The position numbers and the translations under genes were made by a program. This document shows, piece by piece, positions 1 through 64,000 of a DNA stretch of 64,000 nt; position 1 is the stretch's first letter, and each line of letters begins with the position of its first letter. The notes beneath the pieces were generated by a model. That model was not told the origin of the DNA. It worked only from the letters and a program-made list of their open reading frames with translations, and searched no databases. Source of the stretch: Bacteroidota bacterium (lineage in GTDB: Bacteria > Bacteroidota > Bacteroidia > B-17B0 > Aurantibacillaceae). Location of the stretch: the NCBI GenBank assembly GCA_963169295.1, contig CAUJDD010000104.1:1085-65084 (forward strand), in the 5' to 3' direction.

Positions 1-1080
1 GTTAATTTAAATAGTTCAAACGATCTTATTTGTTTGGGTTCATCTGCAACATTATCAGGAACTGGAGCTACCTCTTTTACATGGAGCACTGGCGCAACTA
101 GCCCTACGGTAATAGTTACGCCAACAATTACTAGTACTTATAGTGTAGCTATAACCACCACTAGTAATTGTACTTATGTTGATTCTGTCATTATTACCGT
201 ATCTACTCCTGTTACACCCGACATCTGTATTGTAACAGCAGATACAGCTGGTGCCTATAACGAAATTTATTGGGAAAAAATTTATGTAAATGTAGATAGT
301 TTCATTGTGTATCGTGAAGTTTCAACGGGAACATTTCAAAGAATTGGTGCTGTTGATAAAGATGCTTATAGCATGTACACAGACACCAATAGAAGTATTG
401 GTTCCTTTAATGGCGATCCTAATCTAAATAGTTATAAATATAAATTACAAATCCGAGACACCTGTGGAAACTATGGGGGTTTGAGTTTATGGCATCAAAC
501 TGTTCACATGCAAGATTTACATAATGGCACTTTTAATTGGAATTATTATGGTATCGAAACCTTACCCGACCCCGTAACGGATTATGAATTTAGAAGGGTT
601 GATGTAGCCGCTAGTACCGAAACTCTTATTTCAAGTGGAATTATGAATACAGATGTTGATCCTTTATATGCAAGCTACTCAGGTAACACTAATATCAAAT
701 GGGTAGTAGATGGATTAGGATTTAATTGTAACCCTTCCTTTAGATTTTCTCCTACAAGTCCGATGGCTCAAAAAGTTAAAACAAAAAGTAATCAAGCCAA
801 TGAATTTATTACTACTAAAACGCATGATTTATTAAAAGCTTCACAAGTAAAGATGTATCCAAATCCTGCAAAAGAAAAAGTTGTGGTTAATTTAGAAACT
901 ATATCAACTAATGATGTAAAAATATCTATTGAATCCGTATTAGGACAAACCTTAATTGATGTGAATGCGCAACACAGTAGTGTGGAAATAAACACCTCAC
1001 AATTAGCTAGCGGTATTTATTTTGTAACTATAAAACAAAAAAATAAAATATTGGTTTCTAAAAAACTGGTGATTGAATAA
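1..1080 (+). CDS. Secreted Ig-like-repeat surface protein, 5'-truncated by the window edge, with a type-A T9SS (Por) C-terminal sorting domain
   Basis: The reading frame is open from nt 1; the M at 34 in the ORF track is a TTG inside that open frame. ICLGSSATLSGTGATSFTWSTG is a typical Bacteroidota Ig-like repeat motif. The C-terminus KMYPNPAKEKVVVNL...GIYFVTIKQKNKILVSKKLVIE fits the Por/T9SS CTD pattern. Confidence 0.75.
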   Translation, partial: VNLNSSNDLICLGSSATLSGTGATSFTWSTGATSPTVIVTPTITSTYSVAITTTSNCTYVDSVIITVSTPVTPDICIVTADTAGAYNEIYWEKIYVNVDSFIVYREVSTGTFQRIGAVDKDAYSMYTDTNRSIGSFNGDPNLNSYKYKLQIRDTCGNYGGLSLWHQTVHMQDLHNGTFNWNYYGIETLPDPVTDYEFRRVDVAASTETLISSGIMNTDVDPLYASYSGNTNIKWVVDGLGFNCNPSFRFSPTSPMAQKVKTKSNQANEFITTKTHDLLKASQVKMYPNPAKEKVVVNLETISTNDVKISIESVLGQTLIDVNAQHSSVEINTSQLASGIYFVTIKQKNKILVSKKLVIE

Positions 1081-1121
1081 GACTTTGTTTTAGAGAATAT
1101 TCCAATCATTCTACCTAAAGT

Positions 1122-1151
1122 AAAAAAGAGCAACATGGTTGCTCTTTTTTT
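1122..1151 (+). terminator. Rho-independent terminator after the T9SS cargo gene
   Basis: Perfect 12-bp stem AAAAAGAGCAAC / GTTGCTCTTTTT (1123-1134 / 1138-1149) with a 3-nt loop, followed by a T-run. Confidence 0.8.
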
Positions 1152-4100
1152 ATTATATTCGAAATTCCATTTTATCTGCTTGAAAGCATATATCATATAT
1201 TTTTTATTGTGTTTGAGCCTAACTGTAGTGGCTCAAAAGGGCGAATATTTTGTAAAAAATTATTCACCAAAAGATTATAACTCAGGTGCTAATAATTCAG
1301 CCGTTTGTCAAGATAAAGATGGCAACATCTTAGTAGCTAACTCAAATGGAATATTAATCTATGATGGCTTTAACTGGTCGTTAAGCACTTCCAGATACGA
1401 ATCTTATGTGTATTCTCTTTATAAATCTTCAAATCAAACCATTTATTACGCCATAGGCGAAGGAGAAACCTTGGACTTTGGAATATTTGAACAAAACACA
1501 AATGGAAAATACCTTTACTATAGTTTAAAAAACGAATCAGGCTCAAATGAAATGCCATTTGATCCCATTCGTCAAATTATTGAATGTAATAATGCAATAT
1601 ATTTTATTGCTACTGATAAAATTATTGAATATAAAAACAAGAAGCTTAAATCATATTCTCCCATCAACTCTTTCAACTCTCGAGCATTTAAAATGGGAAA
1701 TCATTTATTTGTACCCGATATAGATAACCAAGTTTTTGTAATAGATGGGGGCACATTAAAACCCGTGAAAAATTCACAGTATGCTGCTGAAAACAAAGCG
1801 TTTTTCAATTATCAAATTAATGATACAACTTATGCTTTGGGTTATAGAAATATTGGAATTGTTATAGCCACCTATAATGCTAAAGAACCAACACATACTC
1901 AATTTAATAAATTAAATGTAGCCTGTGATTATGAATTAATTGAAAGTGAAATAAATAATGGCACTGCTTTAAGCAATGGTTATTTTGTGGTTACAACCAA
2001 TAAAAGTGGAGCAATTATTTTAAATAAACAATTGCAAATTACAAAACACTTAACCACAAAAGCTGGTTTATTTGAAAACAATATAAAATCAGCTTTTGAA
2101 GATCAAAATGGAAACTTGTGGCTTGCTAATTATTACGGTGTTTCGTATGTAGAAATAAACACACCTTTATTAAAATATGGTAGAGAAAATGGAATTACTG
2201 GATCTGTACAAGCCGCCTGTTATTACAACAAACAATTATATATAGGAACTGATAAAGGATTATTTGTATATGATACCATTACAAATGGATTTATTAACGT
2301 GCTAGGTTTTAATAAACAAACATGGTATTTATTAAGCTTCAAAGAGCATTTATTAGTTTGTACTACTAAAGGTATCTATACTTTTAATGGAAAAAACATT
2401 GACCAATCAACAGAAGATCAAACTAGATATCTGCAAAATGACCCTTTTCAACCCAATATCATTTATGCATCAACCGATAATGGGTTTAATATATATGAGA
2501 TTAAAGATCTAAAATTTATCCTTCAAAAAGAATATAATTTAGGACACGAAGTAAAGAATATTTCCTACGACTATAATCAAAATATATATTTTAGTACCGA
2601 GTTAAATGGAATTTATTACTTAAACAGCAAAAAAGCCTATACTTTAGACTCTATAAAAAGTGAACAAGGCTTGCCAAACGATAAATGGGAGAACTATGTA
2701 TTTAACTATAAAAACAAATTATTAATTGGAACAGAAGCTGGTATTTACTCTGTATCAGAAGATAAACACAATCGATTGTTTTGTAAGAAAGATCCAACAT
2801 TCTATAGCCTAACTAAGAAATCAGAGATATTTAGAGCTGTTGCCTTAGGTGGCGATTTGTTGTGTTCAAAAAACGAAAAGGCTTCAGATTATGATAAATA
2901 CGAAACTAAATATGTTTATTATAAAGAAACATCTAACAACAACATCATTGAAGATAATAGAGGGATAAGAAAATTAAAAGATGTAAAGCCAAATTTAATT
3001 AATTATGATACTTCATTTAAGACCATATTGATTTCGGCCGACGAAGGTTTATTCTTATTGCATCAAAACTATGTTATGCAAAACAAAAAATACCACCTTA
3101 ATCTTAATTTATTGACAAATAAGAAATCCGACACACTATTGTTAAATACAAGTTCGGAAGAACCATTAACTACATTAAACATAGAAGTGCCTTATGAAGA
3201 TAATAATCTTCTGTTTCGTTTTGGATATACCTGTTTTGAATTTCCAGAGATAACAGATTTTAGTTATTACTTAGAAGGGAAAGATGTAGATTATGGGAAA
3301 TGGGGAAAAAAATCAGAGATAGAATTTAACAATCTATTTGAAGGAAAATATATTTTACATGTAAAAACAAAAAACGAAATTTCTAATCAAACACTAGAGA
3401 TGCACATTCCTTTCACCATTATTGCGCCTTGGTACAGGAGTATAGTTGCCTATGTGGTTTATGCTATTATTATTATCTTGATTTTATATATCATTGTTAA
3501 GCTAAATACTAAACGTCTTATAGCACAAAACATAAAACTAGAAGAAATTATTAAACAACGAACAGCAACCATTGAGGAACAGGTTCATCTTTTAGAACAC
3601 CAGAAAAAAGAAATAACCGATAGTATTAACTATGCAAAAGGAATTCAAGCTTCTATATTACCTGATATTTCAAGTATTATATCATCATGGCATGATTTGT
3701 TTGTATTCTTTCAACCAAAAGACATCGTAAGTGGAGATTTTTATTGGTATAAAAAAATTTCAGACGATGAATTCTTAATTGCTTGTGCAGATTGTACAGG
3801 TCATGGTGTGCCTGGTGGATTCATGAGCATGATTTGTTCTGATAAATTACACGATGCTGCAAAAAACAGTAAAGAACCCGCACAAATATTATTTGACACA
3901 AACAATGGTGTAAAAACTACACTAAAACAAGAAATAATTATAGAAGGGAAAAGTAAAGATGGAATGGAGGTGTGTTTACTATATGTAAACATCCAAACAC
4001 AAGAAGTTAAATTTAGCGGTGCTAATCGAATATTATGGATTATTGATGGAGACACTAAAGAGTTGAAGGAAATAAAACCAACTAAAGCCAGTATTGCAAG

Positions 4101-4368
4101 TTTCACCGAATTTAATTTTGAGTACGAACAGCATCACTTTAAACTCAAAAAAGGCGATATGATATATACCACTACCGATGGTTTCCCTGACCAATTTGGT
4201 GGAGTAGATGGAAGAAAATACATGAGTAAGAATATGAAAAAATTTATTGTTTCAATTTGTAACAAGCCTATGCAAGAACAAGCTGAATTAATAAAAAGCG
4301 AAATCAATAATTGGATGCAATCAGTAGAACAAGTTGATGACTTATTAGTAATTGGTATTAGATTATAG
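1135..4368 (+). CDS. Membrane sensor with a periplasmic two-component-regulator propeller and Y_Y_Y domain, one TM helix, and a cytoplasmic PP2C/SpoIIE-type serine phosphatase
   Basis: Repeated D(K/Q)(D/N)GN(I/L)(L/W) motifs followed by G(I/V) resemble Reg_prop repeats. A Y_Y_Y-like block is present ([39 protein letters not shown]), followed by the TM helix [21 protein letters not shown]. The SpoIIE/PP2C motifs are [24 protein letters not shown] and [11 protein letters not shown]. The start is uncertain: the ATG at 1135 lies in a terminator loop, and an in-frame TTG at 1180 gives a cleaner signal anchor. Confidence 0.8.
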
Positions 4369-5152
4369 CAATTGGTATTTCTAATAGAAATAATAAAATT
4401 AAAATTCCGCCTACTATTATTCGATACCAACCAAAAGCTTTAAATCCATTTTTACTTAAATAGCCAATAAACGACTTAATGGCAATTAATGCTACAATAA
4501 ATGCAATTACGTTTCCAAACAATAATATACCTATCTCCTCTGATTGAATAGTAATACCTTCTTTATAAAAATCAAGTAATTTTTTTGCCGTAGCGGCAAA
4601 CATAGTGGGTACAGCTAAAAAGAAAGAAAATTCTGCTGCGTTTTTTCGTGTTAATTTCTGGGTCATTCCTCCAATAATAGTACTGGCACTTCTACTCATG
4701 CCTGGCCACATTGCTAAACACTGAAACAACCCTATTTTAAGTGCAATTGGATAGGTTATGTCTTTTTCTTCATCAAAATTATTAGTGATAAACCATTTAT
4801 CTACAAAAATTAAAACTATCCCACCTAAAAATAAAGCTACTGCTACACCCATTAAATTTTCTAGAGCAGCATCTATATAATCACTTAACAATACACCAAA
4901 TATAGCAGCAGGAATAAACGCAATGAGTAACTTAAAATAAAAATCAATGGATTTAAAAAAACGCTTAAAATACAGTACAACTACAGATAAAATAGCACCT
5001 AATTGAATAGCAATGGTAAACAATTTTACAAAAGGTGTAGGTTCTACCCCAAATAAAGCTGTTGTAATCATCATGTGACCAGTAGAGGAAATTGGTAAAA
5101 ACTCCGTTAATCCTTCTACAACAGCAATGATAAAAGCTTCAAAATAGGTCAT
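4358..5152 (-). CDS. uppP: Undecaprenyl-diphosphate phosphatase (BacA/UppP)
   Basis: The N-terminal signature [17 protein letters not shown] is present. The protein is polytopic and 264 aa long, typical of UppP. Confidence 0.93.
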
Positions 5153-5190
5153 AATTTATGAAATCAATAAAACAAAAAGCAATTATTTTA

Positions 5191-5424
5191 TTATGCTTCG
5201 GTGTTTTTGTTTTTAGGGCGCCACATAATAGCAAAAATTATAGCAACAAACCCAAGCAAACATAGCATAGGTGCAATAGTAATGCGCTGAGTATCAAAAA
5301 TAGCTGGATTAAAAACATTTGGATCTTCACTACCTCCCCCAATCATAAGTAAATAGCCTAATACAATAAGCACAAATCCTCCAATGAGTATCTGATAATT
5401 TTGTTTTCCAAACGTAGTTTTCAT
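5191..5424 (-). CDS. Small two-TM membrane protein (DUF3098-like)
   Basis: 77 aa with two hydrophobic helices. It sits immediately upstream of uppP, as is common in Bacteroidota. Confidence 0.6.
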   Translation of the reverse strand: MKTTFGKQNYQILIGGFVLIVLGYLLMIGGGSEDPNVFNPAIFDTQRITIAPMLCLLGFVAIIFAIMWRPKNKNTEA

Positions 5425-5544
5425 AACCTTATAATTAAGTGAACAAATCTATTAAAAATCTTTGTTTTATGCTATCTAATGCCACAAAATAGCGTGTTTT
5501 TCGTTAATTTTTCGTAATATTGCTATTCTATTATAACACATTTT

Positions 5545-6633
5545 ATGGCCAAAGTAGCATTAATTACAGGAGTAACTGGGCAAGATGGCGCCTATTTATC
5601 AGAATTACTATTAAGTAAAGGATATATTGTACATGGTGTAAAGCGTCGAAGCTCATTATTTAACACGGATAGAATCGACCACTTATACCAAGACCAACAC
5701 GAAAAGCATGTAAATTTTAAATTGCATTATGGTGATTTAACTGATAGTACCAATTTAATAAGAATTGTACAAGAAACTCAACCAGATGAAATATATAATT
5801 TAGCGGCCATGTCGCATGTAAAGGTGAGTTTCGATACACCCGAATACACTGCTAATGCCGATGGAATAGGTACTTTAAGAATTTTAGAAGCCATTCGTAT
5901 TTTAGGACTTGAAAAGAAAACACGTTTCTATCAAGCTTCAACTTCCGAATTATATGGCTTAGTTCAAGAAATCCCTCAAAAAGAAACTACTCCATTTTAC
6001 CCTCGTAGTCCTTATGGTGTTGCAAAACTTTATGGTTTTTGGATTACTAAAAACTATCGTGAGTCTTATGGCATGTATGCTTGTAATGGTATATTGTTTA
6101 ACCATGAAAGCCCGCTTCGAGGTGAAACCTTTGTAACACGCAAAATCACTCGTGCTGTTGCTAAAATTAGTTTAGGGCTTCAGGACAAATTATTTATGGG
6201 AAATATTGATTCTGAACGCGACTGGGGTCATGCAAAAGATTATGTAGAAGGTATGTGGCGCATGTTACAACAAGAAACAGCGGATGATTTTGTATTAGCT
6301 ACTGGTATTAAAATTACTGTACGAGATTTTATTAATATGGCTTTTGCGGAAGTTGGTATTACTTTAAAATGGGAAGGTAAAGCCGAACAAGAAAAAGGTA
6401 TTGATGCTGCAAGTGGAAAAGTTTTAGTAGAAATTGACCCAAAGTATTATCGTCCTGCCGAAGTTGATTTACTAGTTGGTGACTCTACAAAAGCTCGCAC
6501 TAAATTAGGCTGGAAACCAACCTACACAGTACAAGCCTTGTGTAAAGAAATGGTTGCTGCCGACTTAGAACTATTTAAAAAAGATAAATATTTGTTAGAA
6601 GGTGGACACAAAATTTTAAATTATAAAGAGTAA
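5545..6633 (+). CDS. gmd: GDP-mannose 4,6-dehydratase
   Basis: [19 protein letters not shown] is a Rossmann motif. The SDR catalytic context ([17 protein letters not shown]) is present, and the length is 362 aa. Confidence 0.95.
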
Positions 6634-6681
6634 TTTTTAAATCATTACACATTGATTGTTTTGATAAAATAAATCATATTC

Positions 6682-7623
6682 ATGAATTTAGATTCTAAAA
6701 TATACATAGCTGGTCATCGTGGAATGGTAGGCTCAGCTATTATGCGTAATTTACAAAGCAAAGGCTACAATAATATTGTAACTCGCTCATCTAAGGAGTT
6801 AGATTTACGTAATCAACAAGCGGTAAAACAATTTTTCGAATCCGAGAAACCAGAATATGTTTTTTTAGCTGCCGCAAAAGTGGGAGGCATACAAGCTAAT
6901 AACATTTATAGAGCTGATTTTATTTATGAGAACTTGATGATACAAAATAATGTGATTCATCAATCATATTTATCGGGTGTAAAAAAATTAATGTTCTTAG
7001 GTAGCTCTTGTATTTATCCTAAAATGGCTCCTCAGCCTTTAAAAGAGGAATACCTTTTAACAGGTTTACTTGAGGAAACCAACGAGCCTTATGCTATTGC
7101 TAAGATAGCAGGTATTAAGATGTGTGAGAGTTACAAAAGACAATACGGGTGTAATTTTATATCGGTAATGCCTACAAATATGTACGGCCCTAATGATAAT
7201 TACAATCTTAATAACTCACATGTATTACCTGCATTAATTAGAAAATTCCACGATGCAAAAGAGCAAAACTTACCTAGTGTAGAAATGTGGGGAACTGGAA
7301 CACCAATGCGTGAATTTTTACATGCCGATGATTTAGGTGACGCTTGTGTTTTTTTAATGAATCATTACGATGGCGAACAATTTGTAAATATTGGTTCAGG
7401 AACCGATTTAACCATAAAAGATTTAGCATTATTAATTAAGGACATTGTTGGATTTAAAGGAGAAATTACTCACGATTTATCAAAACCTGATGGAACACCT
7501 CGTAAATTAATGGATGTGTCTTACTTACACTCCTTGGGCTGGAAACATAAAATTGAACTACGAGAAGGTATTACACAAGTTTACGAAGACTTTAAAAAGA
7601 AAGAAGGCGTAAAAGTATGGTAA
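6682..7623 (+). CDS. fcl: GDP-L-fucose synthase (GDP-4-keto-6-deoxymannose 3,5-epimerase/4-reductase)
   Basis: [14 protein letters not shown] Rossmann motif and [10 protein letters not shown] catalytic YxxxK motif. It is adjacent to gmd. Confidence 0.93.
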
Positions 7624-9209
7624 CTGGTTTAAAACAGTGGACTAGAGCAAAAAGTCGAAAGCAAATTTTACTTTTTACTTTTTTTGCTATTCTTTTGCCA
7701 CAGTTTTATTTTGCACAGTTTTATAATTTACCTAACGATTATATTTTTGGCATCTCCACTCAAAAACAACTTGCTAAAATAGATACGCTTGAACAAACCC
7801 ATAGTGCAATACAACCCTACATCTCTTTTTATAGTAAACAATACGAATTTATTGCCGATAGTACCAAACTTTTTAAATATGTAGCCGATGACCCAGCCAT
7901 AAATAAAATTTTCTTTGATCACCTCATTCATCTAAAATCAAAAAATAATAAATATGAGTTTAAAGTTAATCCTCTTTTAAATTTTGAATTTGGTAGAGCC
8001 TATTACGACACAACTTCAATTTATACAAAAACCTCAACAAACACCAGAGGATTTATTGCAAGCGGAGCAATAGGCAAAGATTTTTATTTTGAAACCATGT
8101 TTGCCGAAAATCAAAGTGTTTTTCCTGCTTATGTTGCTTTGTACAGCAAACAAACTAAAATAATACCTGGTCAAGGACGTTATAAAGCATTTAAAACAAC
8201 AGGTTATGATTATGCTTTCACTTCAGGATTTATTTCATATCAGCCCATTAAACAAGTCAATATTCAGATAGGACATGGAAAACAAAAAATTGGAAATGGC
8301 TATCGCTCATTATTATTAAGCGATAATGCTTTTAATTATCCTTATTTAAGAATTACCTCACAATGGTTAAAGGGTAAATTACAATACTCTAACATTTATG
8401 CTGTATTTATGAACTTAACTACTGGTGGCGCACCTACGCCACCATACACAGAACCTCTTTTTCAAAAGAAAGCCGCTTCGTTTCAGTTTTTAAGTTTTAA
8501 TGCTACTAAACGATTCAACATTGGTTTATTTCAGGGTATGATATGGTCTGCAGCTGATAGTCTTAATAGACAACACCTAGATTGGCAATATTTTAATCCG
8601 GTTATCTTTTCAAATATCGGATTTTACGGACTTAACAATAAAAACAATATCCTCATCGGTGCAACTACTAATTTTAAAATCAGCAGTCAACTTTCTGTTT
8701 ATGCTCAGTTTATGGGTGATGATTTTAGTAACACATTAACTTTGGGTAATACCTTTGGATACCAAGCAGGCATAAAATACTTTGATGCGTTTAATTTAAA
8801 AAACTTAATGCTACAAGTTGAATATAATGATGTGACTGAGGGCTCATACAATAACCCATTAACAGCATACAGTAATCAAAGCTATTCTCATTACAATCAA
8901 AATATTGCTTATACACCCGGGTATGGAAAAGAGTTGGTTGCTATAGCTGATTACAAATTTAAAAGAGCATTCGTAAATGTTAAATATAACATGCAATGGC
9001 TAACATTAAATAAATTTGAATTTTACAATAATTCCATTTTCAGAACACAAATTGGCTATACCATTAACACGGCATATAATTTTAATATATCTTTGGGATA
9101 CAATTACAGGCAACAACAATTTCCAGATTTTAAATTATCAAATAATACAACCAGTTTTTATACCATTAGTCTTAAATCAAATTTATATAACACATATTAC
9201 GATTTTTAA
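7617..9209 (+). CDS. Predicted outer-membrane beta-barrel protein, RemB / capsule-assembly Wzi-like (paralog 1)
   Basis: Signal peptide ending FYFAQ. It has the [11 protein letters not shown] motif shared with the paralog at 10313-11920. The C-terminus is rich in aromatic residues (ending YYDF), as expected for a beta-barrel. The family name is from memory, not a search. Confidence 0.6.
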
Positions 9210-9218
9210 AAACCTATT

Positions 9219-10313
9219 ATGATAGTTTTAATTTTAGTATTTATCACTGCGTTTTCTGTCGTTTTGTATTCGACACCGGCACTTATAAAAGTAGCCATCT
9301 TAAAGCGTTTAATTGATGTGCCTACAGAAGAGCGCAAGATTCATAAACGTGCTGTACCTACCATTGGAGGTATTATTATTTATGCGGCTACCCTCTTCTC
9401 ATTTTCTTTATGGTATAATATTGATGAGATACACGAATTCGACCAAATTTATGAATCAGTAAAAGATTTTAAAATATTAGTAGCTACTAGTTTGGTGTTA
9501 TTTTTTGTTGGTGTAAAAGATGATATTATAGGAACATCTCCAGTAAAAAAATTATTTGCCAATATTCTTGTAGCACTCATTTTAGTTTTAATGGGCGATA
9601 TTAGAATTACTGGATTACATAATGTATTTGGAGTAACAGATATTCCACATTGGGGCAGCATCTTTCTCTCTTTATTTACTTATATAGTAGTTGTAAACGC
9701 CATGAACTTGATTGATGGTGTTGATGGATTAGCTGCAGGTATTGGTTTTATTGCGGCTACAGTATTTGGTACTTGGTTTGTGTTTGCACATGAATACACT
9801 ATGGCCTCTTTAGCATTTGCATTGTCAGGTGCATTGTTAGGTTTTTTAGTATTTAATTTTTCTCCGGCAAAAATTTTTATGGGCGATAGTGGCTCATTAA
9901 TCATTGGCATGCTTATTTGTGTATTAAGCATTAAATTGATTGAATATCCACTCACTCGATTAGATAGTTTTTGGATTCATGTTTCTAAACCTATAATTGT
10001 TATTGCAGCTTTAATTTATCCTTTAACCGATACCTTGCGCGTGTTTATCATTAGGTCAATAAAAGGACGCTCGCCATTTTCAGCCGATAGAAGTCATCTT
10101 CATCATCGCTTAATTGATTGCGGTTATTCTCATGCTAAAACCGTTATTATTATATACATTTTTAGTATTATCACGGTTGGTGTTTCTTTAATTAGTTTTT
10201 ATCTTAATGCTAGTTTATCATTATTAATGGTTTTAGCTTGTAGTGGATTATTTGTGTTATTTGTAAATACTTCGTATAAATTCTCAAAGAAACGTCAAGT
10301 TAAAAACGCTTAA
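9219..10313 (+). CDS. Glycosyltransferase family 4 polyprenyl-phosphate sugar-1-phosphate transferase (WecA/MraY-like)
   Basis: A polytopic protein with NAMNLIDGVDGLAAG and IFMGDSGSLIIG motifs, which are characteristic of the MraY/WecA superfamily. Confidence 0.88.
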   Translation: MIVLILVFITAFSVVLYSTPALIKVAILKRLIDVPTEERKIHKRAVPTIGGIIIYAATLFSFSLWYNIDEIHEFDQIYESVKDFKILVATSLVLFFVGVKDDIIGTSPVKKLFANILVALILVLMGDIRITGLHNVFGVTDIPHWGSIFLSLFTYIVVVNAMNLIDGVDGLAAGIGFIAATVFGTWFVFAHEYTMASLAFALSGALLGFLVFNFSPAKIFMGDSGSLIIGMLICVLSIKLIEYPLTRLDSFWIHVSKPIIVIAALIYPLTDTLRVFIIRSIKGRSPFSADRSHLHHRLIDCGYSHAKTVIIIYIFSIITVGVSLISFYLNASLSLLMVLACSGLFVLFVNTSYKFSKKRQVKNA

Positions 10314-11920
10314 TGTTAAGTTCTTTTCTTAATAAAATATGTATTTGCGTATGGCTGTTGTGTGTAACTAGTTTGGTTCACGCACAAGACAATCCACAAG
10401 CACAAAACACATTTATAGATTTAGAAACTCAACAAGCCATCGATTATATTGACATTAAAAACCCAGAACTCGAATTTCATTCTGCTTTTAAACCCTATGT
10501 GAGTTCAACGCTTACTAATTTTTCAGATACAACTATTCCGTATATTCATTTTCCAATTAAAAATTTTTTTCTAGGCAAATCATTTAATGAGGGGCCAAAC
10601 AAAAGATTACAATATAATTTACAAACGCTTCCAATTATTGATTTACAAGCTGGTTACGATTTATTAAATTCTAAATTTTTATCCGAAACGTCTGGAGGTG
10701 CTTTTGCTAAACTTAATATTAATAATGATTTTAGCTTTGCTTTAACTGCCATTGGTGGAAGGGTTTCGTATCCAACATTCATTGATACCATTGTTCAAAC
10801 AACTGGTGTTATTCCTGGTTATGGCAGAGCGTATAAAAATAATGACGGCAGTTATAATTATACTAATCTATCAGGTTATATTTCGTATAGCCCCAACAAA
10901 GTATTTAATTTTCAGTTAGGAAAAGACAAACATTTTATCGGTGATGGTTATCGTTCTTTATTATTATCCGATGTTGCTAATAACAATCCATATTTTGGAA
11001 TAAATGTAAACGTGTGGCGTATTCAATACAATGTATGGTACTCATGGTTACAAGATTTTTCTAGATATGATGGCTCTCAGAAAAGTTTACAAAACAAATA
11101 CGGAACGTTTCATTATTTAAGTTTCAACGCTTTAAAAAATTTGAATATTTCTTTTTTTGAAAATATTGTTTGGCAAGGCACAGATACAAACAGAGTAAGA
11201 ACATTTGAGGTAAATTATATGAATCCAATTATATTTTATCGCCCTCAAGAATATTCAGTGGGTTCGCCCGATAACTCAATGATGGGTTTAACCATCTCTA
11301 CTAAACTATTTAATACCTTAAAATTATATGCACAAGGTGTAGCTGATGAATTTTATTGGCAACAAATTAAAAAACGCAATGGTTGGTGGGCCAATAAACA
11401 AGGTTGGCAATTAGGAGCAAAGTATATAGATGCCTTTCGTATCAAAGGTCTTTCCATTCAATTCGAATACAATCAAGTTCGACCATACACATACACACAC
11501 GGTAGTGTACAACAAAATTATAGTCATTATGCTCAACCATTAGCTCATCCATTTGGTGCAAATTTTAAAGAGTATTTAGGCTTCATTACTTATCGTCGTG
11601 AGCGATGGGGTATCAGTTTTCAAGGATTATATGCCATTATTGGTAAAGATGCCTTTGGATCAAACTTAGGACAAAATATATTTTTAAGCTATACTACCCG
11701 ACCTTACGATTACGGACATAAAACCACTCAAGGCAACAAAACAAAACTGATGCAAAGCGATATTAAATTAACGTATTACCTAATCCCTCAAATGAACTTA
11801 AGACTAGAGTTAGGTTACATACAACGTAGCGTTACCGACCAACTTAATTACCAATTACAATTACCATATATTTATTTAGGCGTTAAATCTAATCTCTCAA
11901 ATTTTTATAGAGATTATTAA
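10313..11920 (+). CDS. Predicted outer-membrane beta-barrel protein, RemB / Wzi-like (paralog 2)
   Basis: Signal peptide ending SLVHAQ. It has the [11 protein letters not shown] motif and a similar length (535 vs 530 aa) and layout to the ORF at 7617-9209. The C-terminus is NFYRDY. Confidence 0.6.
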   Translation: MLSSFLNKICICVWLLCVTSLVHAQDNPQAQNTFIDLETQQAIDYIDIKNPELEFHSAFKPYVSSTLTNFSDTTIPYIHFPIKNFFLGKSFNEGPNKRLQYNLQTLPIIDLQAGYDLLNSKFLSETSGGAFAKLNINNDFSFALTAIGGRVSYPTFIDTIVQTTGVIPGYGRAYKNNDGSYNYTNLSGYISYSPNKVFNFQLGKDKHFIGDGYRSLLLSDVANNNPYFGINVNVWRIQYNVWYSWLQDFSRYDGSQKSLQNKYGTFHYLSFNALKNLNISFFENIVWQGTDTNRVRTFEVNYMNPIIFYRPQEYSVGSPDNSMMGLTISTKLFNTLKLYAQGVADEFYWQQIKKRNGWWANKQGWQLGAKYIDAFRIKGLSIQFEYNQVRPYTYTHGSVQQNYSHYAQPLAHPFGANFKEYLGFITYRRERWGISFQGLYAIIGKDAFGSNLGQNIFLSYTTRPYDYGHKTTQGNKTKLMQSDIKLTYYLIPQMNLRLELGYIQRSVTDQLNYQLQLPYIYLGVKSNLSNFYRDY

Positions 11921-11975
11921 TTCTTTTGCCTATAATTGCGCTTATATCTTATCTTTGTGCTTCATTTTATGAGTT

Positions 11976-14900
11976 ATGGAGTATCATTTTAAAGAGATAG
12001 AAAAAACTTGGCAAGCATATTGGGCCAATCAAAAAACATTTGCTGCAAAAGATGGTGGAGATAAACCTAAGTATTATGTATTGGATATGTTTCCGTATCC
12101 ATCTGGTGCTGGTTTACACGTTGGGCATCCTTTAGGTTATATAGCCTCTGATATTGTTGCTCGTTACAAACGACACAAAGGATTTAATGTATTGCATCCA
12201 ATGGGTTATGATAGTTTTGGTTTGCCAGCCGAACAATATGCTATACAAACAGGGCAACATCCTAAAATAACTACCGAACAAAATATTGCTCGCTACCGCG
12301 AGCAAATGGATAAAATTGGTTTCTCTTTTGATTGGGACAGAGAAGTTAGAACATCTGATCCAGAATATTACAAATGGACTCAATGGATTTTTATTCAATT
12401 ATTTAATTCGTGGTATAATAAACAAACTAATAAGGCCGAATCTATTGATACGCTCATTCATATTTTTGAAACTAAAGGCTTTGATTGTAAACTAGACGAT
12501 ACATTAACTGGTGATATTGAACATGATTTACCAGCTTTTACAGCTGAGGGGTGGAAACAATTTAGTGAAAAACAAAAAAGCGATATCTTAATGAACTTTC
12601 GCTTAGCCTACTTAGGAGAAGCTTTTGTTAATTGGTGCCCAATATTAGGAACTGTATTAGCAAATGATGAAGTAAAAGATGGTGTGAGTGAACGTGGTGG
12701 TCATCCCGTAGAACGTAAATTGATGAAACAATGGAGCATGAGAATTACAGCTTATGCACAACGTTTATTAGACGATTTAAATAAAATTGATTGGACAGAA
12801 AGTTTAAAAGAAGCACAACGTAATTGGATTGGCAAAAGCGAAGGATGTAGTCTTAAATTTAAAATACAAAACTCTACTGAAACCATTGAAGTATTTACAA
12901 CCCGACCTGATACAATATTTGGTGTTTCGTTTGTAACAATTGCTCCAGAACATGAATTAGTAGATAAAATAACTACTGCTCAACAAAAAAAATTAGTTGA
13001 TGATTATGTAACAAAAGCTAAAAACAGAAGCGAGAGAGAACGACAAGCAGATGTTACAAAAATTACAGGTGTATTTACGGGTGCTTATGTGTTACATCCT
13101 TTTACTGGTAAACAAATTCCAGTGTGGGTTGGCGATTATGTATTGGCGGGTTATGGAACTGGCGCAGTAATGGCCGTTCCTGCACATGATGAAAGAGATT
13201 ATCGTTTTGCTAAACATTTTTCATTACCAATCACTCAAGTTATTGAGCCAAGCGTTTCACACGATTTTGAAAAAGATGCTTGGGGCGAAAAAGATGGCGT
13301 GTTAATTAATTCCGATTTCTTAAACACACTGCCTGTAAAACAAGCTATAAAGCGTGCCATCGAAGAAATTGAGAACAGAGGATTTGGAAAAGGTAAAATA
13401 AATTACCGTTTGCGTGATGCAGTATTTGGACGACAAAGATATTGGGGTGAACCAATTCCTGTATATTACAAGAATGATATTCCTTATGTTTTAAATGAAA
13501 CCGAATTGCCTTTAATATTACCCGAAGTAGATAAATACTTGCCGACAGAAGATGGTGAACCACCATTAGCAAGAGCCAGTTCATTTAAAAAAGATGGTGA
13601 GTTTAATTACGAGTTTTCTACTATGCCAGGATGGGCTGGTAGTTCGTGGTATTTTTTAAGATACATGGATCCTAAAAACACCAAACAATTTGTAGATAAA
13701 GAACTAGCAAATTATTGGCAAAATATTGATTTATATATTGGTGGTAGCGAACATGCTACTGGGCATTTACTATATGTACGCTTTTGGACAAAATTTTTAA
13801 AAGATAGAGGCTACATTCCAGTGGATGAACCTGCCAATAAATTAATAAATCAAGGTATGATACAAGGCAGAAGCAATGTTGTGTATAAGGTTATTGGAGT
13901 CTGGGGCGGAAGTAATCTTACTGAAGAAGAATCAGAAGAAATAAGTAACGTTATTTGGAAACTACCTGAATTATTTATTTCAAAAGGTCATTACGATGTG
14001 ATTACTAAACACAATAACTTAGTTGAATCTAATGCCCCAATAGATGAAGAGTTGCGTAACAAATACAATTATATATCAAATGAAATAGTAAAAAAACAAG
14101 TAGAATATTATAAATCGGCTAAAAGTAAAATACCAAAGGGTGATTTTTGGTTCAGTCTAGGCATAAATTCTTTAGTAACACAAAATGTAGATGTTAACAT
14201 TGTTCAAAATGATATCCTAACCATTGAGGCGTTTAGAAAATGGAGAAAATATTATGAAAATGCTGAATTTATTTTAGAAGATGGGAAATATATCTGTGGA
14301 GTAATAGATAACGAAAAAATGTCTAAATCAAAATACAATGTTGTTACTCCCGATTCTATTTGTGAAAAATTTGGAGCTGATACCTTGCGCTTATATGAAA
14401 TGTTTTTAGGACCATTAGAACAAAGTAAACCTTGGAACACAAATGGTATAACGGGCGTACACGGATTCTTAAAAAAATTATGGCGCTTGTTTTATCAAAC
14501 TGGAAGTTTTAATGTATCTGATGAGGCAGCTACTAAAGCCGAGTTAAAAGTTTTACATAAAACCATTAAAAAAGTAATTGAAGATATAGAACGTTTTTCA
14601 TTCAACACCTCAGTAAGTACATTTATGATTTGTGTTAATGAGCTTTCTGATTTGAAATGTAATAAGCGTAACATCTTGGAGCCGCTATTAATCTGTTTAT
14701 CGCCTTATGCACCACATATAGCCGAAGAACTTTGGAAACAATTAGGTCATACAAACACCATTACTTTTGAACCTTTTCCTGAGTGCAATGAGTCTTACTT
14801 GGTTGATGATTCGTTTAGCTATCCCATTTCATTTAATGGAAAAACACGTTTTAATTTAGAATTAGCAGCTACATTAAGTCCACACGAAATTGAAGCTTTA

Positions 14901-14996
14901 GTGTTGGCACACGAAAACACTATTAAATACCTCGACGGAAAGCCAATTAAGAAAGTAATTGTAGTGCCTAAAAAAATTGTGAATGTGGTACTTTAA
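11976..14996 (+). CDS. leuS: Leucine--tRNA ligase
   Basis: HVGHPLGY (HIGH motif), KMSKSKYN (KMSKS motif) and a CP1 editing domain block (TTRPDTIFG) are all present. At 1006 aa it is long because of an enlarged region before KMSKS. Confidence 0.97.
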
Positions 14997-15052
14997 TATT
15001 TTTAGAGAAATTATTTTTTTATCGAAATTTTAATTACTTTCATAGTGTAAAA

Positions 15053-16288
15053 ATGCTTTTTGATAGGTTTATAAATCTAGGTATAGATAGCCAAACGGAA
15101 TTCTATCTTCGGAGAGAAGCTAAGATTATTAACCTGTTTTCTTATCTGTGTTTGGCTGGATTGTTTGTGGGCATTTCTACCAATTTTTTTATAAGTGGCG
15201 ATTATGCTTTAAGCTCTGTTACTTTTTTAACCATTGCTTCTCTATTATGTTTATTACTTAACTATAAGCATTACTATAACCTTGCTACTTATTTTTTTGT
15301 TATCTCTATTAATCTTGAGTTATTTATTTTATGTCAGCAATATATTCATACGGCTGGCTGTTACTTATATTATTTTCCTGTTATATTTTGTATAGTATCA
15401 ATTCATAATCCCAAATTACCAAAGTCACGTACGATTATTTTCTTATTTATTACCTTATTAAGTTTCATTTTAATCTGGTTTGTGAATATTCCAAGTCTTA
15501 GAATAGCAAACATAACTAAAAATGATAATGCTATTTTATTAATTTATAATAGCTTTCTATCTTTTATAATTACTATTGTTTTAGTTTATATTATAGTAAA
15601 ACTCATTAACAAACAAACCAAGGAATCAGATGAGTTATTGCAAAAGGAGCAAGAAGCACAGCAAAAAAATACCCAAGCTCTAAAAGAAAAAGAAGTATTA
15701 TTAGCCGAAATACAACATCGAGTTAAAAATAATTTAGCGATTATTACAGGTTTGTTAAGCCTTCAATCAGAGAAAGCTCCATGCGAGGAATCTAAACAGC
15801 TTATGATTGAATCAAGAAATAGAGTGATGAGTATTTCTATGGTACACGACCGATTATATAGAAAGAGTGATTTATCTAAAATTGATTTAAAATTATACAT
15901 CTCTGAACTCTCTAAAGAACTTATAAAAAGTTTCTCTAAAAACTCATTACCCATTCAAATACAAGAAGATATTGAAGCACTTGAATTTGAATTAACCAAA
16001 GCGGTACCAATAGGTTTAATTGTTAATGAAGCAATTACGAACTCCCTGAAACATGCTTTTACGGATGCTTCTGTATCGCCCACTATTTATATAAAATTAA
16101 GACTTGTATTTGATAAGATACATCTTTGTATTGCTGATAACGGCAAAGGTTTCCAAAATATAGAAAACAAATTAGATACATCTTTAGGGCTTTCGCTTAT
16201 TGAATCTTTAGCCGACCAAATAGACGCAACCGTTTCATTTAGAAATGAAATTGGTGCATGCGTTAGTTTAGTATTTCACATCAACTAA
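15053..16288 (+). CDS. Membrane sensor histidine kinase (HisKA_2/HWE-like), orphan
   Basis: The N-terminus has about 6 TM helices. The H-box is EIQHRVKNNLAIITGLLSLQ, and the HATPase N/G boxes are NEAITNSLKHAF and DNGKGF. Confidence 0.85.
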   Translation: MLFDRFINLGIDSQTEFYLRREAKIINLFSYLCLAGLFVGISTNFFISGDYALSSVTFLTIASLLCLLLNYKHYYNLATYFFVISINLELFILCQQYIHTAGCYLYYFPVIFCIVSIHNPKLPKSRTIIFLFITLLSFILIWFVNIPSLRIANITKNDNAILLIYNSFLSFIITIVLVYIIVKLINKQTKESDELLQKEQEAQQKNTQALKEKEVLLAEIQHRVKNNLAIITGLLSLQSEKAPCEESKQLMIESRNRVMSISMVHDRLYRKSDLSKIDLKLYISELSKELIKSFSKNSLPIQIQEDIEALEFELTKAVPIGLIVNEAITNSLKHAFTDASVSPTIYIKLRLVFDKIHLCIADNGKGFQNIENKLDTSLGLSLIESLADQIDATVSFRNEIGACVSLVFHIN

Positions 16289-17694
16289 TGTTTTATAAAC
16301 TTCGTTGATATTGTATTCTCAGGATCTTCTATTGAAATAAAATATAATCCTGATTCATAATTACTAATGTCCAATTTAAAAGAATCGGTGTCTGATTTAG
16401 CCGAGTAAATAACCTTTCCCAATACATTGGTAATAGTTACTTTACTATTTTCCTTAATATTCGATAAATTCGAGAATAACTTAACATTCAAGATGTCATT
16501 TGTTGGATTCGGAAAAACCTTTACCGTACGAGTAGTTTTATTCTCGTGAATAGAAGTAACCTGATTAGCAATTTTGTATATAGTTCCTTTCCCAAAAGTT
16601 CCTCCAAGTGTAGTCATCCCATATAAATCACCACCTACTAAAATTAATGATCCATTCGGATTCTGACCATTTGTACCATTAAAGTCTGCTAATTTACTGA
16701 ATGAAGTGCCATCATTCTTAACTTTAAATACACAGCCCTTACTATTTGCTCCGCCCTCATTAGTAACGCCATATAAATAAGTTCCATCTGTAATTAATGA
16801 ATTTTGTGCAAAAGTATTATAGTTATTTAAGCTCCCATTTACCCCTTTAAATTTAACTATCGTGTCAAATCCAGTGCCATCATGTTTTATCTTATAAACA
16901 CAATTTACCGCCATACCATAAAAATTAGTTCCATCACTTAAAAGCGAACCATGAGGATTTGAATAAGACAATGTATTATAAAATTCAAAAACATTATTAT
17001 AATCGGTGCCATCTGTTTTAATTTTAAAAATAGTTCCCCAATTATTAGAACCTCCGCCTTCTGTTACTCCATATAAATAGGTGCTATCAGTTATCAATGT
17101 GCCAAGTGGATATTGACCATTTGGAAAACTAAAGTCAAACAAATTAGTATAATTATTTCCATCTGTGTCTATCTTAAAAACAACATCTTTACTTCCGGTC
17201 ATACCATATAAAGTTTGACCGATTAATATTAAATCACCACCATTGGGCATAGCCCCATTTATATTATCACCTGAGTTTGTACCATCAAATTCGTATAATA
17301 CAGAAAACCCCGTACCATCAGGTTTAATTCTAAAAATTACTCCGTTATCTGGAATAGACGGATGAACAAATGCAACCCCTCCATTTCTGGTCATACCATA
17401 AAGATATGTTCCATCTGAAACTAATGAACCATAAGGATACGCGCCTGTGTTTCCATCAAAATCATATAAATTCACATAACCTGTTCCATCTAATTTTATT
17501 TTAAACACATTTCCTTTAGCGTTTACACCTCCTGATTGAGTTAATCCGTACAAATAAACACCGTCTGAAATAGGAGTTCCATAGGGGTTTGATCCAGTAT
17601 TAGTTCCAACAAAATGATAAATTGTGCTTAACTGTGCATAACTTAAAAAGTGTACTCCTATGACTAATAAAATAATTACAATTTTTTTATTCAT
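16285..17694 (-). CDS. Secreted tandem-repeat (GloVer-type beta-propeller-like) protein with a type-A T9SS C-terminal domain
   Basis: Has a signal peptide. About 7-8 repeats follow the pattern G..P.GSL..DG..LYG.T..GG....G.IFKIK.DGT....L.(D/E)F. The C-terminus VKVFPNPTNDILNVKL...GLYFISIEDPENTISTKFIKH fits a T9SS CTD. Confidence 0.8.
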   Translation of the reverse strand: MNKKIVIILLVIGVHFLSYAQLSTIYHFVGTNTGSNPYGTPISDGVYLYGLTQSGGVNAKGNVFKIKLDGTGYVNLYDFDGNTGAYPYGSLVSDGTYLYGMTRNGGVAFVHPSIPDNGVIFRIKPDGTGFSVLYEFDGTNSGDNINGAMPNGGDLILIGQTLYGMTGSKDVVFKIDTDGNNYTNLFDFSFPNGQYPLGTLITDSTYLYGVTEGGGSNNWGTIFKIKTDGTDYNNVFEFYNTLSYSNPHGSLLSDGTNFYGMAVNCVYKIKHDGTGFDTIVKFKGVNGSLNNYNTFAQNSLITDGTYLYGVTNEGGANSKGCVFKVKNDGTSFSKLADFNGTNGQNPNGSLILVGGDLYGMTTLGGTFGKGTIYKIANQVTSIHENKTTRTVKVFPNPTNDILNVKLFSNLSNIKENSKVTITNVLGKVIYSAKSDTDSFKLDISNYESGLYFISIEDPENTISTKFIKH

Positions 17695-17822
17695 AATACA
17701 TTAACTTATAAAATATTAAAGTTAAAATAAAGTAATTTAAACTCAACTACCCAATACTGGGTATTCTTTATAAAATTAATAATTTTCAGTAATTTCAACG
17801 CTTAAAACTAACTAGTCTAATT

Positions 17823-19856
17823 ATGAATTTAAAAGATTTTCAACAACATATATTAAATGGTATTCCAGCAGAATTACCTCAAGCAAAAGTTTATGAATCT
17901 ACAATAAATCATGCGCCAAAACGTAAAGATATTTTAAGTGTTGAAGAAAAAAAATTGGCTATTACAAATGCGCTTCGCTACTTTGATGAAAAACATCATA
18001 CTGTTTTAGCTAAAGAATTTGCTGAGGAACTAAAAACTTATGGACGAATTTACATGTATCGTTTTCGTCCTGATTATAAAATTTATGCTCGTCCTATTTT
18101 AGATTACCCCCATAAAAGTTTGCAAGCTGCGGCAATTATGCACATGCTAAGCAATAATTTAGATTATGCTGTTGCGCAGCACCCTCACGAATTAATTACC
18201 TATGGAGGAAACGGCGCTGTGTTTCAAAATTGGGCACAATACCTGTTAACTATGCAATATTTAGCTACTATGACTGATGAGCAAACGCTCGTGTTATATA
18301 GCGGGCACCCAATGGGATTGTTTCCTTCACATAAAGACGCGCCCCGTGTAGTGGTTACAAATGGTATGATGATTCCTAATTATAGTAAGCCAGATGATTG
18401 GGAAAAATACAATGCCCTAGGTGTAACTCAATATGGGCAAATGACAGCAGGTTCTTTTATGTATATTGGTCCACAAGGTATTGTGCATGGCACCACTATC
18501 ACTGTTATGAATGCAGCTAGAAAAGTTTCAAGCTCCGAAGAAGATAGAAAAGGAAAACTATTTGTTACTTGTGGTTTAGGTGGCATGAGCGGCGCACAAC
18601 CTAAAGCTGCAAAAATAGCAGGGTTAGTTTCTATCACTGCCGAAATAAATCCTAAAGCTGTTCAAACACGATTCTCGCAAAAATGGGTAGATGAAGTGTT
18701 TGAAAATTTAGACATCTTAATTCCTCGGGTTAAAGAGGCACAGAAAAACAAAGAAGCAATATCGTTTGCATATCAAGGCAATGTTGTTGATTTATGGGAA
18801 CGCCTTGTAAAAGAAGGAATGAAAGTAGATGTTGGCTCCGACCAGTCATCATTACATAATCCGTGGGCAGGTGGTTATTATCCTGTGGGTTTATCACTAG
18901 ATGAAAGTAATCACTTAATGGCAACTAATCCTTCAAAATTTAAAGAAGCAGTACAAGAAACGTTAGTAAGGCATGTTAAGGCAATTAATGCTTTAACAAA
19001 ACAAGGCATGTATTTCTTTGATTATGGTAACGCTTTTTTACTCGAAGCAGGAAGAGCTGGAGCTGATATTTATAAAACTGAAAAACCAATAAAGGGTGGT
19101 CATGTAGGTGCTACTTTCAAATACAATTCGTATGTACAAGATATTTTAGGCCCTATGTGTTTTGATTACGGTTTTGGTCCGTTTCGTTGGGTGTGTACAA
19201 GCGCCAATGCAAACGATTTACAAAAAACAGATGAAATTGCTTTAATGGTTTTAGAAGAAATTTATAAAACCGCGCCACAAGAAATAAAACCTCAACTAAG
19301 TGATAATATTGTGTGGATTAGAGATGCCATGAAAAATAATTTAGTAGTTGGTTCACAAGCACGTATCTTATATGCCGATAGCGAAGGGCGTATAAAAATT
19401 GCAGAAGCTATTAATAAAGCCATTGCAAATGGAGAAATTTCTGCCCCTGTAGTTTTAGGGCGCGACCATCATGATGTAAGTGGCACCGACTCTCCATACC
19501 GTGAAACTTCTAATATTTATGATGGATCAAAGTTTACAGCGGATATGGCTGTTCAAAATTTTGTAGGCGACTCATTTAGAGGAGCAACTTGGATAAGTTT
19601 ACATAACGGAGGTGGTGTAGGTTGGGGTGAAGTTATTAATGGTGGATTTGGAATGGTACTAGATGGCACTGCCGATAGTGATAGAAAACTAAAATCAATG
19701 TTGTTTTGGGATGTAAACAATGGTATAGCACGTAGGGCTTGGGCCAGAAATAAAGAAGCCCGTTTTGCCATTGAAAGAGAAATGCAACGCTCACCCAATT
19801 TAAAAGTTACTTTAGCTAATTTAGTAAATGACTCAGTTTTGAATGATTTATTTTAA
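17823..19856 (+). CDS. hutU: Urocanate hydratase (long form)
   Basis: Urocanase-like blocks such as HELITYGGNGAVFQNW, TCGLGGMSGAQPKA and RDHHDVSGTDSPYRETSN are present. Length is 677 aa. Confidence 0.93.
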   Translation: MNLKDFQQHILNGIPAELPQAKVYESTINHAPKRKDILSVEEKKLAITNALRYFDEKHHTVLAKEFAEELKTYGRIYMYRFRPDYKIYARPILDYPHKSLQAAAIMHMLSNNLDYAVAQHPHELITYGGNGAVFQNWAQYLLTMQYLATMTDEQTLVLYSGHPMGLFPSHKDAPRVVVTNGMMIPNYSKPDDWEKYNALGVTQYGQMTAGSFMYIGPQGIVHGTTITVMNAARKVSSSEEDRKGKLFVTCGLGGMSGAQPKAAKIAGLVSITAEINPKAVQTRFSQKWVDEVFENLDILIPRVKEAQKNKEAISFAYQGNVVDLWERLVKEGMKVDVGSDQSSLHNPWAGGYYPVGLSLDESNHLMATNPSKFKEAVQETLVRHVKAINALTKQGMYFFDYGNAFLLEAGRAGADIYKTEKPIKGGHVGATFKYNSYVQDILGPMCFDYGFGPFRWVCTSANANDLQKTDEIALMVLEEIYKTAPQEIKPQLSDNIVWIRDAMKNNLVVGSQARILYADSEGRIKIAEAINKAIANGEISAPVVLGRDHHDVSGTDSPYRETSNIYDGSKFTADMAVQNFVGDSFRGATWISLHNGGGVGWGEVINGGFGMVLDGTADSDRKLKSMLFWDVNNGIARRAWARNKEARFAIEREMQRSPNLKVTLANLVNDSVLNDLF

Positions 19857-19860
19857 CTAT

Positions 19861-20898
19861 TCATCTTAAAACAGGTTTTTTTAAAATTAAGTCGTAATGC
19901 TTTTCTAATTCTCGTATCTCGAGTATCTCTGCTAGCTTTCCAACTTGTTTAATTCTATCTTCTTTAAATACGAATTTATCTTCTTGTGAATTATAACTAT
20001 GATTTAGATTAGCAATTTTAATAAATATGATTCCGTTTTCCTTTAGTTTATCTAAGGCTTTTCGTATTGCTTCATTCTGTTTTTCATAGTCATAAAAATG
20101 CAACACATTAGAAAAAATAATTAAGTTAAACCGTTTCTGTGTAGTTTCAATATATTCAAACCCATCTTGTATAATAAGATTTATTTTGCCTAAATTGAAA
20201 TACAGATCTTCAGGTTCTTTATTATCAATTGCAATTATCTCACCTATTCTATCTTTTAAAGACTCCTGAATATTATTTATAAAACACATCTCACCAGTTC
20301 CAAAATCAAGGATTGATAGATTATCCGTATTCCTTATATATTTTTTAATAAAACAAATCTCATCTTGATAGGATATTTCGCTTACCGATAACTTCATCAT
20401 TAAATCTACTTGTTCATCTTCGCCTAAATTAAATTTATGACTATCAAATTCTATGAATCCATTTTTTTCATAAAAATTTATTGCTCGTTTATTCTTTTCC
20501 CATACGCCTAACCAAATAAAGTTACTATTTCTTTTTCTAGCAATTGTAATTGCATGTGAAAGCAACGTCTGGCCAACACACTTACCGTGAAAATCCTTTA
20601 ATACGTATATTCGTTCTATCTCAATAGCGTCATCATTCATTAATTCAGTTTGCGAATTTCCAAAATTCAATTTTAGATATCCTATAGGCTTAGTGTCATA
20701 TAGCGCAAAATAAAATTCAGAATTGCAATTTTTAAGTTCTTTAGAGAGTTTATCTATGGAAAAGTTTTCAGTTAAATACTGTATCATATTTTCTTCAGAA
20801 TTTTCGTTCGAAAAAGTTTCTGAAAAAGTCTCTACAGCAATCTCTCTTAATCTATTCGCATCACTTATTTCTACTTTTTGTATTCTAAGCTGTATCAT
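19861..20898 (-). CDS. Fusion protein: N-terminal GNAT N-acetyltransferase plus C-terminal class I SAM-dependent methyltransferase
   Basis: The GNAT motif A region is IYVLKDFHGKCVGQTLLSHAI...INFYEKNGF. The methyltransferase motif I is ILDFGTGEMCF, followed by IIAIDN and NLIIFSNVLHF. Confidence 0.75.
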   Translation of the reverse strand: MIQLRIQKVEISDANRLREIAVETFSETFSNENSEENMIQYLTENFSIDKLSKELKNCNSEFYFALYDTKPIGYLKLNFGNSQTELMNDDAIEIERIYVLKDFHGKCVGQTLLSHAITIARKRNSNFIWLGVWEKNKRAINFYEKNGFIEFDSHKFNLGEDEQVDLMMKLSVSEISYQDEICFIKKYIRNTDNLSILDFGTGEMCFINNIQESLKDRIGEIIAIDNKEPEDLYFNLGKINLIIQDGFEYIETTQKRFNLIIFSNVLHFYDYEKQNEAIRKALDKLKENGIIFIKIANLNHSYNSQEDKFVFKEDRIKQVGKLAEILEIRELEKHYDLILKKPVLR

Positions 20899-21146
20899 TA
20901 AACAAATTAATTAATAATTTATTACTATTTTAAATTTAAAGATTATCCTTGAATTATTTTAATTTTTTGACTAAGGTCAAAAAATAATATACAATTAGCC
21001 TTTACATTTGGAACATGAAACTACTACTACAAAACATTCGCTTAGCTTATCAATGGATAGTTCTATTTGGTAACATCAAATTTTCATAGAAAATTATTTG
21101 ATGGTTTCTTTATTTTAAACAGTGAAATTACTTTAAAAGTAAGGCT

Positions 21147-22034
21147 CTACCCTATTTTTAATGATGTCATTGTTAATGAACCTGCCATAGCTTTATCATT
21201 AAAAAGTTGTAATGTGTCTTTTTGGGTTTGTAATGCTAAAGTATAAATAAGTGGTATGTAATGCTCAGGGCTTGGTATTGATAAATCAAAGGCCTTGCCT
21301 TGTTTTTTATAATCAATTAATGCTTGATGGTTATGAGACTGAATGTATGATTTGATTTTTTCACTTGCTTCTAAAGCCCAATCGTAAGCATAATTTTCAA
21401 CTTGTAATTTATCCCAGGCTAGCATCGATAAATTATGTACAATGTTTCCACTTCCTATAATTAACACTCCTTTATTTCTTAATACAAGAAGCTCTTTTGA
21501 AAGTTGGTAATGATAGCTAGCATCTTTGCTGTAATCTATGCTCATCTGAATAACTGGAACATCCGCTTGAGGGTACAAATGTTTTACAACAGTCCATGCG
21601 CCATGATCTAAGCCCCATTTATCATCTAACCCAACCGAAGTGGTATGTAGCGTATTCTTTATTTCATTAGCTAATTCGGGGCTTCCTGGCGCAGGATACT
21701 GCACATCAAATAAAGCCTTAGGAAATCCACCAAAATCATGAATAGTGCGTGGATGTTCCATTGCTGTTACAAAGGTTCCTTTTGTTTCCCAGTGCGCCGA
21801 AACAACCAAAATGACTTTTGGTTTTGGAATTGTTTTCCCAATTTCTCTAAATCCTCTTACAAATTCATTCTCTTCTATAGCATTCATTGGGCTGCCATGC
21901 CCCAAAAACAAAACTGGCATCATTTCTGAAACAATTGGTAAGTTATTACTTAAAGTATTTAATGAATTTAGTTTCATAGCATAATATGATAGTGGTGATA
22001 CACAAAGTAGTTTTAAAAAATCAGAACGAGTCAT
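21147..22034 (-). CDS. ygiD: 4,5-DOPA dioxygenase extradiol-like (YgiD family, class III extradiol dioxygenase)
   Basis: PVLFLGHGSPMNA, VVSAHWET and GSGNIVHNL motifs are present. The start may instead be the MM at about 21923, because the 37-aa N-terminal extension is not typical of the family. Confidence 0.8.
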   Translation of the reverse strand: MTRSDFLKLLCVSPLSYYAMKLNSLNTLSNNLPIVSEMMPVLFLGHGSPMNAIEENEFVRGFREIGKTIPKPKVILVVSAHWETKGTFVTAMEHPRTIHDFGGFPKALFDVQYPAPGSPELANEIKNTLHTTSVGLDDKWGLDHGAWTVVKHLYPQADVPVIQMSIDYSKDASYHYQLSKELLVLRNKGVLIIGSGNIVHNLSMLAWDKLQVENYAYDWALEASEKIKSYIQSHNHQALIDYKKQGKAFDLSIPSPEHYIPLIYTLALQTQKDTLQLFNDKAMAGSLTMTSLKIG

Positions 22035-22049
22035 GATTGTCTTTAATGG

Positions 22050-23114
22050 TTAAACGTTTTTATTTGAGGTAAAAACTCTAAAGCGCTCAATCACTTGTTG
22101 CATATCATCAGGTAATTCACTATTAAAAAATATAGGCTCCTTAGTAATTGGGTGTGTTATTCCCAATGTTTTAGCGTGAAGAGCTTGACGTGGTAAAATC
22201 TCAAAACAATTCTCGATAAACTGCTTATACTTATTACCATGTTGACCTTTTAGAATTTTATCGCCGCCATATTCATTATCATTAAATAAGGGATGACCAA
22301 TATGTTTCATGTGAACTCGTATTTGATGTGTTCTGCCGGTTTCTAATTTACATTCAACCACTGTTACATAACCAAATCGCTCTAATACTTTATAGTGTGT
22401 AATGGCATGTTTGCCGTGGTCGCTATTTGGGAATGTAGCCATTACTTTTCTGTTTTTTAAATCACGCGCTACATTCACATTAATGGTTCCTGCATCGTCT
22501 TTGACATCGCCCCACACAATAGCAATATATTTTCTATCTAAATTTCTATCAAAAAAATCTTTAGCTAATCGTGTCATAGCCAACTCTGTTTTAGCAATAA
22601 TAATAATACCTGATGTGTTTTTATCTATACGATGCACTAAGCCAGGGCGATTAATTTCTAAGTTATCGGCTAATTTTTGTTTAGAAGTAGGTAAATTATT
22701 AAAGCGATAAGCTAAGGCATTAACCAAAGTCCCAGTGTAATGTCCATAAGCTGGATGCACTACCATACCAGGTTCTTTATTCACTACACACACAAAATCA
22801 TCCTCATAAACTACATTGATTGGAATATCCTCAGCAACAATTTCAATTTCACGGGGCGGATTAGCCATTAAGATTGAAATTTCATCAAAGGGCTTAATTT
22901 TATAACTTGATTTAACTGGCTTTTTATTTACCAAGATGGTTTCTGCATCGCAGGCTTGTTGTAATTTAGTACGTGTTGCATTTTGAATACGAATCATTAA
23001 GTATTTATCAATTCGCATCATCTCTTGCCCCTTCTCTACAATAATATGATGGTGTTCATATAATTCCTTTTCATCCTCATTATGAGAACCTATCTCATCA
23101 ACATCATCTGTCAT
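22050..23114 (-). CDS. rluD: 23S rRNA pseudouridine synthase, RluD/RluA family
   Basis: An S4-like N-terminal region is followed by the catalytic motif GLVHRIDKNTSGIIIIAK and by GRTHQIRVHM. Confidence 0.9.
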   Translation of the reverse strand: MTDDVDEIGSHNEDEKELYEHHHIIVEKGQEMMRIDKYLMIRIQNATRTKLQQACDAETILVNKKPVKSSYKIKPFDEISILMANPPREIEIVAEDIPINVVYEDDFVCVVNKEPGMVVHPAYGHYTGTLVNALAYRFNNLPTSKQKLADNLEINRPGLVHRIDKNTSGIIIIAKTELAMTRLAKDFFDRNLDRKYIAIVWGDVKDDAGTINVNVARDLKNRKVMATFPNSDHGKHAITHYKVLERFGYVTVVECKLETGRTHQIRVHMKHIGHPLFNDNEYGGDKILKGQHGNKYKQFIENCFEILPRQALHAKTLGITHPITKEPIFFNSELPDDMQQVIERFRVFTSNKNV

Positions 23115-23115
23115 T

Positions 23116-25077
23116 TTATCTTGAGATAATTAGTTTTTGTGAACTAACGTTTATAGAACTTCCTTTAATTTGCACAAAATACACACCATTCTTTAAATTA
23201 GAAATAGGTATTATACTGTTTTGGTTAGTTAATTCTTCATTTAATACAATCTCCCCTAACACGTTTACAATTTGTACACTAGCCTGTTTTAATTCAGCTA
23301 TAAAAGGAGTATTAATATTTAGTAATTCATTAGCTGGGTTGGGATACATTGTGAATATTTCCTTTTGATGTTCTTTTATTCCAATGGTTAAATCGGCACA
23401 ACCCATTACTGGGTTAATCATTAAAGAACCATCAATAGAAGATTGTACCCAACTACCACTTACGTTATAATACAAAGCATCTTTATGATTTGTGTTTCTG
23501 TCAAATCCAATATTTAAACCTTGCGAGGTGGTTTGTATAAGTCCAATAAAATAAGTACCAGCCGAAAGAGGTAAACAAGAGGTAAGTTTATAATTAGCAA
23601 ATAAATTATACTCGCCCGATGTAAAAATTGGATTAGTAAGAGAATCTTTATAAATGACGTTTCCAGGTTTCCCGCTTCCATCTTGACTCCACACGGTTAT
23701 TCTAAACGAAGATCCTTGCACTAATCCGTTTTTAATAATAGGATCAAAATAAATTTTTACTGATTTTAAAGTGTCGTTATAATTCAAGGTAAAACGCATA
23801 GCTGTTTTAGCACCGTAGCTGTTTAAGTAATAAGCTTGTTCGGCACTACCATCATCGTAAGCATAATAATCATAAAATTTCTGAAGGTGTACTAATGTGT
23901 CGTTTTCTTTTCTAATATCGCCCGGCACATTGGTAATGGAGTGTTTGATGGAGAAATTAGTTGGTACACTTAGCGTGGATGTAAATGGATATAATGTAAA
24001 CACAGGACAGGCCGCTACACCATCGGTGCAATTAAAATAACCGTGATTTAAATAACTGTATGAGGGAATACCAGGGTTATTAATGGTAACATACACGTCT
24101 GTAGGAATGGTGTTCCCCGATTCATCTTTCACAGTGTAAGCATATTGCCCAGATAAGGCACCTGTGTTACTGCTTGATGTTCCTGGATTATTATTTCTAA
24201 TAAAGTTCTTAAACCCAGTTCCTTTTTCAGTAGCAGGATTATACTGGCGGTAAGGTATTGTAGAATAATTTTTTAAAAATGAAGTAGGCATATACGAAAA
24301 CGTAACATCTACTAACACCGTGTCATCATAAAAATATTGATCTTTTAACGTTACATAATCAATATGCCAATGGTCAACACTACCGCTGGTGGTGGCTTGA
24401 TTCCTGAATCGAAATTTAAATCCATCGTGAAAATAAGCGGTGTCTGTTACACCAACTCTCACTCTATAAAAAGTAGTATCGCTTGACGAAGGGTTGTAAC
24501 CAGCCTTTCCCCACACTTTTTTCCAAAGATTTAATAAGGGCATATAAAAATCCAAACATAAAGAGTCATCTGGTTCAGGAGCATCGCCAAATCCTTCGGC
24601 TTGATAGTAAAAGGTTAAAAATACACTATCCGATGGTTGATAATAATAAGTTGTAGAACTTGAAGTTTGAATAGAATACAAATTAATAGGCAATGAAGTA
24701 AGCGTATCTGCGGAGTACGACATTCCCTCGTTGGCCGAGAAATTATAAGGATAACCCAATTTATTAAGCCCCTCAAATGTTGCCACACCAAGGCTTATGG
24801 GTTGAATAGCAAAACCAGTATTAATATACACATTAGAATCTGCCCACAATGAGGCGCTTGGAAAAGGTGTTTTATAAGCATACGAAAAATCATCAAAAAA
24901 AGGCAGTTGTAATGATGTTGTAGTAGTTGTTTTTTGAGCTAATGTCTTGTCTAATTTTTGATTTTGTAGAATAGCATTTCCGCTTAATGGCACTAATTGT
25001 TCTTGAGCTATAAAGCCAAAAAAAGAAAACAACATGATACTTAATAAAACAGATCTTTTCAATTTATTCATACTCAT
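23116..25077 (-). CDS. Secreted protein of unknown function with a type-A T9SS C-terminal domain
   Basis: Has a signal peptide (LLSIMLFSFFGFIAQ). The C-terminus is FTMYPNPANELLNINT...GVYFVQIKGSSINVSSQKLIISR. The start overlaps the upstream PASTA gene stop by 4 nt. Confidence 0.75.
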   Translation of the reverse strand: MSMNKLKRSVLLSIMLFSFFGFIAQEQLVPLSGNAILQNQKLDKTLAQKTTTTTSLQLPFFDDFSYAYKTPFPSASLWADSNVYINTGFAIQPISLGVATFEGLNKLGYPYNFSANEGMSYSADTLTSLPINLYSIQTSSSTTYYYQPSDSVFLTFYYQAEGFGDAPEPDDSLCLDFYMPLLNLWKKVWGKAGYNPSSSDTTFYRVRVGVTDTAYFHDGFKFRFRNQATTSGSVDHWHIDYVTLKDQYFYDDTVLVDVTFSYMPTSFLKNYSTIPYRQYNPATEKGTGFKNFIRNNNPGTSSSNTGALSGQYAYTVKDESGNTIPTDVYVTINNPGIPSYSYLNHGYFNCTDGVAACPVFTLYPFTSTLSVPTNFSIKHSITNVPGDIRKENDTLVHLQKFYDYYAYDDGSAEQAYYLNSYGAKTAMRFTLNYNDTLKSVKIYFDPIIKNGLVQGSSFRITVWSQDGSGKPGNVIYKDSLTNPIFTSGEYNLFANYKLTSCLPLSAGTYFIGLIQTTSQGLNIGFDRNTNHKDALYYNVSGSWVQSSIDGSLMINPVMGCADLTIGIKEHQKEIFTMYPNPANELLNINTPFIAELKQASVQIVNVLGEIVLNEELTNQNSIIPISNLKNGVYFVQIKGSSINVSSQKLIISR

Positions 25078-25688
25078 TCATTAAAATCGTTAGCGTTTTC
25101 TTCGGTATTAGTACTATCAGCGCTTTCAGACACATAATATGTTTCTTTTTTACCAATTACCAAATCTATCTTACTTCCCTTTTTTATTGGATCTCCAGGT
25201 GCTATTTCTTTACCTTCATACAATTGTTTTAAAACACATCCACTACAATCTCCTGTTACTTCGGTTATTTTTCCTTGTTTTAAGCCATAACTCTCAATCA
25301 TCGAAATGGCTTGTCGAGTACTTCTATCCACCAATTTGGGCATAGCCATTTGTGGTGGTTGTGTACTAGTAACGTATAAATAAATAACTCTATTGTGTTT
25401 AACAGCAGATTTTGGTTCAGGATCTTGTTTTATAACAATTCCTGGTTTTTCCTCTGGATTATATAAACTATCAATAATTAAATAACCAATATGCTTTCCC
25501 TCAACAAACTGATTAAGTTCTGATATTTTTTTACCCGTAAAATCAGGCACTATAGCCACTTCGCCATGATGGGTATATACATCCAACAACTTAAACAAAA
25601 TCCAAAGTACTATCATTAAACATAATCCAGAAATGATTAAATGTTTTAAAAAAGTTTTTGAAATTAAATAAGCAAAAAAATCCTTCAT
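25074..25688 (-). CDS. Membrane-anchored protein with PASTA domains
   Basis: An N-terminal TM helix is followed by two PASTA-like units (VPDFTGKKISEL... and MPKLVDRSTRQAISMIESYGLK...). Confidence 0.8.
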   Translation of the reverse strand: MKDFFAYLISKTFLKHLIISGLCLMIVLWILFKLLDVYTHHGEVAIVPDFTGKKISELNQFVEGKHIGYLIIDSLYNPEEKPGIVIKQDPEPKSAVKHNRVIYLYVTSTQPPQMAMPKLVDRSTRQAISMIESYGLKQGKITEVTGDCSGCVLKQLYEGKEIAPGDPIKKGSKIDLVIGKKETYYVSESADSTNTEENANDFNE

Positions 25689-25765
25689 AATTATTTATGA
25701 AGTGCTAATATACTGCCTTTAATTCACATTTCAAGCATGGAAATATAAAATTAAGCAAGGTTGTG

Positions 25766-25954
25766 TTAGAGCCCCAAATGTTCCTTTAATTTAGTGTAAG
25801 ATGCCCGACTTAATGGTATTTTTTTGCCATTTTTTAGTAAAACCACATAGCTATTCTTTTCAAGCGGTTCTATTTTTGTAAGCTCTTGTAGGTTAATAAT
25901 AAATGAGCGGTGGGTTCTAAAAAATTTACTACTATCCATATATCTCAGTAGCAT
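25766..25954 (-). pseudogene. Remnant of a LytTR-family DNA-binding response regulator (only the C-terminal half of the LytTR domain)
   Basis: FFRTHRSFIINLQELTKIEP....VVLLKNGKKIPLSRASYTKLKEHL is the conserved C-terminal part of a LytTR domain. An in-frame TAG lies 6 codons upstream of the M, and I saw no receiver domain or first half of LytTR upstream. Confidence 0.7.
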
Positions 25955-26132
25955 TCTTTGAAAAAATATATCCTACCACGATTTTGCTCTAGCTACGAAT
26001 AGGATTCTAACAGATTTTTTCAATAAAACTCAACTTTATGAAACCCAATTAATAAAAAATAATGAGGGAAGACTAATTCTTCAAGGCATCTGTGATACAA
26101 TACAAATAAATCAAAACCGACTTAAACCCAAA

Positions 26133-26519
26133 TTATTTCCTATTTAGCATTAATTCCAAAACAGAAATACGTTTATCTTTTTCGAGCAATAATTTTTCGT
26201 AAAGTTCTTTTAATAATTTTACTTCGGTTTGATGGTATATGGTGTTTTCATATTTGCCTCCCTGCTGGTTGTTGCCGTTATTAAAAATAATAGTTGCATC
26301 AAAACCTAATATTTCCTGAGGCGTAACCGCTAATATTTTACTTATCTCATTTAATCTATTAATAGTTAGTTGTGTTTCGCCACTTTCTATTTTACTATAG
26401 GCGCGTGTAGATAATCCAAGCTCCTGCGCCATATATTCTTGCGATAAATTTTTTAATTCTCTTATCTGCCTAATTTTTTCGTTTAAATTTTCTATCATCA
26501 TTTTACCTAAATAGTTCAA
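26133..26519 (-). CDS. XRE-family helix-turn-helix transcriptional regulator
   Basis: IRQIRELKNLSQEYMAQELGLSTRAYSKIESGETQLTINRLNEISKIL is a canonical HTH_3 motif. The C-terminus has coiled-coil character. The true start may be the internal MIENL. It is divergent from the precursor-peptide gene. Confidence 0.88.
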   Translation of the reverse strand: MNYLGKMMIENLNEKIRQIRELKNLSQEYMAQELGLSTRAYSKIESGETQLTINRLNEISKILAVTPQEILGFDATIIFNNGNNQQGGKYENTIYHQTEVKLLKELYEKLLLEKDKRISVLELMLNRK

Positions 26520-26599
26520 AAATAGTAAAAATAATTCAATATTTGAACTTAAAAATATATAATCTAATCAATTAAAAAATAAATTTGTTTTAGTTAGTT

Positions 26600-26621
26600 T
26601 TGTAATACTGCGCAGTTACAA
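26600..26621. promoter_or_regulatory. Imperfect inverted repeat (candidate operator) in the divergent XRE / precursor intergenic region
   Basis: The sequence is TTGTAA-ta-CTGC|GCAG-TTACAA. The core CTGCGCAG is a perfect palindrome flanked by 6-nt inverted arms with a 2-nt bulge, and it is GC-richer than its surroundings. A TAGTTTTG (TAnnTTTG-like -7 box) lies just upstream at about 26596-26603. Confidence 0.3.
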
Positions 26622-26684
26622 TTTTACGGGCGGAAACGAAAAGCCTGCGAATGCTATGAGTAGTAAAAATTTAACATAATTAAA

Positions 26685-26903
26685 ATGAGAAAATTTAAAA
26701 GATTAACTTTGGACCTGTTCAAAGGTTATGAATTAAAAAAAGAAAGCCATAATATGGTTTTAGGTGGTACTCAAGTGATGACTGGTAAGCCAGGAGGATG
26801 TCAATTACCAGACACTGCTGATGACAAAAGTAAAACCCCGAATGGCGGTGGCCCGGGCATACCTACATGGCCCAAAGAAGATATTACTGTGAATAGTAAG
26901 TAA
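26685..26903 (+). CDS. RiPP precursor peptide with a double-glycine (GG) leader
   Basis: 72 aa in total. The leader MRKFKRLTLDLFKGYELKKESHNMVLGG has Leu at -12, Val at -4 and GG at -2/-1. The 44-aa core TQVMTGKPGGCQLPDTADDKSKTPNGGGPGIPTWPKEDITVNSK is rich in Thr/Ser, Asp/Glu, Lys and Gly/Pro. It lies directly upstream of maturases and a C39 exporter. Confidence 0.8.
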   Translation: MRKFKRLTLDLFKGYELKKESHNMVLGGTQVMTGKPGGCQLPDTADDKSKTPNGGGPGIPTWPKEDITVNSK

Positions 26904-26928
26904 TGTTATTGTTGAATCCTAAATATAT

Positions 26929-26970
26929 AAAACTAAGTAGTAAATTAATGCGTTTACTGCTTAGTTTTTT
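26929..26970 (+). terminator. Strong hairpin with T-run (intrinsic terminator or attenuator) between the precursor gene and the maturase genes
   Basis: A 16-bp stem AAAACTAAGTAGTAAA / TTTACTGCTTAGTTTT with one G-U wobble, an 8-nt loop TTAATGCG, and a following TT that extends the T-run. The next ATG is at 26977. Confidence 0.75.
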
Positions 26971-26976
26971 ATGTAA

Positions 26977-27966
26977 ATGAAAAAAGCCGTCATATTTATT
27001 TATCTATGTTTTACTATAAAAAATTGTATAGCACAATTTGATAGTACTCATTATTACCTTAATTCATTACAATACAAAAAAAGTATAAATTACTTAAAAA
27101 GGGAAATTAAAAAAAACGCTTATATCAAGTATAAAAATGGCAATACAACCGCCAAAGATGTTGACGAGATTAATTTAGCTTGCATATATTCATTAAATAA
27201 TGAATATGATAACTGTTTAAAACAATTAAACACATTTGTTAAAAGTAAAACTAATAAAGATGGGTTTTATATTCCTAATAAATGGAGCAACTATGATTAT
27301 TATATTTCTTTCTACACTGATCCAGATTTTTATAGAGTCTCTGTGGCACGTCCAAATGAATGGAAATCTTTTCTAGTTAAGCATAAACATAAGTGTGAGA
27401 TAACGGATACGTTTTTTAGAAAATTAAATATTCCAGATAGCATTTATACTGCTTTAATTCAAATAGGCATAAACGACCAAGCTCATTATCGTGAGATATT
27501 ATTTTATGAAGATAAATATGGTTCACAATCGTCAACAGCTTTAAAATTATGGAAAGAGAAGGATAGTTTAAATAAAGCAAATTTGAAAACTGTTATGTAT
27601 TATTTAGATAGTGGCTATAATGTTTTATCTGATTCGGTAGTTGGTAACTTTTCAAATAAATGTTTTTTAGTTATACAACATGCCGACTTGAAAACACAAG
27701 AAAAAATATTACCTCTAATAAAAAAATTATATGAACAAAAAAAGATACAAGGTAGTAACTATGCGCTGCTTTTTGATAGAATATCAGTTGATAAAAATAA
27801 TGGTACGCAGTTTTATGGTACCCAAATAAACAGTAAAACCAATCAACCATTTTTTATTAAAGATGAAGTAAATGTAGATAAACGGCGTGCAGAATTTGGA
27901 ATGGAATCTATGGCTGATTACTGTAAACGATTTAATATAATTTATAAGCCAAAAAAAACAAAGTGA
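26977..27966 (+). CDS. Secreted protein of unknown function (DUF6624-like C-terminal region)
   Basis: Has the signal peptide MKKAVIFIYLCFTIKNCIAQ. The C-terminal block CFLVIQHADLKTQEKILPLIKKLYEQKKIQGSNYALLFDRISVDKNNGTQFYGTQ resembles what I remember of DUF6624 proteins, but this was not verified. Confidence 0.55.
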   Translation: MKKAVIFIYLCFTIKNCIAQFDSTHYYLNSLQYKKSINYLKREIKKNAYIKYKNGNTTAKDVDEINLACIYSLNNEYDNCLKQLNTFVKSKTNKDGFYIPNKWSNYDYYISFYTDPDFYRVSVARPNEWKSFLVKHKHKCEITDTFFRKLNIPDSIYTALIQIGINDQAHYREILFYEDKYGSQSSTALKLWKEKDSLNKANLKTVMYYLDSGYNVLSDSVVGNFSNKCFLVIQHADLKTQEKILPLIKKLYEQKKIQGSNYALLFDRISVDKNNGTQFYGTQINSKTNQPFFIKDEVNVDKRRAEFGMESMADYCKRFNIIYKPKKTK

Positions 27967-28925
27967 TCCTAATACTTTCAACAGAGAAAGAACTCTTAAC
28001 TCAAAACGTAATAAATTGGCTTCTATATTATAATATAGAATTCAAACGATTTAATGATGGCGATATAACAAATCCTGAGATTAATATTTCAAATAATACA
28101 ATTAAGATAAATTTCATCGATCAGAATGAATGTAGTATCGATTCATTAACAAAATATTGGTATAGAAGAGGATATTTAGACTTTACCAATAGCTTACTAA
28201 TTGGTGATAACGATATGATTATTGAAATAAATAAACACAAAACCGATAATGATAATGACATTATTAATTATATACATTATTATCTGCAAACAAATGTCAG
28301 CAACGTAAATAGTTTTAATGATAATTCTTTAAATAAATTAACTGAACTTACTGTGGCGCGGAAATTAGGAATTAAAATCCCCGATACTTTAATAACCACT
28401 AATAAAAATTCAGTTCTATCTTTTATAATTAAACATAAAAAAGTTATTACAAAACCAATAAAAAGGGCATTAAATTTTAAAATTGAAGGGGTGAATTTTT
28501 ATACTGAAACACATTTACTAACAGCTAACGATGTAATGAATTATCCTAATAACTTCTCGCCTATTAAACTACAAAATTATATTGAAAAAGCATTTGAATT
28601 AAGAGTGTTTTATTTAGATGGAGTATTTTACTCCTCAGCAATTTTTTCACAGAATGATGAACAAACAAAAATTGATTTTAGAAATTATAATGAATCGAAT
28701 CCAAATAGAGTCTTACCGTTTAATATGCCAAAAACTGAAGAAGCAAAATTTAGAAAGTTGATGAAAGCATTAAACCTTAATTCAGGCTCATTAGATATTA
28801 TTGTAACCAAGGATGGTGAATATGTCTTTTTAGAAGTAAATCCAGTAGGTCAATTTACTCAAGTTTCTTTTCCGTGCAATTATTATTTAGAAAAACAAAT
28901 GGCAATAAGCCTATCAAAACGATAA
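27963..28925 (+). CDS. ATP-grasp peptide maturase (RimK/MvdC-D-like; grasp-with-SPASM system type)
   Basis: GTG start overlapping the upstream stop. ATP-grasp blocks are NKLTELTVARKLGIKIPDTLIT, VITKPI, ELRVFYLDG, IDFRNY and GSLDIIVTKDGEYVFLEVNPVGQF. Confidence 0.82.
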   Translation: MILILSTEKELLTQNVINWLLYYNIEFKRFNDGDITNPEINISNNTIKINFIDQNECSIDSLTKYWYRRGYLDFTNSLLIGDNDMIIEINKHKTDNDNDIINYIHYYLQTNVSNVNSFNDNSLNKLTELTVARKLGIKIPDTLITTNKNSVLSFIIKHKKVITKPIKRALNFKIEGVNFYTETHLLTANDVMNYPNNFSPIKLQNYIEKAFELRVFYLDGVFYSSAIFSQNDEQTKIDFRNYNESNPNRVLPFNMPKTEEAKFRKLMKALNLNSGSLDIIVTKDGEYVFLEVNPVGQFTQVSFPCNYYLEKQMAISLSKR

Positions 28926-28926
28926 T

Positions 28927-29133
28927 ATGGAACCGTATAAACTAATAGAGCAAGCATCGTTGAATCAAATAAACAAACTACCTATTACTTACAAAAAAAT
29001 GGCAAGTTCAACCGATTTGAATTCACCAATAAGTATCATATCTGATACAATATTTGTAAAAAGTACAAGACATCAAACGCCTTTTTTTGGAGGAATTCGA
29101 TTTTACAAAAACATTGAAATATTCATAATCTAA
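28927..29133 (+). CDS. 68-aa hypothetical protein embedded between the two maturase genes
   Basis: The ORF fills the ATP-grasp/SPASM gap exactly, with a 1-nt spacer on each side, suggesting translational coupling. I recognised no motif. Confidence 0.5.
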   Translation: MEPYKLIEQASLNQINKLPITYKKMASSTDLNSPISIISDTIFVKSTRHQTPFFGGIRFYKNIEIFII

Positions 29134-29134
29134 A

Positions 29135-30256
29135 ATGATAAATAAAAATTATTGTGTAACAACAACTTGCTTTCCTATTAAAGGTTTTCTAAGAACTGCT
29201 ATATATGATTTGCCAAAAGCTACTTATGAATTTGTACCTAATGCGGTTCATGATTTTTTGAGACTACTCTCACAAAAATCATTTTCTCAAATCTATAGAA
29301 ATACTACTGAAGAGAATAAAACATATTTAAGTGAATATTTTCAATATTGCCTAGAGAAAGAATATATATTAGAAATCCCTAATGAGATTAATAAAAAACA
29401 TTTTCCAAAACTAAATTTAAATTTTGAGTTTCCAAGTATAATATCCAATTTAGTTATAAGAGTTAATAAAGATCTTGATTTTGAAAAGATTAAAGATATA
29501 CTTGTTTCTTTAAAATGTTTTAATATTCAATTAATAACTGACTCTACATTTGATATAAATAAAATTGAACAATACTTAGATGTAATTAAAGACATTGGTC
29601 TACATTCTATTGAACTTATAGTGGCATATAGCCCTGGTATTAACTATGAATTATTAACTAACAAATATAAAAACATTGCGTTTATCTTTATTTATTCTGC
29701 ACCTGTTAACAAATTTATTAAAAGACATGTTTTAGGTTTACAACAAATATTTACTTCAAAAAACAAGTTTGAAATCACTCATATTAAATCGTTAGATTTT
29801 TTTAACGTAAATATAACTTTGTTTACAGAATCACAACTACATAATACATATTTTAATCGTAAACTATTCATAGGAGATAAGGGGGAAATTAAAAATTCGA
29901 TAGAGTCACCGACAGAATTTGGAAATATAAATAATCTAAAGCAACCCGACGATATCTTAAAAATTATAAATTCGATTGAATTTCAAAAATATTGGTTTAT
30001 ACATAAAGGTATAATAGATGTATGTAAACAATGTGAGTTTCGGTATATGTGTGTTGATAATAGAATACCGTTACAACGCAACGAAAAAGAATGGTATTTC
30101 GATACAGAATGTAATTATAACCCCTATATTGCGAAATGGCGTGGCGAAAAAGGATACAAGACTTTATCAGAATGTGGTGTTACATCAAACCAAGAGGGCT
30201 TTAAGTTAAATCGCAAAAAAATAAACACAATAAATAAAGAATTGTGGGGCGATTAA
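29135..30256 (+). CDS. SPASM/twitch-like domain peptide maturase lacking the canonical radical-SAM CxxxCxxC motif
   Basis: The C-terminal Cys cluster is G-IIDV-C-KQ-C-EFRYM-C, then 19 residues to a Cys, then 20 residues to another Cys. The N-terminus has only C7 and C12 (CVTTTC), and no CxxxCxxC occurs anywhere in the 373 aa. Confidence 0.7.
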   Translation: MINKNYCVTTTCFPIKGFLRTAIYDLPKATYEFVPNAVHDFLRLLSQKSFSQIYRNTTEENKTYLSEYFQYCLEKEYILEIPNEINKKHFPKLNLNFEFPSIISNLVIRVNKDLDFEKIKDILVSLKCFNIQLITDSTFDINKIEQYLDVIKDIGLHSIELIVAYSPGINYELLTNKYKNIAFIFIYSAPVNKFIKRHVLGLQQIFTSKNKFEITHIKSLDFFNVNITLFTESQLHNTYFNRKLFIGDKGEIKNSIESPTEFGNINNLKQPDDILKIINSIEFQKYWFIHKGIIDVCKQCEFRYMCVDNRIPLQRNEKEWYFDTECNYNPYIAKWRGEKGYKTLSECGVTSNQEGFKLNRKKINTINKELWGD

Positions 30257-32439
30257 GTTTTACTCATTATAAACAACCCGATGAAATGGCCTGTGGCGCA
30301 ACTTGTTTGCGCATGATTGCCAAGCACTACGGTAAGTCCATCTCATTGCCTGATATAGTTCAACTAAGCGGAACCACAAGAGAGGGGGTTAACTTACTAG
30401 GTATAAGTGAAGCTTCTGAAAGGCTAGGATTTAGAACACTAGGAGTAAAAGTCCCATTTGATAAATTAATTGAAAATGCCCCCTTGCCATGTATTGCGCA
30501 TTGGAATCAAAACCATTTTGTTGTAATTTATAAAATTAAGGCTGATAAAATTTATATTGCAGACCCTGCACACGGTTTATTAACGTATAACAAAGTAGAT
30601 TTTTTAAAAGCATGGGTGAGCGATGGTAAAGATGAGGGGATTTTATTACTATTTGAAACCACTCCCGAATTTTACACAGAGGATAAAAGTCTTTCAAACG
30701 AGAAGCAAAAAAACAATTTTTCTTTTTTATACACCTATTTAATTAAACATAAAAAAGCCATAATACAACTCTTTATTGGTTTAATGGCAGGTAGCCTGTT
30801 ACAGCTTATCTTCCCATTTTTAACGCAAAGCATTATTGATATTGGTGTTCAAAATAAAGACATAAACTTTATCTACTTAATTCTCTTAGCTCAATTAATG
30901 GTGTTTTTTGGCAGAACTACCATCGATGTCATAAGAAGTTATATACTAATGCACGTTAGCAGCCGAATTAATATCTTGCTGGCAAGTGATTTTTTTGTAA
31001 AACTCATGAAGTTACCTATACGGTACTTTGACACTAAGATGACAGGGGACATCATGCAACGCATAAATGATAATCACAGGATTGAAAATTTTTTAACTGG
31101 CTATTCACTAAATACACTATTTTCATTGTTTAATTTTATCATATTTAGTGGAGTTTTAGCTTGGTATAGCTTAAAAATATTTTTAGTTTTTTTGATTGGC
31201 TCTGTTATCTATTTTATTTGGATAACCTTTTTTTTAAAACGCCGTGCCGATCTAGATTTTAAACGTTTTCAGCAAAGTAGCCAAAACCAAAGTAAGGTAA
31301 TGGAACTCATTAACGGAATGCAGGAAATTAAACTACACAATGCCGAACGGCAAAAGCGTTGGCAATGGGAGAACCTACAAACCAAATTATTTAAGATTAA
31401 CTTAAAGGGACTTTCTTTAACCACCGCCCAAAACTCAGGCTCACAATTAATTAACGAACTTAAAAACATTATTATCACTTTTTTATCAGCCAAATTAGTA
31501 CTTGACGGTCAAGTTACCTTAGGCATGATGCTTTCTATAAGTTATATCATCGGTCAGTTAAATAGTCCTGTAAACGAAATGGTGCATTTTATTCAGCAAT
31601 GGCAAGATGCTAAATTAAGTTTGGAGCGTTTAGGAGAAATTCATAACAAAGAGGATGAAGAACCTAATGGTAAAGAAAAAATTTCAGAAATTGAACAAAA
31701 CAGTTCATTTCACCTAAATAACCTTACGTTTAAATATGAGGGCGTAGGAAATGATGCTGTTCTATACGATTTAAGCGTTTCCATTCCGTCCAATAAAATT
31801 ACAGCCATAGTTGGAAGTAGTGGTAGTGGTAAAACAACCTTATTAAAACTCTTACTAAAATTCTATGAACCTACGCATGGAGAAATAAAATTAAACGAAA
31901 TAAATCTTAATCATTTATCAGCACAAACATGGCGAAATAAATGCGGTGTTGTAATGCAAGAGGGGTATATTTTTAATGATACCATCGCCAACAATATAGC
32001 TGTTGGAGTAGATGTTGTAGATAGAGATAAATTAAAACATGCTGTTAATGTAGCTAATATTAAAGAGTTTATAGAAAGCCTACCTTTAGGATATAATACT
32101 AAAATAGGCATGGAAGGTATTGGTATTAGTACAGGGCAAAAGCAAAGAATTTTAATTGCTAGAGCCGTTTACAAAAACCCTGATTATTTATTTTTTGATG
32201 AAGCTACAAGTGCTTTAGATGCTAATAATGAAAAAATAATAATGGAAAATTTAAACGAATTCTTTAAAGGTAAAACGGTTGTGATTATTGCCCATCGTTT
32301 AAGTACAGTTAAAAATGCTGACCAAATTATTGTTTTGGATAGAGGTAAGATTATTGAAAAAGGTAATCATATCGAATTGACACTAATTAAGGGGGCATAT
32401 TACGAACTTGTGAAAAATCAATTAGAATTAGGAAACTGA
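30244..32439 (+). CDS. Peptide cleavage/export ABC transporter with an N-terminal C39 (double-glycine) peptidase domain
   Basis: The C39 catalytic context is QPDEMACGATCLRMIAKHYG, with HWNQNHFVVIY (His) and ADPA. A 6-TM domain follows. Walker A is GSSGSGKTT, the signature motif is STGQKQR and Walker B is LFFDEATSALD. The start codon is GTG. Confidence 0.92.
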   Translation: MGRLSFTHYKQPDEMACGATCLRMIAKHYGKSISLPDIVQLSGTTREGVNLLGISEASERLGFRTLGVKVPFDKLIENAPLPCIAHWNQNHFVVIYKIKADKIYIADPAHGLLTYNKVDFLKAWVSDGKDEGILLLFETTPEFYTEDKSLSNEKQKNNFSFLYTYLIKHKKAIIQLFIGLMAGSLLQLIFPFLTQSIIDIGVQNKDINFIYLILLAQLMVFFGRTTIDVIRSYILMHVSSRINILLASDFFVKLMKLPIRYFDTKMTGDIMQRINDNHRIENFLTGYSLNTLFSLFNFIIFSGVLAWYSLKIFLVFLIGSVIYFIWITFFLKRRADLDFKRFQQSSQNQSKVMELINGMQEIKLHNAERQKRWQWENLQTKLFKINLKGLSLTTAQNSGSQLINELKNIIITFLSAKLVLDGQVTLGMMLSISYIIGQLNSPVNEMVHFIQQWQDAKLSLERLGEIHNKEDEEPNGKEKISEIEQNSSFHLNNLTFKYEGVGNDAVLYDLSVSIPSNKITAIVGSSGSGKTTLLKLLLKFYEPTHGEIKLNEINLNHLSAQTWRNKCGVVMQEGYIFNDTIANNIAVGVDVVDRDKLKHAVNVANIKEFIESLPLGYNTKIGMEGIGISTGQKQRILIARAVYKNPDYLFFDEATSALDANNEKIIMENLNEFFKGKTVVIIAHRLSTVKNADQIIVLDRGKIIEKGNHIELTLIKGAYYELVKNQLELGN

Positions 32440-33740
32440 TGCCATCTATAGAAGAAAAGGAAATAATTTTGCGTTCAGAAGAAGTAAATGAGATATTGAC
32501 TTCAACACCGAAATGGATTTTACGCTGGGGTATTTTAGTTGTTTTTATATTGATTATTATAACTATTGGACTTTCATATTTTATTAAATACCCAGATGTA
32601 TTGACTGCTGATGTTACTTTGACTACATTAAATCCACCAATAACATTAGTTTCAAAAAATAATGGAAAACTTACCCATCTTTTAGTGAAAGATAAACAAT
32701 TGGTAAGCCAAAATGAACCGATTGGTATTATAGAGAACACAGCCGATTACAAAGCTGTACTTTCTTTATTGGCAAACTGCAATCAATTAAACGAACAATT
32801 AAAATTAAACGACACACTTAATAATGTTTTAATTAAAGATAGTTTAAGAACTGGAGAAATTACACCTTACTACTTACAATTTTTAAAATCAGTCAAAGAC
32901 CTTAATCTTTATGAAAGCATTAATCCTTACACTAAACAAATTGCATTATTGAAAAAAGATTTAGGACATTACAATTCTTTGCTTGATAATTATAAGCATC
33001 AACAAAAAATTAACGATGAACAATTAAAGTTAGCTGAAAATGACTTTAATCGGGATAAAAAATTATTTGAAGAAAGGGCAATATCAGCAAGGGAATTTGA
33101 AATACAAAAGAAAAATTATTTAGGTGCTCAAAACAGTAATGAACAAACTAAGATTACAATTTCAAATGCACTAATTCAAATTAATGGAATTGAAAAGAAC
33201 ATCTTACAGTTACAAATACAAGATTATCAAGAAAAGGCGAAACTTAAAAATGAATTATCACAGTATTTAAAAACGCTCATTAATGAAATTAATAAATGGA
33301 AGCAGTTATATGTAATTGAAAGCCCTGTGAGTGGGAAAGTATCGTTTTTTAATGTATGGGCAATCAATCAAAACATCAAACAAGGTGATGAGCTTTTTGC
33401 TATCATTCCTAATAAGAAACAGCAATTTATAGGAAAATGTGTTTTGCCAATAACCAATAGTGGGAAATTAACCATTGGACAAGTTGTAAACATAAAACTT
33501 GACAATTATCCTTATAATGAAAATGGGATGTTAACAGGGGTTGTAAAAAACATTTCCGAAGTGCCTAATAAAGATAGTTATGCAGTTGATATTGTTTTAG
33601 CGAATGGCTTAACAACTTCGTACAATAAAACTCTAGTATATAAAGAACAAATGAAGGGCAAAGCAGATATTATAACGAAAAATATATCCGTTTTAGATAG
33701 AGTATTTTTTAATTTTCGTAAACTAACAGAAATAAAGTAA
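32439..33740 (+). CDS. HlyD-family membrane-fusion/secretion adaptor protein
   Basis: An N-terminal TM helix (WGILVVFILIIITIGLSYFI) is followed by a long coiled-coil middle region and a C-terminal beta-barrel-like region. The start overlaps the ABC gene stop. Confidence 0.85.
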   Translation: MPSIEEKEIILRSEEVNEILTSTPKWILRWGILVVFILIIITIGLSYFIKYPDVLTADVTLTTLNPPITLVSKNNGKLTHLLVKDKQLVSQNEPIGIIENTADYKAVLSLLANCNQLNEQLKLNDTLNNVLIKDSLRTGEITPYYLQFLKSVKDLNLYESINPYTKQIALLKKDLGHYNSLLDNYKHQQKINDEQLKLAENDFNRDKKLFEERAISAREFEIQKKNYLGAQNSNEQTKITISNALIQINGIEKNILQLQIQDYQEKAKLKNELSQYLKTLINEINKWKQLYVIESPVSGKVSFFNVWAINQNIKQGDELFAIIPNKKQQFIGKCVLPITNSGKLTIGQVVNIKLDNYPYNENGMLTGVVKNISEVPNKDSYAVDIVLANGLTTSYNKTLVYKEQMKGKADIITKNISVLDRVFFNFRKLTEIK

Positions 33741-33765
33741 TTGACCTTTAGTAAAAAACAAATCT

Positions 33766-35802
33766 CTACTTTGTGTTATTAAACAAAATAAATTCTACAC
33801 GACGGTTTTCTTCGTGTTCTGCATCTTCGCAAGTTACACCCTCGGTACATTTGTTTAAAATAAAGGCTTCGCCTTTTCCTATAATAGCATCAATTTGTTT
33901 TTTGTTGAGTTTAGCTGAAACTAAAAAATCACTAACGCTTTGAGCACGTTTTTTCGAAAGTTTTAAGTTATAATTCTCTTTACCTCTACAATCGGCAAAA
34001 CCATATATCATGACTGAAATTTCAGGGTGTTGGGCTAGAATAGCTAAATTCTTTTTTAAAATTTCTTTGGCGTCATCTCTAATGTTTGATTTGTTTAAGT
34101 TAAAATGTACGGGTGTAATATCAAACCCTAAAGCAGCAATTTGCTTTGGATTTAGATATGGATGTTGAATGGTATCGTAAGGATTCTTCCCTTTTTCTTC
34201 TTCTTTGTGTTTCGCTAGTATATCATCTGGTATATGATAAATCATATTATTACACAATACAATAGGCTCCATACAAGTATCGCAGCCTGCAATGAGTTTT
34301 ACATATACCGAATCACCTTGTGAAGTAAGTGCAATAGTTTGAGTGATAGAAGAAGCATCTATCGGTAATTTAGCTCCATTAAATGTCCATTGATAAGCAA
34401 TGGGCTTAATGTTATCTGGGATAGTGCTCTCAAATTTTACATTAATGGTTTCTGTTTCGGTAAGTTTAGTGTTAATGGTAATTAAGCTACTATTTTCGGT
34501 GGCGCATTCTTTTTTAAATTTGTCTAAGTAAGTTATTTTATAAATATCCATATCGCCATAACCGCCCATTCTTGATGAAGAAAAGAAAGTGTTAGTAGCT
34601 TGAGCATCTTGAGTCATAAAAATATCATCGCCTGGTGAATTAGCTGGTTGTAATAAATTTACTGGAGTAGTCCACACACCATTTACTAGGGTACTTTTGT
34701 AAATATCGTAACCACCAAAGCTTGGATGTCCTTTTGATGAAAAATATAAGGTTTGCCCATCGTCCGATAAATAGGGCGAATCTTCGTCGTACACGGTGTT
34801 AATTACATCGCCCAAGTTTTGTGGTGTTCCCCATTCGCCATCGCTTCCTAACTCAGCTTTGTAAATATCCAATCCACCTTTTCCTAATTGTTTGTCTTCG
34901 CTGGTAAATAATAATGTTTTACCATCTTTACTAATGCATGCATGATTTTGATAAAAATCAAAATTTATTTTTTTAGACAATGTTTTAGCTTTTTTTGCGG
35001 TTCCATCTAATTGTAATTGATGAATACTGTTTTTTTGAAATACAAATAAATTTTTGCCATCACTAGATGTGGAGATGACAGCTAGGTGAGATTTATTTGG
35101 ATTAGTTTTAAAAATATCTTTTGATATAGTATATACAGTTGGTGATTGGGGTCTTCCTTCTAAAAGTTTACTAGTATAAATATTTTCATAGGGTTTATCA
35201 TCTATCTTACTTACTTTTTCTTTTTCATTATCTTTTCTACGAGAGGTAAATAGTAGTTCATTGCTTGATAACAAAGCGGGGGCATATTCACCAACTCCCG
35301 TATTTATCTTTGAACCAACATTTCCAACATAAATATTTTTATCAGAAACCGCTTCTTTATTTCTATCGCCATACAGGCAATCTTCTTTTTGCTTATTCAA
35401 ATCATTAATATAATATTTATCCATTTCTTTATCACGAGTAGCAATTACCAATAAATTGTCAAATAAAGAATAAGCTTTTTTATACTCGCCTTTGTACTGA
35501 TAGCATTTCGCTAAATAATAAATAATATCAGGAAATGTATCTTTAGGAGATTTATTATAAGCTGTTTCTAGATACTGAAATGCCTCTGCATAATTATTTA
35601 TATAACGTGCTAAAACCATACCTAAGCCAGCATTAGCTTTATAGTTTGTTTTGTCTAAATTATACGCTTTTGTAAAATAGTCTTTGGCTTTGTAAATCTT
35701 ATTATTATCCAAGGCTTTGTCGCCTTTATTTAAATACTTATCTATTTGTGCAATGGTAATTGAAGCATACAACAAACAAAATAGTAAGATGATTTTTCTC
35801 AT
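33766..35802 (-). CDS. OmpA-family protein with N-terminal TPR repeats, TolB-like PD40 beta-propeller repeats and a C-terminal OmpA peptidoglycan-binding domain
   Basis: Has a signal peptide. TPR-like AYNLDKTNYKANAGLG and PD40-like motifs (SPYLSDDGQTLYFSS, ISKDGKTLLFTS) are present. The OmpA C-terminal block is VHFNLNKSNI...GFADCRGKENYNLKLSKKRAQSV...NRRVEF. Confidence 0.85.
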   Translation of the reverse strand: MRKIILLFCLLYASITIAQIDKYLNKGDKALDNNKIYKAKDYFTKAYNLDKTNYKANAGLGMVLARYINNYAEAFQYLETAYNKSPKDTFPDIIYYLAKCYQYKGEYKKAYSLFDNLLVIATRDKEMDKYYINDLNKQKEDCLYGDRNKEAVSDKNIYVGNVGSKINTGVGEYAPALLSSNELLFTSRRKDNEKEKVSKIDDKPYENIYTSKLLEGRPQSPTVYTISKDIFKTNPNKSHLAVISTSSDGKNLFVFQKNSIHQLQLDGTAKKAKTLSKKINFDFYQNHACISKDGKTLLFTSEDKQLGKGGLDIYKAELGSDGEWGTPQNLGDVINTVYDEDSPYLSDDGQTLYFSSKGHPSFGGYDIYKSTLVNGVWTTPVNLLQPANSPGDDIFMTQDAQATNTFFSSSRMGGYGDMDIYKITYLDKFKKECATENSSLITINTKLTETETINVKFESTIPDNIKPIAYQWTFNGAKLPIDASSITQTIALTSQGDSVYVKLIAGCDTCMEPIVLCNNMIYHIPDDILAKHKEEEKGKNPYDTIQHPYLNPKQIAALGFDITPVHFNLNKSNIRDDAKEILKKNLAILAQHPEISVMIYGFADCRGKENYNLKLSKKRAQSVSDFLVSAKLNKKQIDAIIGKGEAFILNKCTEGVTCEDAEHEENRRVEFILFNNTK

Positions 35803-35885
35803 AATTTAATTAAATAAGGGCTAAAAGTAAAAAAAATTATATGGATTTAGTCCACGAATTGGCGTTTTTAACAGACAAGACCTTG

Positions 35886-37145
35886 TTAATTACCTACAAT
35901 TGGTTTAGAATCGAGAGTTTTAGAATCAAGTGCATCACGCAATCCGTTTCCTACTAACATAAAAGCTAACACTAAAATCATAATGGCAACACCAGGAACA
36001 AACGCTAAATAAGCAGAATCAATTAATACATAACCTCTGTGTGAATTAATCATCTCGCCCCAAGAAGGCGTAGGGGGTTGAGCGCCTATGCCTAAAAAAC
36101 TTAAGCCAGCCTCTGTTAAAATTGCAGAAGCAAAGTTAGAAGTAGCAATTACAATAACAGGCCCCATAACATTAGGTAAAATGTGTCGAATAATAATACG
36201 CATATTCTTATAACCTAAGGCTCTACCCGCTTCTACAAATTCTTTTTCTCTTATACTTAATATTTGTCCTCGAATTAACCGAGCCACATCTACCCACATC
36301 GTTAATCCCACCGCAATAAATACTTGCATAATACCTTTACCTAATACCAGAGTAATAGCAATAACCAATAATAAAGTAGGAATTGACCATACCACATTAA
36401 TTAACCACATAATGGAATCGTCTAGTCGCCCTCTATAATAGCCTGCAATAGCGCCCAACAACACTCCAATAAAAATAGAAATAATTACCGAAATAAATCC
36501 AACAGATAAAGAAATACGAGTGCCAATCATTAAACGACTTAATAAATCCCTTCCTGCTAAATCTGTTCCTAACCAATATTTTTTAGTAATTAATAAATTT
36601 TTTTCAATCTCATCTTGTAATTGTTTAACATCTAATTTTAATTTCTCGCCTGTGCTTAATTGATAGAACTCTATCTTGTTTTGAATACTATCGTTTTTTA
36701 TAGGAGAATTTAAATTAACATCATACACCACATCTGCCAGATTAAATGCAATCTTTGTCCCATTATTGGGTGTATTTCCGGTATATTCTTCTACTATTAT
36801 ATCAAATCCTGAAAAACTATAGGAATGATATGGAATATTGGTGTATTCATTAACCTTACCAAACAACATTTTCTGAAACCAATTAACGTGTTGAAAACGA
36901 TCGTTCTTTTTTACCTGTAAGATTTTTGTTTCAAACCCTGGCTTTTTAATTAAAAGCTCTGGCTTTTGGTCGTTAGCATAGGGGGTTGAATCGGGGGTAA
37001 TTAAATATCCAAGTATTGAAATAAAAGTTGCTAGCCCCACCAATATTAAACCAAACATAGCCAATTTATCATTCTTAAACTTTCGCCAAGTTTGAATAGA
37101 TAATGACTCTGACTTAAAATCGCTATATTTCTTTTTAAATAACAA
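35886..37145 (-). CDS. ABC transporter permease, OppC/DppC-like, with a long periplasmic loop
   Basis: The N-terminal OppC_N-like TM segment is followed by a BPD_transp_1 core including the EAA-like loop FVEAGRALGYKNMRIIIRHILPN. Confidence 0.8.
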   Translation of the reverse strand: MLFKKKYSDFKSESLSIQTWRKFKNDKLAMFGLILVGLATFISILGYLITPDSTPYANDQKPELLIKKPGFETKILQVKKNDRFQHVNWFQKMLFGKVNEYTNIPYHSYSFSGFDIIVEEYTGNTPNNGTKIAFNLADVVYDVNLNSPIKNDSIQNKIEFYQLSTGEKLKLDVKQLQDEIEKNLLITKKYWLGTDLAGRDLLSRLMIGTRISLSVGFISVIISIFIGVLLGAIAGYYRGRLDDSIMWLINVVWSIPTLLLVIAITLVLGKGIMQVFIAVGLTMWVDVARLIRGQILSIREKEFVEAGRALGYKNMRIIIRHILPNVMGPVIVIATSNFASAILTEAGLSFLGIGAQPPTPSWGEMINSHRGYVLIDSAYLAFVPGVAIMILVLAFMLVGNGLRDALDSKTLDSKPIVGN

Positions 37146-38276
37146 TTATCTCGTTTTTATACCTTTCCAGTAAGGCTTGTAAACCAATGAAGCAACTCCA
37201 ATTACAAGTGCATATATCCAATACACACATTCAAAAGGTATGAGCCACACTAAATACTTTACCTTATTTAAAAAATTAGAAGCTAAAAATAGTAACAAAA
37301 AATCAAAAACAAGCTTTGTTGCTACAAAAATCGATAAATAAGGTATTATGGCTGATTGTTTTATAATTGCAACGATTAAAGCTAATACTAATAAATTAGC
37401 AGTTATGATTATAAAGCCTCCAAAAAGATTTAATTGATTTTTATTATACTTTGCTTTATATGCCCAACGAATTCGCTGCTCAAGAAAATTTCGAAAATTT
37501 ATTTCGGGTAAAGTCTTTACAATTAAATGACGGTCGAACCCATACATAATATTGATACTTTTCTTATTCTTAAAGTCTTCCAATAAAAAAACATCTTCTC
37601 CCGAACTAATATTTAAATGCGACTGATATCCATTTGCATTTATAAAAGCTTGTTTTTTAAACGCTAAATTTGCTCCATTACACATAAAAGCCATATTAAT
37701 CCCAGTATATCCAGCTGTAATTCCTGAAATAGCTAAATTCTCTACTATTTGAAATGTACTTAATACATGATGATGTGTAATATAATCAACAGGCATGATT
37801 AACATAGTTGATTGATACTTGGCAAAATATAAGTGAATTGATTTTAACCAATAAACACTTCTATAAATCACATCAGCATCTGTTGTTACAATAATGTCTC
37901 CTGTGGCTAATTGAATAGCCTTAGTTAGATTAAGTTTCTTTCCTGTATGTTCGTTTTGTCTAATAATTTGATGTTTTATATTACTTTGCGAAAGGATGTT
38001 AGAAGCCAATTTATATGTTTCATCCTCTGAAGCATCATCTATTAAAATTATTTCGAAAGAAGTTTTAGGATATTCTTGCGCCATGAGCTGTTTTATACAA
38101 GCACCTATGTTTTTCTCCTCATTTCTTGCAGATAACACAATACTTATAGATAGATAAGTGTCAAGAGTTGATTTTACATCAATGTGTTGATGTTTGTTGA
38201 AACCATAAATTGCAAGTGTTATAAATAACCCATATAAAATAATAATTACAGCAAATATGTATAACTCAAAAATCAT
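37146..38276 (-). CDS. Family 2 glycosyltransferase, membrane-bound
   Basis: SIVLSARNEEKNI, LIDDASED (DxD region), TTDAD and QRIRWA (QxxRW-like) motifs are present, with flanking TM helices. Confidence 0.8.
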   Translation of the reverse strand: MIFELYIFAVIIILYGLFITLAIYGFNKHQHIDVKSTLDTYLSISIVLSARNEEKNIGACIKQLMAQEYPKTSFEIILIDDASEDETYKLASNILSQSNIKHQIIRQNEHTGKKLNLTKAIQLATGDIIVTTDADVIYRSVYWLKSIHLYFAKYQSTMLIMPVDYITHHHVLSTFQIVENLAISGITAGYTGINMAFMCNGANLAFKKQAFINANGYQSHLNISSGEDVFLLEDFKNKKSINIMYGFDRHLIVKTLPEINFRNFLEQRIRWAYKAKYNKNQLNLFGGFIIITANLLVLALIVAIIKQSAIIPYLSIFVATKLVFDFLLLFLASNFLNKVKYLVWLIPFECVYWIYALVIGVASLVYKPYWKGIKTR

Positions 38277-39225
38277 GAATTGATTTTATATCCATTTTCT
38301 TTCGCAAGATAACTATATAACCAATTATACTTGGAATAACTACATTAATTATCCATAAAAAAGTAGAAGCCAAAATTACAACCAATGTGCTGTCGGGTGA
38401 TGTATTAAAAACAAAAAGCGCAATAGCTGCTCTAATGGCGGGTTCAATTATACTTATCATAGGAATTAAACTAGTTAGCACAAAATAAGCAGCAATACTC
38501 AAAAACAAAGAAATAAAATCGGAATCAGAAGAAAAAGCTTGATAAATAAGATAAAATTGAAAAGTAAATACCATATATCGAGCCATAGACAATAGAATTA
38601 ATTTTACAATTAATATTTCTGGTAATTTCACAAAATCCTTGGCTTCCATTTTTTTAAACCACCTTAAAAAACTTAATTTACTTTGAATAAAAGATACATG
38701 GGTAATGGCCCAACAAAATCCTAAAATTAATAAGCTCCCTACAACTATTGTCCCATAAACAATAATATTTGAGCCTTGTTGGTTAATTAATTTTGCCGCC
38801 ACGCATATCATTCCTACACTCACTGTTATAAGCATTTGAAACATACCATTAATGAAATGAAGAATTGTTATACTTGGACGGTTTTGGGATTTAAAAAAGA
38901 AAACCTTTGCTAAAAACTCCATGGCTCTACCAGGAGCAATGTTTCCAACACAAATACCCGAAAACACCGATTGAAGAGCGGTTGAATAACTCACAGGTTC
39001 CACCAAGCTGGTAATAGATTTCCATTTATAACTCTCAATACCCCAATTAATTGGCATTAAAACCAAACTAAAAATTAATAAAACAACCGTAGCTGAATGA
39101 CTTAAATTGGTAATACTCTGTTCTTTTAACTCAGGTATGGAAGAAAATTTAGAATAAATAACCCAGAAACTTATTACTCCAATAATAATTTTAATGAATA
39201 TGGAGAAACTATTTTTTAGGTTCAT
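38266..39225 (-). CDS. Polytopic membrane protein, flippase-like / lysylphosphatidylglycerol-synthase-TM-region (UPF0104) type
   Basis: About 8 TM helices in 319 aa. It overlaps the downstream GT2 gene by 11 nt. The family assignment is by general resemblance only. Confidence 0.5.
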   Translation of the reverse strand: MNLKNSFSIFIKIIIGVISFWVIYSKFSSIPELKEQSITNLSHSATVVLLIFSLVLMPINWGIESYKWKSITSLVEPVSYSTALQSVFSGICVGNIAPGRAMEFLAKVFFFKSQNRPSITILHFINGMFQMLITVSVGMICVAAKLINQQGSNIIVYGTIVVGSLLILGFCWAITHVSFIQSKLSFLRWFKKMEAKDFVKLPEILIVKLILLSMARYMVFTFQFYLIYQAFSSDSDFISLFLSIAAYFVLTSLIPMISIIEPAIRAAIALFVFNTSPDSTLVVILASTFLWIINVVIPSIIGYIVILRKKMDIKSIHDF

Positions 39226-39433
39226 GAGGAAGTTTAAAACTACAAATTTAAGCCTAATTAAGAATAGTTCTTTTAATAATTTAATTCTATGTTTTACTCA
39301 TTACTTAGCATTTTCTACCTAATAAAAATAGGATTTCATTCGTTTTTAGTACATATATCTCATTTGAGTGGAATTTGGAAGAATTTTTGTAGTATTTTTA
39401 ATATAAATTTTACAAAATCAAATCCTTACTGTT

Positions 39434-39853
39434 ATGAAAAGATTTTCCCTACTACTTATTGCACTTTTAGCCTGTTTTTATATAAAAGCGCAAAGCGAAC
39501 AATTTGTTGTTCCTGTATCGAATTTAACTAAGAAAATGATTGCAAAGAATTACTCTTTGGAAGATCAAAAAGAATTAAATCAACATCCACAAAAGTTGAA
39601 ATCTCTTGATTATATCTATTCAAAATCATTTCAAGTTCAGGCCTTAAACTATTCAGAAGAGCAATTCCAAAAAATTGATATCACTAAATATGATTTAAGC
39701 AGAAAAGTGAGTGAAAATGTTTTGGTATATGATGAGGCCTCTGGATTACAATTAATCCTCGATCCACTAAATAAAATGGAAGAAGAAAAAAATGCTTTAT
39801 TGTATCCAAACACCAAGATAAATAATCCATCAAATAAAATTGCTAATCCATAA
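39434..39853 (+). CDS. Small secreted hypothetical protein
   Basis: Has the signal peptide MKRFSLLLIALLACFYIKAQS. I recognised no other motif. Confidence 0.5.
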   Translation: MKRFSLLLIALLACFYIKAQSEQFVVPVSNLTKKMIAKNYSLEDQKELNQHPQKLKSLDYIYSKSFQVQALNYSEEQFQKIDITKYDLSRKVSENVLVYDEASGLQLILDPLNKMEEEKNALLYPNTKINNPSNKIANP

Positions 39854-39877
39854 CTCAACCTTTTAATTCAATTTGCT

Positions 39878-42800
39878 ATGAAAAAACTATATACACTTCT
39901 GTTTTCAATACTGTTTGTAGCAACATTTGCTCAAACTTTCATTCTGCCATCTACAGGTGTACAAAACACTTATAGTGGAGGATGTCCAGTTGGTACCTGC
40001 TCAGGAACCTTATTAGACCCAGGAGGTGCAGGAAATTACCCTAATAATGTCAATCAAATTTATCAAGTGTTTTGTCCAACCACACCAGGAACATGTATTC
40101 AAGCCACTTTCACAAGCTTTAATACAGAGCTGGGTTATGACTTTTTAACAATAGGAAATGGCCCTGCACAAAATAGTGCAGTTTTTACGGGTGCGCCAGC
40201 AAACGCATCCGGTCAAATTTGGGGAACTCCCACAGTACCTTTTAGTTATACAGCAAATAATAGTTCAGGATGTTTAACCTTTAGGTTTAATTCTGATGCA
40301 ACCGTTAATAGACCCGGATTTACTGCCTCATTATCTTGTGTGCCTTGTGGTGCCGCTCAACCTGCCGGGAACTCTGATGCATGTGCCGCATCTTTTATTT
40401 GTTCAAATTTAGGATTTAATGATGTTTCATATGGTCCAGGTTTAAATCCAACCGAAGGCTGTGCCGGAAGTAGTTGTGTTACTGGAGAGACATATTCTAA
40501 CTGGTACACTTTTTCAGCCGCCACATCAGGTTCATTAACCTTTACAATTAACCCAAATACTGGTTCAGATGATTTTGATTATGCAATATTTGGCCCGAAT
40601 GTTTCTTGTGGTGCATTAGGAAATCCTCTAAGGTGTTCTTATGCTGCAAATACTGGAAATACTGGACTTGGAAATGGGGCTCTTGATACTTCAGAAGATG
40701 TTACGGGTAATGGCTGGACTTCACCTATGACAGTAACCGCTGGCCAAACTTACATGTTAATGATAAACAATTGGACAGCAGGTGGAGCGGGATTTAATAT
40801 TTTATTTGGAGGTACTGCAACACTTGGCGTATTAGCCCCCGCAGTATCTTCAACTTCAATTTGCGCAGGTCAAAGCGCTGTATTAACTGCTACACCAGCT
40901 ACACCTGGAGGAACTTATACTTGGTCGCCAGGTGGCGCAAATACTCAATCCATTTCTGTATCACCAGGATCTACTACTTCTTATTCGGTGGTTTATGCTC
41001 AAGGTGGATGCACAAGCCCAGCTTCTGCTTTAGCAACCGTTACTGTAAACTCCGTTCCAACTGCAAATGCTGGTACAACAAAAACTATTACTTGTGCAAA
41101 TCCAACAGCTACATTAACCGGTTCTGGTGGTGGTAGTTATGCTTGGAATGGACCAGGTATCGTGTCTGGTGGAACTTCAGCTAATCCTGTTGTAAATGCA
41201 CCTGGAACCTATAGTTTAAATGTAACATCACCCCAAGGCTGCACATCATCAGTTGCAACCGTTGCTATTTCACAAAACACAACCACTCCATCTCCTACAG
41301 CCAATCATACCGGAACCTTAACCTGTTCTAATGGCACTGTTGCATTAACTGGTTCACCTTCAAGCGGTGTAACTTACCAATGGAGTGGGCCAGGATTTAG
41401 TGGCGGAACTACCTCTCAAAATGCTATAGCAACTGCTCCTGGTACTTATACTTTAAGGGTAACCGACGCAGTAAATGGTTGTACCGCAACTGCCGTTACT
41501 ACTGTTACACAAAACACAGCAACACCTGTGGTTACGGGTGCAAGTACAGCAACTCTAACTTGTGCGTCAAATACACTTAATCTTAATGCAACTACCGCTG
41601 CAACACCTGTTAGTTATAATTGGAACGGACCAGGAATAGTTTCGGGAGTCGGCACTGGTACAATTACAATTAATCAACCTGGTACTTATAACTATACCGT
41701 TACTAATACTTCAAATGGTTGTGTAACCACTGGCACAAGATCAGTAACTCAAAATACGACCGCTCCAGTTGTAAATGGTTCTGTAACTGGAACATTATCT
41801 TGTGTTAACAATACTGTAAATATAACTGCTACAACAGCCGCAAGTCCTGTAAATTATAGTTGGAATGGACCAGGTATAGTAAGTGGTTCTTCAACTGGCA
41901 CGATTACCGTAAACCAACCAGGCACCTATAATTATACTGTAACAAATATTTCCAATGGTTGTTTTACTACGGGCTCTCAAACTGTTACTCAAAGTGCCGG
42001 ATTACCTGTAGTAAATGCTTCAACTTCGGGTACACTCAGTTGTACAACCACTTCGCTAACGGTAAGTGCTACTACTACAAGTTCACCTGTTAGTTATAAC
42101 TGGAACGGACCAGGAATAGTTTCAGGTACTGGTACAGGCACTATTACTGTAAATCAACCTGGTACTTATAACTACACTGTTACTAATACTTCAAATGGTT
42201 GTAGCACAACTGGATCGCAAGCTGTATCAAGTAACACCACAGTGGTAAATGCCAATGCTTCTAGTAGTGGTTCAATTACTTGTGCAACAAATAACGTAAC
42301 CCTTACCGCTACTCCAACCGGAACGAATTTCAATTATAGCTGGACAGGTCCAGGTACCATTACTAATGGAACTACTGATTCACCTAGTGTAGATGCAGGA
42401 GGAAATTATGTGGTTACAGTAACTAATAGCACTAATGGTTGTTTTGATACATTCACAATTTCAGTATCTACAAATACAACTGTTCCAATTTTAAGTTTAG
42501 CAGCTAATTCATTAACGACTACCTGTACAACTTCTACTGTTATGCTAAATGCTTCTTCAAATACAGATCCGAACTCTGCTTATAGTTGGACAGTTTCATC
42601 AGGAGGATCATTAAGTAGTACCACGGTTAATAATCCAACCGCATTAAGTGGTGGTATTTATGATGTAGTAGTTACTAATACAGTTAATGGGTGTGTTTCT
42701 TCGATGCAAACAGTAACTGTAACTGCTGATGCCAATATTCCTACTTATACACTTTCAGCAACGGATGTAACATTAACTTGTATTTCATCAAGTGAAACAG

Positions 42801-44209
42801 TAACACTTACAACCACACCTACGCCATTAAATTATACTTGGTCACCATCACCAGCAAGTGGTGTAAACTCTACCATACCAACATTTAATACAGCAGGTGT
42901 TTATACTTGTGTTATTACAAATACTGTAAATAACTGTAGTACAACCGCCCAAGTAACCGTGAGTAGTAATACAACCATTCCAAGTGTTACAATCTCAGGA
43001 ACACAAACATTAACCTGCGCATCTCCAACTGCTGCTATTACACTAACAACTACTCCAGCAAGTGGATTAACTTATAATTGGACAGGAGGTACCATTGTTT
43101 CTGGACAAGGAACCGATAACATAACTGTTAACCAAGCAGGAAACTATACAGTTACAGTTACTGATGCTGTAAATGGTTGCACAACCACCGCAAATACTCA
43201 GATATTTGCTGATACAAATGTACCAAGCGCTTCTGTCTCTGCAAGTACTAATAGTATCATTACTTGTGTGAATAATACCGTAACTCTAACAGCTACAGTT
43301 ACTCCAAGCGCAACCTATTCTTACACTTGGTCGCCTAGTGGAAATACATCTGTTTCTGAAAATGTTACTTCAGCTGGTATTTACACAGTTACTGTTTTAA
43401 ACGCATCAACTGGATGTACTGCTACTGCTCAATTTACAGTTACAAACAACATAACAGCTCCAAATGTTACTAGCTCAAATACAACAACACCTTGTGGTTC
43501 ACCTTCGGTGACTTTATTAGCTAGTTCCACAAACACCAATGTTTCTTATTCTTGGTCGGCATCGTCAGGAACAATTCTTTCAGGTAGTAATACCGCTAAC
43601 CCAATTGCTGGAGGAGCCGGACAATATGTAGTTACTGTAACAGACAATGATAATGGTTGTACAAATTCACAAACAATAACCGTTACAACAACCAGTATCA
43701 CTTCATCGTTCTCGGTTGATCCAACAAGTGGTTCAGCGCCATTAACTGTAAACTTTACAGATCAAAGTAGTGGTACTGGTAATACTTATTCTTGGAACTT
43801 TGGTGATGATAACAACAACACTTCCTCTTCAGCTAATCCAAGCCACGTGTATAACACAACTGGAGATTACACGGTTACACTTACTGTAACAGACGCATCA
43901 GGCTCATGTTCATCAACCTCAACTGTAGTTATAAATGTATTTGATAATGCAAGTATTACAGTTCCAAATGTATTTACGCCAAATGGTGATAGCAAAAACG
44001 ATGTGTTTAAAATTATTACAACAGGCATTGAGGAACTTCATTGTGATATCTTTAACCGCTGGGGAACTAAGGTTGCTAGCCTTGAAGGAACAAACGCTAT
44101 TTGGGATGGAAATAACGCTAAAGATGGTACCTATTTCTTTATCTTAACAGCAAAAGGTTATGATGATAAAGAATATAAACAACAAGGATACATAAACTTG
44201 TTTAGATAA
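39878..44209 (+). CDS. Giant cell-surface adhesin-like protein with an N-terminal CUB-like domain, about 13 Ig-like repeats, a PKD domain and a type-B T9SS (gliding-motility-associated, CHU_C) C-terminal domain
   Basis: Has a signal peptide. The CUB-like segment is GTLLDPGGAGNYPNNVNQIYQVFCP...GYDFLTIGNG...LTFRFNSDATVNRPGFTASL. Repeated roughly 80-aa units follow the pattern TLTC....V.L.A......Y.W.GPG......G.Y.VTVT...NGC. The PKD-like block is PLTVNFTDQSSGTGNTYSWNFGDD...HVYNTTGDYTVTLTVTD. The C-terminus is VPNVFTPNGDSKNDVFKI...DGTYFFILTAKG...GYINLFR. Confidence 0.85.
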   Translation: MKKLYTLLFSILFVATFAQTFILPSTGVQNTYSGGCPVGTCSGTLLDPGGAGNYPNNVNQIYQVFCPTTPGTCIQATFTSFNTELGYDFLTIGNGPAQNSAVFTGAPANASGQIWGTPTVPFSYTANNSSGCLTFRFNSDATVNRPGFTASLSCVPCGAAQPAGNSDACAASFICSNLGFNDVSYGPGLNPTEGCAGSSCVTGETYSNWYTFSAATSGSLTFTINPNTGSDDFDYAIFGPNVSCGALGNPLRCSYAANTGNTGLGNGALDTSEDVTGNGWTSPMTVTAGQTYMLMINNWTAGGAGFNILFGGTATLGVLAPAVSSTSICAGQSAVLTATPATPGGTYTWSPGGANTQSISVSPGSTTSYSVVYAQGGCTSPASALATVTVNSVPTANAGTTKTITCANPTATLTGSGGGSYAWNGPGIVSGGTSANPVVNAPGTYSLNVTSPQGCTSSVATVAISQNTTTPSPTANHTGTLTCSNGTVALTGSPSSGVTYQWSGPGFSGGTTSQNAIATAPGTYTLRVTDAVNGCTATAVTTVTQNTATPVVTGASTATLTCASNTLNLNATTAATPVSYNWNGPGIVSGVGTGTITINQPGTYNYTVTNTSNGCVTTGTRSVTQNTTAPVVNGSVTGTLSCVNNTVNITATTAASPVNYSWNGPGIVSGSSTGTITVNQPGTYNYTVTNISNGCFTTGSQTVTQSAGLPVVNASTSGTLSCTTTSLTVSATTTSSPVSYNWNGPGIVSGTGTGTITVNQPGTYNYTVTNTSNGCSTTGSQAVSSNTTVVNANASSSGSITCATNNVTLTATPTGTNFNYSWTGPGTITNGTTDSPSVDAGGNYVVTVTNSTNGCFDTFTISVSTNTTVPILSLAANSLTTTCTTSTVMLNASSNTDPNSAYSWTVSSGGSLSSTTVNNPTALSGGIYDVVVTNTVNGCVSSMQTVTVTADANIPTYTLSATDVTLTCISSSETVTLTTTPTPLNYTWSPSPASGVNSTIPTFNTAGVYTCVITNTVNNCSTTAQVTVSSNTTIPSVTISGTQTLTCASPTAAITLTTTPASGLTYNWTGGTIVSGQGTDNITVNQAGNYTVTVTDAVNGCTTTANTQIFADTNVPSASVSASTNSIITCVNNTVTLTATVTPSATYSYTWSPSGNTSVSENVTSAGIYTVTVLNASTGCTATAQFTVTNNITAPNVTSSNTTTPCGSPSVTLLASSTNTNVSYSWSASSGTILSGSNTANPIAGGAGQYVVTVTDNDNGCTNSQTITVTTTSITSSFSVDPTSGSAPLTVNFTDQSSGTGNTYSWNFGDDNNNTSSSANPSHVYNTTGDYTVTLTVTDASGSCSSTSTVVINVFDNASITVPNVFTPNGDSKNDVFKIITTGIEELHCDIFNRWGTKVASLEGTNAIWDGNNAKDGTYFFILTAKGYDDKEYKQQGYINLFR
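41524..42243 (+). repeat. Three consecutive, highly similar 240-bp (80-aa) tandem repeats inside the adhesin gene
   Basis: The units start at about 41524, 41764 and 42004. They share long near-identical DNA stretches, for example AATTGGAACGGACCAGGAATAGTTTC and AATCAACCTGGTACTTATAACTA...ACTAATACTTCAAATGGTTGT. Protein units share SYNWNGPGIVSG.GTGTIT(V/I)NQPGTYNYTVTN(T/I)SNGC. Confidence 0.85.
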
Positions 44210-44230
44210 AGTTTAACCATTTAGTTTTTT

Positions 44231-44261
44231 AAAAGCTATCTCTTTTCGAGATAGCTTTTTT
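44231..44261 (+). terminator. Rho-independent terminator after the adhesin gene
   Basis: Perfect 12-bp stem AAAAGCTATCTC / GAGATAGCTTTT with loop TTTTC and a trailing T-run. Confidence 0.85.
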
Positions 44262-44289
44262 ATTTACATTTGTAGGTATTACAAAAAAG

Positions 44290-44853
44290 GTGACAAAAAT
44301 AAACGATAGAATTATTCTAGGAATTGACCCTGGTACACTTGTAATGGGCTATGGATTAATTCATATAAAGAACAATACATTGTCGTTATTAGCATTAGGC
44401 GTTATTAAACTTGATAAGTACGAAGAACACGCCGACCGATTAAAAAAAATATTTGAACGCCTAATTGGTTTAATTGAAGAATACCACCCTGATGAATTAG
44501 CCATTGAAGCGCCTTTCTTTGGAAAGAACGTTCAATCCATGTTAAAACTAGGTCGATCTCAAGGTGTTGCTATTGCTGCTGCATTATCAAAAAACATTCC
44601 TATTAATGAATACTCACCTAAAAAAATCAAAATGAGTATTACCGGAAACGGAAACTCCTCTAAAGAACAAGTGGCTGCTATGCTTGAAAATCTTTTGAAG
44701 TTTAAACATGCAGATAAATACCTAGATGCGACTGATGCTTTAGGCGTAGCTGTTTGTCATTATTTTCAAAACAAAGGGTTAGCATCTACAAAAAAGAAAG
44801 CTTACTCGGGATGGGAAGCTTTTTTAAAAGATAATCCTAAACGGAAAGCTTAA
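44290..44853 (+). CDS. ruvC: Crossover junction endodeoxyribonuclease RuvC
   Basis: ILGIDPGTLVMGYGLI, ELAIEAPFFGKNVQSMLKLGRSQG and DATDALGVAVCH are RuvC catalytic acidic-residue blocks. The start codon is GTG. Confidence 0.93.
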   Translation: MTKINDRIILGIDPGTLVMGYGLIHIKNNTLSLLALGVIKLDKYEEHADRLKKIFERLIGLIEEYHPDELAIEAPFFGKNVQSMLKLGRSQGVAIAAALSKNIPINEYSPKKIKMSITGNGNSSKEQVAAMLENLLKFKHADKYLDATDALGVAVCHYFQNKGLASTKKKAYSGWEAFLKDNPKRKA

Positions 44854-44854
44854 C

Positions 44855-47467
44855 TTATTTAAGTGCCTTACAACTAATTTTATTTTGATTAACTGTAATT
44901 AAATAATTTTTCTCGTTTTGATACAATTTAGTAACTAAAGGTGTCTGAGAAATGTTATCGTAACTATTAATTAATTTAGCATTCACATCTAGTTCATAAA
45001 GTTTAGAGCCTACCTTGTCATAAGCTAAAATCACATCTTTATCTACACTTTGAATATAGTTTACAGATTCGAATACTGCTTGTTCATTAAAATACTCGAA
45101 GAGTTTTACTCCAAACACATCGTATGCAAAAAGTGCGCCATTACCATAAACAAACATATCTTGTTGGTTGTCGTCATTAATTAATGTAAGTGTAATTTTA
45201 TATCCATTAACCTCATCTCCAATTTTAATAGTTTCCTTCTTATCCGTTAAAGAAACTTTGTTGATTAAACTATTTTTGTCATCTAAATAAAATAATTTTG
45301 TGTTACCTAGATTATTTCCTCCTAATATTGTAAAATGGTTTAAATATTCTATAGTTCTATTACTAAAATCAATACGCCCTTCCCCTTTTCTGCTAAATGC
45401 ATATATTTTTCCTCCCACGTCTGATGTAATTAAATAATCGCTAGGCCCTACACGCACATATTGAATTGGTAATGTTACGACATCGTCTGTTTTTACAAGA
45501 TTGAATCCTTCTGTTTTTATACCATATAATGTATAGTTATAAATTCGTTTGTCCGCACAAGCAAAAAACACCCTATAATCCGATTTATTTTCATAATCTA
45601 ATAAAGTAATATTTGAAGTAATTTGGGAAGGTAACTTTACAGGATAGCCTTGTACTTCATTTCCATTTCTGTCTATTAAGTGTAGGTGATTTGAGGTGTT
45701 AAACAATAATTGGAATTTGCCATTCTTAAAAATATCAACTGTATAAATTTTAGATTTTATAACACCATCTAATTGTTTTTTCCAGATTAAATTACCTGTT
45801 GAGTTTATTAAATATAATTGATTTAAGGTGTCTTGAAAACATAATTCATTCTCTTGTGTAAGATGGTTCTTGAAAATTTGAGGAGAAGAAATTAGTGCTG
45901 TGTCTGCCTTAAATGTCCATAACACATCTTCAGGTTCATTTTCTGTTCTTTCCACTTGATATAAAGTATTTAAGCGTAATTGTATGTTTTCACGAGGTGT
46001 TTTAGCAGTAAGAGATACATGTGTAATTGCTTTATCAGTGTTCTTTAAATCTTCAAAATTAAGTAACGAGTGATGATTTTGTGAATTAAGAAGTTGATGA
46101 TTTTCATAATAAAAATAATTACATGCTAAATCCAAATTATCTTCTGCATAATCCATAAAATCTTTTTGTTTGCCCAAATAAGTATTATCACCTATAGTTT
46201 GTAAATACTGTTGTAACATAGTTTGACTTGAGAACATAATTAGCATATTATTAAAAAGTATTGCAACCTCCTTCTTATTATCACGAGGGGTTATTTTAAA
46301 AAGTTCTGTAAATTGTGGTTTTAAAGTATATGCCGTTATTTCATTATATACTTGGGTTGTATCAGAAATCCATTTAAGTAATTCGGTCGTTTTATACGCG
46401 TCTTTTAGTTTTATTAAAGACATATTATGTATAGTATTTTCAATTGAATAGATTGCTGATATCATTTCTTTATCTATATTTTCAAAACTCTCTGTGTTTA
46501 TATCAAATAAAGCACTATCCGAAAGGGTTTGCCAAGCCGAATTATTTTGATGTTGAATATCCTTACCCAATATTAAATTTATTTTTTCAAAATAAGACTT
46601 AGGATTACTTAATGAAACGGCTTCTATAACCACTGGATTCGCAGCTAAAAATTGATAGCCCGTAATGTTAGATGGTTCTTGGTTTTTTAAACCATTAAAT
46701 AAAGGGTTATCTGATAAAGTGTTGTATCCTGTTAGGGTAATTGAGTTTAACTTTATATCGGTATTCCATAATGATTGACCCAAAAGCAATTCAGACGCTA
46801 AACAATTTGTCTCCTCATGATTGATATATACCAAATTATTTTGACCACCATTTTCCTTTATCAACTCAAGATATGAACTTGATATAGATAATGATTTTTG
46901 TTTATCCAAATCTATACATTCTTGTAAAAACGATAAGTCTGAACACAAGTAAACTAATCCATTTTCACAAGTAATTGTCCACTTTTGCTTATTATTAATA
47001 AAATAATAGGCCTTAAAAGATGAGATGCTTGTTTCCTTAGAAAAGGTTTTAGCAAAAAAATCTTCGAATAACGACGCATTGTTTTTCTCCTTTAGTTTTA
47101 AGAGTATTAAATGTTCGTATTGATTGTTTTTCTTACACATCGCCCAATAAACGGGATTTTCAGAAACAATAGTATTTATATCAGATGAACCTTTTATGAG
47201 TGAATCGATAAATGTGATACCGTTTTGGGCAACCTGTAACTTAGAATTACTTAATAACTGATTCCAAATTAAATTTTGCCGAGTTAATTTCGAAATCAAC
47301 TCTGTACAATTATTTGTTTCAATTACACAACTTGCATTAGCAGGAATGTGTTCTAACACAACAGCATCTGGTTCTTTACTTTCTTGAAGCTTGAAATATC
47401 CCCAAATAGCTAATACTATTGAACCTAATACAAAGCCATAAAAAACAATTCTCCGAAAAAATTCCAT
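44855..47467 (-). CDS. Large membrane-anchored hypothetical protein (870 aa), with beta-propeller-like repeats in the C-terminal third
   Basis: Has an N-terminal TM helix (IVFYGFVLGSIVLAIWGYF). The C-terminal segments resemble PQQ/FG-GAP-like blades (LYLINSTGNLIWKKQLDG..., LHLIDRNGNEVQGYPVKL). No catalytic motif was recognised. Confidence 0.55.
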   Translation of the reverse strand: MEFFRRIVFYGFVLGSIVLAIWGYFKLQESKEPDAVVLEHIPANASCVIETNNCTELISKLTRQNLIWNQLLSNSKLQVAQNGITFIDSLIKGSSDINTIVSENPVYWAMCKKNNQYEHLILLKLKEKNNASLFEDFFAKTFSKETSISSFKAYYFINNKQKWTITCENGLVYLCSDLSFLQECIDLDKQKSLSISSSYLELIKENGGQNNLVYINHEETNCLASELLLGQSLWNTDIKLNSITLTGYNTLSDNPLFNGLKNQEPSNITGYQFLAANPVVIEAVSLSNPKSYFEKINLILGKDIQHQNNSAWQTLSDSALFDINTESFENIDKEMISAIYSIENTIHNMSLIKLKDAYKTTELLKWISDTTQVYNEITAYTLKPQFTELFKITPRDNKKEVAILFNNMLIMFSSQTMLQQYLQTIGDNTYLGKQKDFMDYAEDNLDLACNYFYYENHQLLNSQNHHSLLNFEDLKNTDKAITHVSLTAKTPRENIQLRLNTLYQVERTENEPEDVLWTFKADTALISSPQIFKNHLTQENELCFQDTLNQLYLINSTGNLIWKKQLDGVIKSKIYTVDIFKNGKFQLLFNTSNHLHLIDRNGNEVQGYPVKLPSQITSNITLLDYENKSDYRVFFACADKRIYNYTLYGIKTEGFNLVKTDDVVTLPIQYVRVGPSDYLITSDVGGKIYAFSRKGEGRIDFSNRTIEYLNHFTILGGNNLGNTKLFYLDDKNSLINKVSLTDKKETIKIGDEVNGYKITLTLINDDNQQDMFVYGNGALFAYDVFGVKLFEYFNEQAVFESVNYIQSVDKDVILAYDKVGSKLYELDVNAKLINSYDNISQTPLVTKLYQNEKNYLITVNQNKISCKALK

Positions 47468-47617
47468 ACACCTAAATTAAATAGTTTAAAAACATATTAT
47501 AATTAGTGTAAATAGGAGTTATGAAAACTCTACTGTGAATTGAATTAACCATTAAAAAACGTTATACTTTATTTAATCAGAGCTGATTTTTAGTAAAGAA
47601 TTGTATTTTTGTATAAT

Positions 47618-47974
47618 ATGTTAAAGCCTCTATTTTATATTTTAATATTTAGTACTATTTTATTATCATGTACCCCAGATAAGGAAGAAGATATTGTTAT
47701 ACCTTCTTATTTATTAAGTGAAGAACAACTAGTGAGTGTATTAACAGATGCTTACTTATCAGAAGGAGCATCAGGTATAAATGTAAAAAATGTAATAGGA
47801 GAGAAATATGATTCAGCTTATGTGTTTAATCCACTTCAAGAGCATCATATTTCAAAATCAACATTTGATTCAACAATGAATTTTTACACCAAACATCCAC
47901 AAAAATTAAAATTAATTTACGAAAAGGTTCTTGAAAAATTGAGTGTGATTCAGGCTAATGGAAAACTAGAATAA
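47618..47974 (+). CDS. Small lipoprotein (DUF4296-like)
   Basis: The ATG at 47618 gives MLKPLFYILIFSTILLSC with a lipobox-like LLSC. The ORF-track start at 47609 is a TTG three codons upstream. Confidence 0.6.
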   Translation: MLKPLFYILIFSTILLSCTPDKEEDIVIPSYLLSEEQLVSVLTDAYLSEGASGINVKNVIGEKYDSAYVFNPLQEHHISKSTFDSTMNFYTKHPQKLKLIYEKVLEKLSVIQANGKLE

Positions 47975-49189
47975 ATGAATGTGATAGACATTATAAAACA
48001 ATTAAATGATCAATATTTTGATACGATCGTCAAGATAAGACGTCACATTCATCAATATCCTGAATTATCATTTGAAGAAATAAACACATCAGCTTATATT
48101 TGTGAGATACTAGACAAATATCAAATTTCATACACTAAAGGGATTGTAAAAACAGGTATCATAGCTGTTATACAAGGAAAAAATCCCAATAAAAAAACAA
48201 TCTTATTAAGAGCTGATTTAGATGCTTTACCTATTGAAGAGAAAAACGATGTAAGTTATAAATCTAAACATAAAGGCGTTATGCATGCTTGTGGACACGA
48301 CGTTCATACGGCCTCTGTTTTAGGAACAGTTATTATCTTAAATCAATTAAAAGCTGAATTTGAAGGGACTATTAAAATTATGTTCCAGCCTGGAGAAGAA
48401 GTATTGCCAGGTGGTTCGTCATTAATGATAAAAGAAGGTGTGCTAGAAAATCCACCAATAAATATGGCGATTGCACAACATGTATTTCCAAGTTTAGAGA
48501 CTGGAAAAGTGGGTTTTAGAGCAGGTATGTATATGGCAAGTACAGATGAGATTCATTTAACTATTATAGGTAAAGGCGGACACGCTGCCATGGCGGGTGA
48601 TTACATTAACCCACTCATAGTTTCTGCACATATTATTACTGAAATAGAAAAATGTTTTCCAATTACGATTGATTTGGAAGGGGTGGCTAGAAATACACAA
48701 AACAACATTCCTACTGTAATTGCATTTGGTAAAATAGAAGGTAAAGGCGCCACGAATGTAATTCCAGAATCGGTTTATATGGCAGGAACTATAAGAACCA
48801 TGGATGAGGTTTGGAGAAAAGAAATAAAAACAAGGATTAAAGAAATAATTAACCAAATATCTAACCAATACAATGTTTCTGCTGAACTAGATATAATTGA
48901 TGGTTACCCATTTTTAATAAACAATGAAGCTAGTACTATCCTTTGTAAACAAGCTGCAGAAGAATATCTTGGAAAAGAAAATATAGTAGAATTACCTTTA
49001 AGAATGACTGCAGAAGACTTTGCTTATATCACGCAACAAGTTCCTAGTTGTTTTTATCGTTTAGGAACAGGCAATATTACAAAAGGTATTTCTTCTGGGG
49101 TACATACCTCTACTTTTAATATTGATGAAGATGCACTAAAAATTTCAAGTGGGTTAATGGCTTGGATGACTATTAAAGCAATTGAATAA
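47975..49189 (+). CDS. M20D-family amidohydrolase (N-acyl-L-amino-acid amidohydrolase / hippurate hydrolase-like)
   Basis: IRRHIHQYPELSFEE, LLRADLDALPI, HACGHDVH and FQPGEE motifs are present. Confidence 0.87.
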   Translation: MNVIDIIKQLNDQYFDTIVKIRRHIHQYPELSFEEINTSAYICEILDKYQISYTKGIVKTGIIAVIQGKNPNKKTILLRADLDALPIEEKNDVSYKSKHKGVMHACGHDVHTASVLGTVIILNQLKAEFEGTIKIMFQPGEEVLPGGSSLMIKEGVLENPPINMAIAQHVFPSLETGKVGFRAGMYMASTDEIHLTIIGKGGHAAMAGDYINPLIVSAHIITEIEKCFPITIDLEGVARNTQNNIPTVIAFGKIEGKGATNVIPESVYMAGTIRTMDEVWRKEIKTRIKEIINQISNQYNVSAELDIIDGYPFLINNEASTILCKQAAEEYLGKENIVELPLRMTAEDFAYITQQVPSCFYRLGTGNITKGISSGVHTSTFNIDEDALKISSGLMAWMTIKAIE

Positions 49190-49190
49190 A

Positions 49191-50060
49191 CTATAAATAT
49201 AAATCATCAGTTTTTAGTCTTAAGTATCGGCTAACCGAAAGAGCAGCGCTTAATCCAGAGATTAACATACCTAATAACACAATGCCACCAAACAATAATG
49301 CTAATAAGTTTGGATCTTGTAATTGTAATAAATCAGGAATATATTTAGTGCTTAAAATTAAAAATCCTGCTAATAAAAATCCTGCTAATATTCCAGCAAC
49401 AACACCTTGACGTATCCCCTTAAAAATAAAAGGCATACGAATAAAGCCTTGTGTTGCTCCTACTAAATACATTGTACGAATTAAGAAGCGCTTAGCATAT
49501 ATAGATAAACGAATAGTGTTGTTTATTAATGCAATGGCTACAATAAGTAACAGGCCACTAAAAATTAAAATATAAAGACTTATCACCTTGGCGTTATCAT
49601 TAACTTGTTTAATCATGTCTTTATGATAGATAACTTCTTTTACAAAATGTTTTTGTAATAATTGTTTTTCAAATCCAGCAAGGCTATCAATATTTGCATA
49701 ATCAGAATTTAACTTAACATCTAATGAAGATAATAAAGGGTTATAACCCAAAAAACTGATAAAGTCTTCACCCAGATCTTCTTGTAATTTCTTTGCGGCT
49801 AAATCTTTACTGATATAATTAACCTCCTTAGCAAACGATGATGTGCTGATTTCTTGTTTCAACACATCTAATTCAGCATTTGTTGTTGTGTCTTTAAGAA
49901 TAACTTGAAATCCAATGTTTTCTTTAATATGGTTAGATAATTTTTTAGCATTAATAACCACTAAGCCTAATAATCCTAGCATAAACAACACCAGTGCAAG
50001 ACTTATCACTACTGTAACTGATGAGGTTTTTAATTTTTGTGATGTTGTATTATTCGACAC
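49191..50060 (-). CDS. ftsX: FtsX-like cell-division permease
   Basis: The topology is an N-terminal TM helix, a periplasmic domain and then three C-terminal TM helices. It has the conserved RFLIRTMYLVGATQGFIRMPF block. No adjacent ftsE is present. Confidence 0.8.
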   Translation of the reverse strand: MSNNTTSQKLKTSSVTVVISLALVLFMLGLLGLVVINAKKLSNHIKENIGFQVILKDTTTNAELDVLKQEISTSSFAKEVNYISKDLAAKKLQEDLGEDFISFLGYNPLLSSLDVKLNSDYANIDSLAGFEKQLLQKHFVKEVIYHKDMIKQVNDNAKVISLYILIFSGLLLIVAIALINNTIRLSIYAKRFLIRTMYLVGATQGFIRMPFIFKGIRQGVVAGILAGFLLAGFLILSTKYIPDLLQLQDPNLLALLFGGIVLLGMLISGLSAALSVSRYLRLKTDDLYL

Positions 50061-50217
50061 AATCTTTATTACTTTTTATCCCACTAAATTAGTGATGATA
50101 AACAATAAGATATGAAGTGAATAAAAGAATAATTAACAAGTAAATGTTTGTTTAATAAAGAATGTGTAACCATCATGAAAGCAAAATAAATCCTCCATGA
50201 TGTTGTACCAAGTTTAA

Positions 50218-51867
50218 CTATGCTTCACAACTCACACAATTTACCAAATTCTGAACTGCAATTTCTTTAGATACACTTTGGCTACGTTGATAATACAAGG
50301 TTTTAATACCTAATCTCCATGCCTCAATCATTAGTTTATTAACTTCTTTTACAGGTAAATTAGCTGGAATATTTAGATTTAAACTTTGTGATTGATCAAT
50401 GAATTTTTGACGGATAGAGGCTTGTTGAATAATCTCTAGCTGACTAATCTCTTTGAATGTTTTAAACACCGCTTTTTCTTCTTCTGATAATTCTACCAAA
50501 TGTTGTACGCTACCTTGATTAAGCATAATCCCTCTCCAAGTTTCTTCATTATCAATTCCTTTTTTTTGTAATAAGGCTTGTAAATATTTATTCTTGCGAA
50601 TAAAGTTGCCTTTAGATAATCCAGCTTTAAAATAATTACTACTATAAGGTTCTATCCCTGGCGATGTTTGTCCTAATATAGCTGATGAAGAAGTGGTTGG
50701 TGCCACTGCTAATAAAGTTGTGTTTCTTAATCCATAATCTTTTAAGACTTCTGGTTCACCATAAATTTCAGATAAACGAGCAGAGGCTTTATTAGCTTCC
50801 TCTCTTATGTTTTCAAAAATTGATTTCGTTAGTTGTTTAGAGCGTAATCCCTCAAAAGGAATCATGTTTTTTTGAAGATACGAATGCCAACCCATTACAC
50901 CTAAACCAATAGCACGATGACGTTTTGCAAAACGATTGGCTGATTGTAGATAATAATTTCCTTCTGTTTTAGCAATAAACTCTTGTAATACCGCATCTAA
51001 GAAATAAATTGCCATTTGCACTGCTTTTGTATCTTTCCACTCATCATACAACTCTAAATTCATAGATGATAGGCAACAAATAAACGACTCATCAAAACTG
51101 GATGGTAACATTATCTCTGCACAAAGATTACTTGCATTAATACTCATACTTTTATCTTTATACACCTGAGGCTTATTAGTATTTACATTATCAGTAAAAA
51201 ACACATAAGGCATTCCTTTTTGTTGACGAGCCTCTAACACCTTGGCCCAAATTTCTCGTTTTTCTTTATCTCCTTCTATCATTTCGTGCATCCAGTAATC
51301 GGGTACACACACGCCAAAAAATAGATTTTGTAATGGATTACCAATATCTTTTATTTGAAGAAACTCATTAATATCTGGATGGTCAATATCTAAATAAGCT
51401 GCAAAAGCTCCACGACGCACACCTCCCTGTGAGATGGTGTCCATAGCTGTATCAAACAATTTCATAAATGAAACCGCCCCACTACTTTGTCCATTATCAG
51501 TAACCGCGCTTCCTCGTCCTCGCAATTCACCAAAATATCCAGAAGTACCTCCACCTATTTTTGTTTGCATAATTACCTCTCCTAGTTTATGAGTAATTCC
51601 TTCTATATTATCTGGTACATGAACATTAAAACAAGATATTGGTAGGCCACGCTCAGTTCCCATGTTTGCCCATATTGGTGAACTTAAACTCATCCAGCCA
51701 TTTTCAATTAGTTCAATAAAAGCTTCTTTTAGCTCGGGTTTATAAAGACGTTTACTTGCCGCCGTTGCGATTCTGTCTATGGCGCCTTTTACTGATTCGC
51801 CTTTAAGAAGATAACCTCTGTTTAAAATTTGCTCACTCTCTTCGTTGAGCCACCATAATCTGTTCAT
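50218..51867 (-). CDS. nrdA: Class I ribonucleotide reductase alpha subunit, short form without an ATP-cone (class Id-like)
   Basis: 549 aa in total. The active-site blocks are SCFNV, NLCAEI and PTTSSS, and the C-terminal redox pair is CVSCEA. The N-terminus starts directly in the catalytic barrel region with no ATP-cone. Confidence 0.88.
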   Translation of the reverse strand: MNRLWWLNEESEQILNRGYLLKGESVKGAIDRIATAASKRLYKPELKEAFIELIENGWMSLSSPIWANMGTERGLPISCFNVHVPDNIEGITHKLGEVIMQTKIGGGTSGYFGELRGRGSAVTDNGQSSGAVSFMKLFDTAMDTISQGGVRRGAFAAYLDIDHPDINEFLQIKDIGNPLQNLFFGVCVPDYWMHEMIEGDKEKREIWAKVLEARQQKGMPYVFFTDNVNTNKPQVYKDKSMSINASNLCAEIMLPSSFDESFICCLSSMNLELYDEWKDTKAVQMAIYFLDAVLQEFIAKTEGNYYLQSANRFAKRHRAIGLGVMGWHSYLQKNMIPFEGLRSKQLTKSIFENIREEANKASARLSEIYGEPEVLKDYGLRNTTLLAVAPTTSSSAILGQTSPGIEPYSSNYFKAGLSKGNFIRKNKYLQALLQKKGIDNEETWRGIMLNQGSVQHLVELSEEEKAVFKTFKEISQLEIIQQASIRQKFIDQSQSLNLNIPANLPVKEVNKLMIEAWRLGIKTLYYQRSQSVSKEIAVQNLVNCVSCEA

Positions 51868-51888
51868 AAGATATAATTGTATTAAGGG

Positions 51889-52842
51889 TTAAAATAAATC
51901 TGCTGCACTAATGCTTTTATCGTGTTTGGTATAAGCTGTTGGTCGTTTTGCAAAAAAATCATCAAGTTCATTTGCAAACACATCTTCCTCAAACCACTTC
52001 ATGGGTTTGTATTGTTCGTATGTAATATTAAATATTTTTTTAAGTTTTATTTTCTCCATAGATTCATCTACACGGTATTTCATAAAATTGAGCATATCGT
52101 TTTTTGAAAAGAAACTCAATTCTCCTTTTTCATAGATCCAATTCAATAATTCTTCTTCGTACTGAATATAGTTCTTTACATCTTGCGACATGCGCTCCTT
52201 AATTTCATTAGTTAAATAGCCTTCCTCTGCCAACTTATTTAAAATAAAAATTCCAGCATTGGCATGTGTTTGTTCGTCTATCGAAGTCCATGCAATAATA
52301 TTAGATGTGTTTTTTAAATATCCTTTAAATCGCGTAAAAGACAAAATATTTGCGAACTGAGAAAACAATGAGGCGTTCTCAATTACAATTGTAAAAAATA
52401 GCAATTTAGAAATCACATCATTATTAGCATATAAACTATTTTCAATAAGTTCAAGTTTCTTTTTAAATACAGGAATAGTAAGTAATTGATTAAACTCTTC
52501 ATTATATCCCAAAACATCTAACAAGCGAGAATAAGCTTCGCTGTGTCTAAATTCACATTCTGCAAAGGTTGCTCCTAGTCCATTAAACTCTGGCTTTGGA
52601 AAATATTTATAAATATCGCCCCAAAATAACTTTACACCAACCTCAACTTGCGCAATACTTAATAAGCTTCGTTTTACAATTTCTTTTTCAACCTCCGATA
52701 AATTTGATTTAAAGTCTTGGATGTCGGCTGTAAATTCTACCTCTTTATGAACCCAAAAGGTTTTATTCATTAAGTCAGTAAATTCTAATACCTCAGGGTA
52801 TTCAAATGGTTTATAGTGTACGCGTTTGTCAAAAATGCCCAT
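51889..52842 (-). CDS. nrdB: Class I ribonucleotide reductase beta (radical-generating) subunit
   Basis: The ferritin-like metal ligands are E in AQVEVG, E..H in ECEFRHSEAY (with Tyr at H+4), E in VIENAS and E..H in DEQTHA. The C-terminal tail ends ISAADLF. Confidence 0.88.
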   Translation of the reverse strand: MGIFDKRVHYKPFEYPEVLEFTDLMNKTFWVHKEVEFTADIQDFKSNLSEVEKEIVKRSLLSIAQVEVGVKLFWGDIYKYFPKPEFNGLGATFAECEFRHSEAYSRLLDVLGYNEEFNQLLTIPVFKKKLELIENSLYANNDVISKLLFFTIVIENASLFSQFANILSFTRFKGYLKNTSNIIAWTSIDEQTHANAGIFILNKLAEEGYLTNEIKERMSQDVKNYIQYEEELLNWIYEKGELSFFSKNDMLNFMKYRVDESMEKIKLKKIFNITYEQYKPMKWFEEDVFANELDDFFAKRPTAYTKHDKSISAADLF

Positions 52843-52944
52843 TGCACAGGTTTAGTTAATTGGTTAAACAAATACACAAAAAGCCAGGGAAAAAGAAATA
52901 GTCATTTCTTTGAACCTCGTTTTTTATGCGAAAACAAAATTCAA

Positions 52945-53069
52945 ACTGATTTGGCAGGTAATCTGACTTTGGTTTATTATACCATTCACAGTTGCGCAAC
53001 AGTTCAGGAATTTCACCTGATTCCCCTATTCTCTGTTTATTCAGTACTTATTTAAACAGCCAACTCAGT
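52945..53069 (-). promoter_or_regulatory. Cobalamin (B12) riboswitch aptamer in the nrdB-nrdA leader
   Basis: The minus strand reads AATAGGGGAATCAGGTGAAATTCCTGAACTGTTGCGCAACTGTGAATGG ... AAGTCAGATTACCTGCC. The first part matches the conserved core AAnAGGGAAnnnGGTGnAAnTCCnnnnCnGnnnnGCnACTGT. The second matches the B12 box rAGYCMGgAgaCCkGCc. A closing P1 helix forms between ACTGAGTTGGC (53069-53059) and GCCAAATCAGT (52955-52945), 11 bp with 1 mismatch. A P2-like hairpin CTGTTTA...TAAACAG lies at 53059-53033. Confidence 0.75.
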
Positions 53070-53211
53070 AATCATTCGGTGGTAAAAATAATTTAAATTT
53101 TAAAAGTTGATAGTTGTATGATAATTTTTAATTATTCACAGATGTTCATTGTTATACACACTTGTTGAAATCGAAGCTAAACTGGTGATTTATATACTAT
53201 TATGAATTTCT

Positions 53212-53254
53212 GATAAAAAACAAAAAAGCTAACCCAATATTTTGAGTTAGCTTT
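53212..53254 (-). terminator. Rho-independent terminator of the small membrane-protein gene
   Basis: The minus strand has stem AAAGCTAAC / GTTAGCTTT with a 12-nt loop, followed by TTTGTTTTTT. Confidence 0.65.
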
Positions 53255-53280
53255 ACTTAATACATTTAAATGTTTATTAT

Positions 53281-53481
53281 TTATTTTAAAGTGCCGTTTC
53301 TTTCAGCTTCTTTATTTTCTTTCATCATACGCACAACCTGATAACCTATTAAGAAGACAATAATAGCCCACATAATAATGTTCGGACCATGTCCTAAAAC
53401 CTTCATGCCTTTAAAAATCCATTGACAAAAATTGCCAATACCATAAAAAACATCGGTCATTGTAATCATTAAAGCATTCAT
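53281..53481 (-). CDS. Small (66 aa) two-TM membrane protein, function unknown
   Basis: Two hydrophobic helices and a basic C-terminal tail, with a terminator downstream. Confidence 0.55.
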   Translation of the reverse strand: MNALMITMTDVFYGIGNFCQWIFKGMKVLGHGPNIIMWAIIVFLIGYQVVRMMKENKEAERNGTLK

Positions 53482-53556
53482 ATTAAATCTAATTTTGTAA
53501 GTTTACAGCACAAAAATATACTTTTTTTTATAATTCAAGCAAATTTTAGCTAAAAA

Positions 53557-54549
53557 ATGATTGTTTCCCCTTTAAAAAGCAATATTCAATTTTCTCTATT
53601 CTTTTTATTATTGCTTTCTATTCTCATTTGGTTTAGCACTTTTACATATACTTATGTAAACACCGAGAATATTAATTATAAAGAACACGTATTATACAAC
53701 CTCATTTTTGACAACCATTATACATTTTATACCAATCAAATTATTACTTTATTAGTAGTACTAATTGGGGCTTTTTTACTCAATTTTCTAGCTATAGAAC
53801 AAGAAATTGTTTCGAAAACAAATTACCTTCCTGCATTTTTTTATATAATTTTTTCATTTTCTGCTACTACTCCATATTTAACCGAACCATTATTGGTTGC
53901 TAACCTATTTATCATGCCCGCTATTTATTTCTTAGTAAATAGTTACCGACAAGAATATGCACTACAAGACGTGTTTAAATCGGCTTTATTTATGGGTTTG
54001 GCAAGTTTTTTTTGTATTCACTATATCGTACTTTTTCCGTTCGGCTATTTAACCCTTTTTATTTTACGTCCCTTTAATTGGAGAGAATGGGTTATTATGC
54101 TTATTGGTCTTACTTTTCCTTTATATATTTATTTGTGTGTGGCCTACCTTATTACTGGCAAGCCATTTGAAATTTTTGGCATGATGCAAGAGGCAATAAG
54201 TAGTATTCAAAAACCAGAACTATCAACCTATTACATTGGGTTTATTGCTGTTACGCTCCTCATTGTGTTTTTAGCCATATTAAATTACTTAAACAAAGGT
54301 TTCGGGGGAAAAGTAAAAACACAAAAAGCAAAGTATGTTTTATTATGGATGCTTTTAATTTGTACGCCCATCGTTTTTTTTGAGCAAGTATCAGATATGA
54401 TTCTTTTACCATGTATAATTCCTTTAAGTATTTTTATGGGCGATTATTTAGCCGAAATTAAACAAATACGGTTTGCTAATTTTTTGTTGCTTATCTTTAT
54501 TCTTTCATTTTTAGTAATTTATTTTCATGCTTTAAATTTTATAAGCTAA
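53557..54549 (+). CDS. Polytopic integral membrane protein, function unknown
   Basis: 330 aa with about 9-10 hydrophobic helices. No catalytic motif was recognised. Confidence 0.6.
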   Translation: MIVSPLKSNIQFSLFFLLLLSILIWFSTFTYTYVNTENINYKEHVLYNLIFDNHYTFYTNQIITLLVVLIGAFLLNFLAIEQEIVSKTNYLPAFFYIIFSFSATTPYLTEPLLVANLFIMPAIYFLVNSYRQEYALQDVFKSALFMGLASFFCIHYIVLFPFGYLTLFILRPFNWREWVIMLIGLTFPLYIYLCVAYLITGKPFEIFGMMQEAISSIQKPELSTYYIGFIAVTLLIVFLAILNYLNKGFGGKVKTQKAKYVLLWMLLICTPIVFFEQVSDMILLPCIIPLSIFMGDYLAEIKQIRFANFLLLIFILSFLVIYFHALNFIS

Positions 54550-54558
54550 CTAAATATC

Positions 54559-56064
54559 ATGAATATTTACTCGCGAAAACAACAATGGAAATGGGCACTA
54601 TTTATAGTAGCTCTGTTTATTGTGTTTACATCGCTATGGTACACCAATCGATTGGTAAATAGCATAAAATATGACGAAGAAAAAAAGATTAGGCTATGGG
54701 CAGAAGCTGTTCAGAAAAAAGCAGGTATTGTAAAATTTACCAATGATTTATTTCAACGCCTACAAGATGAGGAACGAAAAAAAGCCGAACTGTATGCGTT
54801 AGCAACCAAACAACTAAGTTCGGATATGTTTACGGTGTCTGAATTTGTTTTAAAAGTTTTGCAAGACAACACCACGGTTCCTGTAATTTTAACTGATGAT
54901 CAAGGTAATATTACAGCGAGCAGAAATTTTGATTCCATAACTGAACGTAATAAAGAAGCGCTACAACTTGAACTAGAAAAAATGAAAAGCCTTTATGCTC
55001 CAGTTGTGATAGATGTGTATAAGGGCAAAAAAAATTATTTATATCATAAAGACAGTCGCTTATTTACAGATATTAAAATCGTATTTGATAGTTTAATAAA
55101 ATCTTTTATTACCGAAGTGGCTATTAATAGTGCAGCCGTTCCTGTTATTTATACCGATTCAACTAAAACAAACATTATTGCCATAGGAAATATAAACACC
55201 AAAAAAATAGATAGTCCTGAAAAGTTAAAAGCAACGCTAGCTTCTATGGAGCAACAAAACACACCCATTTTGGTAAACTTAGGTGATGGTATCAAAAATT
55301 ATATTTTTTATGAGCAATCGCCTTTACTTACTCAATTAACATATTATCCTTATGTACAATTTGGAGTAATAGGTTTGTTTTTATTAGTTGCATATATTTT
55401 ATTTAGCATTTCTCGTAAAGCCGAGCAAGACCAAGTGTGGGTAGGAATGAGTAAAGAAACCGCACATCAACTAGGTACGCCATTATCATCATTAATGGCT
55501 TGGACAGAACATTTGCGCTCAAGCGGCACTGATGAAAGCGTGATAAACGAAATGAATAGAGACCTTCATCGCTTAACCCGAATTACAGAACGCTTTTCTA
55601 AAATAGGTTCCCAGCCTACTTTACAACAAGAAGATATTTGTTTGGTAGTGCGTAATGCTATTGATTATTTAAAACAACGTACTTCTAAAAACATTACATA
55701 TCAACTTCATATTCCTGAGCATGAAATTCCAGTAATGTTATCAGTAGCTCTTTTTGATTGGGTGATTGAAAACATTACTAAAAACGCCATAGACGCTATG
55801 AATGGAAAAGGCGAATTTACGGTTAGCATCACCGAAATTCCAGAAGGTGTCTATATTGATCTTTCTGATACAGGGAAGGGTATTCATAAATCTAAACTAA
55901 AAGCAGTATTTAAACCAGGATACACAACAAAGCAAAGAGGTTGGGGACTTGGCCTTTCTTTATGTAAACGCATTATTGAAAATTACCATCATGGTAAAAT
56001 TTTTATACTAAATAGTGAAGAGGGAAAGGGTACTACCTTCCGAATTTTATTAAACAGGGGATAA
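54559..56064 (+). CDS. Sensor histidine kinase (two TM helices, periplasmic domain, HisKA and HATPase_c)
   Basis: The H-box is SKETAHQLGTPLSSLMAW, the N-box is ENITKNAIDAM and the G-boxes are DTGKGI and GWGLGLSL. No adjacent response regulator is present. Confidence 0.87.
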   Translation: MNIYSRKQQWKWALFIVALFIVFTSLWYTNRLVNSIKYDEEKKIRLWAEAVQKKAGIVKFTNDLFQRLQDEERKKAELYALATKQLSSDMFTVSEFVLKVLQDNTTVPVILTDDQGNITASRNFDSITERNKEALQLELEKMKSLYAPVVIDVYKGKKNYLYHKDSRLFTDIKIVFDSLIKSFITEVAINSAAVPVIYTDSTKTNIIAIGNINTKKIDSPEKLKATLASMEQQNTPILVNLGDGIKNYIFYEQSPLLTQLTYYPYVQFGVIGLFLLVAYILFSISRKAEQDQVWVGMSKETAHQLGTPLSSLMAWTEHLRSSGTDESVINEMNRDLHRLTRITERFSKIGSQPTLQQEDICLVVRNAIDYLKQRTSKNITYQLHIPEHEIPVMLSVALFDWVIENITKNAIDAMNGKGEFTVSITEIPEGVYIDLSDTGKGIHKSKLKAVFKPGYTTKQRGWGLGLSLCKRIIENYHHGKIFILNSEEGKGTTFRILLNRG

Positions 56065-56140
56065 ATTGCTTTGTTGATAAATGGATTTAGCTTTATAAAA
56101 CTAAGCTCTTTAAAATCTTTACCTTAGAAAAAAATAATTT

Positions 56141-57556
56141 ATGCAAAAATCACAATCATCTTTTATCGCATTAATATCTGTGTTTTTCTTTTGGGGATTT
56201 GTAGCTGCTAGTAATGGTATTTTAATTCCACTTTTTAAAGAAAAATTTACTCTCAGTCAATTTCAATCACAGTTAGTAGATTTGGCTTTTTATGCCGCTT
56301 ATTTTTTTGGTTCTATCATTTATTTCTTAACCTCTCGTGCCACAGGCGATCCAATTAATAAAATAGGATATAAAAAAGCTTTAATTATTGGATTGATGAT
56401 TTCTGCGGCGGGTTCATTAATTTTTATTCCCGCCGCATCGGCTAATTCTTATGTGTTATTATTAAGTGCTTTATTCGTGATAGGCTTAGGTTTTGCATTA
56501 CAACAAATAGTGGCTAATCCCTTTGTTATCAATTTTGGAGATAAAGAAAAAGGTGCTCAACGTTTGAGTTTAGCGGGAGGAATTAATTCGTTTGGTACAA
56601 CCATTGGTCCTGTACTTTTAAGTTATGCTTTATTCGGGAACATAAATGCACCAGCTGCTTCCGATAGTAGTTTAGAAGCAGTAAAAACACCTGCATTAAT
56701 TTTATTTTCGTTGTTTGTATTATGTTCTGTGATACTTTGGTTTTCAAAATTACCTCAGATTTCAAACGAAGATGTAAATGAAACAAGCGACTTAGGCGCA
56801 TTAAAATATCCTCAACTTTCTTTAGGTATGTTAGCCATTTTTATTTATGTGGGTGTTGAGGTAACTATACAAAGCAACATGGGTGCTTTACTTGAGATGC
56901 CCGAAATTAAAGGATTAGACCACACTCAAATTTCGCATTTTATTTCTTTGTATTGGGGTAGTTTAATGATTGGCCGATGGACGGGTTCTTTATCGGTTTT
57001 TAATTTAAGTAAAATCGCTAATCGCATGATGCAAATAGGAACACCTTTTATTGCATTTGGTGTTATATGTGGTGTAAATTATTTAAGAGGCAGCAACATC
57101 AGTGATTATTGGTTTTATATACCATATATTGTTTTGGCCACTATATTATTTATGGTTTCTGGTAATAACCCAGCACGCACATTATTTATATTAAGTTTAA
57201 CAGCCTGTGCAATGATGGTATTGGGTGTAGTAAGTTCGGGCAATTTAGCCTTATATTCTTTTTTAAGTGGTGGATTGTTTTGCTCAGTAATGTGGCCTTG
57301 TATATTTGCTTTAGCCATAAATGGATTAGGAAAATATACCAATCAAGGTTCATCGCTTTTGGTAATGATGATTTTAGGAGGTGCTATTATTCCACCACTT
57401 CAAGGTATGATTGCTGATGCTACTAATCCTCATAGTTCATATATAGTTACTGTATTTTGCTTTGCATATCTAGCTTGGTATGCTTTTAAAGTCCCACATT
57501 TTTTTAAACAACAAGGTGTCGAATTTGAATCGAATTCAAAAAGCGCAGGCCATTAA
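56141..57556 (+). CDS. MFS sugar transporter, FucP / glucose-galactose (GluP) family
   Basis: 12 TM helices. The N-terminus FFFWGFVAASNGILIPLFKEKF is typical of the FucP/GluP family. It heads a glycan-degradation cluster. Confidence 0.78.
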   Translation: MQKSQSSFIALISVFFFWGFVAASNGILIPLFKEKFTLSQFQSQLVDLAFYAAYFFGSIIYFLTSRATGDPINKIGYKKALIIGLMISAAGSLIFIPAASANSYVLLLSALFVIGLGFALQQIVANPFVINFGDKEKGAQRLSLAGGINSFGTTIGPVLLSYALFGNINAPAASDSSLEAVKTPALILFSLFVLCSVILWFSKLPQISNEDVNETSDLGALKYPQLSLGMLAIFIYVGVEVTIQSNMGALLEMPEIKGLDHTQISHFISLYWGSLMIGRWTGSLSVFNLSKIANRMMQIGTPFIAFGVICGVNYLRGSNISDYWFYIPYIVLATILFMVSGNNPARTLFILSLTACAMMVLGVVSSGNLALYSFLSGGLFCSVMWPCIFALAINGLGKYTNQGSSLLVMMILGGAIIPPLQGMIADATNPHSSYIVTVFCFAYLAWYAFKVPHFFKQQGVEFESNSKSAGH

Positions 57557-57574
57557 AAATTAATTTCTAAAAAC

Positions 57575-58039
57575 ATGAAAGTAACTGTAAATGTAAAACT
57601 TATAAACTCAAAGTTTAATCAAGCGTATGCTGATAAAGAAAATGAAGGGCTTGAAACAGAAGATAATTACCGATACTTGTGGGAAGACGAGTTTGAAGTG
57701 TCGGGTGATGTAACGCATTTTAAAGTGAACAATCAAGGCGCTTATGTTTTGAAAGGTGTTTACCCTAATGGAAAATCATTTTCGTTTGAAATTGAAAATA
57801 TAATGTTGGTGGAATGTACCTTAAGTAACGGACAAATAACACAACTTCCATTTTCTAAAAAAGCGATTAGCAAAACCGAGAAAAAAGAAACTCCTCAAGG
57901 CATAATTTTTAATGTGTATTTAAAAAGTGCTAATCCGGTTATAAATCCCATGACGGGAGTTTATATTTTAAAAGAAGATTTTCCAGAAGAATTAATCGCT
58001 TTGGTAAAAGAACAAGATGATGATGAACAAGAAGAATAG
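57575..58039 (+). CDS. Hypothetical protein (154 aa) with an acidic C-terminus
   Basis: An ORF located between the transporter and GH20 genes. I recognised no motif. Confidence 0.45.
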   Translation: MKVTVNVKLINSKFNQAYADKENEGLETEDNYRYLWEDEFEVSGDVTHFKVNNQGAYVLKGVYPNGKSFSFEIENIMLVECTLSNGQITQLPFSKKAISKTEKKETPQGIIFNVYLKSANPVINPMTGVYILKEDFPEELIALVKEQDDDEQEE

Positions 58040-60308
58040 ACATAAACTATATAGCGTTATTGTTGTTGTGTTTTTTACGCTTTATGTAGGTGCACAGCAA
58101 AACATCTTACCATTAATTCCACAACCAAAATCGCTGGTTAAAACGCCTGGTCATTTTAGTTTAACTTCAACCACTAAGTTGGTTGTTACAACACAATCAA
58201 TAAAAGACGAATTAGTTTATTTTAATGACTATTTAAAAAAACATTATGGTTTTGTTTTAGAGGTTACGTCTAAAATCCCTGAAAAAGGCAATTACATCAT
58301 TTTTACTTATCCGGATTGGGAAGCTGGCTTAAAAGAAAATTATCATCTAACTATTAACGAAACTTTCATCTCTATCATTGCAGAAAGCGAAGGTGCTGGA
58401 AATTTTTATGCTATTCAATCTCTCATACAATTATTACCTTTAGAGAAAACAACTACATTAAACATTCCTTGTCTTCAAATAAAAGATGCGCCACTTATGA
58501 AATGGAGAGGAATGCACTTAGATGTGTGTCGCCATTTTTTTTCAATAGACTTTATTAAAAAATACATTGATCTACTGGCCTTATATAAAATGAATACTTT
58601 TCATTGGCACTTAACAGATGACCAAGGTTGGCGAATTGAAATAAAAAAATATCCTAAACTCACCCAAGTAGGTGCTTGGAGAAACGGAACCATGATAGGA
58701 GCATATAGTAATCAGGAATTTGACACGATTAAATATGGTGGTTTTTATACTCAAGAACAAATAAAAGACGTGGTAACTTATGCCGCTCAAAGACACATAA
58801 CCATTGTTCCCGAAATTGAAATGCCAGGGCATGCTGTTGCTGCAATAAGTGCGTATCCATTTTTATCGTGTGATGAAAAACAAATAGATGTAGAAAGAGG
58901 TTGGGGTGTATTTGAAAATGTGTTTTGTACTAAAGACACTGTTTTTAATTTTTTGGAAGGTGTGTTAAGCGAAGTAATGAATTTGTTTCCAGGAAAGTAT
59001 ATCCACGTTGGTGGCGATGAATGTCCTAAAACTAAATGGAAAACATGTAACCATTGTCAATCTCGTATTAAAACCGAAAAGTTAAAAGATGAACATGAAT
59101 TACAAAGTTACTTTATAACCCGAATTGAAAAATTTGTCAATAGTAAGGGGCGACAAATTATAGGTTGGGATGAAATTTTAGAAGGGGGTCTTGCGCCAAA
59201 TGCTGCAGTAATGAGTTGGAGAGGAACTGAAGGCGGGATAAATGCGGCTAAACAAAAACATAAAGTTGTTATGAGTCCTGGCACACATTGTTATTTTGAT
59301 CATTTTCAAGGCGACCCAATAGATGAACCATTAGCTTTTGGTGGTTACACACCTTTACAAAAAGTTTATAGTTTTAATCCTATACCAACTGAACTTAATG
59401 AGTCAGAAAAACAATATATTTTAGGCGCACAAGCTAATGTGTGGACCGAATATATCTTAAACGATAAACATGTTGAGTATATGGCAAACCCTCGTATGGC
59501 CGCATTATCAGAAGTATTGTGGTCTCCCAACGAAAATAGAAATTCATCAAATTTTGTTGCTCGATTACAAAAACATTTTCTACTTCTCGATAAATTAAAT
59601 TATAATTATTCTAAAGCTTTATATAACGTAGAACAAATTACAACTAGTTCCAAAAGTCATCAAGCCATTAACTTGGAATTAAAAGCTGATTCGGTATTAG
59701 GTAAGATATATTATACCATTGATGGTAGCAACCCCAACATTAAATCTATTCCATATAAAAACGCTATCACGATTTCGAATAACACAACTGTTAAGGCAGC
59801 ATTATTTAAAAACGAAAAACAATTAGGAAAAATTTCACAAAGAAATTATGAAATAAACTTAGCCACAAATAAAAGCATTACTTTAGCAATACCACCCAGT
59901 AAATCTTATAATTACGGTGGGGCTTTTACACTTATAAATGGCGTAGTGGCAAGTTTACCAAGAACCAACAATCAGTGGTTGGGTTGGAGTGGAAAAAATT
60001 TAGAAGCTGTAATTGATTTAAAACAATTGGAAGAAATAAAAACAATAAGCGTGGGTTTTTTAAAAGAAGAAATTAATTGGATTTATTTGCCAAAAGAAGC
60101 TGAGGTTTTTATTTCTAATGATGGGCAGAAATATATTTCGATAGGTAAAATGAAATTAATCAACGAACGATTTATGGAAATATCTGTAAGTCCAACCAAA
60201 ACACGCTATGTAAAAATTATAACGAATAATTACGGATTAATCCCTGAGGGAAATCCAGGCGCTGGTTCACCTGCTTGGTTGTTTTGTGATGAAATTCAAA
60301 TCAAATAA
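58017..60308 (+). CDS. GH20 beta-N-acetylhexosaminidase with a C-terminal discoidin (F5/8 type C)-like domain
   Basis: Has a signal peptide. The GH20 blocks are RGMHLDVCRHFF, NTFHWHLTDDQGWR, EIEMPGHA and HVGGDEC (catalytic D-E pair). A beta-sandwich region makes up the C-terminal 150 aa. Confidence 0.9.
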   Translation: MMMNKKNRHKLYSVIVVVFFTLYVGAQQNILPLIPQPKSLVKTPGHFSLTSTTKLVVTTQSIKDELVYFNDYLKKHYGFVLEVTSKIPEKGNYIIFTYPDWEAGLKENYHLTINETFISIIAESEGAGNFYAIQSLIQLLPLEKTTTLNIPCLQIKDAPLMKWRGMHLDVCRHFFSIDFIKKYIDLLALYKMNTFHWHLTDDQGWRIEIKKYPKLTQVGAWRNGTMIGAYSNQEFDTIKYGGFYTQEQIKDVVTYAAQRHITIVPEIEMPGHAVAAISAYPFLSCDEKQIDVERGWGVFENVFCTKDTVFNFLEGVLSEVMNLFPGKYIHVGGDECPKTKWKTCNHCQSRIKTEKLKDEHELQSYFITRIEKFVNSKGRQIIGWDEILEGGLAPNAAVMSWRGTEGGINAAKQKHKVVMSPGTHCYFDHFQGDPIDEPLAFGGYTPLQKVYSFNPIPTELNESEKQYILGAQANVWTEYILNDKHVEYMANPRMAALSEVLWSPNENRNSSNFVARLQKHFLLLDKLNYNYSKALYNVEQITTSSKSHQAINLELKADSVLGKIYYTIDGSNPNIKSIPYKNAITISNNTTVKAALFKNEKQLGKISQRNYEINLATNKSITLAIPPSKSYNYGGAFTLINGVVASLPRTNNQWLGWSGKNLEAVIDLKQLEEIKTISVGFLKEEINWIYLPKEAEVFISNDGQKYISIGKMKLINERFMEISVSPTKTRYVKIITNNYGLIPEGNPGAGSPAWLFCDEIQIK

Positions 60309-60309
60309 T

Positions 60310-61302
60310 ATGAAAACTTCTCGAAGAAATTTTTTAAAAATATCCGCCATAACAACATCATTATTGGCAGTTAATAAAAGTAAAGCTACTCAAATAGTAC
60401 TTAACCATTCAAATACCAGCACTCAACCCATTGTGCTTTCTACTTGGCGGTTTGGTGTTGAGGCTAATGCAGAGGCTTGGAAAACCTTAACTAACAAAGG
60501 AAGAGCTTTAGATGCCGTAGAAGCAGGTGTTAAAGTTACTGAGGCTAATCCAAAAGAACGAAGTGTAGGGTATGGTGGTAGGCCAGATCGAGATGGACGA
60601 GTAACACTTGATGCTTGTATCATGGATGAGTTTTCTAATATTGGTTCGGTAGCTTGTTTAGAAAACATCAAACATCCTATTTCGGTGGCTAGAGCCGTAA
60701 TGGAAAAAACGCCACACGTGATGTTGGTGGGTGATGGAGCTTTTGATTTTGCTATTTCTCAAGGGTTTCCAAAAGAAAATTTATTAGTGAAAGAATCGGA
60801 AGAGGAATGGAAGGCTTGGTTAAAAAAATCGGAATATAAACCAAAAGCAAATATCGAGAACCATGATACAATTGGTATGATTGCACTTGATATGCGTGGG
60901 AATTTATCAGGTGCCTGTACCACCAGTGGTTTAGCATTTAAAATGCATGGTCGCGTGGGAGATTCACCCATTATTGGGGCGGGTTTGTTTGTAGATAATG
61001 AAGTAGGAGCTGCAACAGCTACAGGACACGGCGAAGAAGTTATTCGAATTGCGGGAAGTCACACTGTTGTTGAGTTAATGCGACAGGGATTACACCCAGA
61101 AGAGGCTTGTAAAAAAGCAGTTGAGCGTATTGTAAATAGCGCCAAGATGCGTAACAAACCACTGTCTGATTTACAAATAGGATTTATTGCAATTAATAAA
61201 AAAGGAGAACACGGTGCGTATTGTTTACAAAGTGGTTTTAATTATGCGGTATATTCTCCTGAAATAAACAATCAGCTTATTGATGCCAAACACATCTTAT
61301 AA
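60310..61302 (+). CDS. N4-(beta-N-acetylglucosaminyl)-L-asparaginase (glycosylasparaginase, Ntn hydrolase)
   Basis: Has a Tat-like signal MKTSRRNFLKISA. The autoprocessing/nucleophile motif is HDTIGMIALD, followed by GDSPIIGAG. The ATG at 60310, 2 nt after the GH20 stop, is preferred over the track start at 60286. Confidence 0.87.
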   Translation: MKTSRRNFLKISAITTSLLAVNKSKATQIVLNHSNTSTQPIVLSTWRFGVEANAEAWKTLTNKGRALDAVEAGVKVTEANPKERSVGYGGRPDRDGRVTLDACIMDEFSNIGSVACLENIKHPISVARAVMEKTPHVMLVGDGAFDFAISQGFPKENLLVKESEEEWKAWLKKSEYKPKANIENHDTIGMIALDMRGNLSGACTTSGLAFKMHGRVGDSPIIGAGLFVDNEVGAATATGHGEEVIRIAGSHTVVELMRQGLHPEEACKKAVERIVNSAKMRNKPLSDLQIGFIAINKKGEHGAYCLQSGFNYAVYSPEINNQLIDAKHIL

Positions 61303-61978
61303 ATACAGTTTAGAAATTGCTTGTTTTAATTTAGAATCGTGTGTTATTGCACAAGACGCAGGAGCTGATAGAATTGAACTTTGTCAGCAATATGCATTAG
61401 GTGGATTAACACCAACTTATGATGATATAATAAAAGCTCGAGCGCTCATTAAAATTCCTTTACACGTTATTATTCGTCCTCATGCTCATGGATTTGTGTA
61501 TTCATCACAAGAGATTATACAAATGCAAAAAGATATTTTGTTTTGTAAACAACAACAAATAGATGGTGTTGTATTTGGTGCATTAAACGCAAATCATCAT
61601 GTTGATATTGATAAAAATAAAGCATTATTATCCGTGTGTGATAAAATGAGTTCTACTTTTCATCGAGCGGTTGATGGTTGTCATCAAATACCTCAGGCTA
61701 TTGAAAGCCTTATATCATTAGGGTTTCAAAAAGTGCTTACATCAGGTGGAAAACAAACAGCTTTAGAGGGTAAAGAACAAATAAAAATGCTGCAACAACA
61801 ATTTGGAAAATATATCCAAATTATGCCAGGCGGTTCAATTAGAAGTAATCACATCAAAGAGCTACAAGAAGCTACTCATTGTAACGAATTTCATTCAGCA
61901 GCTTTATTAGATAACCCAACTTTTACTAATCAACAAGAAGTAACACAACTTAAACAACAATTGTTAAGTCATGCTTAA
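61283..61978 (+). CDS. cutC: CutC-family TIM-barrel protein (annotated as copper homeostasis protein)
   Basis: LEIACFNLESCVIAQDAGADRIELC, HVIIRPH, FHRAVD and VLTSGG are typical CutC blocks. The ATG at 61283 is preferred over the TTG at 61280. Confidence 0.85.
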   Translation: MPNTSYKYSLEIACFNLESCVIAQDAGADRIELCQQYALGGLTPTYDDIIKARALIKIPLHVIIRPHAHGFVYSSQEIIQMQKDILFCKQQQIDGVVFGALNANHHVDIDKNKALLSVCDKMSSTFHRAVDGCHQIPQAIESLISLGFQKVLTSGGKQTALEGKEQIKMLQQQFGKYIQIMPGGSIRSNHIKELQEATHCNEFHSAALLDNPTFTNQQEVTQLKQQLLSHA

Positions 61979-64000
61979 ATATTACTTTATACTTTGTTAT
62001 TTAGTAGGTCAATTTTTGGTGGCCCAAACGCTTACTCGGATTCCACTTCATACAAATTGGAAATTTAAACAAGTAGGCACATCGGTATTATATCCCGCAA
62101 GCATTCCAGGTACTGTTCACACAGATTTATTAAACAATCATATCATTCCTAATCCAATTTATAACCTTAATGAATCGAAGGTGCAATGGATTGAAACAAA
62201 AGACTGGGAATATGTTTGTCGTTTCTCATTAAGCGCACAACAAAAATCAACCCAACACATTCAATTAGTTTTTGAAGGATTAGACACGTATGCTCAAGTA
62301 TATATCAATGATACTTTAATATTAATGAATGATAACATGTTTCAAACTCATCATATTAATATTAAACCTTATTTAAGAAACGACACAAACGAATTAAAAA
62401 TTATTTTCATGTCGTCAGTTCAAAAAGGTAAAGAAGAAGCTAAGAAATTACCTTATACATTACCCGAAAAAGAACGCGTTTTTACTCGTAAAGCACAGTA
62501 TCAATACGGTTGGGATTGGGGGCCAAGATTAGTTACTTGTGGTATTTATAAAAATGTATTTCTCGAATTTTGGGATCATGCTAAAATTAACGATGTGCAT
62601 TATAAGATTCAATCGCTTACAGATAGCCTAGCTGAAATAGCGGTTATTACCGAAATAGAAAGTCATCAAAAACAATCTTATAATATTGAGGTTTTGATAA
62701 ACAATGCTTCTATACCTGAAAAATATAAACAAACCATAAAACATCAACACACCATAAAATTACGTCAAGGCATTACTATTGATACTTTTTTAATTAAAAT
62801 ACCACAACCTCAATTATGGAATTGTAATGGGCAAGGCCCTCCTAATTATTATGAATGTTATGTGGGGATATTAAATCAGAACTCAACCCACGATTATAAA
62901 CTTTTTAATATGGCGCTTAGAAAGATTGAGTTTATTAAAGAATCAGATTTTTTTGGTGAAAGTTTTTATTTTAAAATAAATGGGAAAAAAACATTTATGA
63001 AAGGCGCTAACATCATACCGCTCGACAATTTTATGTCGAAAAAAATAGATTATCACGCTTTAGTAAAACAAGCCAAAGAGGCCAACATCAATATGTTGAG
63101 AGTGTGGGGAGGCGGCCTTTATTTAGATGATGAATTTTATACCGCATGTGACCTTAATGGTATTTTGGTGTGGCAAGATTTTATGTTTGCTTGTGCTATG
63201 TTTCCTGGCGATAGCTTGTTTTTAAAAAGTGTAAGTATTGAAGCCGAACAACAAATAAAACGTTTGCGTAACCACCCATGTTTGGCTTTATGGTGTGGTA
63301 ATAACGAAAACGACGAGGCTTGGAATAATTGGGGTTGGCAAAAACAATTTAAGTACTCTAAACAAGACTCGGCTAAAATATGGTGTGATTATCAAAAAAT
63401 ATTTTATGATATATTACCTAGTGCTGTAAAAAAACACGATGGCGTTACTTCATATATTAGCTCATCACCCATGATTGGCTGGGGAAGAAAAGAAAGTTTA
63501 GTAAAAGGCGATTCGCATTATTGGGGTGTGTGGTGGGGCATGGAACCATTTGAAGTTTATAATACAAAAGTAGGGCGTTTTATGAGTGAGTACGGTTTTC
63601 AGAGTATGCCTAGTTACTTTACATTAAAAAATTATGGAGATACTTTAAGTTTAAACTCAGCATATATTAAAGCGCACCAAAAACACCCAACAGGATTTCA
63701 AACTATTAATGCGTATTTAAAAAATGATTATATAATTCCGAATAGCTTTTTTAATTATGTGTATGTATCTCAGTTATTACAGCGTGACGGCATAAGAACG
63801 GCTATTGAAGCACACCGAAGATTTAAACCTTATTGTATGGGTACACTTTATTGGCAGTTTAACGATTGTTGGCCAGTTACTTCATGGAGCGCCATTGATT
63901 ATGATAATGTACCAAAGGCTTTATACTTTGCTACTAAAAAACTATATCAAAATGTGATAATTAGCATCACGCCTCAACATCAAAATTTTGTGATTTATTT
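61971..64000 (+). CDS. GH2 beta-mannosidase, 3'-truncated by the window end
   Basis: This ORF is not in the supplied track because it runs off the window. My own translation from the ATG at 61971 gives MLKYYFILCYLVGQFLVAQ... (signal peptide), then WKFKQ...IPGTVHTDLL, FEGLDTYAQVYIND, RKAQYQYGWDWGPRL and WGGGLY..., which are typical of beta-mannosidase. The start overlaps the cutC stop. Confidence 0.85.
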   Translation, partial: MLKYYFILCYLVGQFLVAQTLTRIPLHTNWKFKQVGTSVLYPASIPGTVHTDLLNNHIIPNPIYNLNESKVQWIETKDWEYVCRFSLSAQQKSTQHIQLVFEGLDTYAQVYINDTLILMNDNMFQTHHINIKPYLRNDTNELKIIFMSSVQKGKEEAKKLPYTLPEKERVFTRKAQYQYGWDWGPRLVTCGIYKNVFLEFWDHAKINDVHYKIQSLTDSLAEIAVITEIESHQKQSYNIEVLINNASIPEKYKQTIKHQHTIKLRQGITIDTFLIKIPQPQLWNCNGQGPPNYYECYVGILNQNSTHDYKLFNMALRKIEFIKESDFFGESFYFKINGKKTFMKGANIIPLDNFMSKKIDYHALVKQAKEANINMLRVWGGGLYLDDEFYTACDLNGILVWQDFMFACAMFPGDSLFLKSVSIEAEQQIKRLRNHPCLALWCGNNENDEAWNNWGWQKQFKYSKQDSAKIWCDYQKIFYDILPSAVKKHDGVTSYISSSPMIGWGRKESLVKGDSHYWGVWWGMEPFEVYNTKVGRFMSEYGFQSMPSYFTLKNYGDTLSLNSAYIKAHQKHPTGFQTINAYLKNDYIIPNSFFNYVYVSQLLQRDGIRTAIEAHRRFKPYCMGTLYWQFNDCWPVTSWSAIDYDNVPKALYFATKKLYQNVIISITPQHQNFVIY

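Follow-up and report, generated by a model that had tools for sequence, protein, structure and literature searches.

A seven-gene cassette in the 64,000-nucleotide stretch of Bacteroidota DNA analyzed here (hereafter designated the window) is assigned by its sequence to the grasp-with-SPASM systems, namely Branch 5 of Makarova et al. (PMC8939145) and graspetide Group 14 of RODEO (PMC13097080). Its SPASM-family protein, GwsS, has no radical-SAM cluster motif. We favor, by a modest measure, a reading in which the ATP-grasp ligase GwsG makes side-chain macrocycles, GwsS and a small LPL protein serve as its obligate partners, and the whole constitutes an exported, mobile Group 14 RiPP cassette.

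Gene content, selection, and mobility of the cassette

By ORF reading, all seven plus-strand ORFs at 26685–33740 were found exactly where an earlier note on this DNA had placed them, and its description of a tightly coupled operon holds, with junctions (5′ to 3′) of +73 (with a hairpin inside), −4, +1, +1, −13, and −1 nt. The cassette comprises a double-glycine (GG) precursor, a secreted TPR + DUF6624 protein, an ATP-grasp protein, a 68-aa protein, a SPASM-family protein, a C39-ABC exporter, and HlyD. These genes and the features of the upstream flank are as follows.

25766–25954, upstream flank: LytTR remnant, 62 aa
26133–26519, minus strand: divergent XRE-type HTH regulator, probable cassette regulator (Pfam HTH_3, 55.2 bits)
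26520–26684, no strand: divergent intergenic region, presumed site of promoter(s) (by position)
26685–26903, plus strand: precursor, 72 aa, with a 28-aa leader (LFKGYE motif, MVLGG cleavage site) and a 44-aa core (sole GG-leader ORF in the window)
26923–26974, plus strand: stem-loop with a U-run behind it, probably acting as a leaky terminator or attenuator (RNA fold)
26977–27966, plus strand: secreted TPR + DUF6624 protein, "cluster 23" of Makarova et al. (PF20329)
27963–28925, plus strand: ATP-grasp peptide ligase GwsG, predicted installer of macrolactones/macrolactams (TIGR04192)
28927–29133, plus strand: 68-aa LPL family accessory protein with motifs KLPITYKKM and HQT-x7-RFYKNI (position and motifs)
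29135–30256, plus strand: SPASM-family GwsS without a radical-SAM cluster motif, probable single-[4Fe-4S] partner or scaffold (TIGR04193)
30244–32439, plus strand: C39-peptidase ABC transporter, predicted exporter of the peptide that removes its leader after GG (Pfam)
32439–33740, plus strand: HlyD-family membrane-fusion adaptor (HlyD_3, 43.6 bits)

The GC content of 26685–30256 is 0.27 against a window mean of 0.321, within the lowest 1% of equal-sized windows; the biosynthetic half of the cassette is the most AT-rich part of the window, in agreement with the AT-richness noted before. Measured against a relative 78% identical at the DNA level, dN/dS lies at 0.08–0.16 in every one of the seven genes, the two small ORFs among them (0.13 for the precursor, 0.15 for GwsG, and 0.16 for the LPL gene). 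All seven genes are under purifying selection, and this copy of the cassette is intact and most likely functional. Moreover, DNA similarity to the relatives' cassette begins at 26668, 17 nt 5′ of the precursor ATG, and stops at 33742, and 99.99% identical copies of a relative's cassette occur in differing genomic contexts. The cassette is horizontally mobile and moves as a unit.

The earlier view that regulator genes flank the cassette is correct for the upstream side, where the XRE gene and the LytTR remnant lie, but not for the downstream side, where the neighbor is an OmpA/PD40/TPR gene. Three relatives (L083–L085) likewise have a divergent XRE gene at this place, with just 33% identity to that of the window over the HTH, so that position alone points to a cassette-regulating role. 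A sigma-70 promoter scan of the divergent region gave no enrichment, and such a scan is unsuited to Bacteroidota; transcription of the precursor gene would presumably start in this region beside the regulator.

Relation to described grasp-with-SPASM systems

An NCBIfam search of the window proteins bore out the grasp-with-SPASM RiPP operon call together with the ATP-grasp and SPASM assignments: GwsG scored 281.9 bits against TIGR04192 (cutoff, 230; model positions 1–316 of 318 covered) and GwsS 190.6 bits against TIGR04193 (cutoff, 175). The "grasp-with-spasm" families named in the earlier note exist and match. The whole gene set has, however, already been described bioinformatically as Branch 5, including the secreted "cluster 23" and the small "LPL" upstream of SPASM (PMC8939145), and is covered by Group 14 of RODEO (PMC13097080); gwsG/gwsS have been reported in P. 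gingivalis ICEs (bioRxiv 10.64898/2026.08.04.741601), and a protein identical to the window GwsS already carries the grasp-with-SPASM name in GenBank/NCBI. To speak of a most likely novel system with two unknown accessory proteins was therefore an overstatement: the kind of system is not new, and the window holds an additional member of a catalogued, uncharacterized Bacteroidota cassette. In line with the note, our literature search found no isolated product, structure, or activity for any grasp-with-SPASM member. Nothing essential separates the window cassette from these systems, with which it shares both HMM matches above cutoff, an identical gene order, a Bacteroidota host, and an association with mobile DNA; it differs in having a single precursor, of a family outside the precursor HMMs, and a GwsS of the Aux-I-lost subclade. 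It also encodes no outer-membrane component, in which it departs from the published description of the P. gingivalis ICE loci.

Precursor peptide, export genes, and secreted protein

The earlier identification of a 72-aa GG precursor is supported by the absence of any other GG-leader candidate from the window, with the site MVLGG followed by T and, by inspection, an LFxxYE motif in the leader. Thr, Ser, Lys, Asp, and Glu abound in the core, which also contains a conserved Cys (C39) and Trp62, and its DTADDKSKT...GGGxGxPTWPKEDIT pattern is kept in close relatives, across internal GG motifs. In most related loci, GG leaders with LFxKFE-like motifs lie 1–1.5 kb upstream of the grasp gene. The published precursor models TIGR04139, TIGR04149, and PF14406 gave no NCBIfam match (E ≤ 10) and no Pfam match (E ≤ 0.01), placing the window precursor, on its sequence, in a small family outside existing precursor HMMs; most Branch 5 precursors likewise escape precursor models, according to Makarova et al. 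(PMC8939145). The hairpin 3′ of the precursor gene folds at −22.1 kcal/mol (z = −7.4), as well as which 0 of 200 shuffles fold. It is probably a leaky terminator or attenuator, by which the precursor mRNA would probably exceed the enzyme mRNA.

The exporter and adaptor predicted before were both recovered. The former matches Peptidase_C39 (118.7 bits), ABC_membrane (118.8 bits), and ABC_tran (101.8 bits) and shows, by inspection, the motifs QPDEMACG (with the catalytic Cys), HFVV, and ADP; its sequence thereby fits a PCAT, with an N-terminal C39 domain carrying the catalytic Cys plus transmembrane and ATPase domains. The HlyD adaptor scored 98.9 bits against TIGR01843, under the cutoff.

Similarly, the secreted DUF6624-like protein is confirmed by PF20329 (51.8 bits; gathering score, 27), and its N-terminal part matches the consensus TPR (E = 2.7e-10). 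By inspection, it begins with the signal peptide MKKAVIFIYLCFTIKNCIA, followed by Q, and this Q20 is nearly invariant; the invariant polar residues are D167, Q168, Q234, H235, D267, R268, Q278, Q283, D296, R303, and R304. Its AF2 model (pLDDT 88) is all-alpha and gave no significant match in the PDB. Of 61 grasp genes, 28 have a homologue as their immediate upstream neighbor, and 41 have one anywhere in the locus.

GwsG and its obligate pairing with GwsS

GwsG alone among the cassette components has a recognizable catalytic mechanism. Its C-terminal ~190 aa match MdnC 5ig9 (2.6e-24), AMdnB 7m4s (8e-24), CdnC 7mgv (9e-20), and MdnB 5ig8, and it contains a DFR motif (KIDFRNY). The window pathway thus resembles the microviridin/chryseoviridin pathways (MdnC/MdnB, CdnC) in its homologous ATP-grasp catalytic domain (E = 1e-24 to 1e-18) and DFR motif, and also in its leader-plus-core precursor carrying Thr/Ser/Lys and Asp/Glu. 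In contrast to them, GwsG falls far below the microviridin maturase cutoffs (MvdC TIGR04185, 124.7 vs 425; MvdD TIGR04184, 121.9 vs 475), its N-terminal ~120 aa cannot be aligned with MdnC/MdnB or CdnC, and SPASM and LPL partners are added. Furthermore, the window leader has no PFFARFL-type motif, and a similar motif stands on the separate LPL protein, whose N-terminal P-h-x-x..F/W motif resembles the microviridin leader helix.

Among related loci, the grasp gene immediately precedes the SPASM gene in 64 of 68 cases, and the remaining 4 have it at another place in the locus; the pairing is obligate. In the window, the two genes are co-oriented, with the 68-aa ORF alone between them.

The 68-aa LPL protein

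The LPL gene is 1 nt from each neighbor, and a small ORF occupies this position in 66 of 72 grasp–SPASM pairs. Both LPL motifs occur in order in 42 of 59 such ORFs, as compared with 23 of 1526 control small ORFs (p = 5e-52), and by sequence the 68-aa protein is assigned to the LPL family of Makarova et al. 2022. Its five sequence relatives have conserved ends and a variable middle. Where the neighborhood is altered, the LPL gene stays with the grasp gene (L025/L026) or with the SPASM gene (L080/L052), and in one locus (L067) it is fused to the grasp gene, although this lone fusion could be an assembly error. The LPL motif state showed no co-variation with the SPASM Cys pattern, which tells against our favored reading.

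GwsS is a SPASM-family protein without the radical-SAM motif

The CxxxCxxC motif was found in 0 of 193 unique family members (window GwsS and 192 relatives), and none of 51 family members matched Pfam Radical_SAM (PF04055) at E ≤ 1. Among the 51, the SPASM-domain models TIGR04085 and PF13186 were matched by 42 and 6 members, respectively; the window GwsS itself connects to the SPASM domain through TIGR04193 alone. The universal Cys residues of the family are C297, C300, C306, and C326, a CX2CX5C motif is present, and the window protein adds only C347. A fourth motif Cys occurs in 45 of 192 members, and the extra Cys columns, occupied at 22–31%, are absent from the window copy, which does not have the full seven-Cys SPASM motif of two auxiliary clusters. 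Judging from these residues, the window GwsS belongs to a subclade without Aux-I-like Cys, in which one Aux-II-like four-Cys set is left. Presumably, C297, C300, C306, and C326 correspond to the Aux-II ligands, as mapped from the anSME structure. That four Cys residues are universal and that roughly one member in four has a fuller set suggests that an Fe-S cluster matters, which could be for catalysis rather than structure.

The AF2 model of GwsS (pLDDT 93.9) consists of RRE-like N-terminal beta-strands with three helices, a short alpha/beta domain far shorter than the radical-SAM barrel, and a Cys-rich C-terminus; among PDB structures, SuiB 5v1t comes closest to its fold (E = 8.8e-4). In the GwsS family, no PqqD/RRE signal was detected at the sequence level and the RRE Foldseek match of GwsS was weak (TM 0.23), so that the N-terminal domain looks RRE-like from predicted topology and this weak match only. 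GwsS thus resembles the RRE-rSAM-SPASM maturases (SuiB, XyeB/YhhB/GrrM) in its best fold match, the predicted domain order, the CX2CX5C motif, and the match of its family to the SPASM-domain HMM. It differs from them in having neither CxxxCxxC nor Radical_SAM, a shortened alpha/beta domain, and the Aux-II-like Cys set alone. Taken from its sequence, GwsS cannot be a canonical radical-SAM enzyme, and it seems to have arisen by degeneration from an RRE-rSAM-SPASM maturase. Since the family has neither the motif nor the Pfam match, the usual SPASM Fe-S radical chemistry is not expected, and with only four or five conserved Cys residues left in the window copy, the two maturase chemistries proposed in the earlier note are not borne out.

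Alternative readings

That proposal, in which GwsS is a true second maturase whose Fe-S cluster(s) would add a thioether or other cross-link (at Cys39 or Trp62) to the macrocyclized or linear core to give a two-chemistry product, nevertheless deserves weighing. It would account for the strict co-occurrence with the ligase, the four universal Cys residues with the fuller SPASM-like set in about a quarter of the family, the weak similarity of family members to the cyclophane-forming rSAM/SPASM maturases XyeB, YhhB, and GrrM, and the conserved Cys in many predicted cores (also in PMC8939145), C39 being a possible substrate. Without CxxxCxxC and Radical_SAM matches in the family, however, GwsS would have no access to the sole SPASM-associated chemistry that is well understood, its alpha/beta domain falls far short of a radical-SAM barrel, and the Aux-I-like Cys residues are lost in the window copy; we hold this reading to be doubtful. 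The same missing rSAM machinery, which acts on PqqA and MftA, weakens the idea that the LPL protein is itself a substrate, a second or cofactor precursor modified by GwsS and/or GwsG at its C-terminal HQT...FYK(P)I. Its small gene does lie immediately 5′ of a SPASM-family gene, as with PqqA and MftA, and a sharply conserved C-terminal motif with Thr, Tyr, and Lys follows a variable middle, but it has no leader, cleavage motif, or conserved acidic residue for ATP-grasp ligation, and the substrate role is already taken by the GG precursor with its matching C39 exporter. LPL proteins, which sit upstream of SPASM, were also judged not to be precursors in PMC8939145, and we regard a substrate role as very unlikely.

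Unlikelier still is a GG peptide that C39-ABC/HlyD simply exports, without modification, as a class-II-type bacteriocin, the grasp/LPL/SPASM trio acting on another target. The failure of the precursor to match known graspetide precursor HMMs, the extreme variability of precursors between related loci, and the position of a transporter directly downstream of just 13 of 43 SPASM genes with enough flanking sequence would be in line with it. Against this stand GG peptides with a shared leader motif at a fixed position 5′ of grasp across very divergent loci, the abundance of donor and acceptor residues at conserved core positions, and translationally coupled genes in a cassette moving as a unit.

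Proposed mechanism

A macrocyclizing ligase with GwsS and the LPL protein as obligate partners best explains the HMM scores, ligase homology, pairing, missing rSAM motif, LPL signature and linkage, core conservation, hairpin, selection, and mobility, and it has a precedent in PMC13097080. We infer the chemistry and the protein–protein interactions as follows. GwsG, by homology, would form ATP-dependent side-chain ester/amide macrocycles in the DTADDKSKT...TWPKEDIT core region, and GwsS, together with LPL, would be indispensable to it for recognizing or scaffolding the substrate; the C39-ABC transporter would then cut after MVLGG and export the peptide with HlyD. Outside the cytoplasm, the secreted TPR + DUF6624 protein may bind or process the peptide as an immunity protein, chaperone, or late tailoring enzyme. 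Partner-protein-dependent graspetide synthetases are documented: in rosaritide (MirA/MirB/MirC), the ligase depends for its activity and stability on the partner MirC, whose N-domain is weakly RRE-like (PMC13097080). GwsS and LPL would be comparable to MirC, since in both systems a strictly co-occurring non-ligase protein accompanies the graspetide synthetase. MirC, however, has a SurA/PpiC-like chaperone fold and comes from Actinomycetota, whereas the window has a putative SPASM-derived Fe-S partner and a separate 50–90-aa protein.

The absence of the radical-SAM motif from GwsS, the identity of the 68-aa ORF as an LPL family member, and the mobility of the cassette go beyond the earlier note. 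A more specific version can be offered tentatively: GwsS may be an rSAM/SPASM pseudo-enzyme that lost the SAM cluster and, in the clade of the window copy, Aux-I, kept the RRE-like domain and one Fe-S site, and forms an obligate three-part complex with LPL and the ligase, in which LPL might provide a microviridin-leader-like helix motif in trans, while the secreted DUF6624 protein would bind the peptide in the periplasm as an immunity or tailoring factor of a new type. If true, such a complex would represent a split mechanism of leader recognition or activation that is so far undescribed in any RiPP class.

Organization and identity of the cassette

The seven open reading frames that the earlier note had assigned to this operon were confirmed at the same boundaries, all on the + strand:

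26685–26903, +, precursor, 72 aa
26977–27966, +, DUF6624 protein, 329 aa
27963–28925, +, ATP-grasp ligase (GwsG), 320 aa
28927–29133, +, small ORF (ORF68, LPL), 68 aa
29135–30256, +, SPASM protein (GwsS), 373 aa
30244–32439, +, C39-ABC transporter, 731 aa
32439–33740, +, HlyD adaptor, 433 aa

The gene junctions are, in order, +73, −4, +1, +1, −13, and −1 nt, and the 73-nt gap 3' of the precursor gene contains a hairpin with a 17-bp core followed by a U-run (26923–26974; −22.1 kcal/mol; z = −7.4; no equally stable fold among 200 shuffles). Presumably, this hairpin serves as a leaky terminator or attenuator that raises precursor mRNA over enzyme mRNA. A sigma-70 promoter scan, whose model is unsuited to Bacteroidota, gave 56 promoter-like sites against 50.6 expected, and the promoter/terminator scan missed this AT-rich hairpin, which was detected by RNA folding. 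Measured on a relative with 78% DNA identity, dN/dS is 0.08–0.16 for all seven genes, including 0.13 for the precursor and 0.16 for the 68-aa ORF, which marks every one of them as a genuine gene under selection.

The classification as a grasp-with-SPASM system proved correct by the NCBIfam models, since the product of 27963–28925 matches TIGR04192 ('grasp-with-spasm system ATP-grasp peptide maturase'; 281.9 bits, cutoff 230) and that of 29135–30256 matches TIGR04193 ('grasp-with-spasm system SPASM domain peptide maturase'; 190.6 bits, cutoff 175). The C-terminal ~190 residues of the ligase match MdnC, AMdnB, CdnC, and MdnB (E = 1e-24 to 1e-18), whereas its scores with the MvdC and MvdD models are far under both cutoffs. 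The ligase contains the DFR motif, which has been termed critical for graspetide synthetases (PMC13097080). The secreted protein scores above the Pfam DUF6624 threshold, and the transporter and adaptor contain C39, ABC_membrane, and ABC_tran domains and an HlyD_3 domain, respectively.

This gene set is already known as 'Branch 5', a group of 190 Bacteroidetes loci. Besides the ATP-grasp and TIGR04193 proteins, these encode a 'cluster 23' protein for which secretion is often predicted, a C39-ABC transporter with HlyD, and a small 'LPL family' protein whose gene always immediately precedes that of the SPASM protein; their GG precursors vary widely (Makarova et al. 2022, PMC8939145). Operons with gwsG and gwsS are also present on ICEs of P. 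gingivalis (2026 preprint, bioRxiv 10.64898/2026.08.04.741601). Moreover, GenBank already holds an identical SPASM protein from a Bacteroidia MAG under the name grasp-with-spasm. The cassette is thus not the most likely novel system that it had been taken for, but a fresh copy of a catalogued one; like the earlier note, which knew of no isolated product, structure, or bioactivity, we found in the literature no product, structure, activity, or enzyme function for any family member. A search of genome contigs with the ATP-grasp protein returned only two loci, and grasp-with-SPASM matches in metagenomes number in the hundreds.

Precursor peptide

No other GG-leader candidate occurs in the 64-kb window, and HMM scans gave no match for the precursor. 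In most related loci, GG-leader peptides with an LFxKFE-type motif lie 1–1.5 kb upstream of the grasp gene, and the corresponding motif of the window precursor is LFKGYE. Among close relatives, the core DTADDKSKT..GGGxGxPTWPKEDIT is kept through the internal PGG and NGGG motifs; these motifs therefore belong to the core, with cleavage taking place at MVLGG|T.

GwsS is a SPASM protein without a radical SAM motif

The earlier note had expected two maturase chemistries, one of them the Fe–S chemistry of SPASM proteins. The second is not supported here, since CxxxCxxC is absent from all 193 unique SPASM-family members and a Pfam Radical_SAM match from all 51 members scanned. The SPASM-domain model TIGR04085 matches 42 of these 51, a few of which also give weak matches to XyeB, YhhB, or GrrM. 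Four cysteines are universal (C297, C300, C306, and C326; CX2CX5C, then Cys 20 residues on), and C347 occurs in 80% of the family. We take the spacing of the universal four to be that of the ligand set of the SPASM auxiliary cluster site Aux-II, as in the anSME structure. About 22–31% of the sampled family, mostly distant members, have extra cysteines at positions equivalent to T215, Y239, S255/S258, N309, and A333 of the window protein, which itself lacks them, and those members also have CX2CX5CX2C. Judged by these alignments, the extra cysteines appear to form a second cluster site, resembling Aux-I, that was retained in these members and lost in the clade of the window protein, whose own set would be of Aux-II type only.

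The AF2 model of GwsS (pLDDT 93.9) consists of an RRE-like arrangement of four beta-strands followed by three helices (residues 1–75), a short alpha/beta domain (residues 78–207), and a C-terminal domain rich in cysteine. In the PDB, only the RRE-rSAM-SPASM enzyme SuiB matches the fold at under 1e-3, and the global superposition is poor (TM 0.23). Searching PDB sequences with a profile of the SPASM family gave only spurious designed-repeat matches and no radical SAM or SPASM structures. Because the Pfam scan of the 51 members detected no PqqD/RRE signal, it is the predicted topology that suggests the N-terminal domain to be a putative RRE. In our reading, GwsS derives from an RRE-rSAM-SPASM maturase and has lost the catalytic cluster.

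LPL mini-protein and accessory DUF6624 protein

In a comparative set of 82 related loci, 68 SPASM genes have enough upstream sequence to show their neighbour; grasp immediately precedes 64 of these and is located elsewhere in the same locus for the remaining four. The grasp–SPASM gap is occupied by a ~50–90-aa ORF in 66/72 pairs. These ORFs have an N-terminal h-P-h-x-x..[F/W/L] and a C-terminal [Y/H]-[Q/K]-T-x7-F-Y-K-P-I-S motif, both present in order in 42/59 gap ORFs versus 23 of 1526 other small ORFs of the same loci, used as controls (odds ratio 161, p = 5e-52). ORF68 has KLPITYKKM and HQT-x7-RFYKNI, and its five sequence relatives are conserved at both ends with a variable middle; it is therefore an LPL-family member. 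Motif state showed no association with SPASM Cys pattern (p = 0.79). In rearranged loci with grasp and SPASM apart, the LPL gene lies beside grasp in some and beside SPASM in others, and a Rosetta-stone search found only one grasp–LPL fusion. This pattern fits, without proving, a bridging role for LPL.

The fusion, in locus L067 (6342–7424), is a 360-aa ATP-grasp ORF extended at the C-terminus by a segment with LPL-like motifs (NPICAQF ... NLYKPLD). The stop codon of this ORF coincides with the beginning of the SPASM gene, and the fusion is either natural or an assembly error. Six metagenomic loci (L063, L037, L073, L075, L038, and L060) contain two or three tandem grasp–LPL–SPASM modules, sometimes with one DUF6624 gene apiece, which suggests expansion through module duplication.

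DUF6624 has itself been proposed as a possible undiscovered class of biosynthetic enzyme (Carter et al.). With both covered by earlier descriptions of the gene set, neither accessory protein is the unknown it had been considered. The DUF6624 protein has a signal peptide by inspection, an almost invariant Q20, a true TPR in its N-terminal region (E = 2.7e-10 versus consensus TPR), and a C-terminal DUF6624 domain that is predicted to be all-alpha, with invariant D, Q, H, and R residues. Foldseek of the model gave only generic TPR solenoids, all with E > 0.01, and peptide-binding TPR proteins are its nearest analogues. A DUF6624-like gene lies immediately upstream of 28 of 61 grasp genes and anywhere in the locus for 41 of 61. 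Immunity, chaperone activity, and late enzymatic tailoring are candidate roles for the protein.

Genomic context and mobility

The AT-richness noticed earlier is real, GC being 0.27 across the biosynthetic half versus a window mean of 0.321, in the lowest 1% of equal-sized windows. The neighbours are ordinary core genes (PASTA, T9SS cargo protein, RluD, OmpA/PD40/TPR, and OppC). Flanking regulator genes were borne out upstream, where an XRE HTH gene and a 62-aa LytTR ORF occur, but not downstream, where there are none. The 62-aa ORF (25766–25954, −) matches only the C-terminal half of the LytTR DNA-binding domain, has no receiver domain, and appears to be the relic of a gene, placed where the low-GC island begins on the left.

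The cassette of the closest relative (8.5 kb; L083 6619–15160, also in L085 and L084) runs from XRE through HlyD and includes a downstream HTH gene. Copies from two distinct genomic contexts share 99.99% identity, and the cassette also occurs in a third. It is bracketed by a ~285-bp repeat (L083 6621–6906 and 15324–15605, 88.6% identical), with IS110 or rve transposase genes close by. The 78% identity with the window runs exactly from 26668 to 33742; no such repeats flank the cassette in the window. Mobility in relatives, together with the local drop in GC and the remnant LytTR gene, points to horizontal acquisition.

Elsewhere in the window, a 653-aa protein just upstream of the island (23116–25077, −) carries the T9SS C-terminal sorting domain Por_Secre_tail, as would fit a Bacteroidota host. 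A gene at 39878–44209 (+), whose product of 1443 aa combines PKD with CHU_C (type IX secretion) domains, explains a GC-rich patch (0.42–0.44 versus a mean of 0.32), and a cobalamin riboswitch lies at 52936–53079 (−; RF00174, 46.2 bits versus a gathering score of 31.5).

Proposed mechanism and alternatives

We lean modestly toward a model, taken as a whole, in which GwsG would be the catalytic macrocyclase and would strictly require GwsS and LPL, partners acting without radical chemistry, for substrate recognition or its own activation, the C39-peptidase ABC exporter and HlyD would cut after GG and then export the peptide, and the DUF6624 protein would act outside the cytoplasm. The precedent for the partner role is rosaritide synthesis, which depends on MirC. 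The identity of the cassette, one part of this model, is highly probable.

That GwsS is instead a genuine second maturase with non-canonical Fe–S chemistry would accommodate its universal cysteines, and has to be set against the family-wide lack of the radical SAM motif; we consider it rather unlikely. LPL, a small protein encoded between the two maturase genes, might itself be the substrate, but with a GG-leader precursor in the same operon this is very improbable. More improbable still is that the GG peptide is unmodified cargo, a reading in which the C39-ABC/HlyD pair would simply export it and the ligase, LPL, and GwsS would have a different target.

Collectively, what is new here is the family-wide absence of the radical SAM motif, the Aux-II-only Cys set of this clade, the two-motif LPL, the putative attenuator hairpin, and the mobility. 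The motif absence favours, as first expectation, partner-dependence of the ligase and a structural or novel Fe–S role over thioether-type radical chemistry. To our knowledge, all characterised graspetides are protease inhibitors, and the product could, by analogy, therefore be a new inhibitor scaffold. Grasp-with-SPASM loci are common across Bacteroidota, including mobile elements of Porphyromonas gingivalis; the window copy, being compact and intact, with one precursor and under purifying selection, offers a convenient experimental entry.

Follow-up and report, generated by a model that had tools for sequence, protein, structure and literature searches.

The window, the 64-kb stretch of Bacteroidota DNA analysed here (G+C content 32%), carries a gene cluster headed by a small open reading frame (ORF) on the + strand, positions 26685-26903. 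The ORF encodes a 72-residue peptide, MRKFKRLTLDLFKGYELKKESHNMVLGGTQVMTGKPGGCQLPDTADDKSKTPNGGGPGIPTWPKEDITVNSK, whose translation divides into MRKFKRLTLDLFKGYELKKESHNMVLGG and TQVMTGKPGGCQLPDTADDKSKTPNGGGPGIPTWPKEDITVNSK. A likely regulator gene lies upstream in the opposite orientation, and a stable RNA hairpin separates the ORF from a run of + strand genes, spanning 26977-33740, that overlap or sit 1 nt apart (Table 1). The cluster is flanked by unrelated genes, including those for PASTA, T9SS cargo, pseudouridine synthase, LigB, GNAT, and OmpA/PD40 proteins.

Table 1. Features of the precursor gene and its cluster, with positions in the window and the evidence for each.
Feature	Position	Strand	Evidence
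XRE/HTH_3 regulator, divergent, likely cluster regulator	26133..26519	-	Pfam HTH_3 7e-15
Near-perfect palindrome TGTAATACTGCGCAGTTACA, candidate operator or 5' RNA stem	26611..26630	+	Read from sequence
Leader peptide, residues 1-28, ending G27-G28	26685..26768	+	Family alignments; TIGR04149 matches in 11/13 relatives
Core peptide, residues 29-72, and stop codon	26769..26903	+	Alignment; codon substitution pattern
RNA hairpin and T-run, intrinsic-terminator-like	26929..26970	+	RNA folding; counterparts in 7/9 loci
DUF6624 protein with signal peptide	26977..27966	+	Pfam PF20329 9e-14
ATP-grasp peptide maturase (GwsG)	27963..28925	+	TIGR04192 281.9 bits, cutoff 230
Conserved 68-aa protein, LPL-family-like putative chaperone	28927..29133	+	Alignment; position upstream of SPASM gene
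SPASM-domain protein (GwsS)	29135..30256	+	TIGR04193 190.6 bits, cutoff 175
Peptidase-C39/ABC exporter (PCAT)	30244..32439	+	Peptidase_C39 2e-34; ABC_membrane, ABC_tran
HlyD-family periplasmic adaptor	32439..33740	+	TIGR01843 3e-28; HlyD_3

The 72-residue frame is the sole small ORF of the window that combines a basic N-terminus with a GG pair 13-45 residues in. When its core codons were compared with those of the related locus L003, 24 were identical, 15 differed synonymously only, and 5 were non-synonymous, a pattern that indicates, at the codon level, purifying selection on the core. Homologous clusters, which an earlier sequence-only reading of this DNA had expected to carry a similar small ORF, do carry one at the matching position, in nine independent loci. 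Since the codon pattern and these positional homologues agree, the ORF is, on comparative evidence, a real coding gene. Its close homologues P0001-P0004 come from metagenomes, and an identical cluster occurs on at least 23 public contigs, one of which is the NCBI MAG GCA_020846025.1 ('Bacteroidia bacterium').

The gene order, comprising a divergent HTH gene, one or more precursor genes, DUF6624, ATP-grasp, the 68-aa protein, SPASM, and PCAT, recurs in loci L002, L003, L005-7, L008, and L010-15, synteny being judged only where contigs reach far enough. Variations on this order include L001, in which a 446-aa secreted repeat protein replaces DUF6624, and L008, which has its precursors in a tandem of three and adds a LanB-like dehydratase. 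An HTH gene at the matching divergent position was identified in L001, L004, L005-7, L012/13, and L014. The palindrome of the window sits between regulator and precursor, where other loci have analogous, different palindromes, and an alignment of the 5' UTRs of five loci revealed no common sequence element besides these locus-specific ones. A sigma-70 promoter scan returned 57 sites, no better than the 52.9 expected from shuffles, and scans of this type are uninformative in this organism.

Since the ATP-grasp and SPASM proteins both score above the curated cutoffs of TIGR04192 and TIGR04193, the cluster is, by its protein matches, a grasp-with-spasm system, corresponding to Branch 5 of Makarova 2022 and group 14 of Carter 2026. 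It belongs to a catalogued system and is not a new kind of system. Branch 5 has been described as a set of Bacteroidetes-specific ATP-grasp and SPASM loci in which a small 'LPL' protein is invariably encoded immediately upstream of the SPASM gene, accompanied by a secreted protein ('cluster 23'), a C39-ABC exporter, and HlyD (PMC8939145). Grasp-with-spasm systems are numerous: in a RODEO survey, graspetide group 14 comprises 1,643 BGCs with a TIGR04193 co-occurrence of 100% (Carter et al. 2026, PMC13097080), and a 2026 preprint reports gwsG/gwsS operons, with a precursor that is often uncalled, on Porphyromonas gingivalis ICEs. Beyond the two enzymes, the window shares with these systems a Bacteroidota host, a small protein ahead of the SPASM gene, a C39-ABC exporter with HlyD, and a GG-type precursor leader. 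It differs from the catalogued systems in that its precursor escapes the TIGR04139, TIGR04149, and PF14406 models, and in that DUF6624 follows the precursor; this family is not among the frequent co-occurring families of group 14, and in other groups it has been marked as perhaps an undiscovered biosynthetic enzyme (PMC13097080). The literature searched yielded no report of ring topology or of the role of the SPASM protein in grasp-with-spasm systems and no characterized product of any such cluster, so that the action of the ATP-grasp on their cores rests on homology.

The ATP-grasp protein covers model positions 1-316 of the 318 in TIGR04192. Its five sequence matches in the PDB are all graspetide-type, namely MdnC (2.6e-24), AMdnB, CdnC (9.3e-20), MdnB, and an MvdD-like protein. 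A homologous ATP-grasp ligase thereby links the cluster to chryseoviridin (CdnA/CdnC), whose source is also a member of the Bacteroidota, and to microviridin (MdnA/MdnB/MdnC), and the logic of leader-guided side-chain ester/amide macrocyclization would be common to all of them, as predicted here from the genes alone. Unlike those systems, the window has no TxKxPSD-type or repeated motif in the core and no PFFARFL-type motif in the leader, and its cluster adds the SPASM protein, the LPL-like protein, and DUF6624.

A protein identical to the SPASM protein of the window bears the NCBI name 'grasp-with-spasm system SPASM domain peptide maturase'. The radical-SAM motif CxxxCxxC is absent from it, as it is across 46 homologues, among which C297, C300, C306, and C326 are invariant and C347 is nearly so; this CxxCx5C arrangement with one or two further conserved Cys falls short of the seven-Cys SPASM motif. 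Against Pfam, the protein gave neither a Radical_SAM nor a SPASM match. Because CxxxCxxC is missing, conserved Cys are few, and no Radical_SAM match was obtained, SAM cleavage by the protein alone is unlikely. Its AF2 model (pLDDT 93) consists of an N-terminal unit of four strands and three helices followed by a beta/alpha domain, and the only significant PDB fold matches are CteB and SuiB (E 1e-4 to 6e-4), which are weak, with TM of about 0.26-0.39 (0.38 at the best E of 1e-4). A sequence search of the PDB produced spurious toxin matches only. The SPASM protein is read as a diverged relative of the rSAM-SPASM maturases whose SAM cluster has been lost.

The 68-aa ORF occupies the LPL-family position, directly before the SPASM gene, and has an invariant L-P followed by I, V, or A (LPh rather than LPL). 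L18, P19, Y22, K23, and RFYK are invariant in its alignment, conservation runs along the full length (L-P-h, YK, KS.RHQT, RFYKNIEIF), no GG is conserved, and no match to NCBIfam or Pfam was obtained at E up to 10. These features fit an LPL-family-like putative chaperone, not a substrate. Small, conserved, and placed between two maturase genes, the ORF could be imagined as the true or a second substrate, with the 72-aa ORF as an accessory; that is very improbable, as its FFGG gives way to LFES, YFAS, NLVS, KLGA, or LFEG in relatives, as its full-length conservation is that of a folded protein with no leader-like GG, and as Makarova et al. likewise concluded that the LPL family is not a substrate (PMC8939145).

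Of the remaining products, PCAT retains the Cys/His/Asp motifs of its C39 domain (QxxxxxC...H...D, with ...MACGATC...). In the DUF6624 protein, an invariant Gln20 comes after the signal peptide, in agreement with the Bacteroidetes Q-rule, and further pairs are conserved at Q234-H235, D267-R268, and R303-R304. Its AF2 model (pLDDT 89) is all-alpha, with weak TPR-like fold matches (E of at least 0.01, TM below 0.3). The signal peptide and the conserved His and Arg agree with the published account of the 'cluster 23' protein (PMC8939145), the two being compared by description only. Among the fold matches are TPRs of kinesin light chains, whose ligands are Trp-acidic peptides; a parallel with the W-x3-D conserved in the precursors is speculation.

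A profile of the precursor family, run against 1.84 billion representatives, returned only eight matches; together with genomic loci and cluster members, these gave an alignment of 17 sequences. Invariant positions in the leader are M1, K3, F12, K13, E16, L17, G27, and G28, and a motif K-F-K-x-Y/H-E-L (KFKxYEL) is common to the family. All 17 sequences keep T33, D43, and D66 in the core and have S or T at position 49 and W or Y at position 62 (S49 and W62 in the window), yielding the family signature GG-x4-T-x6-9-D-x-[AFY]-[DN]-x2-[ST]-x6-12-[WY]-x3-D. The model TIGR04149 (GG_sam_targ_CFB), built for Bacteroidetes RiPP precursors with a GG leader, matches 11 of 13 aligned relatives, with a best E of 1.3e-6, one relative carries the IMG name 'natural product precursor', and a few are weakly similar to ComC. 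The window precursor itself matched no NCBIfam or Pfam model at E up to 10, TIGR04149 included: its leader (MRKFKRLTLDLFKG...) is built in the MKK...L..FK..EL....GG style of that model and has diverged from it. The model covers the leader only, without the core of the sub-family. Branch 5 precursors have been reported to share an MKKL-type leader, GG sites, one conserved Thr/Ser, and one Asp/Glu, and to be hyperdiverse, with 8 known against 79 new clusters (PMC8939145); an odd core is therefore expected. Family-specific strings found no member in the accessible parts of the supplements of PMC8939145 and PMC13097080, and the sub-family appears, from these sequence searches, to be rare and undescribed.

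Leader cleavage had been placed by the sequence-only reading after G27-G28, with the second pair, G37-G38, named as the alternative, and the family alignment favours the first. G27-G28 is invariant in the 17 sequences, with V or I at -4 and L at -12 (V25 and L17 in the window), and the cognate C39 domain has its catalytic motifs. Cleavage at G37-G38 is disfavoured because the second GG is not conserved, being missing from P0003, L001, L002, and others, and deleted or replaced in most family members. The window leader has His at -7, a position that is usually hydrophobic in the double-glycine leader consensus.

Re-translation confirmed the composition counted earlier for the 44-aa core, with five acidic residues, five Lys, eight Ser/Thr, C39, W62, and the segments PGG and GGGPG. 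The remark that repeated TxKxxxE/D motifs are absent was also correct, the residues of the signature (T33, D43, S/T49, W/Y62, D66) occurring in single copy, and the proposed alignment of homologous precursors brought out these same five positions as the conserved ones. The core had further been called unusual; its Gly/Pro-rich segment and Cys are real, yet Cys39 and the GGGPG segment belong, with the second GG, to the variable parts of the family.

Since the gene heads an operon for ATP-grasp, SPASM, C39-ABC, and HlyD proteins, the precursor reading holds, and the ORF at 26685-26903 is most probably (about 0.8) the precursor gene of a graspetide-type RiPP of a Bacteroidia grasp-with-spasm cluster, cleaved at the first GG. 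A peptide left unmodified, or modified by the SPASM protein only, and exported by PCAT as a GG-leader bacteriocin or signal while the ATP-grasp acts elsewhere would be compatible with the failure of the window peptide to match any graspetide precursor model, with the name of the model that its relatives match ('rSAM-modified RiPP', not graspetide), and with the weak ComC resemblance. This explanation is quite improbable, however, given that the precursors adjoin DUF6624 and, where the contig is long enough, a TIGR04192-type ATP-grasp, that the strictly invariant core residues (T, D, D), like S/T49, are all of graspetide donor or acceptor types, and that the window offers no other candidate substrate ORF.

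Another explanation takes a thioether or radical cross-link at Cys39, made by the SPASM protein as in sactipeptides and ranthipeptides, as the defining modification, with ester rings secondary. The best structural matches of the SPASM protein are indeed CteB, which forms thioethers, and SuiB, which forms cross-links. Thioethers have been proposed where Branch 5 precursors are rich in Cys (Makarova et al. 2022, PMC8939145), and the five closest sequences all have Cys39. Outside these five, however, Cys is missing from L002/P0007 and P0012 and shifts position elsewhere, and the SPASM protein, with four or five conserved Cys among 46 homologues, shows neither CxxxCxxC nor a Radical_SAM Pfam match. 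A defining Cys39 cross-link is accordingly improbable, and a graspetide-type precursor remains the preferred reading.

The hairpin that follows the precursor gene pairs arms at 26929-26945 and 26952-26968, reading AAAACTAAGTAGTAAAT / TAATGC / GTTTACTGCTTAGTTTT, in a stem of 17 bp, two of them G.U, around a 6-nt loop; five extra outer pairs are possible. As in an intrinsic terminator, the stem is followed by TTTTTT, partly inside the stem itself, and 3' of the hairpin come TT, then ATGTAA, then the ATG of the next gene at 26977. The sequence-only reading was right about a hairpin and T-run lying 6 nt before the next ATG, although the stem is 17 and not 16 bp, and wrong in placing it immediately after the stop, as it begins 25 nt past the stop codon. 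The hairpin folds with a minimum free energy of -22.1 kcal/mol (z = -7.4 against shuffles), and none of 200 shuffles folded as well. Among 25,582 segments of 50 nt scored by RNA folding on both strands it ranks 11th, and despite its low G+C content no other top-ranked segment has an uninterrupted stem as long. A simple terminator scan did not flag it, and it is absent from the 25 longest DNA inverted-repeat pairs listed, probably since two of its stem pairs are G.U. Neither a search of the whole window against Rfam nor a permissive scan of 26450-27050 assigned the 5' UTR or the hairpin to a known RNA family; the only matches, to miRNAs and sRNAs, were at chance level. A repeated element was also considered and ruled out, the hairpin being single-copy in the window.

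Strong hairpins of -18 to -29 kcal/mol, with unrelated stem sequences, follow the last precursor stop in seven of nine independent loci, and z-scores in four loci range from -5.9 to -9.6. The stems of the window and L003 are homologous and differ at three places, all of which keep pairing through G.U/A-U exchanges; these exchanges preserve pairing only in the + strand RNA. No hairpin follows the precursor in L008 or L014, and that of L002 has no T-run, so attenuation is not obligatory for the system. Two more hairpins of A-run, stem, and T-run lie in the window, both at gene 3' ends, and this architecture is therefore taken as the local terminator style. With 6 nt between the hairpin and the next start codon and gap-free genes beyond it, expression of the downstream genes requires either read-through or a promoter within the precursor ORF.

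The best reading of these features, drawn from the sequence and its relatives, is that the hairpin acts as a partial terminator or a 3' stabilizer. The earlier description of a classic arrangement giving excess precursor transcript thus goes further than the structure itself, although recurrence of the structure and the operon packing make an attenuator a reasonable inference, one held at somewhat better than even odds. In lantibiotic operons, a terminator or attenuator hairpin can follow the structural gene, for example nisA before nisB. The present locus resembles them in having a stable stem-loop between the precursor and co-directional modification genes with no obvious promoter of their own, and differs from them in its Bacteroidota host, in a T-run that varies among relatives, and in being known here from sequence alone. 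Alternatively, the hairpin could terminate transcription completely, leaving the maturase operon to a promoter within the precursor ORF, or could serve 3' stability or processing and nothing else. The two related loci without a hairpin, the one hairpin without a T-run, and the 269-nt spacer after the hairpin of L001, which could hold a separate promoter, all lend something to this possibility, as does the uninformative nature of sigma-70-type scans. The 6-nt distance to the next start codon, the gap-free downstream genes, and the resemblance of the hairpin to other gene-end terminators in the genome count against it, and it is rated as unlikely, though clearly less remote than the alternatives concerning the peptide.

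In the mechanism proposed, the precursor would be driven from a promoter within the 165 bp that separate it from the divergent XRE regulator gene, and most transcripts would end or be stabilized at the hairpin and T-run (26929-26970), while a fraction would read through into the genes from DUF6624 to HlyD, leaving precursor mRNA in excess of maturase mRNA. The leader motif K-F-K-x-Y/H-E-L would serve as the recognition element of the maturases, perhaps with help from the LPL-like protein of 68 aa and from the SPASM protein through its RRE-like N-terminus. The ATP-grasp ligase would then form side-chain omega-ester rings, with T33 and S/T49 as donors and D43 and D66 as acceptors, most likely giving two rings in the product. 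This choice of residues is weakly constrained because the strictly invariant core positions number just three, and is put, like attenuation, slightly above an even chance. The SPASM protein would add or assist a further step independent of Cys39, and the C39 domain would cut after G27-G28 and export the 44-residue core together with HlyD.

The sub-family could, as a doubtful but not negligible prospect, define a new graspetide topology with two large ester rings, a partner-dependent ATP-grasp, and tailoring or immunity by DUF6624. If so, the ATP-grasp would be active only when bound to two partners, a SPASM protein that is non-radical and bears an RRE, and the LPL-like protein of 68 aa. This would represent partner-protein-dependent graspetide synthesis, in which a SPASM protein without SAM chemistry serves as a scaffold or iron-sulfur accessory, and exported DUF6624 would be an additional extracytoplasmic tailoring or immunity factor. 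The locus is compact, with a single precursor and with its accessory genes all inside 7.6 kb. It offers a clear family signature (a pair each of hydroxyl donors and carboxylate acceptors, plus one aromatic residue) and an unambiguous predicted leader cleavage site, and these traits together make its heterologous expression a practical prospect.

The cluster also exposes problems of annotation. Public records shorten the precursor by eight codons or call it 'hypothetical' and miss the 68-aa gene, as in GCA_020846025.1, where the precursor appears as a hypothetical protein of 64 aa and no gene is called at the 68-aa ORF. The SPASM partner, which lacks the radical-SAM motif across its 46 homologues, poses a problem of the same kind.

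The protein encoded directly 3' of the precursor gene in eight of the nine loci of this precursor sub-family belongs to DUF6624, a family not among the frequent neighbours of group 14, the grasp-with-spasm graspetides, as described by Carter et al. 2026 (PMC13097080). In the window (26977-27966) it carries a signal peptide, after which comes Gln20, an invariant residue; the pairs QH (234-235), DR (267-268), and RR (303-304) are conserved as well. At the related locus L001, a 446-aa secreted repeat protein (2829-4169) replaces DUF6624. The 'SPASM domain peptide maturase' (window 29135-30256) is without the radical-SAM CxxxCxxC motif and has only 4-5 cysteines conserved among 46 homologues. Its N-terminus is predicted to form an RRE-like unit of four strands and three helices. 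The protein may act not as an rSAM enzyme but as a partner without radical chemistry.

Between the precursor hairpin and the DUF6624 start lies ATGTAAATG (window 26971-26979; 830-838 in L003), which is kept in these two closest loci. It can be read as a mini-ORF of one codon (ATG-TAA) with the true DUF6624 start directly behind it, an arrangement that may bear on translational re-initiation past the hairpin. Two further hairpins in the window, listed in the table, share the build of the precursor hairpin and look like bidirectional-type intrinsic terminators. On the 5' side, the window and L001-L004 each carry their own near-perfect palindrome in the interval that separates the divergent XRE regulator gene from the start of the precursor. 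These palindromes have no common sequence across the five loci and no Rfam match, and each could be an operator of the XRE regulator or a 5' RNA stem.

Hairpins, palindromes, and a variant cluster, with their coordinates
Feature	Locus	Position	Description
Perfect 12-13-bp A-run/stem/T-run hairpin	Window	44231-44259	Shortly after ORF end at 44209
Perfect 12-13-bp A-run/stem/T-run hairpin	Window	1122-1150	Shortly after ORF end at 1080
Palindrome	Window	26611-26630	TGTAATACTGCGCAGTTACA
Palindrome	L001	about 2213-2240	ACTT(G/C)TATGTGCGCACATA(T/G)AAGT, form common to L002
Palindrome	L002	about 1285-1310	ACTT(G/C)TATGTGCGCACATA(T/G)AAGT, form common to L001
Palindrome	L003	about 505-525	
Palindrome	L004	about 655-700	
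Cluster	L008	685-8876	ENA ERZ19568826 scaffold_934

Relatives also carry variant clusters. At L008, three precursors of the same family stand in tandem with no hairpin after them, and a 1,046-aa LanB-like lanthipeptide dehydratase (Lant_dehydr_N/C) is flanked by the SPASM gene on one side and the PCAT exporter gene on the other; this cluster may encode a graspetide/lanthipeptide hybrid pathway. The Sphingobacteriales MAG GCA_025353765.1 harbours two paralogous clusters, L001 and L014, whose cores differ. An identical copy of the window's cluster is present in NCBI GCA_020846025.1 (JADLER010000008.1; L007), where the public annotation begins the precursor at an internal start, yielding a 64-aa 'hypothetical protein', and leaves out the conserved 68-aa gene.

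Elsewhere in the window, the sole Rfam match at the gathering threshold is a cobalamin riboswitch aptamer (RF00174; 52936-53079, minus strand), whose 46.2 bits exceed the family's gathering score of 31.5.

Follow-up and report, generated by a model that had tools for sequence, protein, structure and literature searches.

Loci that join an ATP-grasp ligase to a SPASM-domain protein are known from genomic analyses: the SPASM protein co-occurs with such loci in "branch 5" of Makarova et al. 2022 (PMC8939145), and likewise in "group 14" of Carter et al. 2026 (PMC13097080). Branch 5 comprises the ATP-grasp, the TIGR04193 protein, a protein of cluster 23, and a small protein of the "LPL" family, described in the same work and encoded directly 5′ of the SPASM gene; a thioether crosslink was suggested as the outcome of the SPASM protein, and further modification was assumed (PMC8939145). 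The grasp-with-SPASM system is also found on conjugative elements of Porphyromonas gingivalis, in a study that uses the PGAP gene names gwsG and gwsS (bioRxiv 10.64898/2026.08.04.741601), here kept for the ligase and the SPASM protein, respectively. As for GwsS, two descriptions are found in the literature, one of a radical-SAM enzyme with thioethers as its probable products, and one of a protein in which two auxiliary clusters are typical; no experimental study of GwsS or of the products of the system was found in the literature searched.

Regarding the proteins to which GwsS can be compared, CteB and SuiB carry N-terminal RREs in their published structures. In the structure of anSME, the ligands of auxiliary cluster II are the first three Cys of CX2CX5CX3C and a distal Cys, and those of cluster I are the hairpin Cys, an upstream Cys, and the x3C Cys; Twitch domains, as in the structures of BtrN and anSME, keep a cluster I-type site beside a functional radical-SAM core. 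The "pseudo-rSAM" proteins of NCBIfam TIGR04150, which belong to the GG-Bacteroidales system, presumably have no radical-SAM Cys triad, judging from their name and from the TIGRFAMs entry, and we take them to pair with a true radical-SAM maturase. On the ligase side, it was demonstrated in 2026 that graspetide synthetases may need a co-purifying partner protein, in that case an unrelated one: MirC, the partner of the rosaritide graspetide synthetase, strictly co-occurs with it and is needed for the activity and the stability of the ligase (PMC13097080).

Genomic organization of the locus and membership of the family

The DNA considered in this work (the window, that is the whole 64-kb stretch analysed) carries a graspetide cluster of the Bacteroidota "grasp-with-SPASM" type, in which GwsS is the SPASM-domain protein that accompanies the GwsG ligase; the features of the cluster are collected in Table 1. 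The cluster has the same operon order, the same small upstream ORF, and the same type of GG-leader precursor as the TIGR04193/TIGR04192 system, branch 5, and group 14, with no difference at the family level.

Table 1. Genes of the grasp-with-SPASM locus and regions of GwsS, numbered from the first nucleotide of the window; L001, L002, and L005 are related loci
Feature	Position	Strand	Evidence or remark
XRE-type HTH regulator	26133..26519	-	HTH_3 7.2e-15; divergently transcribed; same position in L001, L002, L005
Precursor peptide, 72 aa, double-glycine leader (…NMVLGG-TQVMTGKPGGCQLPDTADDKSK…)	26685..26903	+	
DUF6624 protein, N-terminal signal-like segment	26977..27966	+	PF20329 E = 9e-14; same position in L001, L002
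GwsG, ATP-grasp peptide maturase	27963..28925	+	TIGR04192, 281.9 bits (cut-off 230)
Small 68-aa protein ("LPL family"), directly 5′ of GwsS	28927..29133	+	
GwsS, 373 aa, pseudo-radical-SAM protein	29135..30256	+	TIGR04193, 190.6 bits (cut-off 175)
GwsS residues 1-82, N-terminal RRE-like (PqqD-like winged-helix) domain	29135..29380	+	Model, Foldseek
GwsS residues ~100-210, shortened α/β domain, putative radical-SAM barrel remnant without cluster loop	29432..29764	+	
GwsS residues 215-373, diverged SPASM-like C-terminal domain	29777..30253	+	Mean column conservation 0.61
GwsS four invariant Cys, C297, C300, C306, C326	30023..30112	+	Predicted site for a single metal or [4Fe-4S], the counterpart of auxiliary cluster II
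ABC exporter with C39 peptidase domain	30244..32439	+	Peptidase_C39 2e-34, ABC_membrane, ABC_tran
HlyD-family periplasmic adaptor	32439..33740	+	TIGR01843 3.1e-28; HlyD_3 5.5e-11

The NCBIfam model TIGR04193 ("grasp-with-spasm system SPASM domain peptide maturase", GwsS), which does not carry "radical SAM" in its name, matches the protein above its cut-off over residues 8-336, corresponding to model positions 4-333 of 342, and a Pfam search of the 373-aa protein gave no match. A near-identical protein at NCBI, with Q270P as the only difference, is annotated as [quoted passage not shown]; the protein, already catalogued and annotated as a TIGR04193 member, represents nothing new in kind. At 50% identity, the family comprises 3,665 representatives (E ≤ 1e-3), and the best 150 of this search were family members only, thus the nearest canonical radical-SAM relatives were not identified. 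A scan of genomes at the species level returned 235 encoded relatives, from which 80 loci were retrieved, nearly all of them from Bacteroidota. The carriers of the system include many aerobic Bacteroidota, such as Flavobacterium, Tenacibaculum, and Aquimarina, and some Bacteroidota have several grasp-with-SPASM loci per genome.

The same gene order occurs in the related loci L001 and L002 (77% identity) and in L003 to L006 (34-37% identity), and it was surveyed over 86 related loci plus the window, 71 of which had enough upstream sequence to be evaluated. The ATP-grasp gene lies upstream and on the same strand in all 71, at a median distance of 178 nt, and in 61 of them the gap between GwsG and GwsS is filled by a small ORF. 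Near its C-terminus, this small protein has the motif [FYH]YK in 44 of 59 unique copies, against a mean of 2.7 after shuffling; no NCBIfam model matches it or the precursor. The DUF6624 protein is probably the "cluster 23" family of PMC8939145, and DUF6624 proteins co-occur with graspetide clusters (PMC13097080). Exporters of the C39-ABC type have the role of cleaving and exporting GG-leader peptides. A scan for promoters and terminators gave counts at the background level. A true radical-SAM partner encoded nearby was also considered and rejected: there is none in the 64-kb window, and an ORF of at least 200 aa with the motif is found within 6 kb in only 6 of the 71 loci, one of these being MiaB-like, so that such a partner is not part of the system.

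Regarding the substrates, GG-leader precursors are encoded upstream in 59 non-redundant related loci, with hypervariable cores rich in Gly, Thr, Ser, and Asp. In 16 of these 59 loci the cores are devoid of Cys, and for this reason a Cys-dependent thioether cannot be the common function of GwsS; thioether formation on the core Cys was rejected as a shared activity of the family.

Cysteine content and domain structure of GwsS

GwsS has nine Cys, at positions 7, 12, 72, 128, 297, 300, 306, 326, and 347, and no CxxxCxxC motif; both points had been made in the earlier note and both are confirmed. That note allowed for an upstream start or a frameshift that might restore a canonical motif, and the sequence around the gene argues against it: all six frames of 28000-30600 are free of CxxxCxxC, the in-frame sequence 5′ of 29135 is rich in stop codons and offers no upstream start that would give the motif, and the start codon is right, because the homologues align from residue 2-4 onward. 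An alternative start, a frameshift, and another frame are discarded as sources of the motif, which is also missing from every ORF of at least 150 aa across the whole window and from all 236 GwsS homologues; to judge from these relatives, its absence is a family trait, due neither to chance nor to a sequencing error. Conservation of the Cys is uneven: over 227 full-length sequences, C297, C300, C306, and C326 are conserved at 100%, and the remaining ones at 78% (C347), 76% (C128), 56% (C12), 8% (C72), and 2% (C7), while position 258, a Ser in the window protein, is a Cys in 36% of the family. Besides the four-Cys site, no other conserved Cys triad was seen among the homologues.

The structure of GwsS was predicted with AlphaFold2 from 105 homologues (pLDDT 96, pTM 0.90), and it consists of three parts. 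In the first one, residues 5-74 form four strands followed by helices 36-47, 50-56, and 59-74 (DSSP on the model), the topology of a winged-helix RRE; Foldseek matched it to the RRE protein TbiB1 (the RRE of a lasso peptide, 5V1V) over 87 columns, with a probability of 0.99 and a target TM of 0.69. No sequence match to PqqD was seen in a Pfam scan of the 105 family members, and it is the similarity of the predicted fold that suggests an RRE-like domain, putatively able to bind a peptide.

The central domain of the model has strands 105-110, 130-135, 158-164, and 181-187 alternating with three helices, that is, about four βα units with parallel strands; it falls short of a (βα)6 partial TIM barrel, with about half the size and half the strand count of the radical-SAM (βα)6 core. 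The Pfam Radical_SAM profile (PF04055) matches none of the 105 family members at E ≤ 1, and the sequence-profile searches of the PDB with GwsS matched no radical-SAM protein: the full-length profile found only the designed TIM barrel 7UEK, over the βα repeats, and the C-terminal profile only cobrotoxin, a chance match. With the motif, the profile match, and the barrel each failing, GwsS is outside the radical-SAM superfamily. Conservation along the protein is also lowest in the α/β domain, with a column mean of 0.34, compared with 0.61 for the C-terminal domain, the most conserved one, and with 0.34-0.41 for the rest.

At the level of the full-length fold, the only significant Foldseek matches in the PDB were CteB (5WHY/5WGG; E 6e-5, probability 1.0) and SuiB (5V1Q); over the two, E values ranged from 6e-5 to 2e-4 and probabilities from 0.95 to 1.0, with an overall TM-score of ~0.3 and 9-11% identity. 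A Foldseek search of viral structures was uninformative. GwsS has in common with CteB and SuiB the order of an RRE, an α/β domain, and a Cys-rich C-terminus, together with CX2CX5C; it differs from them in lacking CxxxCxxC and the cluster I ligands, and in having an α/β domain of ~110 residues and four strands in place of the (βα)6 barrel.

As for the C-terminal domain, the model is mostly loop-rich and closes with a helix. Its Cys pattern, G292-x4-C297-x2-C300-x5-C306 with Arg310 at the x3C position, then C326 (x19) and C347 (x20), is the one that the earlier note had described and taken as part of the SPASM signature; CX2CX5C and the Arg at x3C hold, while G292 is not the glycine of the SPASM Gx4C. 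When the SPASM regions of SuiB (5V1Q) and PqqE (6C8V), obtained from PDB alignments, were added to the family alignment of this domain with MAFFT, their Gx4C hairpin aligned on G250-EIKN-S255, with the Cys replaced by Ser and with G250 conserved at 96%; because the true hairpin lies there, the G292-x4-C297 spacing is, on this alignment, a coincidence. C297, C300, and C306 are the aligned counterparts of CX2CX5C in SuiB and PqqE, C326 is that of the last Cys in PqqE, and the x3C position corresponds to R310, an Arg in 92% of the members. Of the seven-Cys SPASM signature (CX9-15GX4C...CX2CX5CX3C...C), GwsS has CX2CX5C and one distal Cys, and the first Cys has no counterpart. The register was the same with hhalign, used to compare the C-terminal profile with the single SPASM fragments of SuiB and PqqE, and these alignments were not significant (E 0.28 and 0.42).

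At E ≤ 1, the SPASM model TIGR04085 is found in all 22 C-terminal domains examined, with 4.8e-8 as the best value, and the domain from the window scores 14.4 bits (E 0.037), below the cut-off of 27; PF13186 matches 13 of the 105 members but not P0001, which is one residue away from the window protein, and DUF2284 ("predicted metal-binding protein") gives a weak match in 14 of 105. Modelled alone (pLDDT 85.6), the domain has no significant match in the PDB (E 2.5 or worse), and 4 of the 16 non-significant matches are the Twitch/SPASM enzymes BtrN, anSME, CteB, and TigE, over ~80 of the 159 residues and with a TM of ~0.3. Because TIGR04085 stays below its cut-off, and because the hhalign and domain-only fold matches are not significant, the domain is regarded as a strongly diverged, extended SPASM derivative, with a weak assignment at the domain level.

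From the alignment of the Cys, together with the ligand assignment of anSME given above, GwsS appears to keep a complete cluster II-type site and to have lost cluster I (S255, R310). This would set it apart from the Twitch domain of BtrN (4M7S), the top, non-significant match of the domain: both are reduced SPASM-type domains with a single auxiliary cluster, which in GwsS is predicted, but the site that GwsS appears to retain is of the cluster II type, and there is no radical-SAM core next to it. The predicted four-Cys site may be occupied by [4Fe-4S], [2Fe-2S], or zinc, a choice that sequence cannot decide. With the radical-SAM triad absent and a single four-Cys site, the sequence data support neither of the descriptions of GwsS in the literature.

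GwsS resembles the "pseudo-rSAM" concept of TIGR04150, and the two share a distribution in Bacteroidota, the link to a GG-leader, and a SPASM-like C-terminus. The window protein is not a member of that family (18 bits, far below the cut-off of 250), which gives weak matches to 7 of 22 GwsS C-terminal domains (best 1.7e-5); a further difference is that the partner of GwsS is an ATP-grasp, usually with no radical-SAM neighbour.

Possible roles of GwsS

The reading preferred here, to which an about even chance of being correct is given, is that GwsS is a pseudo-radical-SAM accessory subunit that would bind the leader and work with GwsG, with no cleavage of SAM; we infer for it the role of a scaffold. 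The ancestors of GwsS would be peptide maturases with an RRE-rSAM-SPASM architecture, like that of CteB and SuiB, and along this path the cluster loop would have disappeared, the barrel would have shrunk to about four βα units, and the ligands of cluster I would have been lost, leaving a single four-Cys site. The GG-leader of the precursor would be bound by the N-terminal RRE-like domain; the C-terminal metal or Fe-S domain would dock onto the ATP-grasp, which is just as conserved, perhaps with the small LPL/FYK protein taking part, and GwsS would be an obligatory subunit, either presenting the substrate to the ATP-grasp or activating it for macrocyclisation, after which cleavage and export by the C39-ABC protein would follow.

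An accessory subunit is considered most likely because a conserved C-terminal face is combined with variable substrates, with an RRE-like domain, and with a strict coupling to GwsG; in particular, the high conservation of the C-terminal domain against hypervariable cores fits a contact with a conserved partner. MirC offers a functional analogy, proposed here for GwsS, since both are non-ligase partners of a graspetide ATP-grasp; MirC differs in its unrelated fold, a PpiC-type chaperone domain, in the lack of a Cys cluster, and in coming from another graspetide group and phylum. Of the three options put forward in the earlier note, an auxiliary cluster that works with no SAM cleavage and a scaffold or peptide-binding partner of the ATP-grasp both stand as possibilities, the latter gaining support from the presence of the RRE-like N-terminal domain, and a non-canonical SAM-cluster site is unlikely.

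It is possible, though doubtful, that GwsS is itself a tailoring enzyme, in which a single Fe-S cluster would modify the core by redox or Lewis-acid chemistry, with no need of SAM, before or after cyclisation. The extreme conservation of the C-terminal domain is in line with it: the polar residues E232, K291, E301, and N329, among others, are invariant around the Cys site, with near-invariant Arg, Lys, Tyr, and Trp, and they would suit a catalytic centre just as well. The RRE-like domain would deliver the substrate to such an enzyme, and further modification is assumed in the published genomic analyses (PMC8939145). The cores, however, are hypervariable and offer no obvious common target beyond the Thr/Ser, Asp/Glu, and Lys used by the ATP-grasp ligase, and 16 of the 59 loci are without a core Cys. 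To our knowledge, there is no SPASM domain that performs SAM-independent catalysis, which counts against this role.

A bolder version, held as rather unlikely, is that GwsS is a SAM-independent Fe-S protein that either introduces an unseen second modification of the core, or gates the ATP-grasp by redox through the orphan "auxiliary cluster II", with the LPL/FYK protein as a leader-like activator acting in trans. If true, the SPASM scaffold would have been put to a new use, and recognition would involve three proteins in a logic so far undescribed for RiPPs.

As a variant of the scaffold model, the four Cys could bind a structural zinc and GwsS would then be a metal-stabilised adaptor with no Fe-S cluster at all; this is judged unlikely. 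A CX2C pair with two distal Cys is a common pattern in zinc sites, the weak DUF2284 matches in 14 of the 105 members point in the same direction, and so does the aerobic life of many carriers, such as Flavobacterium, Tenacibaculum, and Aquimarina. Against zinc, the ligands of SPASM cluster II have their aligned counterparts in CX2CX5C and the distal Cys, with the hairpin around them aligned as well, and the family descends from Fe-S proteins.

A radical-SAM activity of GwsS based on a non-canonical cluster, with either the four C-terminal Cys or scattered N-terminal ones (C12 and C128) as ligands, is very improbable. Non-canonical motifs for the radical-SAM cluster exist elsewhere, in ThiC, Dph2, and HmdB, and the partial conservation of C128 and C12 would leave some room for one; nevertheless, all the Cys outside the four-Cys site are conserved at no more than ~78%, and the four invariant ones suggest a cluster whose irons are all ligated, leaving none open to SAM. 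Moreover, the central domain is limited to about four βα units, its first strand is not followed by a conserved loop, and the Radical_SAM profile finds none of the 105 members. Finally, GwsS has lost its catalytic motif together with some of the barrel, as would be expected of a decaying, functionless relic of a radical-SAM gene, but this reading is effectively refuted by conservation: the ORF is intact, the family counts thousands of representatives, the C-terminal domain is strongly conserved, and GwsG is adjacent in 71 of 71 loci.

Meaning for the grasp-with-SPASM family

In the earlier note, the possible functions of the protein were all held to be mechanistically new for RiPP maturation. 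This was overstated, given that the family is curated as TIGR04193, that a related "pseudo-rSAM" family exists (TIGR04150), that the loci have been reported (PMC8939145 and PMC13097080), and that dependence on a partner has a precedent (PMC13097080); the expression would apply to a known, uncharacterised family and not to a discovery in the window, and biochemistry is what remains for GwsS.

In conclusion, the grasp-with-SPASM system is very large, as its 3,665 representatives at 50% identity indicate, and it constitutes a well-defined target, not a new class. A protein with no radical-SAM site, with one four-Cys site and its own RRE-like domain, and with precursors free of Cys in about a quarter of the loci, changes which experiments make sense: given these features, the formation of a complex and the binding of the leader are more useful tests of GwsS than the search for a sactionine-type crosslink.

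Accessory proteins and GwsS

As for the small ORF between gwsG, the ATP-grasp maturase gene, and gwsS, its 68-aa product forms a conserved small-protein family together with small ORFs from the related gws loci (L001-L086). Two short motifs mark the family: "LP[VIL]" lies close to the N-terminus, and "[FYH]YK.I", at the C-terminus, is found in 44 of the 59 unique small-ORF copies, while shuffles expect 2.7, with a maximum of 6; in the passages of PMC8939145 consulted, no mention of the C-terminal FYK motif was found. Judging from sequence, the two linear motifs suggest that GwsG or GwsS binds the small protein as a peptide-like ligand.

The DUF6624 protein opens with a signal-like hydrophobic segment, MKKAVIFIYLCFTIKNCIAQ, in agreement with the "cluster 23" family, described in PMC8939145 as predicted secreted or lipoprotein.

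Regarding the middle region of GwsS, the family profile matches 7UEK "OT3", a TIM-barrel protein designed de novo (E 9.4e-7), over repeated beta-alpha units at window 29372-29647, GwsS residues ~80-171; the match probably reflects idealised beta-alpha repeat composition, not homology.

Features of the window and of related gws loci
Locus	Feature	Coordinates	Strand	Remark
Window	Precursor peptide	26685-26903	+	core with G-C-Q Cys
Window	DUF6624 protein	26977-27966	+	hydrophobic signal-like segment at N-terminal start
Window	68-aa small ORF	28927-29133	+	between GwsG and GwsS
L003	Precursor peptide	3654-3923		core with G-C-Q Cys
L039	~440-aa radical-SAM-motif ORF	9269-10606
L057	~440-aa radical-SAM-motif ORF	8578-9924
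L059	~440-aa radical-SAM-motif ORF	369-1700
L066	~440-aa radical-SAM-motif ORF	1185-2492
L083	~440-aa radical-SAM-motif ORF	11775-13080

Precursor cores and neighbouring radical-SAM ORFs

The precursor cores are hypervariable overall; in the filtered non-redundant set they contain 0-4 Cys each, and 16 of the 59 loci have Cys-free cores. A "G-C-Q" Cys is common to cores of distant loci, as in the window (KPGGCQLPDTADDKSK) and L003 (GPDGCQKDSQQLDKTQ).

At a minority of Bacteroidales gws loci, an ORF of ~440 aa contains a canonical radical-SAM motif (e.g., IAPTMDCCFNCHYCFE), and in the five loci tabulated it lies at least 1.4 kb from gwsS. These ORFs may be genuine rSAM/SPASM maturases whose substrate would be the same peptide or a neighbouring one.

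Possible horizontal transfer and expansion of the gws system

The G+C minimum of the whole window falls at 28001-30000 (0.253, against about 0.29-0.35 elsewhere), an interval that takes in gwsG, gwsS and the small ORF between them. Such a composition would fit acquisition by horizontal transfer, and P. gingivalis conjugative elements have been reported to carry gws clusters (bioRxiv 10.64898/2026.08.04.741601). Two gwsS loci are assigned to MAGs outside Bacteroidota, L022 (Phycisphaerales) and L061 (Candidatus Endomicrobiellum), which could indicate either horizontal transfer or a binning error.

Finally, some single genomes hold four to six separate gwsS loci, each with different precursors, such as the MAG AlinenLipids_bin-7249 (L013, L014, L050, L053, L055 and L069) and LS6_sbin.61 (L023, L051, L063 and L081), implying that the gws system has been paralogously expanded.
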